Of a DNA stretch of 64,000 nucleotides, positions 1 to 64,000 are shown one piece after another (within the stretch, counting starts at the first letter, position 1; every line of letters begins with the position of its first letter). The notes beneath the pieces are model-generated. The model did not search any database and was not told the DNA's origin. It saw only the letters and a list, made by a program, of their open reading frames with translations. Position numbers and translations under genes: made by a program. Source of the stretch: Hormiphora californensis (Eukaryota; Animalia; Ctenophora); contig CM035352.1 in assembly GCA_020137815.1 (NCBI GenBank), positions 2,852,001 to 2,916,000 on the forward strand, in the 5' to 3' direction.

Positions 1-3000
1 CGACATTTTGTTAGGGTGACTGGCGGGGTTGTCAAAGACAATGTCACTGGGTAAAGAGGGGATTAGCAGGAACCGGAAAATGGAAATGAGTAGTTTTATA
101 CTGGGCCTAAAGAACACTTTATCACTCTTCAAACCCGTCCCAATTAACTCGTGAAGGGGGCCATACTGCTTCTCATAGTGGGGTACATCAATCGTTCGAA
201 GACTTTGGATACCTATAGCACACCATAACTTGAGGATGTTCCGGATCGTCTGGGTGAGTGGCAACCTATCGTTTCGGTGTAGTGAGGACAGGATGATATC
301 TGGTTTTGAAATCAGATCTTCTTTTGTAAGAGATGTTTTGAGGTAGGGCTGTAGCAGTCCCACACACTCTTTCAACCTCCCACATCCAAACTTCTCCAGG
401 AAACTGTGCACCAAGTCTCCGGCTGCTTCTGCTGGTGGTTCGGTGACTAGTGGTAGTGGTCTCCGGCTGGGGAACTGGAAGGGATCTGGAGTAACAGTAG
501 TTGCGGGTTTAGGAACAGCAGTCACAGGTTTGGTAAGAGCAGTCACAGGTTTGGGAGCAACAGTCGCGGGTTTTGGAACAGTAGTAGTCACAGGTTTGGG
601 AGCAACAGTCGCGGGTTTTGGAGTGGCAGTGGTAGGTTTAGTTGGAGCAGTGATAGGTCTAGTAGCACCAGCAGTGGTGTTCTTAGTAGGAGGAGCAGCT
701 GGTTTCTTCTTTTTGGGTATTTTGTAACGGGTCTGCTCCTCAAACAAGTCAAGAACCTGTTCTGATGGCGCCTTTCTTTTCTTTCCTCTTTCCGGTGACT
801 TTCCTCTCCTTTCCAGTGACTTTTCTCTCCTAGGAGATCGGGATTTGGCCCTGTCTGAGGACTTACCCCGACTAGGCGATCTGGATTTGGCCCGCCTAGG
901 AGATTTTGATTTGCTTCGCCCACACCCAGGAGATCTAGACTTGGCCCGATTAGGTGATCTTGATTTGGCCTGACTCGACGATCCAGACTTTGTCCTGTTA
1001 GGAGATTTGGACTTCGCCCTACTAGGAGATTTTGCTCTTCGAGGTGATCTCGATTTGCCCCTTCTAGGCGACTTTGATTTCGCTCTACTTCTCGGTGAAT
1101 TGTCCCCAGCAGACGTATTTCTTCCCAACGACTTAGACCTCTCTCCTCTGCCCGGTGACCTAGATTTTGCTCTGGCTGATTGAGGTTTCGATCTGCCTGG
1201 TGATCTAGATTTTGCTCGGGCTGATGGAGTAGTTGATCTGCCTGGTGACCTAGATTTTGCTCGGGCTGATTGAGTAGTTGATCTGCCTGGTGACCTAGAT
1301 TTTGCTCGGGCTGATGGAGTAACTGATCTGCCTGGTGACCTAGATTTTGCTCTGGCTGATGGAGTAACTGATCTGCCTGGTGACCTAGATTTTGCTCTGG
1401 CTGATGGAGTAACTGATCTGCCTGGTGACCTAGACTTTGCTCGGGCTGATTGAGAAACTGATCTGCCTGGTGACCTAGATTTTGCTCTGGCGGATGAAGT
1501 ATTTGAACTTTGATATCTTCCCGTACTACTGGATCGGGATTTCTTGCGAGCTCTTTTTGGAGCCTGTTTCTCAGATAAAATAGTTATCTCGTCACTTGAC
1601 GGTTCTGAAATAACGTCTATTGCTGCTGTTGATGGGGCCTTCCGTTTCTCGGTCACTGTTGTCCTGTCTTTCCTGGCCTGTAGTCTGGGATCTCGCTGGT
1701 TACTAATTTGAACCGACCTCGGTATAAACTCAGGGGTTGTCGAACCTGATGTGGCCGGGGTAATTGTTGGGGATGGTGTAGCGGAGGATGTGTCGAGGGT
1801 ACTGGGGCGAACCATATCAAATATCCTGGAAGTCCGTGGAGGTGGGGCGGGCTGGTAGTCAGCTGGTGGAACAAAGGGAGCATCAGGATCTGGTTTTATA
1901 ACAACCACGGGGATGCAAACTGTACCCTTGTCCTCCTTCTTTTCCTCCTCCTCCCACCCACCCAGTACATCCTGTACCACCATGTCCCCCACCCTCTCCT
2001 GGACCCGGTCCGGTGTTATCAGATCGATCTCCTGACCATCTGTCACCCTGTAATCCTGACCTTCCTCCAGACCTTCCTCCGCCAAGCTGGACCTAGACTG
2101 CTTCTGTAGACCTAGTGTTTCCAAGATGTCAGGTTTCTTTCGAGATCGTGTTTTCGCCAGTTTCCCGCTTAATGGACCCGGGTTTGCCTTCTTGGGACCC
2201 AGAGATATCCGGGGGTGTTTAGGAGATAAGTTAAAAACACTGCTGTTCCCAGGTCTACCTCCTGTCGACCTCGCTTTGGGGGGTCGGGTAGTGGAAGGTA
2301 TGGTTGTAGACGGCGGGATTTCACCTTCTTGATCAGCTTGGCTCAAGTTTGCTTGGATTTGGGCGGGTATGGTATCACCAACATTCGTGGTATCTTCTTT
2401 AGAGGTAGAACTGGTGTTGGGTTCAAGTTGTGGAATGTCTCTGATCGTTGGAGTAACTGCTGATTTACCAGTGGACTTAGAGGCACGAGGTTTAGGTCCC
2501 GGTTTGGAAACTGATTTCAGTGCCATCGCAGAGATATGACTGACTGAAGATGCTACCACTGGTACCGATGAGGTATTTTGTGAAGGAGCAGGTGTCTTGT
2601 TTTGTGACGGAGCAAGTGTCTTGTTTTGTGAAGGAGCAGGAGTCTTGTTTTGTGAAGGAGCAGGTGCCTTGTCTTGTGAAGGAGCAGGTGCCTTGTTTTG
2701 TGAAGGAGCAGGTGCCTTGTCTTGTGAAGGAGTAGGTGTCTTGTTTTGTGAAGGAGCAGGTGTCTTGTTTTGTGAAGAGGCAGGTTTCTTGTTTTGCAGA
2801 GGAGCTGTAGGCGTCTTTTCTTTTATCAGATCATCCGCCTCCTTTTCTGGAGGACTAGGAGACTCCACTATATTCAAAGAACTTAAAGATACTAGCCTCG
2901 CTTTAGGTATCTTGATGACCAACGGTTCAAGAGGCTTGGGCTGAGGTGGTTCCGTGTCCTTGCTAGCTTGTAGAGCAACCCGCACAGAACCCCTCATAGG

Positions 3001-6000
3001 CAATGGGGGTGCTTTCTTTTTCTTCTTCTCCTGATCCCGCTCTCCTGGTTCCTGATCCTGGACCGGTTGGGATGGCTCCTTATTGGCCCTCTCACCTTCT
3101 TTTCTCCCGTCAGATACCAGTGGAGGACAGACTAACTCAGCAGGCTCCAATTCCTCCTCTTTTGTTAGTGTGATCTCTTCCTCTACCGTGGGAACAGGAG
3201 GTAGATCGGAGAATATGTCGACTGGTCGGAAATTAGGGAATAGCATCGGAGTTGTCTTCCTCCTGTTCTTTTTCCTAGGAGATACAGCCAGGGAGGTAGG
3301 TTTGTTACCTGGTAAACTAGGTATCTTGTCACCAAGGCCCACCATTCTTCTGATGGCAGGCTCCGGCAACACATCCTCTCCTGGAGTGTGTTCACGACCT
3401 ATTACCCTATATTTCGAGGGTTTCACAATATTACGATTTGTTGAAAGGAAGAGATCATCTTGTTCGGATGATCTATTAATGGAATCTGATGCTGAAGTTT
3501 GTTCTGCCTGTCCACCCTGATCAACTGCTTTAGGGGGAGTCTTCTGTAAGCTCCTTCTATTTTTCCGCTCAGCAAAGGTCTTAGGTTTTGGTGGGGAAGG
3601 TGGTCTCTCCGGGTCGTCTGAGAGCACTATTGGTGGATCAAACACTCTTGGAACGGGGGGAATTTCCTCTAGGTCGCTGCTACTGTCATCCATCCTTCTA
3701 GCACCTTCCTCACCATACACCTCATCAATTGGTGTTTCAGAATCACTGACAGTCTCTTGGGAGGGCAGGGGAGGGGTATATGATATATCAACACTTTCTA
3801 ACACCTTACGGGCGTTTAGAGAGTTGTCCACAGCAGCAAGGGGAGGAGGTGGAGGGGTTGTAGGTTTAACTACCACACCCCCTTTCAAGATGCCTAGTCT
3901 TGGAGGAGCATCATTGGGAAATGGAATCTTGTATACCTTCTGGGCACGTTCACTCAACTTCGTATCAGGTTTGGCTCGTTTGTTGGTGAGTGTGGATCTA
4001 CCTCTAGCTAGACCTTTATTAACAATATCTTTGTAGTTATACACACTGATCTCCACCGGAGCAGGTTTAGTGCCCTGCAACGTCTTTCTATGTGTGGTAT
4101 TCTGTTTAGTGGTACCCTCTTTATTAGGCGAGAGACGCTCCGTGCATGCCAACTGGTCCGACAAGGACGGAGGGCAACTAGGAGGGTGAGGAGAAGGAGG
4201 GATTGGCGTCTTTCTAGAACCAATAGTAATTGTATTCTGGACAGGGGGAGTAGCTGACCACAGGAGGAGGGAGGAGGAGGGCCGCGCTGGTAGGTCACTC
4301 CAGTCGTGTAATCTTCCTCATGGTATTCGTACTCGTCAAGCCCACGATGCTGAACTGGCTTTTTGGCTAGCCCTGATCGCGGGGGTACATTTAGTGGAAA
4401 GGCTTGGCTTGGGATCTTTTTCTTGGGCAAGGCTTCGCATCTGAAAAATAAGGGAATTATTATAGTTAATTTAACCTTGTGAATGAAATCAAAGTGCAAT
4501 AATACAAGCTAGCACACCATCTACAAATACGTACGGTATATTTAGCTTCTTGAAGACTTCCTTGATGCCTGATATCTCGCAGCAGTGTCCGCACGTTAGG
4601 GAGGTATAGAAACTGAAAAATTAGCAATTATTTTAATGGAGTGTATGCATGTGGACGGAGAAATTAGGTTTAAAGTTGTCTCATATAAGACCTTACTCTT
4701 CGCACCGGGCCGATGCGGCTACGTGAGGCCGCGTAGGTTGCGCATAGGTTGCACAGTGTACAGTCAGTGTCTGACAAGTTTAAAGAGGGTCACAAATGCT
4801 TCACCCCGATTTACCGTGCCAAATCACGGATATATACTAAACAAAAGTTCTGAGATACCTTTTTATAAGGAGTCTTGTCAATAGTTCTGGATCTGAAAGT
4901 TTCAGGAGGTGTACAACCTGCAAAATTTCTTTCTGCAGTGTTGTGGGTTCTACAATTGGGACCCGGTCTTTTAGATTACTACTTGATCCATTCCCCTGGT
5001 CGGCCGGATTACGACGTTTGGGATTGGGATTATCAGCAAACTCAGGGATAGTTACCCGACCCGTTCTGAACTTGTTGATGCCCTAAAATACAGATATTTG
5101 TTATGATATTTCATCCTAGATATTATATCGAGAAACAAAGTATTCTGTGTGAATTGAAACTTACAATTGAAGAACCACCGGTGTTTGCCTTGTAGTATTT
5201 GATCCCAGCAATTGACACTGCCTTGATGTGCTTCCTTAGTTTAACCAAAGAATTGAAGAACTCGGGGCATTCCGGTACCCCACATTGACCCTTGCACTCC
5301 CCTCCCTTCGGGTCAATATACATATCGGCAATAACGGGGAGGCTGTGTACCTAGATAGAGGGACGTGGTTTAGTAGGCAGTAACGGGGAGGCTGTGTACC
5401 TAGATATAGGGGGAGAAGAAGTGGTTTAGTAGGCTACAAGAGTGGGTCTAGTCTGTATACCTGTATGATATAGAAAGAAGGTAGCTAGGTAGTATAGGGA
5501 TAAGGGGGTAGCTAGGGGGTCGGGTGGGATACTGGATATACCTATCAACTTGGTAGACGGCAATGTCTAAATAGTAATATAGTCCTGTCTACTTCGAGGT
5601 TTAGGGACGGGCTCCAAGAATCTAAAGTTAATTATACCATCCAGGACCACCAATGTGTTATAAATGATATTATGCAAGAAGTATAAGAGGGCTATTGCAG
5701 GCTTGGAATACTGATTTACAGGGAATAATATATCCCCCAAATATATATTCTACCCCTCTTTATGATAAAAGAAAACAATTCTAGCTCATATAAACTCCCA
5801 CACACACAGACAGACGCACTGATCAGTAGTAAAAAGTACCAGCAAAGGGGAACCGACCTCCCTTGTTCGACCCTCCCTGCACCCCCGGGTTTGAACAAAA
5901 CAAGAATCAACCTTGTTGAGTGAGCTTGTTGATCTGAGTAAGGGGTGGAGCTTACTCAACAAGAGTGAGCTGTTAATGTTCTACGGAAAGAATCATCGGA

Positions 6001-9000
6001 CTATGATTCTACCGAATGATTATTCCCCTTGGTACCGGAAAGATGGGAGAGTTCGATATAGAAACCGCGGGTCGTCACCGCTCCCTTATATTATCTATAT
6101 TAGCCGGACATTTTCCGTTTTCTCTCTCTTTTCCCTTGGTCACTTTGTAGATCTGTACACCTCCCAGACCCCCAAGATCCCTAATAAGTGAGTATAACTC
6201 ACTGAGTACAGGGAATGAGGATCTACTAACTGAGTAGTACTACACTTACCCACTGTTCGTTATGATGTTTTGCTATCACGTTCTCCAGTCTGCATTTACC
6301 CATTGTTAACTTCTGCCAGTCCGGAACAGGACGCTTGTAATCATCTGTACCATGACCACACGCAAAACATATCACTTCAGTCATGCAGGTGTTGGTAAGG
6401 CGCCGATAGAGCAGCCACAGGATCCTGTACGGCCACTTTTCTTCTTTAACTTGTTTCAACTAATGGGGTATGTGGTATAGGGGTTAGTTATTTCTGTTTG
6501 GCGGGGTCACATATCACGATTATATAGTTTTTTTTCAGGCCAATGCTTTGACTGTTTTTTTAAGCAGTACTAAACAAGCTCTAGTACTATTATCTACTCT
6601 ACAAGTTCTTATTTACCGTTAGTAGCATGGTAGATAGTTCCTCACTTTCACACTTGCACACAACATCATTGATAGATATCATCTCCTTAATTATAGTGGC
6701 TCTGCTCCTCCAGTCACTGATCCCTGTCGGTAAAGATACCATTTCCTCCTCCAATATCTTGGCTTTCTGTAATTGAGAATGAATGGCAATTACTGTCTGG
6801 CGGCACTGACCCGACAAATGAAAAACAAAAATTAAAATTTTTTTAAAAACCTAAATTATTTAGAAATTATTATCGATAATTATATTCTCACCTGCGTATA
6901 GCGGAAAATATCCCTCACTTGAACATGTTTAGTGGGTGGGCCTGATGGTGCACGACGATCTATCATCTTGGCAGCAGTCTTCTCCTTAGCAACCTGATCC
7001 CTATTTGATCCACCTGCACCTTCCTTTGTCGATACCACAGTAGAGTTGTTTTTGTTCAAATGCCGGTTTTTTGTGTTACTGCCAGGTTGCCACTGGCGAA
7101 AATAAAATGATGGCTTCTTTTGCTTTAATAGGTTGAGACCTGTTGCTGGTGCGTTGCTAGGGGCAACTGTTGGTGGAGTCTTGCTAGGGGCAACTGTTGC
7201 TAGAGTGTTGCTAGGGGCAACTGTTGCTGGAGCGTTGCTAGGGGCAACTGTTGATGGAGTCTTGCTAGGGGCAAGTGTTGCTAGATTCTTGCTAGGGGGA
7301 ACTGTTGCCGGAGTGTTGCTAGGGGTAACTGTTACTGAAGCGTTGCTAGGGGCAAATATTGCTGAAGCGTTGCTAGGTGCAACTGTTGCTAAAGTGTTGC
7401 TAGGGGCGAACATTGCTGAAGCGTTGCTAGGACCAACCATTACCGAAGCAGTACTAGGGGTAAAAATAGCTGAAGCGTTGCTAGGGGCAACTGTTGCTGG
7501 AGTGTTGTTAGGGACAACTGTTGCTGGACCGCTGCCAGGGGCAAATATTGCTGAAGCGTTGCTAGGGGCAACTGTTACTGGTTTAGTCATAGGTGTAGTA
7601 ACTGTAAAGCCACTGCTAACTAAAGAGTCTTGGATACCCAATACTTCTGGAAGTGGGGAGGGCTCCATGGCTGTTTTAGCACTCGAAGGTGTCTCAATCG
7701 GTGAAGCAGCGAATCTAGTGTCTGGTGTGATGAGAGGAAAGGTGAAAACATCAACCGGTACATTGGTTGCTGAGGGATCGTTGCTAGGCAACGGGATCAA
7801 ACTCGCACTCTTGTTTAGAGGTACAAGAAACATAGAATTGGGAGGAAACACAGGCTGAGGAGTAGGTTGAGGAGGAGGAGGAGGAGGGGGATGAGGAGCA
7901 ATGAGAGTCATATCTCCTAATTTTGGAGTAATGTCCCCGACAACAAGATCTTCATTTTCCTTTTCATCTCTCATGATCTTGTATGATTTGTTGACAGCAA
8001 CGTATGCCTCCTTTCTCTCACGCTTCTTTTCTACCTCTGTTTTCAGCTCCTGTAAACTCTTTCTACTTGTTCTCGGTCTCAGTCCCCACCTCTTTTTACC
8101 GGGCGGACTAAGTACCAGACTAGGGAGGTTCGGGGTATTGCCGGTGGGGGAAGGATCCTCACTGAAGAACACCACACGATCTGCTACTGAGGATTCCTCG
8201 GTAGCTGAGCGTGTGGTGATGTGTTTCTTGGAGAGCTGGGGCATGGGTGGTAGTTTAGTACCAGCTGGAGCCTTCCAGTCCCCGTCCTCTCCTTCAGAAT
8301 CTGAGGACAGCTGAGGAGGTGAGATCGGGTTCTCTCCTTCCTCAGAGTGGAGTTCGGTATCTTCAGCTCCAGAGTGTTTTTCAGTACCTTCCTCTTCAGC
8401 TCTAGATTTTAGTTGAATATCTTCTCCTTTAGCCTCGATATTTAGTTGTTCAGCACCTTGTGACTCCTCTTCAGTCTCTACTTGTGACTCTTCCTCGCTC
8501 TGTGATCCTTCCTCAGTGTCTAACTTGGTAGATGTGCTAGCCGGGGGTGAGGGGGTTCTTTCCTCTGAGTCGGATAGTTGTGGTAGGATATTATCAGATT
8601 GGATATGGTCTGGGGTATCGACAGTAGGGTAGCAGTCCTCCAACGGTGGTAGTGACCCGGGGGAATCAACCTAAAAAATAACGGGGGTAAAAATCAGGGA
8701 CATTTTAATTTTCAGCACACAAATTCAACATTCAACAAACATGCCCCTCTCCCCTTGCCATACTACATGACTGACAGTCATTGACTGTAACGTCACCCAC
8801 GCAGCTCGAGTTTTGTCAGGTTCGGAGAGGGCGGTATTTTGGAAGACAAGCCCCCTGCCCCTCGCCCCTTAGTATGTACAATGTATATTGTGTACCTGAT
8901 CATGCTCTTCCTGATTTCCAGGAATTGGAGCTGCTGATAGGAGATCCTCTTCCTCTTCTTGTCCTATATCATCTCCTTCCTCCATGTCCTCCTCCCCACT

Positions 9001-10493
9001 CAACAAGTGGTCCTCTTCCCTCGACTGAAAATAGACACGTGTGTTATTGACATGTAAATCAAGGTTGCCTTAGTCGAGTATTGACCCTCTCCCACCGCAC
9101 ACTACGACTGTAACTTTTGTTGTAAAGGAGGGTTGAAACATAAAGAAGTCTAAAGGTGTACTCTTGCAGGCTCGGGGACCCCAGATCCCTCCCAATCCGC
9201 CTCACAAAGAAAAGGTATCATACTCACAGTATTGATTGATAATTTAGAGATTGCAGAATGGGGTGTCAGGGTTGGTAACATTAGATCCTCCTCCACATCT
9301 TCCTCTACATCCATTGGCTGAACCTCCTCATCCCCCTCCTCGTCCCCTCCCTCTCTTTTAACTCCTCCCTCCTGTAGAACCATGTTGTCGTGTTCACTTA
9401 GCAGCTCCAGGATCTCATTGATGTCTTCAGAGAACTGGTCCTGATCGTCCCCGTAGATACTACCATCGTCATCCACTATGGGATCTGGGATCACTTCTCC
9501 TTCTGGATCAGAGGGCGGCATGGTGTCATCTTCCTCGTTGTCCGATATAACCTCTCCGTCTAGTTCCGGGATCTCTCCATCTAGTTCTGAAACGTCTCCA
9601 TCTAGTTCTGAAACGTCTCTATCTAGCTCCGGAGTTCCCAATTTTTCAGGAGCCGCCCTCCTAGGAATGGCATCTTCTTCTGGGATCATCCCATCTTCAT
9701 CGTTGTCCGATATAACCTCTCCATCTAGTTCTGGAATCTCCTCTGCTACTTCTGGGACCTCTCCATCTAGTTCTGGAATCTCCTCTGCTACTTCTGGAAC
9801 CTCTCCATCTACTTCTGGAACCTCTCCATCTAGTTCTGGAACTTCTCTGTCTAGTTCCGGACCCTGTCCTTCTAGTTCCGGACCCTGTCCTTCTAGTTCC
9901 GGGACCTTTTCTGCTAGATCTGGAACTTCTTGCATTTCTAGCGCTGGGGTAACCCCTTCTAGTTCCGGATTTTCTCTTTCTTCAAGAGCAGCCCCATCTC
10001 TAGGAATAGCATCTTCTTCTTCTGAAATCATATCCTCTTCAAACATAATTTCTTCAAATTCATCGTAAACAGTGATCTCTTCTTCCAGAATCTCTGCTCC
10101 TTTGCTACCGGAAATGTCTTTTTTCGGGCGTTTTCGGCGAGATGACACGGTCCCTTTCTGAACTGGGTCAGATGACACAGCCCCTTTCTGAACTAGGTCA
10201 GATGACACGGCCCCTTTCTGAACTGGGTCAGATGACACGGCCCCTTTCTGAACTGGGTCAGATGACACGGCCCCTTTCTGAACTGGGTCAGATGACACGA
10301 CCCCTTTCTGAACTGGGTCAGATGACACGGCCCCTTTCTGAACTGGGTCAGATGACACGGCCCCTTTCTGAACTGGGTCAGATGACACGGCCCCTTTCTG
10401 AACTGGGTCAGATGACACGGGCCCTCCATCTTTATCAGATGTTTCAGTCCTCCATTCCTCAGCTGTGGCAGGAGTATCGCTACAAGATGACAT
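1..10493 (-). CDS. Very large multi-exon low-complexity protein (acidic N-terminus, P/S/T-rich repeats, RS/SP-rich region, degenerate C2H2-like motif); 3' end lies beyond the window
   Basis: Phase-compatible GT-AG exons 10493-9228, 9024-8896, 8670-6892, then ~6766-6617 and ~6459-6250, further small unresolved exons, then 5350-5165, 5082-4918, 4612-4535 and 4440->1. The frame from ~4317 to base 1 is open wherever I checked it (>1400 codons) and is missing from the ORF track because it has no stop. Exon 5350-5165 contains CGVPECPEFFNSLVKLRKH (C2H2-like, last His absent). Whether this is a single gene is inferred. Confidence 0.7.
830..1490 (-). repeat. Coding RS/SP-rich repeats, including a 45-bp tandem repeat (~7 copies, SPGRSxTxSARAKSR)
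   Basis: Unit tgacctagattttgctcgggctgatggagtagttgatctgcctgg at ~1156-1490. Degenerate (R/A)KS(R/K)SPxR repeats at 830-1100. Confidence 0.9.
2575..2800 (-). repeat. Coding 24-bp tandem repeat (K[T/A]PAPSQ[N/D])
   Basis: tgtgaaggagcaggtgtcttgttt repeated about 9 times. Confidence 0.9.
7140..7580 (-). repeat. Coding 27-bp degenerate tandem repeat (PSNAPATVA / PSNASAIFA)
   Basis: Recurring gttgctaggggcaactgttgc inside the 587-aa ORF. Confidence 0.9.
9550..9925 (-). repeat. Coding 21-bp acidic repeat (EVPELDG-like)
   Basis: Recurring ccatctagttctggaacctct units in ORF 9150..10493. Confidence 0.85.
10141..10420 (-). repeat. Coding 30-bp near-perfect tandem repeat (GAVSSDPVQK, ~9 copies)
   Basis: gatgacacggcccctttctgaactgggtca repeated. 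Confidence 0.95.
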
Positions 10494-11741
10494 GACGGAA
10501 CATATCAGGACTTGGATATTATATATTCCTACAAAACAAGAAGCAATGGGATTAGTTGGTGGGGCAATTTAGGGTGTGTGTGGAAATGGGAACTTGGAGT
10601 GGGGTGGTAAACACGATTTAAGAGTTCCCGACCCTAGTACGAGGTCTGGGGTGTTTTTTGAGTTACTCAACAAAGGGGTTGGGGGTAGAGGGAGGGTGGA
10701 GGGGGTTGGGGTGGAGGGTGGAAGCAGTAAAACCAGTTGTTGAACCTGAAGTAAAATTCGCCAGAAAGTTGTCAATTACAACGTCACATTACTAGCCCAT
10801 TAACTAACAGCTTTCATATCAACACAAACAAACACCACGGGACGGAACTATCTCGTGTATAATAATATCTCCCAATATCTCGTGTATATCTCGTATCTCG
10901 TCTCCCAATATAATCTCGTCTTCCAATATCTCGTATCTCATCCCCCAATATCTCGTCCTATATTATCTGGTCTTCCAATATCTCGTGTAACTATATCATG
11001 CCTCTCAATTCTCCCGTCTCACTGGATCTCTCCCGCGTCTCTTTCTTTCCCTCTCAGTGGCACCACACACCGTAGTACGACTATCAACTACGTCTTAACT
11101 CTCTTAAGACGTCATCACCTGTAAACATAATAACATCTTCTTCTCGTTGAAATACGAGCTCTATTATAATATATATCCCCGACTATATAATATCATTTGA
11201 TTCTAAACATAATTTCTAGGTGTAATTATCTTAAGGCAAACTGCCGATATATATAAGCTAAATTATCCAACAATATAATCAATAAAAGCTTTTCAATTCT
11301 TAAAGGCAGTATAAATTACTTCATCACTACATCATGTTAGTGTGTTAGTCTAGCGAGCGTATATAAGTTAAATTTCAGTCTTACTAGCTCACGTATAAAT
11401 TCCCACATTTTAAAAGTTCAGTTATCTTTCTAATTCTAATTTTAACTTCAGTTAGCTAAGTATTTTACATATTATAGAAGTTCTTACAAAATTTGTTATC
11501 AAACAGAGTCTTATTGTTAGCCCATATAATTAAAAATCGGTCTCTTATCCAACTTTAGGTGATGTTAGTTTTCTTTTCTTTTTCTCTCTCTCTCTCACAC
11601 ACACACATACACACACACTCTCTCTCTCTCTCGCTCAATCATTTATAACCATTTAGCATTGTAACCACCATCCCCTTCCTAGAGCAAATTGAATGGGTAT
11701 TAAACACATCTCTCCAGAGGGGGTATACTGGTGGTATTATG

Positions 11742-11850
11742 CAGAAACCGACCGGACCAAGTAAACAACCAATCAGAGCTCGTTATTTAGGTCACGTGAC
11801 TGGTTATCAGCCAATCAGGGACCAGTATTTCCTGATTCGGTCGGTTCCTG
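11742..11850. mobile_element. 109-bp MITE, hAT-like (CAG termini, 8-bp TSD)
   Basis: TIR cagaaaccgaccg / cggtcggttcctg. Perfect TSD gtattatg at 11734-11741 and 11851-11858. Confidence 0.85.
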
Positions 11851-12022
11851 GTATTATGCTACTAGAAGGTTCTTTAATATATAGTTTGCTTTCAAGAGGG
11901 TCAACTCAAGCACCAACAGATACTACAAGGATGTCAATGTGTTGTGGTACCGTTGGGCGTTGGGCGTTGGGGCTGTCAGGCATCACACTGACAACTGGTC
12001 TCGCACGCTCTTTAGAGTGGAG

Positions 12023-12093
12023 CTGTCAGGCCAATGCTCTGACCACAGTTCTCGCGCGCTCCGCGAGAATGGGCCAGACCAATGCTCTGACAG
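12023..12093. mobile_element. Micro-MITE, CTGTCAG family (core gccaatgct), nested inside a related element at 11973-12132
   Basis: ctgtcag...ctgacag termini with perfect 8-bp TSD gagtggag. Confidence 0.85.
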
Positions 12094-12210
12094 GAGTGGA
12101 GCGAAAACAGTAGTCAGGCACCACGCTGACAGTCATTATAAGATGACAAAGCCCAAACAGTAGGGTCTCACTGTGTCCCCCCAGCTCAAAGGAGCTTTTC
12201 TGAAAGCACT

Positions 12211-12274
12211 CTGTCTGGCGGCGCCGACCCGACACTGTTTGAGAATCGAAACGGGGTCTGGCGGCGCCAGGTAG
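12211..12274. mobile_element. Micro-MITE, CTGTCTG family
   Basis: ctgtctggcggcgcc...gtctggcggcgccaggtag; TSD aaagcact / aaggcact (7/8). Confidence 0.75.
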
Positions 12275-12975
12275 AAGGCACTCGTGTAGCAAACATCTCA
12301 AACTGCATGTCTCATTATCTGTGAATCCATCGTAGAGGATGAATATATGTATTAAATTGATCTCCGATTCATTGTGAGGAATAATGCTGAAACACACCCA
12401 ACTGATAGCATCTTCCACTGTTAGAAGATAACATCGTGTCAGGCATCACGCTGACCACTGTGTGCGCTCAGGAAGGCGGAGTGAGAAGTGGTCATACATC
12501 ACGCTGACAAGGGTTAGTGGATCTACCGACGTTCGGTGTGTTTCAACGTTAAAATGTTAGGTAAAGTATGTAACAAAAAACAATAATGTAAGGGATTAAC
12601 ACAAAATGGAATGTAAATAGTCTCTGTAATTTATGAATCTCGACTCCTAATACATAGGGACAAGCTGTGGACTTGTAACAGGGGGGTAATAAACAGTAAA
12701 CAATGCATGTAAAAATACAGCTGCCAGTAAACCTTCTTTCACAGCTCTGTTCAGGTCTTTAACTTAGGACCCGGACTGTATAATACATTATCCGTCAGTC
12801 AATAGACCTCCTTAGAGCATTAGAACTAAATCGCAATATAATTATATCTATAATGTGGTAATCTTTAAAAGATTTGTAGTTAAAAAAATCGATTTTATGA
12901 AAAAAAAAAACAGCGACAAACACTCAAGCGGCAAGTGTATACTAACTTTCTCTAACCTCCCTCTCCCTCTCCCTC

Positions 12976-13050
<75 letters not shown>

Positions 13051-13196
13051 AACCCATTAGTCGCATGCATAATTAGTATGTCGTCAATAAGTTGAACGAA
13101 ACAAGCTGCCCTCTGTTGCCATAGCAAAACACGGTATCCATAGTTACACGAGTGATAACGATGCGAACCCCATATGTTAACATTGTTGTCATGTCA

Positions 13197-14226
13197 TTAG
13201 TCAAAGTTGTTAGTCTTAGAAGCATCCATCCAAACACGGACAGGTATCTCCTGGAGGTAGTCACTACTCGTTCCCGGTCCCCCTCCTTGGTGTTGGTGGT
13301 GCTGGTTGTCATGGTAACTGATACCGTTACCCGGATACATTCCCTGGTAACTTGGCACCAGATTAGAGAATGTCGTGTAGGGAGAGAGTTGGGTGGTCGT
13401 GATGGTAGGTAGTTGGGTGGGAGAACAGTAGTTAGGAAGAGATGTCAAGAAGGGACTAAAAGCCCCCGTTTCTGTAGTTAGAGGTGGGTGGGAGAGGGGT
13501 GGTATCTCCAGAATTGTGTTTTCCATCGGAGGCGTCTTCTTCTGGACCATGTACCGCGAATTCGGTTCATCAGGGTTCTCGTGTTCGATAAATTTGCCTT
13601 TGTACATACACTGCTTTTTCAGGCACTTTTGTTTCAGCTTGTTCAGACCTCCAAACTTGCTTTTATCCTGAGAGAGAACATGTCAGTATGGAGTCTGAGT
13701 GTACAATCTAATTCGATCAATTGGAGCTCAATCTATCAAAAGTACGGGGCGGTTTTCCGGACGATTTGGGAGCGGAGAAAGGAAAGTCCTTGTGTGCGCG
13801 CGCGGGGTTGACAACAATAACTGTATCGCGCGTTACGCGAAACACAGTCATGTCCCACTCTGTTGCAGACGGTACTGCTGCCTGGTAGAGTGAACAAGAC
13901 CTGAACGAATTGAAAGAGGAAGAAACATACCTTGCAGAAAACACATTCAGCACAGTCCTCCGTGCGCAGACAGTTGACACAGACCTTACACATTCTCATG
14001 GCTCCTCGACCGCGTGTTGAACTCCCTAAAATGGGGGGGGGGGGTAATAGAGAGAGGTTGGGAGGGGATAGAAGAGATAATAGAAGGGAGAGATAGATAT
14101 AGATAGAGAGAGAGGTTGGTATGGAGGGACCATTAATTGTTTATTCAGGAGACCCCCACCTTTTATATCGACAGATGTAGGAACGGGGGCTGTACTGGCC
14201 ATCTCAGGGTGATGATGTTCCATCAT
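13197..14226 (-). CDS. Small zf-CXXC domain protein (CFP1-type CXXC with KFGG motif) plus P/T/S-rich tail, ~210 aa
   Basis: Exons 14226-14160, 14025-13931 and 13667-13197 splice in phase to ...AMRMCKVCVNCLRTEDCAECVFCK|DKSKFGGLNKLKQKCLKKQC..., with all 8 Cys and the KFGG motif. An acceptor at 14287 means further upstream exons are possible. Confidence 0.85.
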
Positions 14227-14386
14227 ACTGTTCACTCTCGGCCGTATACTCAGGCCCCCACTGCCCCTTATCCGAGAACCCCTAGCCTGCAAAGAGTATA
14301 TTCATTATGATGTTGGTAATTATCTGATATGCAGGCACCAAATATGAAAATTGGATAACCTTGAATATGTTAGGAAGGGATGGAGA

Positions 14387-14474
<88 letters not shown>

Positions 14475-15027
14475 TAGAGAGAGAGAGAAAGAGAGAGGGA
14501 AGAAGATAGGAAAAGTTTAGGAAACATGAAGGGTGTGTAGAGATGTGAATATTCGTGAATGAACAGTTAGGTATCGAATATAAATGCTGAGAGGAGTGCT
14601 GGGTAGAAACAACAAGACTTTTAGAGGTGTGCTAGAAACAATAATATTTTATTGTCGGGAGGGCTGCTTTCGGAACTTAGCGCCGCTAAAGTGAGGAGAG
14701 AAAATACACAACTTACCTACTTCTTTTGTCCAAATTTTCACAATTTATCTTTACAACTTACAAGTCGTTCGACAAATCTTACCTCTAATACCCCCAGCTC
14801 TCTCCTTCTCTGTTTCACAAATAATTCTTTTTATCTCCCCTCTTTTCAATTTTCATACTCAACCACTTGATTCTTGAAATACTCACGTTAGGTATAATCT
14901 CTCCCCCCTTCTCTATCTTCGCGAATGCGTCCCCCAGCAGCAATAACCTTTGTTATACCAGCTCTTGAGATGTGGTGCCCCCCCCCCCCCAGCTGATGCA
15001 CCACAAACAATACAACATTTCTCTTTC

Positions 15028-15058
<31 letters not shown>

Positions 15059-15413
15059 CCTCTCTGTCCCTCTCTCTTCTCCTCTCTCTCTCTCTCTCTC
15101 GTCTCTCTCTCCCTCTCTCGCTCTCTCGGCCTCTCTCCTCTCTCTCCTCTCCTCCTCTCTCTCTCCCCTCTGCTCTCTCCTCTCTCTCTCCTCTCCAAGT
15201 CTCTCTTCCTTCTCTCTCTGTTCCCTCTCACCTCTCCCAACCCCTTTTCTTTCTCTCTCCATCTAGTCAGATATATATTTCTTTCAGTACCTTTATATTG
15301 ATAGAGAGCAAGTACGTCAGACTTTTCAAACAACCATTAACGGCTACCTTCTATCTTTTTGTACCCCATTTTTTACATGTGGGTATTGTTTCCCCCGCCT
15401 ATTCCTTTTTTCT

Positions 15414-15466
<53 letters not shown>

Positions 15467-17174
15467 GGAGAGAGAGAGGAGGAATTGGGCCATGAGTTCA
15501 ATAAAGAGCTCTCAAGGAGAGACTCCCTCCCCATGAGTTGTCAACACATTAGATAAGCTAAGCTCCTTACTCCGAACATGCAGCTGTATTATAGCCACAT
15601 TATTGTGCCTTATAAAATCAGAGCCCCTTTACAGAAACCCCCGCCGTCGCCGCTATGTTCCGGGGAACCCCGGCAATTAGAAAAACAACAAAAACAACTA
15701 CTGAAGTAGTGCACGCTGCAACTATCTTCTAGAACGGCAGCTTGAAGGGATGCAGGGAGAGGATAGAACCCCAAGCTATTATACGACTAGCACTGATACC
15801 AAATCCTGACAGCACCAAGTAGTACCAACTCTTTTCTCGCCCACCACTATATGAGGGGCAGACCCATTATAAGTAATTTGATGGGCCATCATGGGTCATG
15901 ATATATGTCACTGGTAGTAGTAGCAGGAACTCCCAACTATACATGAAGATGAAGAGACACTGTGATGTGCAGATGGATCTTGTTGAGTAAGGGGGTAAGG
16001 GGGAAGAACAAGATGGATCAGATTAAACCAGAACCATCAAATGAGTCAGGTGTAACTAATGGTTACTAACCATACCAGGCTACTCGCTCGACTCAGCTTC
16101 ACACGGTATTACACCTTGTAGTTCACATCTTGATCTATTAAGTTCAATAATGTTCAACCTGCAGCAGCTGTAGAAGTAGCTGTAGAAGTAGCCCCAGCAC
16201 AGATTTGATCTACATGGGCAGTCATCACTCTGTCACCCTGTCAACTCGACCATATCTAGAAGGGAGCTGTCAGTCCTCTCTTGTTCTATAAATAATGATC
16301 GAACTTTATAGTTATCTGTATTTCAGAGAATGAAAATGGATATATCCGGTCTTGGAGGACTAGAAGTAATTAAATTAAAAATGAAACTACTTTAGTTTGA
16401 TTAACATACTTTTTGATCTGTCATCTGTACTAATAGTACAAAGTGTACTATAACACTTGAAACTGAAGGGCGCTATTTCTGACGAGAAGGCCGGGGTGTC
16501 ACGAAACGACTTGGTAAATGCGAACCCTGCTAACTGAGCTAAGAACTTGTTGATTGCCGTAAACGGAGAGAAAGAGAGGGAGAAAGAGAGAGATATAGCG
16601 AGAGGGAGAGAGAGAGAGAAAGAGAGAAAGAGAGAGAGGGAGGGAGGGAGAGAGGGAGGGAGAGAGAGAGGGAGAGACTCAGGAAGTGGAAGAAGAAAAG
16701 CTGTAAAATGGAAACGGAAGCCTTCAAATTTCAATCTTGTACATAATTTCACTCTCGTCACATTGAGAATGACATGACATTGAGAATGACCATGACAGCG
16801 CCGGCTGTTAGGTAGGTACTCGTAACTCGTTTGTGGAATCTGTATAGCCGGCAAAAACGACAGTGACTCCTTTCACGACTCACGAGAAATGAAATTTGAA
16901 AATCGACAAACATGAGTTATAAGATTAAGAGATCAAGGGCCACGACCTAATAGTAATGGATATTGGACATTGGTTACTGGTTGGGCATGTTCCAATGCAA
17001 ACAACAAGACAAAATTCAAGGAGTCCTTGAAGGACCGGTATTGGCCAAGGGCTACAAAATCGGCTATGTCCGGATGTCCCCGGTCAGGCTCGGGCCGACA
17101 GTGGTAAATTACCATTGGTAAATGGTAATTGATAACTAAACGGCTAAAAGTAGCTGCACGTATGTACACGATTA

Positions 17175-17464
17175 GGGGAAACTCTAACTGAATGGCATCC
17201 CATTAATGGGATCCCATCAACAGTAAAACCCTAACTGATAATGGACCACAGTGATGGTTCTTTCTCTGTATTCTCTCTGTGTGCGCGCCCGTGCCCGGGC
17301 ATGCCCTATAGTTCTTTCTCTGTATTCTCTCTGTAGGCAGTACATAGATGTACTGCCTACAGAGAGAATACAGAGAAAGAACCATCACTGTGGTCCATTA
17401 TCAGTTAGAGTTTTACTGTTGATGGGATCCCATTAATGGGATGCCATTCAGTTAGAGTTTCCCC
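17175..17464. mobile_element. PIF/Harbinger (Tourist-like) palindromic MITE
   Basis: ggggaaactctaactgaatgg...ccattcagttagagtttcccc, long TIRs, TTA TSD; second copy at 39870-40113. Confidence 0.85.
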
Positions 17465-17725
17465 TTACAGGACAAGTGACAGAGTACACAATACACAAAA
17501 GAAATGGGGAATGTACAACTACACGCGAGGGAGAACTTATCAGGAGATTAGAAAACCCGCACGTGCATGCGCGCGGTCGCGATGGCTCAAGACACCCTAT
17601 CCAATTGAAGTATCACTGTGCTGGCAAGGGCAAAGGTGGCCATTCCTTATAGAATACAAGGTTGAAAATTGGCATTGTAAAATTTTGAGATATAATATAA
17701 TTCTTTAGGTAGCACTGCTTGTACA

Positions 17726-17830
17726 ACTTATAACACCCCCCAGTGTTATAAGTTTTCACTTATAACACCCCCAGTGTTATAAGTTTTCACTTATAACACC
17801 CCCCAGTGATACATGAAAACTTATAACACC
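17726..17830. repeat. Tandem array of ~30-bp hairpin units
   Basis: acttataacac-ccc(c)ca-gtgttataagt-tttc repeated about 3.5 times, later copies degenerate. Confidence 0.8.
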
Positions 17831-18419
17831 GCTGCACTTCGAACTCCTTACTCCACTGTTTCAGTCACACTTAAAAACCGTTAGAAAGATAAGCATTTAC
17901 GAACTCCCTCCCTCTCTCTCTTTCTTCTCTCACACTGTCAAGCCGTTGCAGCACCGAGATCAAGATAACAGTTACGAACTCCCGGACCCACGTCCCACAC
18001 ATTCTTTATCTCTCTCACTCTCACTAATCTCTCACTCTCTTTACCTATCTCAGGCGTTATCTTATCTTTACTGATATCTCTGCCTGCTACCATATCATGA
18101 ATTCGCTCTATTGTTACGCCCTAAAGTGTCTCTCACTCTTGTTTTAAAAATTTTACAATGCAATTTTATTATGCCTATTTTCGTTGTACCTGACGTCAAC
18201 AATAATGTCCCAGATTCTTACACTTTTAGACCTCGCAGGCTCGGTCAAAAAGTAAAACTACATCACTCGCAGGCTCGTGAGGTAGTTACACTTAGTGGCA
18301 CTCGCAGGCTCGTGCACTAAAGTACAAGAATCTGCCTCGACCTGTGGTCTCGGATCATTATTGTTGCACTTATAGGCATAATAAAATCCTACAGTATAAC
18401 ACGAACCGCCGCCTCGAAG

Positions 18420-18502
18420 CTGTCTGTCGGCGCCAGACCTCGTTTTTACTCTGGCCATGTACTCAGATATTCGAATCGGCTTGGCCTGGTGCCGCCAGAC
18501 AG
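18420..18502. mobile_element. Micro-MITE, CTGTCTG family
   Basis: ctgtctg...cagacag with perfect TSD cctcgaag. Confidence 0.85.
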
Positions 18503-19344
18503 CCTCGAAGTGGGGGGGGGGGTATAAAGGTAAACTGGCTATCCCCTTGCGCAGTCAGAGCATTGGCTTCAGTAATCCCAAGGCAAAGTTCCAATGCTGA
18601 CTTTGAATTACTCGACAAGCATCTGCATACTCGAAGCCGCTACTAGGCGTCCCGTCAGGCGATACCTACTACACATAATGGTTATGTGTAGTAGGTTATG
18701 ATAACCAGGTGCCGAACGTAACCCACCAAATCCAATGTAGTTTTTATCAAATTGAAATGGTCTTGGTTTGTTTGGAAAAGAAATAAAAAAGAAGTACAAC
18801 TTGTACGACTAAAACATTCAACAACACGAGAGCCCTCGAAGCCGCTGGGGCCATCAAGTTCGGGAAGTAGATAGTACTAGAAGGTGTTTCAACTACAAAA
18901 ACCGAAAATTGATGGATATTCTGTCGAAATTTCAACACTACAAACACTAAAATGCTAACCTAACAATCTGACATAAAATACACTTAACTAAAAACTAAAC
19001 TAAAAACTACTTTAACATGAAATATAGTGTAGTACACAATACACAGTGTGTATTACACACACTACAAGCACTGTTCGGTAAGGGAATACGTTCACCAGCC
19101 ATACCATTATTAATATTATATCTCTCTCCTCGGACGGCAATCGTACAACGAAAAGTGAATCATCGTATCCGAGATCACTCAAGTTGGACTGCACAACGTC
19201 CATACGAGCTTGGATTTGACTTTGATATTATACATCGCCTACAGAATAATTTGTCCTACACAGTCCATCTCTTATAACGGGTTCGTACTACAGCTTGAGT
19301 CACATTGAAATAAATAATAATACTCGACTCGCATTACATATCAG

Positions 19345-22300
19345 TCAAAAGTCATCATCATATTCAAAAGCGGGGTTTTCGATCCCACTCAGTGGCCCTG
19401 TACATTTCTCCCCCAGCCCGTGTTGTGTCCAGGCAACTCTAGATTGTTCTCTCAGTGACGTCACAGGGCTGCTCTCTCTGAATGACGTCACAGGACTGCT
19501 CTCTCTTGAGGGTACGACCTCCTTTCTAAAGTGTCTGTGGGTGAGGCGCTGGGAGATGCTCAGGGTGAGAAAGATGACACACAGCACTATCAGGATAATA
19601 AGGGCACTGAGGAACAGGTTCCGTTTAGTCTCCTCCAATCTCTCTGCTGTCTCGTCGTCATCTGGCGGCTCTGAAAGGAAGGGAGAGGGGTTAGACAGAG
19701 TTTGTATCGGCCCGGTCCGGAGAGGGCAGTCTTTTGAGAGACAAGGAGTGAGCTGTCTCACAAAAATTGTGACGGCTAAGAAAACTTCTTTAGGCTTTTC
19801 AGACACATGTCAAAATAAACTAATTTGGGAGGTTAAGTTTAGGTCGTGTCGGTGTGGCCCCAGACAAATCAGGTTTCAAGAGATAAGGGTCTAGTTGACA
19901 GGTTTAACTAAGAGTTAGATAAGCAGGTTGTTGTATGAAACCTGTATGTTATCTCACCTTGAACAGGTTGACAGGTGTTGTCAGGTGGGGCGGGGGACCA
20001 TTCCCCACTCTCATCACATGTCACCTCACTCAAGGTATTCAAGGTGTACCCTGGGTCACATATCACACTTCCCGTGTCACCTGAGAAAACATAATTTAGG
20101 TGTCCCTTGGTAACAATGTTAACCTTTAACTACGGGTCAATCATCAAAAATCTTCAAAAAGTCTGTCAGGTTTGGTAAGGTTTGTTTGGGGGGGGGGGGG
20201 GGGGGTGCTGTAAAGATTAAAGTGAGAGTGGACCGACACAGAATTTGACAAGGTTGTTGTAGGTAGTAGAGATTAGCTTTCTGAGCATTTTGCGTTTTTG
20301 CCGCTCAAAATCGACCCACCCATCACTGAGATATTTTTGTTATGTTGGGAGAACTCCTGTTTAATCAGTATGTATAAAACAGAATAAAGTCGGATTTTTT
20401 GAAGTTGTCACCCCAAAATGACCGTGCATGTGAAATTTATCAATTTTGACGCGCACACCACACGTTAACATGTGATGTGACGCGCAAAAACTTTCCGCGC
20501 ACGAAAAGGGGGGTGACAACTTCAAAAAATCCGACTTTAGAAACACTCGTCGTGTTTTACTAGCACATTCTGAATATAAGCAGTGAGTTTGACATGTCCA
20601 TGCACAGAAGCAGGGCAATGCAAGCCAGCATATCAAAAATTTAAAGAATGTGTTAGTAAAACACAAGGATTGTTTCTATCCTGTTTGATAAATATTGATC
20701 CAGCAGGAATTCTCCCAACATAACAAAAATATCTCTGATGGGTGGGTCGATTTTGAGCGGCAAAAATGCAAAATGCTCAGAAAGCTAATCTCTAATACCT
20801 ACAACAAACTTGTCCATTTCTGATCCGGTCCACTCTCACTTTAATTACCTTCAACAGGTCTATCAACTCCGTCAAAGACGATGTTTCCTCCCCTTCCAAC
20901 GGGTGTCGATTTATCACAATCTGTAAATTATATGCAAATTAATATTTCGCTGTCACACTGTGACTCACAGTAACATAGAATCATTCAGTGGTCATGGTTA
21001 CACAATGGGCAATGAATCCAAATGAATTTCACTTATTTGGGCAATATCACACTTGTTACAGTGCTCAAGAGAGAAATCACGAATATTATGACCATGACTT
21101 ACATTTGAGGCAGGCAGGTGGTGGTGACTCCCAGACACCCTTATCAGTGCATCTCACCACCTCAGGCCCGTCAAGGTAGTAGTCAGGGTGGGTACAGGTG
21201 AATTCTATAGAGTGCCCCCTGCCCGTGTATTGGGAGGTAGAGTTGAGGACCTGGAACTTGCCTGGTAGTGGCACCTCACACACTGGAAAATAAAAGGAGT
21301 TATTCTCAAGAAATAGTTTGATAGTTGGAAAAAGAAGGAGTATGTCCTACTCAAGTCACGTTCAATTATAATCAAGTCAATTATGATCGTAAATCGTAAT
21401 TATGAAAATTAAACTCACTAGAAAGGCAAATCTTCCCAAAAAGCCTATAACTCCACCTCCCATTCGGCAAACACTCGATCTCTGTCTCATCACCCCCACC
21501 CTCTTCCAGTCTCGGTGTCACCTCGTAACCATGGTGACAGGTGATCTCTATGACGTCACCAGTCACGTGTTGGGTGTCACGTGATGTGTTGAGAGATGCA
21601 TGGGGAATATTCGGTGTCCGACCACAAACACCTAGAGAAGTAAAAGGTTGGTATTGGTAACTTCAAATGAACCACTTTCTTTAATCGTCTATAACAGTAG
21701 TTGAGTCGATAAAGAGGCGATCAGTTAAGCCTTGTTCGACCCTGTTTCACCGTGCGCCGCACGGTGAAACAGGGTAAAGGAGGGTTAGAACATAACAACC
21801 GATCGATATATTTTCAACTCACGTGTTAGACAGTTATGTCCAGTCCATCCTTGTAGACAGATCTTATCCCCCGTGACTGGGTCACATGTGTAATGCCCCT
21901 GATTATCGTCCCTCTCCTCACACCAAATACTACAGTCTTTGTAGTAGTGGTCCTCACATATCACCTATGAGGGGTGAAAGTGTAAATACTGAGGCTAACC
22001 TGGTTGGTTTGGTATGTTATAAGAGAGAGAGAGGGCCGAGCAAGGCAACCGGTATCAGCTACAACACAATAATTATTGTGAGCACTTATATCACATGTGA
22101 TGAGTTGTCATGTGAAGGGTGCTGCTGCACCCTGCTGGCCCTCATTAGGGAGGGTGACAGAGAACTCACATGACGTCGCGGGAATTGTAATTATAATTCT
22201 AATTCTACGCGGGCACATCATGTGAAAATTAATAAATTTCTAGAAATAATGTAATATGAAGCCTGGTATAATCCGTATATATTCGTCAGACAATAACACC

Positions 22301-23617
22301 CTGTCAGAGCATTGGCCTGACAAATAACACCTGGAATAATTTTCTGGCACGTTTGATAATCTGAGTGTGTACCTGGTAAGAGAGGGTGATTGAGGCACCA
22401 CCGCTAGTGAGGGTTTCATTGTACACGATCCCAGTTGTAACATGCTGTTTTATCTCCCGTTTAGGTAGCAACACCCTGGTAAACCCTGTTGAGTAGTCGA
22501 ACACCTCTATTGTCATATTCAGGTGGGTCAACTTATCCTGGGGATTGGGGGGGGGGGATAGAAATCAGTAGATCAGTATGTGTTCGATTCTGATAATTGT
22601 TGTACTGCACTATTATAGGAGAGAGATAGGTCACGTGAAGTTGATTTTGCCCTGACACGCTGTAGATAACATATTGGGCCCATATATTGCCCTAATATTG
22701 TTATCGCTTAGTAATGTGCACGGCCCTGTGTGTGCTACCAATATGTACCTACATTTATAGGAGCAGTTATGTTGAGGGGGTTGTCAAAAGTAACCCCTGG
22801 TCGATCATTTAGTGCTCCTCGTCCTTGTGGCAGGTAAAGATGCTCCGAGAATTCGATCCTTTCTGAGGTGAACCTGCAAAAAAGGTTTTTATAAAGAAGC
22901 ACAATAGTTTGATTTATAAAGAAGTATTTTCTCCCTGTCGATTCTATTTTGAGTGATAAGGTAAAAGGGGGGCCTTAAAACGTCAAGTAACTTAAGCCTG
23001 CAGATAGGAACCGGCATTGCCAAAACACACAACATCTTATGGAAGCAGTGTCATAATATTCATGTGTCACTGCCACACCCTATTGTACCACTGTCATGGG
23101 GTATCAAATGATGCCAGTTTGTGGTCCCCATACTTGGAGATAAAAACTATTTTGGTATTTTGGGGAGTCGAACACTAGCTAACTACTAGGAGATAAAGAT
23201 GAAGTGGCCGAGGTCAAACAGGGGGCTGTGGAAATAACATCTGTCAAACCGTGGCACATACATGGGGATGATCCAAAAAAAGAAAGATGAATAGTAGCTT
23301 ACCCCTGTATGCTTGGACTGGTAAACTTTGTTTTTATCTTAACCAAACACCCCGTATCCACATCACAGGTTAAATCATTCTGGAGACTGTTCCCTGGGTT
23401 TTGCAGCTCAAGTAGAACAAGCTCAACGTGACCGAACCCAGCGACAAGTCTGATCTAAAAGATGAGGGAAGTGGTGAAGGGGATTAATGGGAATCAGGGT
23501 GCGGAAACTGGACAGTAGGAACCGATAATACTCGGAAACGCATTGTAGTGTTTTTCACTGGTAATGTCTTACCTGCAATGTAAACAAAATAAGCAAAACA
23601 AAAACTAACATAACCAT
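19345..23617 (-). CDS. Delta/Serrate-like (DSL) Notch-ligand-like type I membrane protein: SP-MNNL/C2-DSL-3xSushi(CCP)-TM-cytoplasmic tail, 512 aa
   Basis: Ten GT-AG exons in compatible phase: 23617-23573, 23454-23303, 22873-22753, 22537-22373, 21964-21823, 21631-21419, 21282-21103, 20920-20849, 20080-19958, 19670-19345 (1539 nt). SP MVMLVFVLLILFTLQIRLVAG. MNNL-like FGHVELVLLELQNPGNSLQNDLTC...FDNPL...TSGGASITLSYQ. DSL VICEDHYYKDCSIWCEERDDNQGHYTCDPVTGDKICLQGWTGHNC. Three CCP modules (C..C..GY/YY..C...G.W...C). TM LFLSALIILIVLCVIFLTLSI. Confidence 0.9.
20221..20840. mobile_element. 620-bp MITE with TTAA TSD and AG termini (Kolobok-like), in an intron of the DSL gene
   Basis: ttaa|agtgagagtggaccg...cggtccactctcact|ttaa; ~150-bp imperfect TIRs; internal inverted repeat ~20387-20538. 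Confidence 0.8.
21733..21776. repeat. Short intronic hairpin
   Basis: accctgtttcaccgtgcg-c-cgcacggtgaaacagggt. Confidence 0.75.
22301..22323. mobile_element. 23-bp solo unit of the CTGTCAG micro-MITE family
   Basis: ataacacc|ctgtcagagcattggcctgacaa|ataacacc (perfect 8-bp TSD). Confidence 0.85.
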
Positions 23618-23858
23618 GACTAGTACTAAACCTAAAACTGGGGTTTGGTGGTTTTAAAGCATCACTTTATTAATTAATTAAGATAACATTGACAGTTCTC
23701 CAGAGGAGGGAGAAAGTAGACACAACAACATGAAGAAGTGCTGCAGGAGCAGCCGCCACTCATGTTTCCCTCCCTCTCTATCTGAGGAAGAGGTGGAGCC
23801 GCTCTCCTTATCAGTAAATTTGCAGTCGTCACTAGCAGAACCAAATGGATGAAGCAGG

Positions 23859-24002
<144 letters not shown>

Positions 24003-24419
24003 CATGGAAAACATAAACAGCATCAGGGTGAAGTCAGAGGGCTGAAATAGAGCTTTGTCGGCACGGTGCAAATTTGGCAGTGAGTCTCTTACTGCAGTAA
24101 CAGTAGAGATACTGAGAAAACAAAATGGAGCCAGAATCATGTCAGAATCACAACACTAAACACAGCGTCAGATATAATAGTGCCAAGGTGAAGATCAGTA
24201 TCAGTACCTGAATAGCATGCACACATTCACACTAAGTCGGGGGAATTGGTGAAAATTGGGGCGTATCATCACCTAGGTGATGGGGGCACTTGGCGGGAGG
24301 GGGACAATTTCACAGCTCGGAGAACTTGGCACTGCCCGACACAATTATCTAGTCACTGACCAAAAAAGGAAGAGATAAAGTATTTTGGTGTTCCTGGTGA
24401 CAACATATATCAGACACTG

Positions 24420-24484
24420 TGAAGCACTAAACAGCAATCTAGCTGTGTGTCTGACACACAGCTAGATTGCTGTTTAGTGCTTCA
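24420..24484. repeat. Perfect 32-bp inverted repeat with a 1-nt loop
   Basis: tgaagcactaaacagcaatctagctgtgtgtc-t-gacacacagctagattgctgtttagtgcttca. Confidence 0.95.
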
Positions 24485-24768
24485 TGGTAGAAGTTAACAG
24501 GTGGTACATGACCATGACAGACAGTGTAGTACTTCCAATCAGGGAGCACGTGGTTTACCAAATATGGGCAACACGTGACGTCACTATTTTACCAAATATG
24601 GAAGTATCACACGAAGGACAGTGTAGTATGTAGTTGAAAGTCGGTGATCGTGGTCTTTTACTGAACACGTGCAATCACCCATGACAGGGAGGTACACCAA
24701 CAAAGGATGTGTCCACACCTGGGGAACTCACATAACAATTCTCAGTTTTCAAATAGGAAGCTAGGAGT

Positions 24769-24985
24769 CACAGTGGTCATCCGACATATTCCGACCTGAA
24801 ATTCGACCTGAATCTCGACCTGGAATGAGACGCGCATCAGAGAGATGTGCCGCAGTAAGAAAATGATGTCGCGCTTCAACTCTTCTCTCTCGTTAGTCTT
24901 CGTGTCTCTCTCACTACGAATGCGCGCCTCATTCCAGGTCGAATTTCACGTCGAGGTATGGCAATTATGTCGGATGACCACTGTC
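24769..24985. mobile_element. MITE with CAC-type terminus and probable 3-bp TSD (agt); CACTA/Chapaev-like, tentative
   Basis: TIR acagtggtcatccgacata / tatgtcggatgaccactgt; subterminal cgacctg repeats. Confidence 0.65.
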
Positions 24986-25573
24986 AGTAGTCCCTATCAA
25001 AATGGGAAAGCAATAATATAACATTATTAAAAGGGGTGGAAGTAGTGTAGTATGAAAGTACGAGGGATGAAAACAACATTATCTCCCGATGAATAAGCCA
25101 CCTAGTGACACACATGAACCTTGGTTCGGGCAAGTGGAGTCACATGTGTAATCTTACAAGGGCTTTGGTTATTACGAAGTACGTTGTGGAGGGGAAATTC
25201 GTTACCAAACAAGTATTGTCGTTGGAATGGCACATTATAGACCATGGATAGCAAATTAGAAATGCTTTACTAGACGTGTTTTGGTGCGTTCTTGAACTGT
25301 TAAACTCTCACAGATTGAAATTTCGCTAAAAAATTCATACAAAATATTAAAAAGCACACAAAGTTCATCCTATAATAGGTCCACGGCCAGACCACGTAAT
25401 TTCATGCACAATAATCAGTTATCCCGATATAGAAATTCAGTAGATTACTTCTCTCTCACACACTGGATCTATCATGTCCACTATCATATAGTTCACACTT
25501 CTCCCTGCACACACGGCACACACTGGATCCACTATCCCACGACTCACTTTTCCAGTACCTTGTATCATAGCGA

Positions 25574-28240
25574 TCACGGGCTGGAAGGGGGCTTGTCCAC
25601 TACAAGTATTCCTTTCCCGTCATGGTAGTTTCGGGAGGAAATTCCTGGATCATTACTTCGTAAATATCCTTCACATCTGTAGAAGATGTAATGGTTGTGA
25701 AAACTAAAAGACGTCATAGCTGAAACCATTACACCTTGATCTATTAGATCACACTATGCTTTGTTGATTGGTAACGAAATGATTGAGTCGCCTGACACTG
25801 TGTTCGTGCTCCGAAAGTAAGTATGAACAATTCAAGTACTTACCACAAGGAGTACCGCACTGCCAGTTACTTATTGAAACCCCTGCCTGATTGGCATGTG
25901 TTTGCTAGTTCAGAAAGGACCGCACATAGACCCATGTAGACATCCCTCCTCCAGTCTATTAGACACACCTCCTCGACACAGCGCTCAAACATGACTGACC
26001 TGTCTAGCTCCTGCAGGAATATGAGCCAGATAGATAATGGGTCTCTTTCACGCAAGTGTGATTGGGGTATTAGCAGTTTGGGCGTTACCGCGTCACACCG
26101 CTCTAAGAGCTTGGTCGGATGTTAGTGTTACCAACCAATCAATGAGAAAACTATATAATGAAGCAGGTATAAATAATTAATCAGTATATAATTACATAGT
26201 AACCTGGTGGCATGGGGTGAATCCGGGGGCGGAGGTCATTTCGCAGAGTTTCAGAGCGGTAAATCGTAGCTCACCTTTACATTTACTCCTTTTACGATAC
26301 CTACACTTGCCTGCACCCGTCTGTAGGATGTAGGTGTTGGGTAAAAACGTTGGAAAAATGGCATATATTAATTATGAGCCAAATCATATATAATTCCTGC
26401 CACATACAAAGAGAAGTTGTCTAATTTTTCACCTCATGGGCAGTAGCAAACTCCTCGGGTGAGCTGCTGGGTAGAAAAGGGAGGCCCGGGGCCATCTGAA
26501 AGTACATGTCATCAGATGGGTCCCCGTTAGGGTGGCCACATAGACCGCAGAACTGACCACGAGATCTCGTCCGGAATACCTCAACCTCCGATAACCCGTC
26601 ATACCTGGTGAAGCACAGGGAGATTAGTAATTAGTAATTTTAGGTGGGGGGGAGGTAACTCAACAAGGGTAGTAAATGGGTAACCAATGGTTACTAACCA
26701 TGCTAGTAATTAAACTGCAGGAGTTTCCAACGCAGAAGTCTATAATAATTCTACAATTCTGGTTACCCAGGTTACCCTAGTTACCCAGGTTACCCTTGTT
26801 ACCCAGCTGTTACCTAATCACAATATCAGCAAGTTTGTGAGTCATGTAGAGATGCAGTTGAGTGCGGTAAACTGTAACCAAACCAAGTTCTACTTTCCGA
26901 CCTGGTGAAACACTGACCACCTGGAAGAAAAGATAACAGTCAGCATCCTCTCTCTTAGTATCATAGTATAATATATAATAGCTAGCGAACCCTCCCTCGT
27001 TACGATGTGAAATATACATTTAAAGGTTGATAGTCGACCAGGCGACGAGAGACCCATCATTTTACAGCTACCTAGTGGTTATGTAATTCTAGCTGTAAGC
27101 AGCATATTGTTGTAACTCCCCCAGTAATTTCAGAGATAACACATGTGCAATATGAAACCCTTTTTGAAGACACATACAAGGATATGTTCTATTCGGGATG
27201 CATGGTATAAAAGGCAGTGTACAAGAGTTATGTTGCCCCTTCGGGGGCACACTCACTCAACATCCAGAGCAACCTGTAGTGTTGTAACACGCAGTATACA
27301 CAGTGTATACCTACTGTTATGTATACACGCCGCGCTGTATATTAGCTCTAGCTGCAGGTTAACCACTACTACACCTCTTACTACACCTTTACCTGGTAGT
27401 GACTACCATGAGCGGAACCATGACTGATGACGATCAGTGACCACTCTACTCTACAGATATATCGTATAATAGGGGAGAGCTCTCCCCACCCTTTTTGGTA
27501 TTTTTGGACTACCTTATCTAAAACTACCGCTATACATTGTATTTCTTATTTTCAAACACGGGGGTAAGGACAGATTAAATTGTAGAGCCATTAGAATGTA
27601 ATATGTTCTAGTTGTGCTGTTGCACAATACAATGTTCTAGAAGACAAACAAAAAACAAACACACGATTGATAGTTTTCGTTTATCTTTGTCTCTACTGGA
27701 AATTGACACACTTCACATCTCATCAACAACACGTCATGGTACCCTAGCTATCACATCCATCAAGGTCGTAAGTTTGTCAAATGTCAGTCCGTTGTTATGT
27801 ACAGTTGTATCCAAACATGAACGTGGCCATTGATGATATTCTATTCTTATTCTTAGTTAGTATCTTGAGCGCTGATTTAGGCCAGGATTGTGGCCAGGAG
27901 TGTGATACCTGACGCGGTTGACCACGGTCTTCCTGGAGCGTCCGAAGTAACATGCTCTACATAAACTGATTGGTGGGTGGCCTTGCTACGGCGGAGTGGT
28001 GGACATGCTGGGGCGCCTAATAAGCGTGTTCGGTGCGGCCTCTACTACTTTCAGACAGGTCATCCTCCAGACGCAACAATCACAAACAAAAAAAACAAAC
28101 AAATAGCTACCTGTTGGCCGTGTTGTACTCTCAGACCCCGTGTTAGTGAGACGGAGTGGAAGGAGACAGATGTGGCACATCTCCCTGTTCCCCCTGACCT
28201 GCATGGTGCTGTGTCTACTAGCACATGGTATCCAAACCTC

Positions 28241-28305
<65 letters not shown>

Positions 28306-28611
28306 AGAGAGGGAAAAAAGTCATTATATGTCAATAATTGTAGTGTGATAAAACAAAATCAAATTTTATCTGTGAAGTGAAATAAATTTGAGTAATGTAA
28401 ACAATCTACCTTGCACTCAGAAGCCATGACGTAGCTACAGGTTGCTTGAATCCTGAAGGAAGCTCCGTCAAATGTCCGAACATACCCCGCTCCGGACATG
28501 GAACATCGGCTGTGGTCGTATATTCCATGGATCATTGCTGGAGAGGGGGAAGGGGACTAGGAGAGAGAGATAGATAGATATAGAGGAGAGAGAGAGAGAG
28601 AGAGAGGAGAA

Positions 28612-28691
<80 letters not shown>

Positions 28692-28696
28692 GAGAG

Positions 28697-28728
<32 letters not shown>

Positions 28729-31700
28729 AAGAGAGGGAGAGAGTGTGTGTGAGAAAAAAGAAAGAGAGAGAGGGGAAGAGAGGAAAAGAACTCATTCCAG
28801 CACAATCACCTCGATCCTGTTTGGATTGTGGTTGTCCCGCCTCTGGTCCGGTGTACAACTGAAGAGAGGATGGGCGATGTCGGCAACTCCTAATAAGCTC
28901 TGTCGGGAACTCTCCAGCAGATTCAGTTATCAGTTCTGAAATAAAATAGATATATTGGAATGGGTTTTGCACAGTAAATTGAAGTGCACGGAATTTATAG
29001 ATGAAATATTCTAATTCGGAGAAAGTTATCTGTTCGGTAAATCAATGATAAATTTACCGTACGTATTTTGTATCAGTGATGGACAGGAGGATTGTCGCTA
29101 AAACAGATAAACCTAGATATTAGTAGAGTCGATAACTACATCGACCTCTCCCAATTGTTCCAGTTTTTGTCACATCAGTTTCGAGCCTCGACACGACCTC
29201 TAAACAGGTGTTACTTTTTCACAAACTGTTTTCATCTTGGTGTAATCAGCAGTTGAAATGTTGTTGATCATAACAAAAACCTGACTAAATTTTTTCAACT
29301 TGGGGTAAAACCATGGGTGTCAAAAGTTAGCTCTAGGTCCCCTGAGTAACCATCCGGAGACTCCAAGAGATATTTCAAGCCGTTCTCCTGTAATCATTAA
29401 TCCCGGTAGAGCACATATTTGAGTATGGACGTACGTGCAATTGCCTACAACCTCAACTTTAATGTATAACGTTAATGTGCGTCTCTCTCTTTTCTCCCCC
29501 TTGAGAAAGAGTTATCTCGCGCGGCGCAACCGCACGTGCGGTTTTTCCAGAGAGAGTGAGAGACATACAATAACATGTAAACAGCCTGCCAGCGCTCACG
29601 TACGTCCGCATTGTATTTTTTTCTCCACCGGGATTAATGATTACGGGAGAACGGCTTGAAATATCTCTTAGAGTCTCCGGATGGTTACTCAGGGGACCTA
29701 GAGCTAACTTTTGACACCCATGGTTTTACCCCAAGTTGAAAAAATTTAGTCAGGTTTTTGTTATGATCAGCAACATTTCAACTGCTGATTACACCAAGAT
29801 GAAAACAGTTTGCGAAAAAGTAACACCTGTTTAGAGGTCGTGTCGAGGCTCCAAACAGATGTGACAAAAACTGGAACAATTGGGAGAGGTCGATGTAGTT
29901 ATCGACTCTACTATATTAATAAACTGAATCAAATGTTTCTCACCCGTGGGGAGGGTGTTATCAGGGGTATCTAGGACACAGTACGCATGGCCCCTCTCCA
30001 CTCCCTCCTCCCCACAATCCACCGGGGCTGCAGACGACGCTATATAACCTGATTATGAAACATGCAGTTAGCTGAACCGATCTTATTGAATTCAGGAGAC
30101 GTTATATCGAGGTTGTCATTTCAATGACATGTATTGTTGTCGTGGGATATAAAATAGAATAGCACTTTGGCTTCAAAAATATCCTAATTAGTTCTTACCA
30201 GGGTTGCAGTTGACTTTGAGCGAGGATCCAAGGTCAAGATCAAAAGATGGGCCGTTGGGAATAAATCCCACGCACTTCGTTCTCTTACAGATACCTATAA
30301 GATTAAAGTAGTTGTAAATGCCCCAGTTTACCCTAATATACGTAAAAGCCACCCGAGTTAGAACTGTTTGGCGGCGCCCATACCCCAATTTGATTCTCAA
30401 ATCGACCGCGCGATTGATTCTCAAATCTGAGCGTGCGACAGTGCGCTCAGATGTGGTCGGCGGCGCCAGACAGAGTTAGAAACTTTATTAGTACTTTGAC
30501 AGATATTGCGTGTCTTACTCACCAGGTTTTCTGTCATACAGATTGTTTCCCAGGCAGGTGATAGCCCCAGCTCCAATCAACTCAAACTCGCTCCGACATG
30601 CCAGGTACAAACTCCCTCCCGCAGGTACCTCTCGTTCCAGTGGTGGCACAAAGCCTCCTTGAAGAACGGGTACAAAACATGGACCAGCCACTCCTGTAAC
30701 ATGGGGAGGTTTGATGGAGAATGTCGGCCATACTACTATCATGAGAGTACCATACCTTACTCTCGTTTTTTAAGAAACGCTTTAGTAAGAAACTTTTTTA
30801 TAAGAAACTTTTCAAATGTGAATCACATAATTCAGAGACACCACAACAAAATAGAACACCCCTAACTTGTTTAGTTTCTTGATAAAGGAGAAATTCTTTT
30901 TGTTTTTGGATTGTTTACACCTGTAGTTTCCTAGAAAAAAAGTATCTTATTTAAAAGTTTCTTGAAATATGCGAGCTTAATTAACGAGAGTAAGGTATTT
31001 GGTAATCGACATAATTCCGTTATAGCCAAATGGCAATCGGAATGCACTTACCACCACATGTTCCTATTTCCATATCAAATTCCCCATTACCCATACAACG
31101 AGCAATAGTGTTACCCCGGGACTTATGCCCCTGAGGGCATTGTAGGGTAGTGCTGTCACCCTCCAGGATCCAGCCTGTTTGGGTCAACTGACCAGGACCG
31201 GAGAGGGGTGCTACCAAACATGTCACATTTCCTGTAGAGGATGCTGGATGATAGAGTGGGAGATAGGGAGATGGAAAGTATAGTTATCTGGGTATGTTTT
31301 AGACTGAGGAGAAGCTCCCAAGAATCATACCTGGTACACATTCTCCCAGCGTCTGGTTTAGTCGATCTCCCATACACTTGGCAATATCATTCCCAATCAC
31401 AACATAACCATCCTGAGCAGAGGGGAAGTTACGATTAGATTTAATTTCTAGGATAGCACAAATCCTTGTGTTTTTGTACCTTGCAGGTAAGCGTGTAGGT
31501 AGATCCTGGAGCAAGCGAGTAAGGTGATCGTGATGAGGCATTGTTTCGTTCTATCTCACAAAATCCATAACTAGAGCATTCACCCAGTACCTTATCCAAC
31601 TTCCCTGCGTAAGAGTATGATAGAAATGGGAGCTAGGAAACTGAGCTAGTTTTAAGACACATGAAGTACTGCACGACACATGAAGTACTGCACGACACAT

Positions 31701-34627
31701 GAAGTACTGCACGACATGGAGACTGTAGAACCCTGCTGTATTGCAGGTACCACTAACCAGATCTGGTACACGTAGCAGACTGGTGCCCGTTGGGTAGTCC
31801 ATAGTTACAGGCCATCTGAACAACCTCACCCAGGGGTACCTCCTTTTTAAAGTTGGTGTAACCGTTAGGGATATCGGGGAGGGGACACCGCAGCGTCATC
31901 TCACATCTGAGGGAGGGGGATCGCAAATCATCTCTCGGTGTATCTGTTTTTTTTTCAATATCTCTCCCCCTCTCTCCCCGATGAACTAAAATACCAAATC
32001 TATTAGATCAACTATCTCTGTTGACTAAACCTCCTTCCTTCTTTTGGTTACGAAATAACCCCTTCGCGCGCTGGCAAGGGATGGGTAACTTCGTAACCAA
32101 TTCCTTCTATTCTTCCCCGAATTCTCGTTCAGCTACCTGGGTATGGTGTGTGTATGTGTGTGTGTGTATGTGTGTGTGTGTGTACCTGGGTATGGTGACG
32201 TCATAAGTGCCATTGTTGAGGCAGGTCATCTTGCTATTCCCACCCCTTGCTATCTTGTACCCTCTCTTGCAGAGAATAGTCAGTACTGAACCCTCGTAAA
32301 CCGTACTACGCAGATCGTACGATATCCGCGTTCCTAGAGTGAGTATTAAGAGAATGTAAAAATATTATCACGATAGTACTGCCAAAATGTCAAAACTCAG
32401 ACTTCCCTCCCATGCGACGGAAAGTTTCTTTAGGGATTCGAAACATGCTAAATTCACAATTTACCTATTCGAGCAGGCTGGTAAAGTTCAATATCCGCAT
32501 TCCCTATCTCCGGTCTCTCACACACCCTCTTACACTCCCCAATGGTGTCATTGTAGAACCCGCCCTTCTTGCAGTGTGCCTCGGGCTGCCCTATGATCAC
32601 GTGATTATCAGGACAGGAGAGAGTTATCATGGTGTCCTCGTAGACCCTTCCTCCCGGGGTGACTTCACCTGAAGGAAGGTGTGTGTTGTTCATTTACTGC
32701 TGAAAGAGGGTATTTTGATGTTCAATACTGGATCTGGGACACATCATGGACAATAATTTATACCGATCCTGCACTACCTTTTGCTGCGATGATTTCAGGG
32801 CAGGTTAACATGGCGCACACCCCCAAGATGTGAGCATAGGTGCCATTAGGTCTACACTCCGAGGTTTGGTTGCCCACTACCGTCCACCCGTCCGGGCAGG
32901 CGATGTGGATCTCTGCACCAACACGGATCCGACCTAAAGGATATCATTTAGGAACTTGAGATGGTCTCCTTGGTGTATACGACTTTCAGAAAGTGTGTGG
33001 TGTAAACCTAGCACACACATACCTGATGGTCGAATGATGCCCTCTGCCCCAAAATCTCCACTGTACTCCTCACAATGTGTCATGTTCTGTCCCAGGTTGG
33101 TTGCATTGAACTCTGCCACGTTGGAGCTCCCTCCCGGTCTGTACCGGGGCCCCTCCGCAACTTGTCGCTGGCGGTCCGTGTCGGGGATACATGTTCCCAG
33201 GGGGTAGTCAAACACACCTACATCCAAACACCTGACCAGGGACATTATTGCTCATTACAATTAGACACGAACCAATTACTAATTGTATCCATTTCTGTCT
33301 CTGTTTCTGTCCCACTGCACTATCTCGCTGTCTCCCTCTTTCTCTGTCCATTTCTCTCCCTCCCTCTCCTATAATACTCGGTACTAACCTGACATGACTG
33401 TTTCCCACAAGATGGTGACTCTCGTTACAATAAATCTGTACAAACGTCCCCTCTGGAACGGAGGGTAACAGGGGCACGGTGTATCCAAACAACGGCTGTC
33501 TCAATCCACATCTCACAAAGGTGGTCTTTATACACGGTCCCACACTGTATACATCATACGTTCCATCATCCTGACACCAGGCACTAGCAGGACCCTTCAA
33601 GTTCCACCCTATTTCACAGTTCACAAAGACCTTCTGGCCTGCCCGGGGTCTCCCCTCAGGTAACACCGCTCCGTCCACCACGGTTAGTTGAGGGCAATAG
33701 ACAGGCTCGCACGTGCCAACTTCCCTATCATAGGTGCCATCGGGGAGACAGGTAGCGGAACCCCATCCCGTAACTTGGTATCCCTTTTCACATGATGACA
33801 ACGTTATGACGTCACCCGGGAACACCGGCCAGTTAGTTGATGACGTCACGTTACCTGGTAACCCTGCACGTGACGTCACGTTACCTGGCAACCCTGCACG
33901 TGACGTCACGTTACCCCGGGCAACGGATACTTCTGGACATCCCTTGACACACTTCCCCGGCTCTTCATCACACGTCCAGTTAGCCTTGGTGAGGATGAAT
34001 CCATTATAACACTCGGCTGTAAAGTGGGTACCGTGGGAGGGTCTAGCGAACCCAAAGTTGATCCTGGGAGCCCTGCAAGCCCCACACCGCCCCTCCTGGT
34101 CCACGATGGTTCCATTTGTGAAACAAGTCCTGGTACTGCCACATGCTCCCACATAGGTCACGTGATCCGAGAACACACGTGTAGTGTGGGTGTCTGTGGG
34201 CACGTGACAGTCACGTGACACACATATTGGAGGGGTGAAGTTTGGGGTGCATAGAGCTGGGGATGTGGCCATGAATCCCGGGTCACAATACGCATGGACG
34301 GTAGTGTTGTGAGGCACTAAACCAGATGGATGGAGAATTCCACGGTCCGTGTCGGGGGAGACAGAACACAGGGGCACACAGGAACCTGGGGAGAGAGGGA
34401 GGTATTACAAAAAGGATGTACATGGCAAAGCACCCACTACACATAATGAGGGAATTGGAAGAGTCAGTGGCGCAAGTCCAGCCCCCCAGCCCCCAATAAA
34501 CCAATTTGTTGTATTACCTACAAAGGTGCCTAGGAAGAGAAGAAAACGCAACATTTTAACAAGTTTTTACAGCTGCCACTACTGCATTATATGACTTGGA
34601 GAAAGAGGTAGAGAGAGGTAGAGAGAG

Positions 34628-34723
<96 letters not shown>

Positions 34724-37700
34724 GCTAAGAATAGACTCAATTACAGAGTGCACCATGGTCATTTAGAGCAGCAGTGCGGAGAAGGTCGACAGTTAATCTG
34801 GATTTCAGCACGGAAGGAAATGGAAAGGTTTAGAGTTGTCTGCTAAATAATTCCAATCAATGTTATTCAGGATTGCATAAAATTAGGGAAAATCGTGTAC
34901 TGTTTGTTTCTGTATGCAAATTGCTCTACCGAACCCTCACAGAGTGCGCTCGTTATTTCATCAAATAAAATCGGGCCTTTATAGTCGAGAGCCCAACATG
35001 GAATTGCTCTCTTTCATCTCTTTTTAGTTTTCAATATGTATTAACCTACTAAACCTATCTCTGCATCTTCCCTTCGTTCTAGCTCCCTCTGTCACCTGTC
35101 TTGTATTCAATATTCTCTCCTTTACTAGCCCGTGTATTATACTAATACTATTATTATTATCATACTAATAGTATTATTATTACTAGCCCGTTTACCTTAT
35201 TGTAATATGACGGGCAGAAAAGATTGTTCGTGACTGCGTGACAATACTAATAGGACGGGCAGAGAAGATTGTTCGTGACTGCGTGATAATACTAATAGGT
35301 TAGGACTCTCTCGGGTATTATATAAAGCTCTCTATCCATTATTCTGTTACATTGAATTATATCGCTCCGTCCTTTACTTTACTTTGAGACTTCCTACACC
35401 CCTGAATCCAGCCACAAGTTTAGAATGATGTTGCTGATTTTTCTGTTCCTCCTCCTGTGTGAACCTGCCGGTGGAACGATACAGAGCCGTATACGGGAAG
35501 TGGCAGCGAAATCAGTATACAGGGCCAGCAAAACACAGGAACACAGGGCTGAACACACTGTCGATGGGGATCTTAGTACAGCTTGGATTTCCGATACTGA
35601 CAATAAACCTGAATGGCTAAAACTGACACTAGCTGTCAAAGGATCGAAAGTTGAGAAAGTTGTCATTGTTAGCAGGTGATTTGATATTCAGCTAGATATC
35701 TTTTTTTAGATTTTGGGGGCGGGGATAACACTCCGGTAAACAATCTCTGATGCTGAGAGTTCTCAGTTGTTACTGAGCTCTTGTATATTGTATAAAACAC
35801 ATTACCCCTCTCCCCTCCTCTCAGCGTTATTGATAACCGAACGTCGAGACGATTTCTTGGAACACAAATCTCTCTCATTGGATCAACCACCAACACAACA
35901 TGTGGGACTATCAACTCAGTCAACAAAGATTACTACTCACAAACTGCCCAGACCTACACCATCCTCTGCCCCACTACCAAGGAACCAACTCTTGCTGTGT
36001 TTCTGTACGATGATGTGATGGAGTTGACGTACGATAAGGAAAGAGATTGGATGGTCATGAACGCAGCAGAAGTTATGGTCTACATCAAAACAAGTGAGCA
36101 ATATCCGGGAAGAAAACGCTTACTTTACTGAAACCCCCCCCCCCCACTGAAACGCCCAAATCTAACGACATTGACTTTGATTAACTGACTGCCACGCATC
36201 TCATTCAACCTCACATTCCTGGGTGGACCCCATAAGAAGTTAACTTAGATATGAATAACAGTGTCTTCAATATTCCATTATCCCATCCTTTCCCCTATTT
36301 GGGCAATTGGGCGTGTTAATAGCCGATACCAAAACTAATCTTCCTCGTTTTAGCTCCCTCCATATAACACAAAATGACTGCTAGCACCACCTACCCTATT
36401 ATTACCTATTGGAGGCTCCAAGGTCCCATTTTCCATACATCGTGCCAGTATGGGACCCACTGATAGAAACCCAGAGGGACAGATCAGTAGGTGGATGGAT
36501 CCAACGGGGATTAGATCCAGCATCACACTGGGAGACATTGGTAGTCTACAATACCCAGGAACACCTGAAATAACGTTCAAGGTTCAGTATAGCAGACGCC
36601 CCTGAAAACTAAGAAAAGTAGTTAGAACTAGAGCATACACGGTACAAGTTTGCCATCTGTTTTCATCTCGTAATATTTCCCTAACATTGGATTAGCACCG
36701 CCAAATAGATTGAAACCAAATAAATATCCACTTACGTTCTTTACATCCTCCCCTTGGCAGTATCATCCCTTCGTTTGAGCATGTTTTAGTGGCTCTCCCC
36801 TCCACCACTTCGCTAGTATTAGAACACTGAACCGTTACAACATCCCCAGAAAACAAGTCCTGTGCCGGACTAAACGTGGCGTCCATTTTACACCTATCAA
36901 TGATATCAACATGTTATCTCCGATGAATATAAAGTAGTATTAAAAGATCTTACTATCTGAAACTATCAACAGAAATTTCAAAGTTTTTTCTCACCCTGCT
37001 GCCGGGTTGCTCAGTTGACAGGATGGGGCTATTAATGACATGTTGAAATTGCTGTGACAGGTTATCTGTCGATGACCAATCAGGTTGTAAAATGGATCAC
37101 AGATGACGTCAATACTTTGTCCAACTTTAATTAGTCCCATGCTGAAGTATTTCGTTGCTTTCCCTGAACAAACAAGAAGTTGATTAATATGACAGAGGGC
37201 CTTGTCAGCGCAATTGAGTTTTCCCGCGGTTTGCAGAAGTGACGCGCACACACGCGCGGATTATATCGTATTTCCGCGGTTCGGAGTTCGCGTGTGCTCA
37301 ACAAACGTTATCATTTCCCCCACCCTCAGGGTTGGATACCTTCGCACGCCGGCAAGGGACAGCCGCGAGCTACCTGATACCCCTCTTTGGCGTCGATTTT
37401 TAAGTTTACCTCGACTAGAGAATTCGTCTGTTAGCTTCACTTTCCCATGAACAATGTGCGGAACCTAAGGGGGCAAGAAATATAACTGGGAAGTATAAGT
37501 TTTGAGGTAGCAAAAAACTCAAATCGTTTTACTTTTAGATCCAACGCCTAATTTTGAGCATATTGTGCGGCGTGAGATCAATTGGACTGTTACTTATTAT
37601 AGAGAGATTATAAGGTTGAGCAAAGGACTAACCTCACAATACTTTGTCTGTTCAGCACACGTCCCAGGACGAGAGAAGGAGCCAGAGGGTAGACACGTTA

Positions 37701-40700
37701 TTGTCATTGGACCCAGTCCCACCAGGCCCGGGTAACATTCGACTGCCATCTCTGAGCCAACCTGAAAGTGGTTGAAATATATAGTTTGTCTGATAAAGTA
37801 TCAAAAGTCCTGTAGTTAGATCCCTGCAGGTTCAATTCCTAGTATTTCTCAATTTTCATCCCTATTAAATTCTTGTTCAAATATGCTATATCCAAACAAA
37901 CACCCCCCCATCTCATTGCACCTACCTTGGAAGCACCTGTGAAGAGACGTCTCAGCTCTGATCCCTCAGGGAAGGATGGAGGTTTACAGTAGTGTCTCTC
38001 ACATTGTACATCTGGGTAGGTCATCTTCCCGTTCTTACAATATGCCCTGATAATGGTGGGAATGGGGATATGTACTGGGGATTTGTAATGGGGATTGTTT
38101 ATGGGAATAGGACTCGAATTGTATCAGATAACATACCGAAACAAAGAACTAAACATTACAACATTTTGAATAACATGCTCTAGTTAGATGACTGACGACA
38201 GAATAACATGCTCAGTATCTAGAGCTCATGTAGAGGGGAATAATATTTGATCACACTTACCTCACATGTTCACTGGTAGGTTCACTGCCCTCTTGGCACT
38301 GTAACACCACGCTATCACCACTTTCTATCATTGTAACACCTCCTCCCCGGGATCCATCTTTCACCCACTCTCCTCGATCAGTGTCAAGTGTACAGCTAGC
38401 AAATCTACTGACACAACTACCCAGTTCTCGCTCGTACTCACCACCTTCGCGACAGTAGGTAAACGTGTTGCCCTAGATCGGGGAGGGGGTGATGAACTAG
38501 ACATGACTCTAGAATCTAGAGATTAACAATTCGAGATCAGACTCTCTATTGGGCACCTCGTGCCCCTCTGTGCTGCGCAGGCAAGACTCAGCCATGCAGT
38601 TTTGGGATCAAATCAAAAGAGGTAATAATCAAATAATAAGCACATACGGAGAAGAGGTGATCGGTGTTGCACCGTAGTGTTACAGGCCTCCCTGGGCTAG
38701 TTCGTTGGGGGATTATCACACCATTAGGTACAGAGGGGGCCACACAATCCACACTCTTACAACTGGGACAGAGAGAAAGACGTGTTAGGTCAATTGGTAG
38801 GAATGTGTCGGGATATTACGTAACCGGCTGACCCAAATTGTGTATTGTAGGAATTCATCAGATGAGAGAGAAAAAGATAGGGAACGCAGTTTTAAAAGCA
38901 AGAGTGAAATGATAAAAATAGTTGAATCGAAAGAACACCTACCTCCCTAGCCGCTGATTAACATTGTTACAGTTAACATGCTCCAGTCCGTTCACCTTGA
39001 ACCCCGGATCACACTGCAGCCGGAGTGTGTTACCACTCCTCTCAATCGTCCCATTCCTGGGTAGGATGGTAGGCAGTGGGCAATCTGCCAGGGCACACAC
39101 CGGTACCTCCGGGGATAAAGTTCCATTGGAACACAGAGAGCCACCTTTATCTCCTACCTGCAAGGAGTTTTAACATTGTTTGACATGTTTTTAGCATTGT
39201 TTGACATTGCAAAGTTGAAACATTGGTGTGCTTCAACCATCACCTATTTCTCTGCGAAAACAAAACTGAAAAGTATGAACAATTTTATCTCAAAAACCGT
39301 ATTTTGGGAAATAATTCATTGATATATCTGATCCCCTACCAGTTCATATCCGGGATCACATATCAGCTGAACGTGTTGTCCATCTACTGCACTGGTGGGT
39401 TGGTAGTAACCAAACCTCCTGATAGGTAGTGGGCACTCCAACAAACACTCCCCAAATGGTGGATCTGAGGGGGAATATCAGGTAACGGACACTCCAACAA
39501 ACACTTCCCAAAGGGTGGATCTGCGGGGGAATACAGGGGAGAGAGGTACTGCGGGGGAAATAACATACATACAGGGCGCACCGGTAAGGGGTGATGGTTT
39601 TATATAACGGGGGAAGATATGTTTATACCAAGGAATTATTTATAAGTTGCAAAAGGAAAGATCAGTAATGATGTTTCGACAATTCACCCACCAGCGATAA
39701 GGTCTTTGGAGCAGCCACTGACACCTTGCCCCACTAGTCTGTAGCCCCGATCACACTGGACCTTCATTGAATCTCCCACCAGAATGTCCCCGAAGATACC
39801 AAACAGATGGACTATGGAACCGTTAGGAATGGACAAGTCGGAACAGGAACCCAACTCACAGGAACCTAAGGAGAAACTCTAACTGAATGGCATCCCATCA
39901 ATGGGATCCCATCAGCAGTAAAACTCTAACTGATAATGGACCACAGTGATGGTTCTTTCTCTGTATTCTCTCTGTAGGCAGTACATTGAGCATGCCCGGG
40001 CGCACACACAGAGAGAATACAGAGAAAGAACCATCACTGTGGTTCATTATCAGTTAGAGTTTTACTGTTGATGGGATCCCATTAATGGGATGCCATTCAG
40101 TTAGAGTTTCCCCTAATCGAGGATGTGATAATTAGAACATTTGGTTAACATGGCTGGACATGGCTACATGAAATTCCTTTTATATGCATTTTCCCCGCCA
40201 AAAGAATGAACCGATTATTGGACCCTGTTATAATACCCACCTATCTCTTTATCAAACAGTCCAGTGTGCATGCAGGTAGCAATGTGATGTCCTGCTACCA
40301 CATAGCCGTGGGAGCATGTTAGAGTTATACTGTCACCCTCTTTTACCGTGTATCGGTCCAGCTGTCCGCTTCGCACTGGTAATGCGGTGCACTCTGGAAA
40401 GGGGGGTTAGGGGCGGTTGAAGGGGGGTTGTACGATGTTGTGACAAATAAACTTATGTGGCAAAATAATCTGGTTCAATGTGGTAGGTTACCTTTCTTGC
40501 ATTTTCCTAGTTCCTTTGCAAGTTCTCCGTTACGACAGAGAGAGTACAGGGCACCGTGACGCTTGAAACCATGGTCACATTTCACTTTGTAGTACAGGCC
40601 TGATTTGATTGGCTCTCCCGGGATCAGCTGTCCATCAACAACCCGTTGTGGGATACAGTATCGTCCTGAAATAACGTGTTGCAAATTTAAGGTGATTGTG

Positions 40701-43480
40701 ATAAGTGACCAAATATGGCTTGTTTTCGTTATCAGTGTTTGTTTTCGCAGTGATCAATATAGGACAAAAAACATCCTCGGTTGAATACTGAATTCTATGC
40801 TTGCTACATGTTTACAGGGGTTTATTATAGTGCATTGCTTGTGGTGCAACTGCCCTACACTGCTGCAGGGAGCTGGAGCATTGTAGCAAATTAGAATACC
40901 TCTAGCTCTCGTTAATTAAGGTAGTACAGCTGTAGCACTAAAAATAGTGCTGCAGCTGAGCCTATATAACAACATGTACTTTACTGCACTACCAATTAAA
41001 TTCTGGTGAATACTGTAAAATCTCGTTATGACGCCGAAAACCAAGTGTATGATGTGCTGTGAACCTAAAAAGTTAAGGAACCTCATTTTTCTGTCAAGAC
41101 TTGCGTATAAAATTGTTATAAAATAATCTCACCTTTTTTGAGGCATCTACCAAGCGGTGGTTGAAGGGTTCCATCTCCCTGACATTGGACAGTAGTATTC
41201 CAGTGACTATAAATAAACCCATCATCACACGACACCTCGAACATCTCTCCTTCAACTAACTGGGGTATTATACCGGAGCCATGGACAAGGGATGAGCTGT
41301 TACAAAATGCCAGAGTTCTTGTTGTCGTAGCAACCGGTGGAGCTGCTGTGGTGGTATTAGCAGGTTTTGTAGTGGCTTCTGTCGTTATGATAACCCTCGA
41401 TGAGTTAGTTGTTGGCTTGTCTGTTTCTAGGAATGATGCATCTGTTGTTACCCCAGTTGACTCTGTAGTTTCCTCAGTGAACGAGTTAATTTGGTCCGGG
41501 GAAGTGCCCTCTGTCTCGTCAGGAATGACATCAATTCCATCTTCCCCCGTTTTATTTTCCTCCTCTCCTTCCTCTCTTACATCTTCAACCTCATTAGTGG
41601 ACTCGGTCGTGATGAACTTGGTCATGAACCCCAATGTCACTATACTGTTCTCAAATTCTGCCTCCGCCGTCCTCATTTTGGCATCTGTTAAATCTGTCAA
41701 AGCTTTAGTTACCTCCCCGATTGTGATGACCGTGTTGTCAATTGTATCTGCATTGGTTGCCATGGCATCACAAGTCCCTACCTCCCCGATATACCGGGTC
41801 CCATCCTCACTGCATGTCACATAGAGTGTGGTTTCGGAGTATGTGAACCCTGGACCACATACAATAAACACCCTCGTCCCGGGCCTGTGTCCAGTTGACG
41901 GGACGACGGTGCCATTAGCAACCGTTAATCCAGGACATGATAATTGGGTGCCTGGTTTACATTGTCCTAAAGGTGCTTCCAACTCTCCTCCTACTCCGCA
42001 AATGTGGATAGGGGAGGTATGGGAGTAAGCGTAACCATGGTTACACTGGATAGTTACAACCGCACCCACTGATAAAGAAGCGTCCAATGGTTGCGGGGTA
42101 ACAGAACCGTTGTCTACCTCTGGTACATGGCATTTGATAGGTTCACAGCTACCGAACTGCCCTGAATAGGTTCCATCCGGGAGACACAGGTTAAAGTTTG
42201 TGTCCTGTGAGTATTTGTACCCACTCTCACACTGAACACTGACAATCCCCCCGGACGAAACGGCGTCCTCTTTCCATGGGATGGAGTTGGGAACTTCAGG
42301 AATCGGACAGCTGATCCGCTTCTCACATTTTCCAAGTGGTGGTGAGTATTCCAATGTTTTGAGACAAAGATGGACGGGGTTGGAGAGTGAGTATGATAGA
42401 CCTGCTTCACATTGCATCTTGATTCGCTTGAAGACAGGGACCGCAGGGAGTGGGAGGGAGTTAGGTACGAGGGATGATGGGGGAGGACACGCAGGAACAC
42501 ACCGACCCATGGTAGGGACTATCTCACCACCACTACCACACCGGTGAAAGGGCCGGGGAGAGGTGTAGAGGTGGAACTTGTTGCACCGGATCCGGATCAC
42601 GGTACCAATTGGTAACCATGCCCTGTCCTGTCAGTCTCCCCGTTTCCGTAGCTCGGGAACTTGAACATCCTGCTTGGCAAGTTCCCTAGTGCTGGTTCAA
42701 ACCTTACCACCAGGTCTACAGAGGTGATCAGGTGAGGGGATCGAGTATATGTAACCATGGCTACAACTTAACAACCACTCTTCCTGTTTCCCCGGAAATA
42801 ACTCCGTTTTCAAGTTTCACCCCAGCACATCTGACATCCTGGACACATCCTCCCAATGGCTGCACCGAACTTACCAGTAGGCATACACAAAAGATACGGA
42901 GTGGCCTCCGAATAACTGTACCCTGGATTGCACTTTACCTCAGCCCACGAGTTGGGCTTGAACCATGCCCACAGGATGCATCCTACCAAAAGCAACTACC
43001 ATATCCGGACAGGGCTTCTCGTCTAGTTGACAGTGCTCAAGGGGCCTATCGAGCATTAGGGTATCAGGCCGGCAATAATGCTGGGAGGGTCCGGTGTACT
43101 TGTACCCGTGCTCACACAGTACACTAATCCAACCCCCTGCTGGGACGGTTTCCATGACAACATCGGGTCTACTGTTAGCTATGTGGGGTATCACACAATG
43201 GTTTATGTCACATATTCCCGGATCGGGATCATATCTTCCCTCCTTACCGCACATCAAATATGCGGTGTTTCCCGTGTACTTGTAACCATGGTCACATGTT
43301 ACCATGGCATAGGACCCCGTTGCTATGGTACCCGAGGGATTCACACCCCCGTGGGGCATAAAGAGGGGCGAGCAGGTGACCTGGCAGGTTCCACAGGAGT
43401 AGGGGCACCTGTCACGTACATATTGGGTCACGCAGCCCCGTGATGTCCACTGGGGGCAGTCCGAGTAGTGGTCACGACAA
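25574..43480 (-). CDS. Giant extracellular protein: ShKT + ~30-40 Sushi/CCP repeats with an internal Thr/Glu-rich segment + VWD + C8; 5' exon(s) unresolved
   Basis: Sh[35 protein letters not shown] at the 43480 acceptor. Tandem CCP modules in ORFs 42940, 41116, 40475, 38939, 36991, 36692, 36350, 33208, 32454, 31020, 30515. [35 protein letters not shown] (~28537-28409) and [15 protein letters not shown] (~26550). C8-like FERCVEEVC...[12 protein letters not shown] (~26010-25871). Last exon ends at TGA 25574-25576. The domain count is an estimate by eye. Confidence 0.85.
29121..29913. mobile_element. ~790-bp foldback MITE with ~290-bp TIRs (TAG termini, tat TSD; Academ-like, tentative)
   Basis: tagtagagtcgataactacatcgacctctccc...gggagaggtcgatgtagttatcgactctacta; arms nearly identical to ~29410/29623. 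An alternative boundary gives a 5-bp atatt TSD. Confidence 0.85.
30364..30473. mobile_element. Micro-MITE, CTGTCTG family (110 bp)
   Basis: ctgtttggcggcgcc...ggcggcgccagacag with perfect TSD agttagaa. Confidence 0.85.
30755..30995. mobile_element. TA-flanked MITE (Tc1/mariner-like)
   Basis: ta|ccttactctcgtt...aacgagagtaagg|ta. Confidence 0.7.
35319..35326 (+). promoter_or_regulatory. Candidate TATA box of the nested lectin-like gene
   Basis: tatataaa ~100 bp upstream of ATG 35425. Confidence 0.45.
35425..36131 (+). CDS. Secreted F5/8-type-C / F-type-lectin-like single-domain protein (~185 aa), nested antisense in an intron of the Sushi-VWD gene
   Basis: Exons 35425-35675 and 35825-36131 (phase 2). 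[19 protein letters not shown]; [17 protein letters not shown]...PEWLKLTL...VEKVVIV...TCGTI...YTILC...MNAAEVMVY fits the galactose-binding jelly-roll pattern. Confidence 0.8.
39870..40113. mobile_element. PIF/Harbinger MITE (second copy) abutting a splice acceptor
   Basis: taa|ggagaaactctaactgaatgg...ccattcagttagagtttcccc|taa; same family as 17175-17464. Confidence 0.85.
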
Positions 43481-44432
43481 TCTGAAACACAGGGGAGGCT
43501 GTTGTTGAGAGAGTTGGGGAGAGGGGCGTACTAATGGTATGCCAAAGGACTATTGATATCGAGTTGATAAAATCAGATGTAGGTAAATAGAGAGCTTCTT
43601 CGTTATTTTAGTTGCCTATATTTTCCTCCTCTCGAGAGTAGGAAAATGAGCAACTAAAATAACAAAAAATTAATTTAAAACCAAAGTGTATTTATACCTG
43701 AAGTGTAAGAGAGGTGTACAAAAGATGTGAAAAAGAGGAAAACAAGGGGCAAAACATACTCCATTAGGGGTGCTAAGGAAAGAGAGAAGAAGGTGGAGAG
43801 ACATGTGTACACGCAAATTCCCCAGCATTACATCCGGGGCACTATCACGCACTGACGAGCAAACAAACACACGCATTGTACGTGAAGCAATGGACAAAGA
43901 GTTGCTAGCAAAAAGGAATTAGTCGTGTTTAATTACTCGGTTACTTTTCCACTCCTTCTCTCTTTCTTTCTCTCTACAGAAACGGATTATACTAATACGT
44001 GCCTTTGATTACTGAGTGTCACTTGCACATGTCGCAGACACAACCTGTTGCACTTAATTTATGGAAAATTAATGGAAGAAAAACGAATAGCCTAGGTGTC
44101 TTTTAGAAAGAAATAGTGAGAGACAGATATATATAGTGAGAGAGATGGATAAAAAGAAATTAATTCGCTACTATTTCTGATCAAATACATTGTGACACCC
44201 AGTAACCCGAAATGCACGTTAATTTCACTCCTGAGTATAGTAAGCGAACTCCGGGAAAAAATTGGTGACATTGACACCTCACACGAGCGAGACCGAGATT
44301 GAGCTCGCACATATCTCCGAAGCAGAGAGCTAGCAATGGTACCAATTGGGACAACCGTGGACACCATGGATGAAGAAAAACAAAGGTGCACAGTTCACTA
44401 ATAACAACTAACCTTGTTCTTATAGGTTCTTC

Positions 44433-44471
44433 CTGTCTGGCACCGCGGACCCCATCTGAGCCACCAGACAG
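44433..44471. mobile_element. Micro-MITE, CTGTCTG family (39 bp)
   Basis: ctgtctgg...ccagacag; TSD ggttcttc / ggttgttc (7/8). Confidence 0.75.
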
Positions 44472-44984
44472 GGTTGTTCCGAGATCCTGGTATAACTGCA
44501 GCTCCTGTACAGCGCTATAACACCGTGTCACCATGTGTGTTGGTTTACCCAGTTAGTCAGCTTCCTCGTCGTCAAAACTTCACTTCTCTCTGCATTTTAT
44601 CGCTGTCCATGCTACAATATGATTGCTTGAGTATATTATCTGGGATTGTGGCATTTATGTGACACATTTTTCAATCATGACATTTCACTATCAGGTCAAA
44701 TACATATCATGTAGCCAATTTGAGATGTGTTTTTTCTCTCTGATCTCTCTCTCTACCTCTGTTTATCTCTCTCTCTCTCTTTCTACTCCTCTCTCTTTCT
44801 CACTTCCCCTCCCTCTGTCATTCTACGACTCATATCTCAGCACCACCCTGGGTCTCAGTGGGGGGTCCACGGGTGGACATTCAGTTGCTACGACAACTAA
44901 ACTGAAACATGTGTGTACTGTCTCTCTCGAGGGAGAGGCGGTAGCTGCATGCTTAGGTATACAACTGTTTGATTGTGTTTGATT

Positions 44985-46121
44985 GTGTAGGGTAGCCACT
45001 GGCTATTTGAAACAGTTTTTCACTTTTTTCCCTTGCCTGCCCACAAATCAAGTCGAACCCAAATTTTTTTGACCTTGTGTTACCGAGACAGTCCCTGGGT
45101 AGTTTTTTGGGTGGTTGGAGATGTCTCATTTTGTCTTCCGGGGCCAGGGTCACGTGATATCTATCCAAATTTGGTGTTTCAGATAGCCCGCCTCGGTCTG
45201 CTAATTTGAAACACCCGTATCTCCCTCAATTTTTCCACGAAACCGAAATTTTTGACATGGAATAGTTAGAAAAGGGTTGTGCAGAGCCATTCCATGTCTG
45301 AAATCTGAATTTGTTTGCATGTGCTTGGTGCAGTGAATGTTTCCAAAAATTGTTTCAAATAGCCAGGAAAACAGTTTTTGCCCCAAATTCGGCCAATTTT
45401 TGGCGGAAATGGCTAAACTCATAATTCATATCCTCCCTATGCTCAAAATGAACATCAAAAATTTCCGACAGCGGATTTGGAGAAAAGTGTTTCAAATAGC
45501 CCTCCGCAGTGTTTCAAGTTACCAGACTCGCCTGCCCTGCAGCTCATAACATAGCGAAAACCACTGGACCCGACTAATTTCGATACGCTGAATCACGTAA
45601 GCAACTTTTCCAATCCGTATGAGGTCGATAAAGTGCCCTAATTGAGTATAATTGCTCAATTAAGGCATTTTCCCGACCTCTGAGGGATTGGAAAGGTTGC
45701 TTACGTGATTCAGCGTATCAAAATTAGTCGGAAAAGTGCCCTCACATAAGTATAAATCATTTCCAGGTGAAAAGTTGTAAATGGGGTAAATAAGACCCAA
45801 TTATGCTTAATTAGAACACTTTTCCGATCTGAGACGGAGCCCAGAGGTTTAAAAAAGCTATTTATAATTATATTTAAGTTTCTCAATTTTCATTTTTTGA
45901 AATAAAGAGGAAATCTTTGAATTTTTTGTTTAAACACAAGGATTGTTTCTATTTCAGAATTTAAAACAACGGCATGAGTACCTACTGTTTGCTATGCATC
46001 TCCCAAGACAAGCTACTACATACGCGGCACTACGTTTCAAATAGCCAGACCATGCGTTTCAAATAGTCAGACACTGTTTCACATTGGCAGGCGTTTCAAA
46101 TAGCCAGTGGCTACCCTACAC
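44985..46121. mobile_element. ~1.1-kb non-autonomous DNA element with 29-bp TIR, subterminal repeats and a nested inverted repeat (~45570-45731)
   Basis: gtgtagggtagccactggctatttgaaac / gtttcaaatagccagtggctaccctacac; repeated gtttcaaatagcc; no clear TSD. Confidence 0.75.
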
Positions 46122-47168
46122 TTAACATTATTGAAGTTGTATATTTTATAGTAAACTAAAGTCAACTGCAACTGCAGTACATTCAATTTAATGTCGCGAC
46201 ACAAAGTGAATACCAATTCAGTCTAACTACTGTCTAGTGTTAAAATATAGATTTGAAACTATTTCTTTCGTTCATTCTATTTCTTTGTCTTAGCGACCAT
46301 CCCAAAAGGGGGGACTGTCGTCTTTTTGTGCGTACTGACCTGCAGAGTGCAGTCTCATCTATCATAGTGTCATCTGTCTATAATAGTCGATATATCTGTC
46401 TACATGTAGCAACCATGCTCAATTTGGATAGTTGAGGGAGTGGTGATGGATCAAGGAGTGGTGATCAGGGAGTGCCTTGGCTGCACAGGAAGCCGTGACG
46501 GCGTTAAATGCCACCGTCATGCCTGTGCCGTGACGTGTGGTATTGCCAGTTGGGATTTAAAAGAACAGAGAGAGATAATGAGTGGGTGGTCTTTATAATT
46601 AGCTGAGCTGGGGTATATAAGAACACCTGCTAAACTCGGGTAGCAGGTGCTCTTATCGCACCTTCCTGAAACAGCCCTGCCTCCTTGGAATAAATTCTGT
46701 AATATTATTTCTCCCTCAGCTCCTTTCTATTTCTCTTGTTGTTGCGAAAACCCGCCTGTGCATATATTATCAGGCGTACGGAAAGTGTACTCATATTTCA
46801 TTTTGATTGTCTTTCCTAGCTCAGGAACATTGATACCGGGCAGCAGCAGCAGGTATGGTTTGTGTGTTGTTGCTATGGTTACCGACAGCTGTGTCGATGC
46901 TATGACAACGATCAGCTCGTTTATTGTGAGCGGGTGTATAATAATTACCAACCATTCATCTCCATGTTTAGGGTCTCAATCGTTTAGGGTCTCAATCGTT
47001 TAGGGTCTCAATGTTTATAACAGTCCTAATTGTTTAGGGTCTTGATTGCTATAGTTTATCCCGGAGAAAGGAAACATCTGTCTTGTTTCCAACCACCCGG
47101 ACATGATTGTCATTTTGATAATGATCAGTAGCTGAGAAAATTCCTGGGATAGATTCACAAAGAAATGC

Positions 47169-47234
<66 letters not shown>

Positions 47235-49390
47235 TAGAGAGAGAGAGGTAGAGACAGAGAATGATAAAGGGGCAATCGGTTCTCACCGAACCCATCAAAT
47301 CTAAAGACTCCCTAGTCAGCTTCTGTAACAAATTTCCCACGGAACCGGTAGAGAGTAATTTTAACGATAGAGAGAGCAAGAGAGGGAGAGAGATAGAAAG
47401 AAAGAGATCAGAGATAGAAAGAAGGAGAGGGGGTCACGGGAACAGATAGTCTGTCTGAGAATTGGGTCAAGATTGCATCTGTTCATTTTAAGTTGTTTAA
47501 GCTCTTCATTTGATAGTACAAATACAACAGTTGCTCTGCGATTGGCCCTTGCTTGGTAACGAGGTTTCATACATAACAATTTCATAGAAAACAATTTATG
47601 CAGTGCGGCAGCACTGCTGCGGTAGCCCGTCCTAATTTAAGTAGATCCGATAAAATTAGTAAAACCTCACTCTGTTTAGATTATGTCTTGTTGAGTAATC
47701 CCATACTCAACAAGTTATGTCATGGTTCAGTGTCTCACAGCTCCCTTACCGGCCTCTGCCCGCCGTGACCTCCACGTCTCACCATACTGTAAGTCCTACA
47801 TGTTTGTGAGATTTTGCAAATCCTAATAGGATTTAATCCTATGATAATTAATGTGGATGTAAACATTTGGGTGTTAGGTTGAGTTGTTCTTGTTTAAGGT
47901 TCAATGTCGTAGCAGAAGTGAAGTCCCCGTACCTAGTCGCTTTTACTGTTTGTCAGGGAGGATTTAGAGATCTACAAATTATGTATACATGTTAGCGATA
48001 GAACTATAGAATATCATGGCCTAATAAATATTATGCATCACACGGGAATTAGGCGTTACCATAACTCCCTCAAATTCACTTTTTTGTACCTTTGGGTCGC
48101 TCTTAAATCTTCTTCCGTGCTCTAAAATGGTATTATGCAATGTATCAATGCTAAAAGTTATCACTTGATACGAGATCTGCCAAATCTGCATTCTGACAGC
48201 CCCTTTCTCTTATGTGTCTGATCCCAGTATTAGTTACACCCATATTTGGTGTACATCGCAGTTTTCCGCTTGACAACTTAATTGAGAGACAGGGCAACGT
48301 GTTCAGCCATCATGAGAGGCACGTGTCTCCCCCTTTAAATTCTTTCTCAATCTTGCAAATTGCAAATCTTCGTTAAAGCTCTGGTTGAGCCATCAAAATT
48401 CAAAGCAAATTTAAAAAAACTAAAAGAAGTTATAGGCACTGTATGGAAGTGTTGGGAAGCTCAGAATCACACGATCATGTTTTGTTGCAATATTACAAAC
48501 AAACAAACCTTCTTCCAACGTACCATATCCGGCCTCCAGCGAAACAGTTCATAGGTTCGTATGTATGCAGCATGGTTCATAGTCTTGAATTAAGTTGTTG
48601 TGAGAACTATGGAAAAACCAAAAAAAAATCGCTACTGAACACTGAACAGTGATTAGTGAACACTCACAGAGCTACACAATTATTGTAACCTTGGTAACCT
48701 TGGTAACCCTGGTAACCCTCGAATTCGTTTCAGGTGCTCTCCCGAAGTTGTACAATAGACCCTCACGAGTCGCCTACTACAAAGTCTCGTCATGGCCAGT
48801 GGTAACTCAGGTACGTTTATAATTTGCACCATACCACTTTTTACTTGAACGACTTTGACTGGACATTGACAATAAAAACCGTTATCATGGGCCTCAAGAT
48901 TACATCTGAAACAAGAATACATAGCTAGGTACTTATGAGCTATGAGAGCTTATGCAATATAGTACTTGCGCAACTCTAAAATAGACACATGTCAAGAAGC
49001 GCTTATGGTTGCATCATCACTATCTTTATTGAAGTTCTTATGATGAGAGGATATATATAATCACAGTGGTACAGTACTAGTACAGAAGTAGTACAGAAGT
49101 AGTAGTACAGTGACCATGGAGAGCAGGAGTGACCATGTATTGGGCTGTTTTCTCGTGGCTGCAGTCAACTCTTGCCTTGTTCGACTCTCCATCCCCGCAC
49201 AAAAAGTCAACTCCACCTTCTCTAAGGTACTGGGGTAAAAGTTGTTGAGTAAAGGTACAAGAGCTCATTATCATTCGGTCTCCTTTGCTGCGTCTAATCT
49301 TAAAAACCGTTCTCTACTTTACGACTCTGACTTCTTTTTCTCTCATACATCCCCCCTCTCTCTCTTTCTCTCTCTTTCTCTCTCTTTCTC

Positions 49391-49448
<58 letters not shown>

Positions 49449-49891
49449 CCTCCCCCCTCTCTCTCTCCCTCTCTCGCTGTATCACGTGGTCTTATGCTTG
49501 TGATCCAGCTAAGATTCTGCACCTTGTTACATGTCTGTGCGAGTGTGTAAGCGCTTGTTCAGTATCTTAACGCTCTGTTTGATATATCCATGATCATGTC
49601 ACTAAGATAGAATAATTCTTGATCCCGTTCTGTTGCCGTTTTATAGTGTATCAAAGAGGGTTGTAATTGCTCGTGTATGGATTTCTCTGCTAAACTTCAA
49701 AGATTTTGTTGATATTACTCTGCTTGTTACCATGGTTTGATCGTTGCGTGCATGCAGAAATAAAGTAAACGCTCAATTTGAACGTCATTTTCTCCATCCT
49801 CTCCGAGATTCGAGTCATTTTTGAAATTGCTAATCTTACTGTGAAACCACACTGATAATTTAGTGTAGCAAGTGTAGTTGTAGCGTTCACG

Positions 49892-51160
49892 ATGACGGAG
49901 CCAAGTATTTACGGGTACGAGCCCCCCGTTTACCGGTCCATCCCAGATCTCCTTAATACACCCAGGGAGGAGCTGAGTTACCGGGAACTACATCGCCTCA
50001 AGTATGAACCATGGAACACTGGGCTGGCGAAATACCAACCGCCCAATCTAACTATCACTGCGCTGGCAAGCGCAAAGGTGACCATCCCCTCCCCCCCCCA
50101 GCCGCGCGTGCCAGAGTGCAGTAATAACTTTTTTCAGTTTTTAGCCAAAAATGGCATTTTGCGACGCCCATAGCGAGGCCCCCACTGCACAGATCGGTCT
50201 GAAATTTGGTATACAGTGTCACATAGTCTAGATCTACTGTAGTTTAAAAGGGCAAGTCTCTATCTCTTTTAGTTTTAGAGATATGGCATCGTGAAAAAAG
50301 TAATAAATGTCCCGGGTCTATCTATCTATCTATGTATCTATCTATCTACATGTATGGATAGACGCTGTTTTTACCAAATTTATAATCATTTTTGAGAGAA
50401 AACGACATAAGATAGACACTTCTCGTTTGTTGCATTCGAAAGATGATCGTTCAAATTGTGTAGACGAATAGTCTTCATGTTCTAGGTCCAACCAGAACGT
50501 CTTAACAAACTGTCATAAAGATACGAGTTTTTTCAAATCAACCAAATTTCTTTGAGCTCAATTTACACCCTGAAGACGGCTTCTGATTGAAAAACGGAGA
50601 TCGCACTTACGAAAGATAATCGTCTATACTTTCAGAAACTATATCGCGAATTTGTGAAACTCTATTTCTAAGGGTCTTAAATCGCGTCTGAAGTGTTAAG
50701 ACTGTATGAAAATAGATATGACGATAGTACGTTTTTCGCCATAAAAACCTCAAATCTTATCCAATCGATCTCAAACTTGGTCAGCATCTTTATCTAGATG
50801 AGTCTGATAATAATACATCCTTATCATGACGCTATAACGTCGTGACGTCACGCTATGACGTCATAATGACGTCAAAATTGAAATTTTCGTATTTTAGCGA
50901 TTCCTGACGGTCTTTACACGTCGAGACATGTCTTATATCGTATTTCACATCAGAAAATACCAAAAATATACCCCAATTATGCCAAAAACTAACAGAAATT
51001 AGTCGGCTGGAAAGGTGACCATTTTGTTGTCAAACTGACACCTTTGCCCGGCCCGGGTTACGGATATCATCGATGGGGTAAATCAGGGGGAAAATCAGGG
51101 AGTTTGAGAAGAGGGAAAGAGAGATAGGGAGAAAGAGAGATAGGGAGAAAGAGAGATAGG

Positions 51161-51252
<92 letters not shown>

Positions 51253-54200
51253 CATAGAGAGACATAGAGAGAGAGAAAGAGAGACATAGAGAGAGATAGA
51301 AATCAAAGAGGGAAAGATAATGATGAAACCCGGATAGGGCAAAGGTGTCAGTTTGACAACAAAATGGTCACCTTTCCAGCCAACTAATTTCTGTCAGTTT
51401 TTGGCATAATAGAATTATAGAAAGCATAATACTCCTTCCTCATCCTTGATCCTTGTTATAGTTCTTATTAGTTATTTTCTCTTTTCGTTAGAATCTTCGA
51501 CGAGTTTGAGCCCATCACGGAAGCAGATTTGAATCCCCTGGAGGCACTATCGTTTATGGACAGGGGTGTTCAAACCACCCCCTTGCCGGAGATACCACAA
51601 GCTAGAAAGGAGGAGCCTGAAAAGACGGAACCGGAGCGGGAATTGACGTGGTCGTGGCCGCGAGTCAGGCCCAATGATACCTACAGGGTCATAAAGAGGG
51701 TTAGGGATGCTCAGGCGGAGAATACTTACGGTTTCGCGTACTACAATGAGCTGGCCAATGACGAATTAGTAAGTCGTTAAGACGCCACAAGGGTGAATCG
51801 AGTAAATCCTAGACGGATTACAGGTGCATTCGCATTTCAAATTCGATAAATATATTGAATTTCTTCAGTGGCACTGGCACTTCCAAATCAGACACATAAT
51901 CACTTAACTGAAACATTTTATGAGACCCGATTTACAACTTTTAAACTTTAAACTCGACAGTTTAAACTCGACAGTTACCTTGTCAGAGCCGCTGAGACTC
52001 ACACCTCTCTAACGCCCCTAACTACTCCCTTTTACAGACGAGAACCGTATCGATGGTCAAGCCGAAAAAATCGAGGAAGCCACCTGCAACAGCTCGGCTT
52101 GTACCCCGTAAGTTTTTTAGCACACACGTGAACTGTCTTTGTTGTAATATTACAATAGTGAACTAATGTGTACCATCCAGTGAAGCATATCCCCAGAATT
52201 CCCACTGAATTTATAACTTTCCGTGTGGCTGGTGGTGCTGGTGGGACAGCCAGGCCTGATTTATATCGACCTCTGCCTCGTGACCAATTCTATTCAGTGG
52301 AAAAGGGTAGTTGTGGCGTTGCTATGGAGGTTGCCAAGGCGAACAGCAAGACAAACTGGGAGGAATTAATGGGCAAAATCAATGAGTCAATCAGGTAAAA
52401 CATTGCCTCGGTAATTTATGAATGGTGGATATGCGTGAGCTAGAATTGGGATGCTGACGAATTGTTTTCAGGGACACCCAGCAACAAAGAATGTTAGGAC
52501 AGTACATGATTCAGAAATTGAAAAAGGAGCAACAGCTGACTGATCTGTCTCCCGAGCAGCAAATAATCAATCGGGTAGGTTTTAAAATGTAAAATAGGAC
52601 AGTAATTGTTGGCAAGTTGATTATTATGACTCCATTTCATGGTACAAATTCCACTCCTTGATAAACACTTATTATTCCACATGTCTAGAGGTGTCTCCAA
52701 AACCTAATTGAGCGATACGGAACAGGAATGGAATCCGTCATTTCCAAAGAAAAGGAGTTTGAACGAATGATTGACGCATATCAAGTGTTTATGAGGGCCG
52801 AGAAGGGAGGTGCCCGAGTCCAGAGAAGTAAGGTAAAAGGAGAGAGAAGGGCAAGACTGGATGAGCCTCTCCCTGCAATCGGCGACCAAAAAGCAGGGAG
52901 AAGTCAAGTGGGGTGCAAGATCAGGCATGAACTACGGAGGGAGTACGGGGAGAAAATCCGTCTGGAAACAAAGAGTGGAGGAGCGCCAGCCCTGCGATCT
53001 CGGTCACTTGTCTCACACCCAGGTAAATCTATAATTGATGAAGACGAAAAACTAAAGACCATTTTTTCGTCTTTTTTCCTGTTTTCTTCGGGTCGGAGGT
53101 GACTGCCGGCACATTATATATGCCCTATGGGACCCAGTATGGGACTAAATTGTTGACTATAATAATAACACACCCCTTCTTTCAGACCTTGCACTTTCCA
53201 CAGGTCAGGCGGCCCGACCGATCCAGGTGCGTGTCCGGAAGACAGTATCAGCGGGACAGAGAGAGGATAAAGCGTCTGATGAGGTCGATCTCCCTCCCAC
53301 TCCTGTCACTCCTCGATCCCAACACGTACGTGAAATTCTCCATTCATCTTATAAGAAATCGCAATAACCCCGTGGCTCTGGCTTCGTCTTATCGTATTAT
53401 TAACCTTTATTGCGAGCAAGGTCTTTATTCGAGTATTCCTGGCCACTTGACAGCTTGTCCGATCATTTCTCTGATAAATGATTCCAGTGTAGGGACAATT
53501 CATTCTTTCCCTACATACGTTTGATGCTTTTTACTTTTATACCTAACTCTATAATTAATTTGTATCGACTGTAGGGTCTCGAGGAAACCGAATCCCAGCT
53601 ATCAATGACCTATGTGCCCAGTGAAAATCAGTCTCTTGCCCAACTTATCCCGGATGGCGAGGGAATCATCGTGGACATCCGGACAGAGGTATATTTAGCT
53701 ACCACGTGCCATGTGATGTAGCACGTGCCGCTTGACATAATATCTTGACGTGTCTTATTCTTAATTTATGTAGGGATAAAGCATTAACCATCAATTTACC
53801 TCGCTTGGGGCCTGGTAAATTGTTTAGCGATGCTCATTTATAATACGCTGAGAGATCATAACTGCTTTCAATGGTTAAATGGTATCATCACACTGAATTA
53901 TTTTCTCCAGGAGAAGCTTGAAGAAGAAGAAGAAGAAGGAGCTGCAACCATGATTGAGCAACAAGAGATAAATACTGAAGCAGGTGGCGAGAAAGAAGAA
54001 GTTAAAACGGAAGGAGACGAGACACTTGCAGCAGTGGAATCTGAGGAGTGTCTGGTTCTAGGGGGTGACTCTGACCCCAATGTTTTGGTGGTTAACTCTG
54101 AAACGGAGGTGGTCCCATCACATCCTGCTCAGTCTCCTAAATTCGAGATCATTACCGAGGATACCAAGCCAGAGGAGCCAGAGGAATCAGTGATTGTTGC

Positions 54201-54547
54201 TGAGCCAGTTGTAGAGAAGACTGAAGAAGAAAAACCGGCTGAGGAAGAGAAACCGGCTGAGGAAGTTAAACCGACTGAAGAAGAGAAACCTGTTGCTGTT
54301 GAGTTCACAGTAGAGGAGCCAGCAGTGCCTGCCACTGAACCAGTACAAAAGGAGGAAGCACCTCCTGCAGTAGAGGAACATGATTCTTTAGAGGACAAGG
54401 TTGGTAAATATTATTATTTTATCTTTATCAACTCAATTCAATGTTGTGTTATAATACCGGCATTTTGTACAGGATGAGTACGAGCTTGCTGCGATGAATC
54501 TGGTAAATGATGTCCTCCGGAGAATTGACACAGAATCGGAGGAGTAA
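49892..54547 (+). CDS. Multi-exon protein of unknown function with Glu/Pro-rich C-terminal region and a terminal amphipathic helix
   Basis: Protein-like ORF segments bounded by splice sites at about 49892-50075, 51492-51768, 52038-52107, 52181-52394, 52472-52575, 52690-53022, 53187-53324, 53576-53688, 53911-54399, 54473-54547 (TAA). The phase of the first junction is not cleanly resolved. Confidence 0.65.
50976..51410. mobile_element. MITE-like inverted repeat (~75-bp arms) enclosing an (AG)n tract
   Basis: attatgccaaaaact...gacacctttgccc / gggcaaaggtgtc...agtttttggcataat. Confidence 0.75.
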
Positions 54548-55907
54548 GTTCCATTAAGTGCCCTATATTAGAAGATCTGTGTGGTGCAGGCGATATGTAT
54601 AATATATACCTGTGCAATGTACGGAGCTGTGTGTCATAATGGCACTATTCTTTGATCGCCAACGCCCCATATAACTTTGTACTGCACAAAGTTGTGGGGC
54701 ATGTTCAATGTTCATAGACAGGGATTTTAGGAAGATATATGTTATCCGATAAATTCAATATTAGTGACACCTAAACATATCTCTTCCTCAATCTTTATCT
54801 ACATGACACGTGTCACCATTTGTATCATCGCGTCAGCAAGCTCATGCTGTTCCATCATATTCATAGCGTATTTAAATACAGTACATTATACGACTAATAA
54901 TCAACTATATATTATGCATGCACCGAGACTTTAATAATTTCTGGGTAACTACACTCACTTATAACTCTGCCTCTTACAGCGCCGCTTGTAACTAGCGGAG
55001 AAATTTAATATTTAATAGCTATAGAGATTACTGATAATTGTCTACTGTCTAGTTAACTTTCTGAGCTGCCTCATCTTAGCATAATACTAATTGCCCCATG
55101 TAAGAGCTGCTAGCAACCATTAATTAGCTATCCTCCTTCACTATTCCGTCTCATTATACACAGGGAATGGGGTGAAGTGATTTAGTTTAACCAATTAAAG
55201 ATTATCCCTAATAGATATTAAAAATTTTTAGCACGCCTTTCTCTCTATCAGCTCGATTGACTGTCTACTAAATACATGTTCCATATTCCATAAGTATGTA
55301 TTAGTTTTGATAATGATAGGATACTGATTGTAGCAGATACACCATAATGATCATGAACGAGAATCGCCTTCTTTTTTATGCAGTATGTTAAAGGTGTTTA
55401 ATCACTCGTCATCTCTGTCTCTGTTTCTCTACCTTTCTTACTCTATTTACTATCTCTGTCTCCTTCTCCATCTCTTCCAGCTAACAAATTGCTTTTGAAG
55501 ACCAGATATTACGCATGCACATAACAAAACGTTGCTCTTTCTATTCTACTCTTCACGAATGAGATTGAATTTTTTACACTTAACACTATTGATAACAAGG
55601 TCACCACACGTGAGTATTCAATGATGAATTTCATACTCAGAATAGATGAGGCATGAAGAATCATTATCTCTATTCATAACGAATCAGTCTATGAGCATGA
55701 GCCGTTATAAACTATTTCTTTTCAATTTCAATTTTGATTGTGAGCATCCTTTGTCTGACTTTCTCACGACGTTAGTGATCTATTATGAGTATAACATGGC
55801 AGGAATTGAATGAATTTCAAATAAGGAGGAAGTGATAGAACGGTCGAAATAGAAGTATCAGAAGTGTGTGAGAAAGTTGAGAGAGAGTGAGAGAGACAGG
55901 GAGAGAC

Positions 55908-56073
<166 letters not shown>

Positions 56074-56899
56074 GCTGAAGGGAGAGACAGAAAGAAAGAC
56101 TGGAGAGAAAGCGCTACTTCCTGAATCTTTAGAAGTGTGTGTTAGGAGGTGCTTGTGATGGTGGGAGCCATTATATACTATAGCTTTCACTTGTTGTAGC
56201 CTATTGTTGTTTTTCAATTAACAATACTGTGTACTTCGTGGTTGTAAATGACAGCATAATTATTTTGTCTTGGTTTAGTAAACCGTTTACCACATATGAA
56301 GCGTCTATGCCATTTAGTTGTGACGTTAGTTACATTACACAGCTATACAGAACGTTATTCTTAGATATAGCAATATGACTCATTTTATTGATAATGATGC
56401 ATCTCCATTTCTCACTTCTAATTTTGTTCCCAGCAGTTGTGTAAGTATAGCCTGATTAGTTATAGTGAGTCATTAATTAAACTCTAGCTTGAGTAAGAGA
56501 AGCTTCCATAGGAACATCCCGGGAAGCTTGTCTTAGTAAGACTCTTACTCAAGCCTAGTAGGAAGGCCAGAGATCCTTCCGGGGATGTGAAAGAGATTAT
56601 AGAGATACTGCTGCAAGAGAGAGGTAAATAGAAAGAGAATGGAATAAGAGCACACAGCTAGAGGAATGAAAGCTCATGCAGGGCTCAGGATGTGTCACAA
56701 AAATTCGGTGGAAAGATTGGCTTTATTGCAATCACAGTTTCTTGACGTCACACGAATCTGCTCATTCTTACTCAGCTCTTAGTTTGGCATGATTAAGGCC
56801 TAAGGGATGGCTCTCTCTTGTAAACTAATGTCGTTGTCGTCGAAATGATACATTAACATGGTAATTTGGATGTGCATTGTGCAGAGTTAGAAGACTGTA

Positions 56900-56975
56900 C
56901 TGTCTGGCGGTGCCGACCACGGTGTCGCGAAAATCGAAACTGCCAACCAAAACGGGGTGTGGCGCCTCCATACAG
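56900..56975. mobile_element. Micro-MITE, CTGTCTG family (diverged, TSD not retained)
   Basis: ctgtctggcggtgccgac...gtgtggcgcctccatacag; similar to the 12211 and 61392 copies. Confidence 0.6.
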
Positions 56976-57438
56976 GAGGGCTAGACTATGGGATACCAGC
57001 CCTTTGGCCATGCGTATAGCAAACAACTCAAATTTCCTGTTATTTATCTCAGCTCGTTCGACTGTTGTTGATAAAAGCAGCACTGCAGCACTGCACTGCT
57101 ACAATATGTCCATTTGTTGGTTTGCTAAGACTTCCAAACGTGTATTATAAGCTTGATAGTTCTCTCTCACTCCCTCGCTTTCTCTCTCACTCCCTCCCCT
57201 CTCTCTCCATCTCTTTTTCTCTCTATCTATCTCTCCCTTTATCTCTGTCTCTCTTAAAGTGTACAAGATCTACAAATGCTATTGACAGATACGTCAATTA
57301 GGTGTACTCTGTTATTGTCAAACTCAATCCCGTCCTGCAAGTGCAAGGAATGCCTATGGCTTGGTAGAAGCTTCAAAAACCCTCCCAAATAGTTCACGAG
57401 AGAGATACCTGGGGTATTCCAACTTTTAAATTAACTTC

Positions 57439-57483
<45 letters not shown>

Positions 57484-57624
57484 AAGTAACATAAAATAAG
57501 GAAGTTATGCTTGGAGCCGTATGATAACTCTGACGTTGAGCAGCGTCACAGTCAGCGTGTGATCTGCTCTGGTCCTGTTCTGCCTCAACGGTATAGCAAA
57601 ATCCCGTTTTATCAGTGTTGAAAA

Positions 57625-57658
57625 CTGTCAGGTCAATGCAGTTCTCGCGCTCTGACGG
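57625..57658. mobile_element. Micro-MITE, CTGTCAG family, internally deleted (34 bp)
   Basis: ctgtcaggtcaatgcagttctcgcgctctgacgg; TSD gttgaaaa / attgaaaa (7/8). Confidence 0.7.
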
Positions 57659-58329
57659 ATTGAAAATTATTTAGATCTTTCTCTATCCACCTAGTTGAGT
57701 ACTCAACAATGTCCACACTGACGCAATACAATTTGCACCATGCACACTTAGTGTGTATTGCACTTCAATTTGAGCTAGTCTAATATTTTTAATTGACCCC
57801 TTCTAGACTACTATCTCTAACTAGATAATTTCTATCTCTCTATTATTTATATCTGTTCGCTGGCCTTTGTCTGTAGCCATTTCACACGTACATTCTACCT
57901 ACGATGACACACTGCATTGAATTAGTTTCATTGACCGCACTTCAATAGTATTGTTTCACACTGTGGACAGTTATATTATCACAAGTATCTCTTACCCTTT
58001 GTTTCTTCTCGCCTCACGATTATTAAAATCGATCATAATCTGTCATATCTCTGTTTAGTTGAGAATAACAGCATCAGTCATCTTTATTCAACTTGCATAA
58101 TTTTACATTTCCGGGTTTAGAGATATTTTATGTGCACACAAGGTTTATATATTTTCTGTGTTTCGTATGCTTTTAGTAGAATATATTCCACGATAGTTCA
58201 CAATAGTTCACAAGAGAACAGGCGTGGATTATTGCAAAGATTCACAGACGCACGTGATACTAAAACGATTCTTGTATTCTTGAACTGTCCCCTATATTCA
58301 ACAAATAACGTTGTCTGTGCTGCAGGTCA

Positions 58330-59268
58330 ATGGAAGAAAAGAGAGTCAGATTGATCCACTTTGATAGTTCTCCGGAGATAGTATACTATGAGAAGGAAGC
58401 TGGAGAGGAAGAACTGGCATGTCACCCTGACGAGAAGCTGATCCTGACAGAGGATCTGAGCACTGCAGAGACAGAACTAGAGGAGGAGGCCAAGGCGCTC
58501 TATCACAAAGTACTGTCAAGTGAGTATAGTACGTGGTATAAAACACATTACACACATGGGTGATTCTCTTGGCAATGACGTGCAATGGCACAATGCCCCC
58601 CCCCCCCTGCATGATACACATACACCGTCAGAAAGATGACATATTGTAGCAATTAACCGCCTATAATCCCACAGCTGCACACACGGAGCCAAAACCGAAT
58701 GCAACTCCACAAAAGGAAGAAGAGGAAGATGAAAACCTGCGAAGTCTCGCTAGGGAACTAACAGATGAGGCAATTAAAAATGCGACAGAAAAAGAGGTGA
58801 GTCGTTTGATGCATTATCAGTTAACCATTGCAGCTAATTCAATTTTTGAATGAGCTTCACTCAGAATGGTCTGCTTCTGGAAAGACTTAATGCGTTCTCC
58901 ACGGCTCGAGACCGTCGTAAAGGCCGAGTAGTACGAAAGAAAGTAGGAAAGTGTCCTCGAAATGCCAATAAATAGATGTCAAAAAGAGAAAATGATAAGA
59001 ATGTCTGATTCTTAATTATATGTCTATGTTACGTCTCAAGATGATCAAGCTTGATCTGATTAAAGTTGTCGCTTGTATAACGAAAGATTTGTTTCAGGCT
59101 AACCTCCCTGCAACAGAAGAAGTGAGCCCCGTCACAGAAGAAGTGAGCCCCGTCACAGAAGAAGTGAGCCCCGTCACAGAAGAGGAACGACCAGTAAGCC
59201 CTGTCACGGAAGCAGCTCGAAGTCTCACGCAAACTGCTCTCTCCAACGCTCAGAGCATTTCAGAATGA
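58330..59268 (+). CDS. Small acidic protein (~160 aa) with three AKAP-like amphipathic helices, an RVxF-like motif and EEVSPVT repeats
   Basis: Exons 58330-58519, 58675-58796 and 59098-59268 splice in phase with GT-AG; a 21-bp repeat encodes TEEVSPV x3. Confidence 0.7.
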
Positions 59269-59309
59269 AGAAATATAGATTGACTGTACTGGAAGAAGTT
59301 GATTGAGAC

Positions 59310-59414
<105 letters not shown>

Positions 59415-60560
59415 GAGAGAAATAGAGAGAGAGAGAGAGAGAGAGGAATCAAAAAGTAAAGTGAGAGACAGAATAGTAAGACATAGCAGTTTATTCATCA
59501 GTGAATATTGAATAGATGTATCCAGAAAGGAATCAGTCAAATGTACTTTCGACCACGTGTATCTCTTACTACATGTGGAGCCCGATTCTACGATTCTACG
59601 ATTCACTAAATGTACCCTGTCCTTTGCATTACATATTTAAAACCGATGTAAAAAGATGTTTTAGAAAGTACTGCATTTTTTGTTGAAAGTATGTAAAGTC
59701 ATGTTCGATATAATGTTCCAATTTGGCATTCAGTGTTTTAACATAACTACCGATGTTTTATTTCAAAAAAGAGGTGCGGGAAAGGGATAATTGCAGATTT
59801 GATTTCTAGACAACCACCATCAACCACGTGTTTGCGACACCTTGCTGGTTAACAAGTTTATACTGTACATGATCTATCAACAACCTGCTAACTACTGCCT
59901 TCCAAATTTGCAATCAAAATCTTGATGGAAAAAGTAACAAGAAAAAGGCTCTAGGACTGTAACTCACCTGGACTGTAACTCGAAAGTGAGTTATTGTCCG
60001 AAAATTGGCGTCGACTTTTTATTTTTTGGTGACTTTCTGTCCGCTTTATTTTCGACTTTTTGCTAGGACAAAAAGTCGATAGCTAGGACAAAATGTCGAA
60101 ATTGAAACTCACCTGGTTTTTACCGTAAAACCCAACCCAACCCTAATACAGCCCTAACCTCGAACCCAAACAATAACCCTAACGCTACTAAGGGAATATA
60201 AACCAGTGAACTCTCGTTTCCGGCCTATCGGCCGCAATCTCGAGTTCCCATAAGAGGTGAGTTAATGTCCTTTTGGACTCTAACTCACCCTAAATAGTGG
60301 GGCGGACAAAAAGTCACCAGATCCGGACTATAACTCACCTAGATTCGAGATTTTCAAAATGTGAGTTATAGGTCGAAATTTTCGAGTTCGAGTTCGAGTT
60401 ATCGTCCATTCGAGTTTTTGTCCGGTACCCCAAGAAAAATAAGAGATTTGTAATTTAGTATTCCTTGTCTTGATCAGACTCTTGCATTGTACATTGTACA
60501 GCCACTGTATGAACAATACAAAGCATTCCCAGCAAAAATAAACATAATGTGAACTTGATA

Positions 60561-61301
60561 CAGTCGGACCCCGATTTACCGGGCCCCGATTTACCGGAAC
60601 CCCGATTTACCGGGAGGATTTCTTTCCCCCGATTTTTTTGGAAAATTTTCGAAGTTTTGCCGGTTGGTAAACTTGCATTTGCAATTCGCTAGGTCTAATG
60701 GGGATCACGTATCGGTTCGTTTCAAACCTTCTAATTAGCGGCAGGGCACGTGATAAGATGTACCGATTCGAAACACGATTCGAACGTGTCTGGTATACCT
60801 TAGAAAAATTTCATAACTTTTTTGCAAAATTTTACAGAATGATTGTCAATGCTTTGATCGATGCTCCCCGTAAATTTTCAGAGAAAAAGTTATTTTGAAA
60901 CTTTGATACTTCCTCAGCCCGCTTAGGGTGCCCAGATTCGGCATGGTATCACGTATCGGTTCGTTTCGAACCGTCTAATTAGCGGCAGGACATGCGATAA
61001 GATGCACCGATTCGAAACACGATTCGGACTCGGTCGGGGTGGTTTACCTTGGAAAAAGTTTTTACAATTTTTTTTGAATTTTTTAAGTTTTCTATTTCTA
61101 ATGACAGAAGCAATGATCATATTGTCATCAATAAATGTATACTATACAGTTAGAGGTGTCTTGGCATAGAATTTTGGACACAAGTAGGATTTATGGGTAG
61201 GGTTTATGGGTCAAATATGCTCTACCCCGATATACCGGGCACCCCGATTTACCGGGAAAAATGGCTTCCCCCGAGGATCCCGGTAAATCGGGGTCCGACT
61301 G
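60561..61301. mobile_element. pogo/Tc1-mariner-type non-autonomous element (741 bp)
   Basis: ta|cagtcggaccccgatttaccggg...cccggtaaatcggggtccgactg|ta; subterminal ccccgatttaccgg repeats; internal ~100-bp direct repeat. Confidence 0.9.
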
Positions 61302-61391
61302 TAATTGATATGAAACATAAAAATCGAACAAAACAAAACGCAGAAGGCATCTGGATAAAAACTGTTGTATAACAATTGGAAGTGACGCGAT

Positions 61392-61463
61392 CTGTCTGGC
61401 GCCGTGACCCGATCTGAGTGTACTGTCGCGAGAATCAAATCGGGGTCTGGCGCCGCCAGACAG
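61392..61463. mobile_element. Micro-MITE, CTGTCTG family
   Basis: ctgtctggcgcc...ggcgccgccagacag; TSD gacgcgat / tatgcgat (6/8). Confidence 0.7.
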
Positions 61464-61525
61464 TATGCGATTGGTTATTGTGTCTCCCCTTTCAGAGGAG
61501 AAACTGTTTTCAACTACGATAGTAT

Positions 61526-61795
61526 AGTCGAATTTTTTAATCAAGGGACAGGGGCCGCGCATTTACAAAAGTCGATTTGCGCGTGCTAAACGTTTTCGCT
61601 CATATCTCCTGTTCCTTATAAGATAAAGACTTGGTCTTGGTTGCGTTGAAAAGGTCTTAAAATTATCTTTCCAACGCTTCCAGGTTCAAGTCTTAAGATT
61701 GCCAGGAACTTGATCTCGATTATCACGCGCAAATACAAAGCTGCGCGACTCCTCTGAATGCGCGGCCCCCTGTCCCTTGATTAAAAAATTCGACT
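61526..61795. mobile_element. MITE with ~38-bp TIRs
   Basis: agtcgaattttttaatcaagggacaggggccgcgcatt / aatgcgcggccccctgtcccttgattaaaaaattcgact. Confidence 0.8.
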
Positions 61796-61796
61796 T

Positions 61797-62100
61797 TATG
61801 ACATACTGCCTACGGAACGTTTGAGGACACATTGAGGGCACATTAAGGACACATTGTGGACACATTAAGGACACATTAAGGACATATCGTGGACAGTCTG
61901 GGGACACATTGTGGACAAATTTGGGATATTTGATGTGAAAGCTTCTATTTTTGTTGTGGACACATTGAGGACACATTGAGGAGTGAGGACACACTGAGGA
62001 CGATGTGTCATCAGACTGTCCACGATGTGTCCACGATGTGTCGGGTGTCCCCAATGTGTCCTTAATGTGTCCTCAAACGTTCCGTAGGCAGTATGTCATA
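61797..62100. mobile_element. MITE with ~37-bp TIRs and internal ggacacatt tandem repeats
   Basis: tatgacatactgcctacggaacgtttgaggacacatt / aatgtgtcctcaaacgttccgtaggcagtatgtcata. Confidence 0.8.
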
Positions 62101-62699
62101 CTACCGAAGATCCAGCTATTGCGTAGCAGGCGATTGCTTAGGTGAAAGTGCCTGTGTTCAGCATGACCATAGCCCTCAGTCTGATTAGTGATTGGTCAAT
62201 GACTTGCACGTTGTCTTAAAGAATTTGTGGGGGAAAGTTTTTGCTTACCGTTTTCTCCCTACAACCAGCCCTGTGTGTCTCTTCTCCTGAGCTGTCCTGA
62301 GCTGATGCTCTTGCGAGGGCATCCTTACCAGGGCATCTTTGAGGGATTACATGTAACCACTGTATACACTTAATTGCAACTCAATGTGGATTTATAAAAC
62401 TCAATACCGACATCAGTTTCCTATTTTGTAACTGGTCCCTTAGGGACTGATGTCGGTTTCCAGGTCCCGCGGTTGCCACTAGCAATACTGACACTACGTG
62501 CAGCGCCTACTTTCAATGCAATTCACATCGAAATTCGGTCACGTGATCGTAGATGTCGTGCACATCTGGTTCACCAGGAGTGTCCCAGCTGCAAACTGGT
62601 GTCAGTTTCCAACCTGATATCAGCTTCCAATGTGTAACTGGAGCGTAACAGAAGGGGAGAGAGATTGTGCAGTAGCGTCAACACGTTCTCTCTTGATGC

Positions 62700-63060
62700 C
62701 CTAAGGTAGTTACCATTGTTCTGGTCTTCTTTTCAGACTTGTTGTTCCCACACACCGCAATTCAGAATTTATCATCTTTTATTTAAGCTCATCCATGATC
62801 ACTGCTTTCCGATTTTCTTCTGCAGACAGTAGACACTCTTCTCTTTAAGATTACAGCCAGCCTTGAAGATGCACCAGCACATGACAATGGCTTGAAACTA
62901 TCGCTCAGAAAAGACTTTTAAATATCGCTTCTCACTGTCTCAGATACAGCTTCATCTTGAAGCTGGATAATCTTCTTTTGAAGTTGGATGTTACCCCTTT
63001 CTGACACGTTCGTGGCTCCTTTTCCAGTCTTCATACTTGCTGATCATTCATCTCTTCTTC
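62700..63060 (-). pseudogene. Possible degraded non-LTR retrotransposon ORF1 fragment
   Basis: Stop-interrupted coiled-coil-like translation KIIQLQDEAVSETVRSDI*KSFSE; the resemblance is from memory only. Confidence 0.25.
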
Positions 63061-63505
63061 ACTTCTATATACCGTAAGCCTGAATAACTGTACAGAAAAC
63101 CTTCCCCTGGGGGAGCACAGTAAATCACCAGGTTTAACTGTGGTGTAGTATTCAATATTTCAATGGGTATTCTATAGCATTCTGGTATTCTCTCTGTGTT
63201 TTTGCAGTTGATGTCTGTTGAATAACTTCTTACTCAACAAGTCTGGGAGAGATATGTAGACTGTAGTACATATCTCGAGATAATATCTCTGATCCCAGAG
63301 TTAATCCCAGATTTAATTTGTTGAGTACATATTATGTACGTGTCAATAATATTATTATTGCTACATAGTACCACCATAACTACATATATTGCAATTATTA
63401 TTAGTGCTATTATTAGAGTTCTTTAGAACTCGGAGGGGGTAACGGCTCTGATAGGTGTATCATGATCAGGCCACCCGCATAACTATTCAGAACCCGAGGT
63501 ATGCT

Positions 63506-63569
63506 CTGTCAGAGCATTGGCCTGACCCATTCTCGCGCGAGAACTGTGGTCAGAGCATTGGCCTGACAG
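63506..63569. mobile_element. Micro-MITE, CTGTCAG family (64 bp, full two-unit form)
   Basis: ggtatgct|ctgtcagagcattggcctgac-ccattctcgcgcgagaactgtg-gtcagagcattggcctgacag|ggtatgct. Confidence 0.9.
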
Positions 63570-64000
63570 GGTATGCTCCAGTTGCAGTTTTGGACCCTGC
63601 AATCTGTAACTGGTCCTTTATGCTCCTTTGAAAGCTACAACAGCTGCAAACATCCCATATAGCTATCACGGGGAAACAGTAAAATCTGTGATATTGCTAT
63701 CTAAAATTTCCCATGTTTGAAATCATGTGCTTTACAACCTAACTACTGCCTTGCCCGACAGAACAACCTAACTCCTAACCTTTCCTGGTTTTAACTATTC
63801 CTAGAATCTGTTAATACTTCTAGAATATTCCGGAGGGAAAGCTTACCAGTGATCATACAGTGACAATGGGGGAAGGGAGTAGGAAACGGTTAGACACAGG
63901 TGGAATAGAATTTTAGAAGAAATTGCGATTAAATGAATGATATCATGATAGTCTGATCAGATCGAGAAAAAAGAAGTAAGATTGAGAAATTTATAGCGAT

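Follow-up and report, generated by a model that had tools for sequence, protein, structure and literature searches.

Do ctenophores possess a ligand for Notch, and could a gene in the genome of Hormiphora californensis encode it? In two publications from 2025 no ctenophore Notch ligand was regarded as established, and the missing Notch-activating ligand was named as a main reason for the view that canonical Notch signalling is absent from ctenophores, with ligand-independent or cadherin-based activation of Notch discussed as alternatives (EvoDevo 16:8, PMC12166595; bioRxiv 10.1101/2025.09.30.679519). The original prediction made for this locus had pointed to such doubt for the case that the host is a ctenophore, which it is, and the open literature to late 2025 indeed calls these ligands unidentified. 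The host belongs to the pleurobrachiid ctenophores, the proteins nearest to a paralogue being those of Pleurobrachia bachei. PMC12166595 also contains a 'Delta' of Beroe forskalii.

The window, i.e., the whole stretch of DNA that was analyzed, comprises 64,000 nucleotides. From it a gene of ten exons was rebuilt on the minus strand (23617-19345; G000:C3:2871345-2875617 in the genome), which is in frame without internal stop and in which every intron runs from GT to AG; the spliced coding sequence of 1539 nt corresponds to 512 codons plus TGA (stop at 19347-19345). The ten in-phase, stop-free exons and the 512 aa that had been predicted were thereby reproduced, with the protein length and the DSL exon (21964-21823) agreeing exactly. 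The product consists, from the N- to the C-terminus, of a signal peptide, an N-domain of ~140 aa, a Delta/Serrate/LAG-2 (DSL) domain, three Sushi/CCP modules, a transmembrane (TM) helix and a tail of 69 aa. Pfam scans were run exon by exon with cut-offs of 24.2 bits for DSL and 20.7 bits for Sushi, and the ten-exon gene model with DSL and three Sushi modules is confirmed, its splicing being predicted from the sequence. For the host, PMC8527503 lists 2.5 M Iso-Seq transcripts, 28 Gbp of RNA-seq and the TSA GHXS00000000. The features of the locus are the following:

23573..23617, minus strand: exon 1, ATG and first 15 residues of the signal peptide (MVMLVFVLLILFTLQ); donor GTAAGA
23303..23454, minus strand: exon 2, remainder of the signal peptide and beginning of the N-domain (GHVELVLLELQNPGNSLQNDLTCDVDTGC...); the sole part with significant MNNL similarity
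22753..22873, minus strand: exon 3, middle part of the N-domain
22373..22537, minus strand: exon 4, C-terminal part of the N-domain; ends ...ASITLSYQ directly before the first DSL cysteine
21823..21964, minus strand: exon 5, whole DSL domain, residues 162-208; Pfam PF01414, 50.4 bits
21419..21631, minus strand: exon 6, CCP/Sushi module 1, C211-C277, phase 1-1; Pfam PF00084, 34.0 bits
21103..21282, minus strand: exon 7, CCP/Sushi module 2, C281-C337, phase 1-1; Pfam PF00084, 30.0 bits
20849..20920, minus strand: exon 8, first half of CCP module 3 (from C341), supplying the first cysteine of the module; too short for a Pfam match of its own
20216..20845, no strand assigned: MITE bounded by terminal inverted repeats of 121 nt and containing a nested insert, making up most of intron 8; non-coding
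19958..20080, minus strand: exon 9, second half of CCP module 3 (C371, C385, W391, C400); PF00084, 32.0 bits, profile positions 26-56
19345..19670, minus strand: exon 10, acidic juxtamembrane stretch, TM helix (~423-443), 69-aa cytoplasmic tail and TGA stop; no Pfam family matched

Direct reading of the sequence places an in-frame TAA 16 codons 5' of the ATG of exon 1. Starting with the 3' end of the DSL exon, all exon boundaries are in phase 1, including the intron between exons 8 and 9 that divides CCP module 3. As the four matches above the curated Pfam cut-offs follow each other in order over 2.1 kb of the same strand and are joined in phase 1, their arrangement is not due to chance. The sole additional minus-strand frame of at least 70 aa between 19345 and 23617 is located at 20364-20675, inside the MITE of intron 8. 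Copies of this element occur on many chromosomes (160 matches with 86-99% identity, 40 scored of 1377 first-look candidates), which shows that the locus is native to the host genome. A (CT)n repeat is present at 23861-24000, and neighbouring CCP-like exons at 30.2-32 kb found no Pfam support.

The DSL domain is the part of the protein that ties it to the Notch ligands. Its Pfam match has an E-value of 2.6e-13, and in a scan of the genome with PF01414 it was the top match (49.2 bits, genome-wide E 8.7e-11). All six cysteines (C164, 172, 176, 188, 197 and 206) are kept and the motif RDD..GHYTC..GW.G..C is present. Compared with PDB sequences, the DSL exon matched only DLL1, DLL4, JAG1, JAG2, Serrate and Delta (E 1e-8 to 3.5e-6), at chain positions 147-214 of N-terminal ligand constructs versus 162-208 here. 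The domain deserves the name of a canonical DSL that it had been given, and it is the sole canonical DSL of the host genome. Nearest by sequence are the gastropod Delta-like proteins of Elysia crispata (KAK3772768.1) and Littorina saxatilis (delta-like protein C, XP_070193377.1), gastropod Delta-like DSLs being 54-61% identical to this one. Immediately before GHY the protein has Gln, as have the gastropod Deltas P0090 and P0103, in contrast to the Phe of DLL4 and Jagged1. Three fragments from other assemblies (P0037, P0043 and P0058), which are 62-70% identical to the DSL exon and diverge at the same exon end, probably represent the same exon in other species. The DSL exons P0037 and P0058 were both found on one 521-kb ENA contig. 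DSL exons from a JGI metagenome were rejected as orthologues, as they are only 49-57% identical and differ in intron positions. A full-length orthologue was not found in the protein libraries searched, including the gene set of Pleurobrachia bachei, and a search for homologous proteins with exons 4 and 6 gave no candidate, a result that is uninformative owing to the query word and length limits.

For the N-domain an MNNL/C2-like domain had been claimed, and this holds in part. Exon 2 matches the start of a custom MNNL profile (positions 2-38) with 13.2 bits, a score reached by 0 of 2000 shuffles; it ranks first among the 1601 six-frame segments of the window on this profile and obtains a hhalign P of 9e-5. 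However, Pfam MNNL (PF07657) gave no match by exon, and exons 3 and 4 are individually not separable from noise: exon 3 weakly matches profile positions 76-84 (shuffle P 0.06, not significant) and exon 4 positions 93-105 (LNMTIEVFDYSTG; shuffle P 0.024, hhalign P 0.003). These weak best matches are collinear, with a constant offset of 17-21 residues. Exons 2 and 4 are each single copy in the genome. A genome-wide scan with Pfam MNNL in six frames found nothing, although such a scan cannot show absence. With exons 2 and 4 as queries, phmmer retrieved no Delta or Jagged from the PDB and only repeat-protein noise, e.g., DARPins, so that the string similarity to Jagged1 on which the original prediction had drawn is not significant alone. 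The ESM Atlas offered a weak lead for exon 4, a C2 cluster at 0.83, and none for exon 2. Canonical MNNL domains have six cysteines; this N-domain carries two. From these profile comparisons we infer that the N-domain may be a much diverged MNNL/C2 domain.

At the site after the DSL that is usually taken by EGF1, the protein carries the three CCP modules. Each of these has four cysteines and a tryptophan, with all Sushi scores (34.0, 30.0 and 32.0 bits) above the cut-off, as expected from the three modules that had been predicted; the linker from DSL to CCP comprises four residues and the linkers between the modules three. EGF repeats are absent, exons 6-9 being Sushi and not EGF by Pfam, and for this reason there is no DOS motif. 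The domain content anticipated for a Pfam run (MNNL, DSL, three Sushi, no EGF) was obtained except for MNNL, which gave no match by exon. The topology read from the translation is that of a type I protein, with hydrophobic residues 1-22 and one TM segment at ~423-443 followed by the basic RLTHRHFRK, and the TM helix and the tail of ~70 aa were correctly foreseen. The tail contains two lysines, a duplicated RESSPVTS motif and the C-terminal NPAFEYDDDF, which includes an NPxF motif (NPAF); none of the known boxes for binding of Mib or Neur was identified in it. Among the 140 nearest DSL proteins none contains Sushi (0/140), in agreement with the statement that no described DSL ligand with a CCP stalk is known, and by this comparison the protein would be the first DSL protein found with such a stalk.

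How does this architecture compare with that of known systems? With Delta/DLL proteins (human DLL1 and DLL4, Drosophila Delta) it shares the type I topology, the signal peptide followed by an N-domain of ~140-150 aa, the six-cysteine DSL and the short tail, and the DSL is as far from the N-terminus as that of DLL and Jagged. It differs from them in having three CCP modules instead of EGF, in lacking the DOS motif and in its N-domain with two cysteines and without a Pfam MNNL match. The uncharacterised Nematostella vectensis protein XP_048577079.1 (P0086), composed of MNNL and two DSLs, likewise combines an EGF-less DSL-ligand head with a non-EGF stalk and a TM helix, but its stalk is Ser/Thr-rich and not CCP, it has two DSLs instead of one, and its MNNL, at 54.9 bits, is recognised by Pfam. 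Its existence demonstrates that DSL membrane proteins without EGF also occur outside the Bilateria. Caenorhabditis elegans has functional Notch ligands, LAG-2 and APX-1, whose N-terminus is divergent, whose EGF repeats are few or absent and which lack the DOS motif; they show that signalling is possible with a reduced architecture. The C. elegans DSL ligands differ in that they keep at least one EGF repeat, are without CCP modules and are nematode-specific.

We favor the reading, to which we assign a probability of roughly 55%, that the locus represents a genuine ctenophore gene, present in single copy, whose product is a diverged member of the DSL ligand family. That it encodes the long-sought ctenophore Notch ligand, with an ancestral-type C2-DSL head on a CCP stalk, is a more tentative proposal, for which we would give somewhat less than even odds. 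If so, the ligand would have been overlooked in gene sets because Pfam MNNL fails on it and because the Pleurobrachia gene set lacks the gene. A Notch gene with EGF, LNR and ANK exons is encoded on another chromosome of the same genome (G000:C9, ~3.617-3.628 Mb), and Mib-like and Neuralized-like genes are present as well. A second LNR locus (on C2) was rejected as Notch, as it encodes a GNPTAB-like Stealth protein. As a ligand, the protein would bind with its N-domain-DSL head to the calcium-binding EGF repeats of the host Notch, the three rigid CCP modules might act as spacer in the role that EGF repeats have in other animals, and endocytosis of the tail, for which the two lysines, the NPxF motif and the Mind bomb-like and Neuralized-like genes could be used, may exert the pull that opens Notch. 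Alternatively, the protein might act in cis as an inhibitor. Exon shuffling accounts for the architecture: since the 3' boundary of the DSL exon and all later ones are in phase 1, EGF exons can be exchanged for CCP exons with the frame kept.

The most serious rival to the ligand reading is that the protein is a lineage-specific adhesion or recognition receptor, which merely possesses the DSL fold, as do the many Cys-rich DSL-like membrane proteins of the genome, and is unrelated to Notch. Of the 44 PF01414 matches in the host genome, the majority fall in membrane proteins with long ORFs and multiple repeats. CCP modules are characteristic of receptors of the adhesion and complement types, EGF/DOS repeats and a Pfam MNNL match by exon or genome-wide are lacking, and ctenophore Notch may work without a DSL ligand (bioRxiv 10.1101/2025.09.30.679519). 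Comparable to the protein is a family of ctenophore and cnidarian membrane proteins with a C2 (MNNL-like) domain and multiple DSLs, which includes G000:C7:6084721-6086316 and paralogues, sb|3463186 and others from Pleurobrachia bachei, and Nematostella 'protein draper' XP_032232843.2. Its members, some of which are encoded in the same genome, resemble the protein in having a signal peptide, a C2-like N-domain, DSL-type modules, a TM helix and a tail, but most are encoded by one long ORF and contain 2-10 degenerate DSL-like repeats together with CxxGWxGxxC repeats; CCP is absent from them. The claim of a non-canonical ligand architecture stands insofar as CCP replaces EGF, but given this family and the cnidarian EGF-less DSL ligands the gene is less isolated than was assumed. 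The DSL of this gene reaches 50-59 bits with the gastropod Delta-like DSLs and at most 26 bits with the DSL-like repeats of its own genome and of that family, which points to an old conserved DSL and not to a by-product of a local Cys-repeat expansion. An origin of the gene as recent offshoot of the multi-DSL family was rejected, as the ctenophore-only N-domain profile of the family misses exons 2-4 and hhalign was weak. Moreover, the DSL follows directly after the N-domain as in true ligands, the RDD..GHY..GW motif is kept, and to our knowledge no Notch-independent function has been described for a canonical DSL domain. On balance we regard an adhesion receptor as unlikely, though clearly ahead of the remaining rivals.

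Considerably less probable is that two transcription units were fused in the model, or that the gene chiefly yields a short secreted protein of N-domain and DSL, the CCP stalk not being joined to the DSL. Read-through at the donor of exon 5 leads to a stop after 11 codons, making a secreted form of ~220 aa possible, and the first CCP exon retrieved nothing in a search for orthologues; yet this donor has the consensus GTGAGT, intron 5 is only 191 nt long and all exons downstream agree in phase (1/1). Furthermore, a reading by eye found no other signal-peptide start on the minus strand between the DSL and the CCP exons, and within 6 kb no alternative upstream partner for the latter is plausible. 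That the gene copy is unexpressed or decaying, as could be suggested by the lack of an orthologue in the P. bachei gene set and by the one listed RNA run, with no coverage at 19200-23800, is very improbable in view of ten intact exons without stop or frameshift, all cysteines kept in four disulfide-rich modules, a DSL exon conserved in other assemblies (62-70%) and a young MITE inserted in an intron and not in an exon.

With a single-copy membrane protein carrying a canonical DSL and with Notch, Mind bomb-like and Neuralized-like genes in one chromosome-scale genome, the ligand question becomes open to bench test, and the gene is a concrete candidate for the Notch ligand reported missing from comb jellies. 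The C2 and multi-DSL family in the same genome indicates that ctenophores are not devoid of MNNL/DSL-type proteins. A DSL protein with a CCP stalk would demonstrate that another stalk can take the place of EGF and would be a clean example of phase-1 exon shuffling. If the protein is a true ctenophore ligand, juxtacrine DSL-Notch signalling would be older than the ctenophore split, the EGF stalk would be dispensable for it, and the claim that ctenophores have no functional Notch pathway would fall.

The gene at 23617-19345 was rebuilt from the window sequence, for which the minus strand from 19200 to 23800 was read, and under predicted splicing it is confirmed as a series of ten exons:

Exon 1, 23617-23573, minus strand, donor GTAAGA
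Exon 2, 23454-23303, minus strand, N-domain, donor GTAAGC
Exon 3, 22873-22753, minus strand, N-domain, donor GTAGGT
Exon 4, 22537-22373, minus strand, N-domain, donor GTACAC
Exon 5, 21964-21823, minus strand, DSL, donor GTGAGT
Exon 6, 21631-21419, minus strand, CCP, donor GTGAGT
Exon 7, 21282-21103, minus strand, CCP, donor GTAAGT
Exon 8, 20920-20849, minus strand, CCP, donor GTAATT
Exon 9, 20080-19958, minus strand, CCP, donor GTGAGA
Exon 10, 19670-19345, minus strand, TM helix and tail, ends TGA

Acceptors are AG and donors GT throughout, and for the exon 3 donor one choice only keeps the frame (cut after 22753, followed by GTAGGT). The exons sum to 1539 nt, i.e., 512 amino acids plus TGA, with no internal stop in the joined translation, which was used solely for this check, all database searches being run per exon. 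The length is that of the original prediction, and its coordinates for the DSL exon (21964-21823) proved exact. The predicted protein is composed of signal peptide, N-domain, DSL domain, three Sushi/CCP modules, TM helix and tail, and the proposed type I membrane topology is supported for it. Beginning at the 3' end of the DSL exon, all boundaries downstream are in phase 1, so that module swapping by exon shuffling is possible.

Intron 8 harbors a MITE (20216-20845) with 121-nt terminal inverted repeats, for which at least 160 matches of 86-99% identity were found on many chromosomes (40 scored of 1377 first-look candidates); as its relatives are spread in this way, the locus is native and not contamination. 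The MITE copy contains a nested insert of about 150 nt with a perfect 30-nt hairpin (20385-20414/20510-20539). A (CT)n/(GA)n microsatellite lies at 23861-24000, some 250 nt 5' of the start codon, and tracts of this type are frequent across the whole window. On the same strand, 6.5 kb upstream (30191-31998, minus strand), several open frames show CCP-like cysteine patterns, none of which reaches Pfam Sushi at E 0.01; they could belong to a neighboring CCP gene, from which shuffled exons may have come.

In the per-exon Pfam scan, exon 5 was identified as DSL with 50.4 bits (E 2.6e-13, cut-off 24.2), on par with bona fide Deltas, which reach 44-53 bits. Compared with all PDB sequences by phmmer, it gave twelve matches (E 1e-8 to 3.5e-6), exclusively to DLL1, DLL4, Jagged-1, Jagged-2, Serrate and Delta. 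In N-terminal ligand constructs the matching segment is located at chain positions 147-214, and in the predicted protein at 162-208; the DSL domain is therefore found at the same N-terminal distance as in known ligands. Exons 6, 7 and 9 were recognized as Sushi with 34.0, 30.0 and 32.0 bits, the last over profile positions 26-56, since the third module is split with its first half in exon 8 and its second half in exon 9. Thus, both the canonical DSL domain and the three CCP modules proposed earlier hold. C206, the last cysteine of DSL, and C211, the first of CCP, are separated by four residues, and the linkers between CCP modules comprise three residues each.

The N-domain had been assigned as MNNL, and this part found support only in its first exon. 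Exons 2, 3, 4 and 10 match no Pfam family, MNNL (PF07657, 157 positions) has 0 matches on any exon, and a six-frame genome scan with PF07657, itself uninformative on absence, returned none. On our own MNNL profile, built from 40 domains seeded with three Pfam-verified ones and applied to single exons, exon 2 scored 13.2 bits (profile positions 2-38), exon 3 -0.1 bits (76-84) and exon 4 1.4 bits (93-105). These are the top three of nine exons, and their matches follow one another in the order of the profile, offset by a near-constant 17-21 residues. Shuffled sequences attained the observed scores in 0/2000, 122/2000 and 48/2000 cases for exons 2, 3 and 4. When all 1601 six-frame segments of the window are ranked, the top score belongs to the exon 2 frame (13.1 bits versus 6.3 for the next, E 0.007); exons 3 and 4 are not outstanding. 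With hhalign against MNNL, exon 2 reached P 9e-5 and exon 4 P 0.003. Single-sequence phmmer of these two exons against PDB returned repeat-protein noise and no ligand; in the ESM Atlas, exon 4 had a weak C2 lead and exon 2 no match. The domain agrees with MNNL in place, size and first strand, and it ends with ...LSYQVIC, which we take to resemble ...YSYRVIC of DLL4. The N-domain is, judged by sequence, too diverged for an MNNL call exon by exon, and we put the probability that it is an MNNL/C2 domain at about two in three.

When 1.84 billion representatives were searched in full with HMMER, the DSL exon had 919 matches. The closest single-domain ones are three short ENA ORF fragments, P0037, P0043 and P0058 (70, 66 and 62% identity), which part from exon 5 after ...CLT(S/R), a break that suggests reading into the intron at the same boundary; the 5' end of P0043 (...PIQ/VICEE) is consistent with the same acceptor. 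For both P0037 and P0058 the longest contig measures 521,249 nt, and they are thus probably two different DSL exons of one large ENA contig; a duplication of the gene may have occurred in another species. The fragments are followed by gastropod Deltas of the canonical MNNL-DSL-EGF type (54-61% identity) and then by cnidarian proteins with MNNL plus multiple DSL. No full-length orthologue is among the matches, the P. bachei gene set being included in the searched library. JGI metagenome contigs (Ga0056..., Ga0126..., Ga0209...; loci L036-L051) carry animal DSL exons of the form ...LYCDANYYSSDCSVYCVA.D.D..GHYTCDPVTGN..C, which start about 6 residues before the first cysteine and end within DSL, so their intron positions differ from those of the DSL-Sushi gene. 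Partner domains in the 140 nearest DSL proteins are EGF types, MNNL, VWA and Fibrinogen_C. Sushi occurs in 0/140, in agreement with the earlier statement that no described DSL ligand with a CCP stalk is known; such a stalk is without precedent among the DSL proteins compared. The lack of EGF repeats has a precedent in Nematostella XP_048577079.1 (MNNL, two DSL and TM).

The host genome (110,691,255 bases, 45 contigs), in which the window is C3:2852001-2916000, contains 44 matches to PF01414. Exon 5 scores best and is among the very few in a short exon, and exons 2 and 4 each occur once in the genome. Most other matches lie in long ORFs, whose products combine an N-domain with CxxGWxGxxC repeats, 2-10 DSL-like repeats, a TM helix and, in the tail, EPLYADND repeats (C, contig; L, extracted locus):

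C7:6084721-6086316 (L007:550-2145), long-ORF DSL family
C7:6092518-6093618 (L025), long-ORF DSL family
C7:6089311-6091875 (L006), long-ORF DSL family
C4:819319-820668 (L005), long-ORF DSL family
C4:812257-814290 (L003), long-ORF DSL family
C8:4897904-4899097, 4903309-4904511 and 4895082-4895738 (L024, L027, L028), long-ORF DSL family
C9:5019617-5021683 (L002), long-ORF DSL family
C11:3111058-3112683 (L008), long-ORF DSL family
C3:726866-728389 and 732117-733599 (L004, L019), long-ORF DSL family

A signal peptide is seen in P. bachei orthologues, and Pfam detects DSL alone and not the N-terminal C2/MNNL-like domain (GTVEIKFLKYSNPDCDDPSGC...). For C7:6084721-6086316 this domain scores 18.7 bits on our MNNL profile, and its AF2 model is a beta-sandwich (pLDDT 89, pTM 0.82) for which Foldseek retrieved C2 domains including Drosophila Delta C2-DSL-EGF1 (7ALK, rank 4), Jagged-1 (4CC0), Jagged-2, DLL4 and DLL1. 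The model and these matches therefore indicate that ctenophores possess C2(MNNL-like)-DSL proteins which Pfam MNNL misses. The nearest proteins of a paralogous ORF come from Pleurobrachia bachei (EukProt EP00116, 28-88% identity), supporting the ctenophore host on which the original prediction was conditional. The family may be the 'MlDelta-like' dismissed in Mnemiopsis. Recent membership of the DSL-Sushi gene in it is ruled out, as exon 5 reaches 50-59 bits to gastropod Delta DSLs versus at most 26 bits to any family repeat and a profile of the family's N-domains does not recognize exons 2-4 of the gene. A second exon-sized DSL-like module (C3:8903450-8903578, L015:1489-1653, minus strand, 34 bits, CSTGYYGDECGVNCVANTVRYSCNETTGERICKEGWKGKQC) is followed by an exon with TM helix and basic stretch (L015:927-1214) and may encode a very small DSL membrane protein; within 2.4 kb upstream there is no N-domain and a glycerol-3-phosphate dehydrogenase-like gene is located there.

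A Notch gene is present on the plus strand of C9 at about 3617800-3628300 (L053:2882-9398, L055:3-3244), with calcium-binding EGF exons (DVNEC, DENEC..CKNGGTC, ELNEC), LNR modules and ankyrin repeats, as are a Mind bomb-like gene, which carries two MIB_HERC2 domains, and a Neuralized NHR exon. A second LNR locus (C2:4320654-4323029, L032:301-2676, minus strand), a single 791-aa ORF encoding Stealth CR1/CR2 together with two LNR modules, was rejected as receptor, being GNPTAB-like GlcNAc-1-phosphotransferase.

The Notch-ligand interpretation is partly supported. The N-domain-DSL head would bind the EGF repeats of Notch in the manner of the DLL4-Notch1 and Jagged1-Notch1 complexes, the CCP modules would form a rigid spacer, and the 69-aa tail, with lysines at FRKE and GEKC as well as NPAF, may undergo ubiquitination and endocytosis and thereby pull on Notch; alternatively, the protein might act in cis. 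The missing DOS motif is not disqualifying, as C. elegans ligands are not known to carry it either. A receptor unrelated to Notch is an unlikely reading that still carries some weight. A fused gene model or a secreted short form appears improbable, and a silent copy, beside a frame free of stops, is very unlikely.

Delta is defined by MNNL plus DSL (eLife 2018, PMC6040629). Failure to identify an activating ligand is a main reason why ctenophores were thought to be without a working Notch pathway, ML21438a having been dismissed and a cadherin-like candidate put forward (bioRxiv 10.1101/2025.09.30.679519). No ligand was reported in Mnemiopsis, and an uncharacterized 'Delta' of Beroe forskalii is listed, its architecture absent from the main text (EvoDevo 2025, PMC12166595). 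Both reports back the presumed gap on ctenophore ligands; neither mentions Sushi, and the literature search found no relevant paper joining DSL domain, Sushi and Notch ligand. With the DSL-Sushi gene, the ctenophore Notch-ligand question becomes directly testable.
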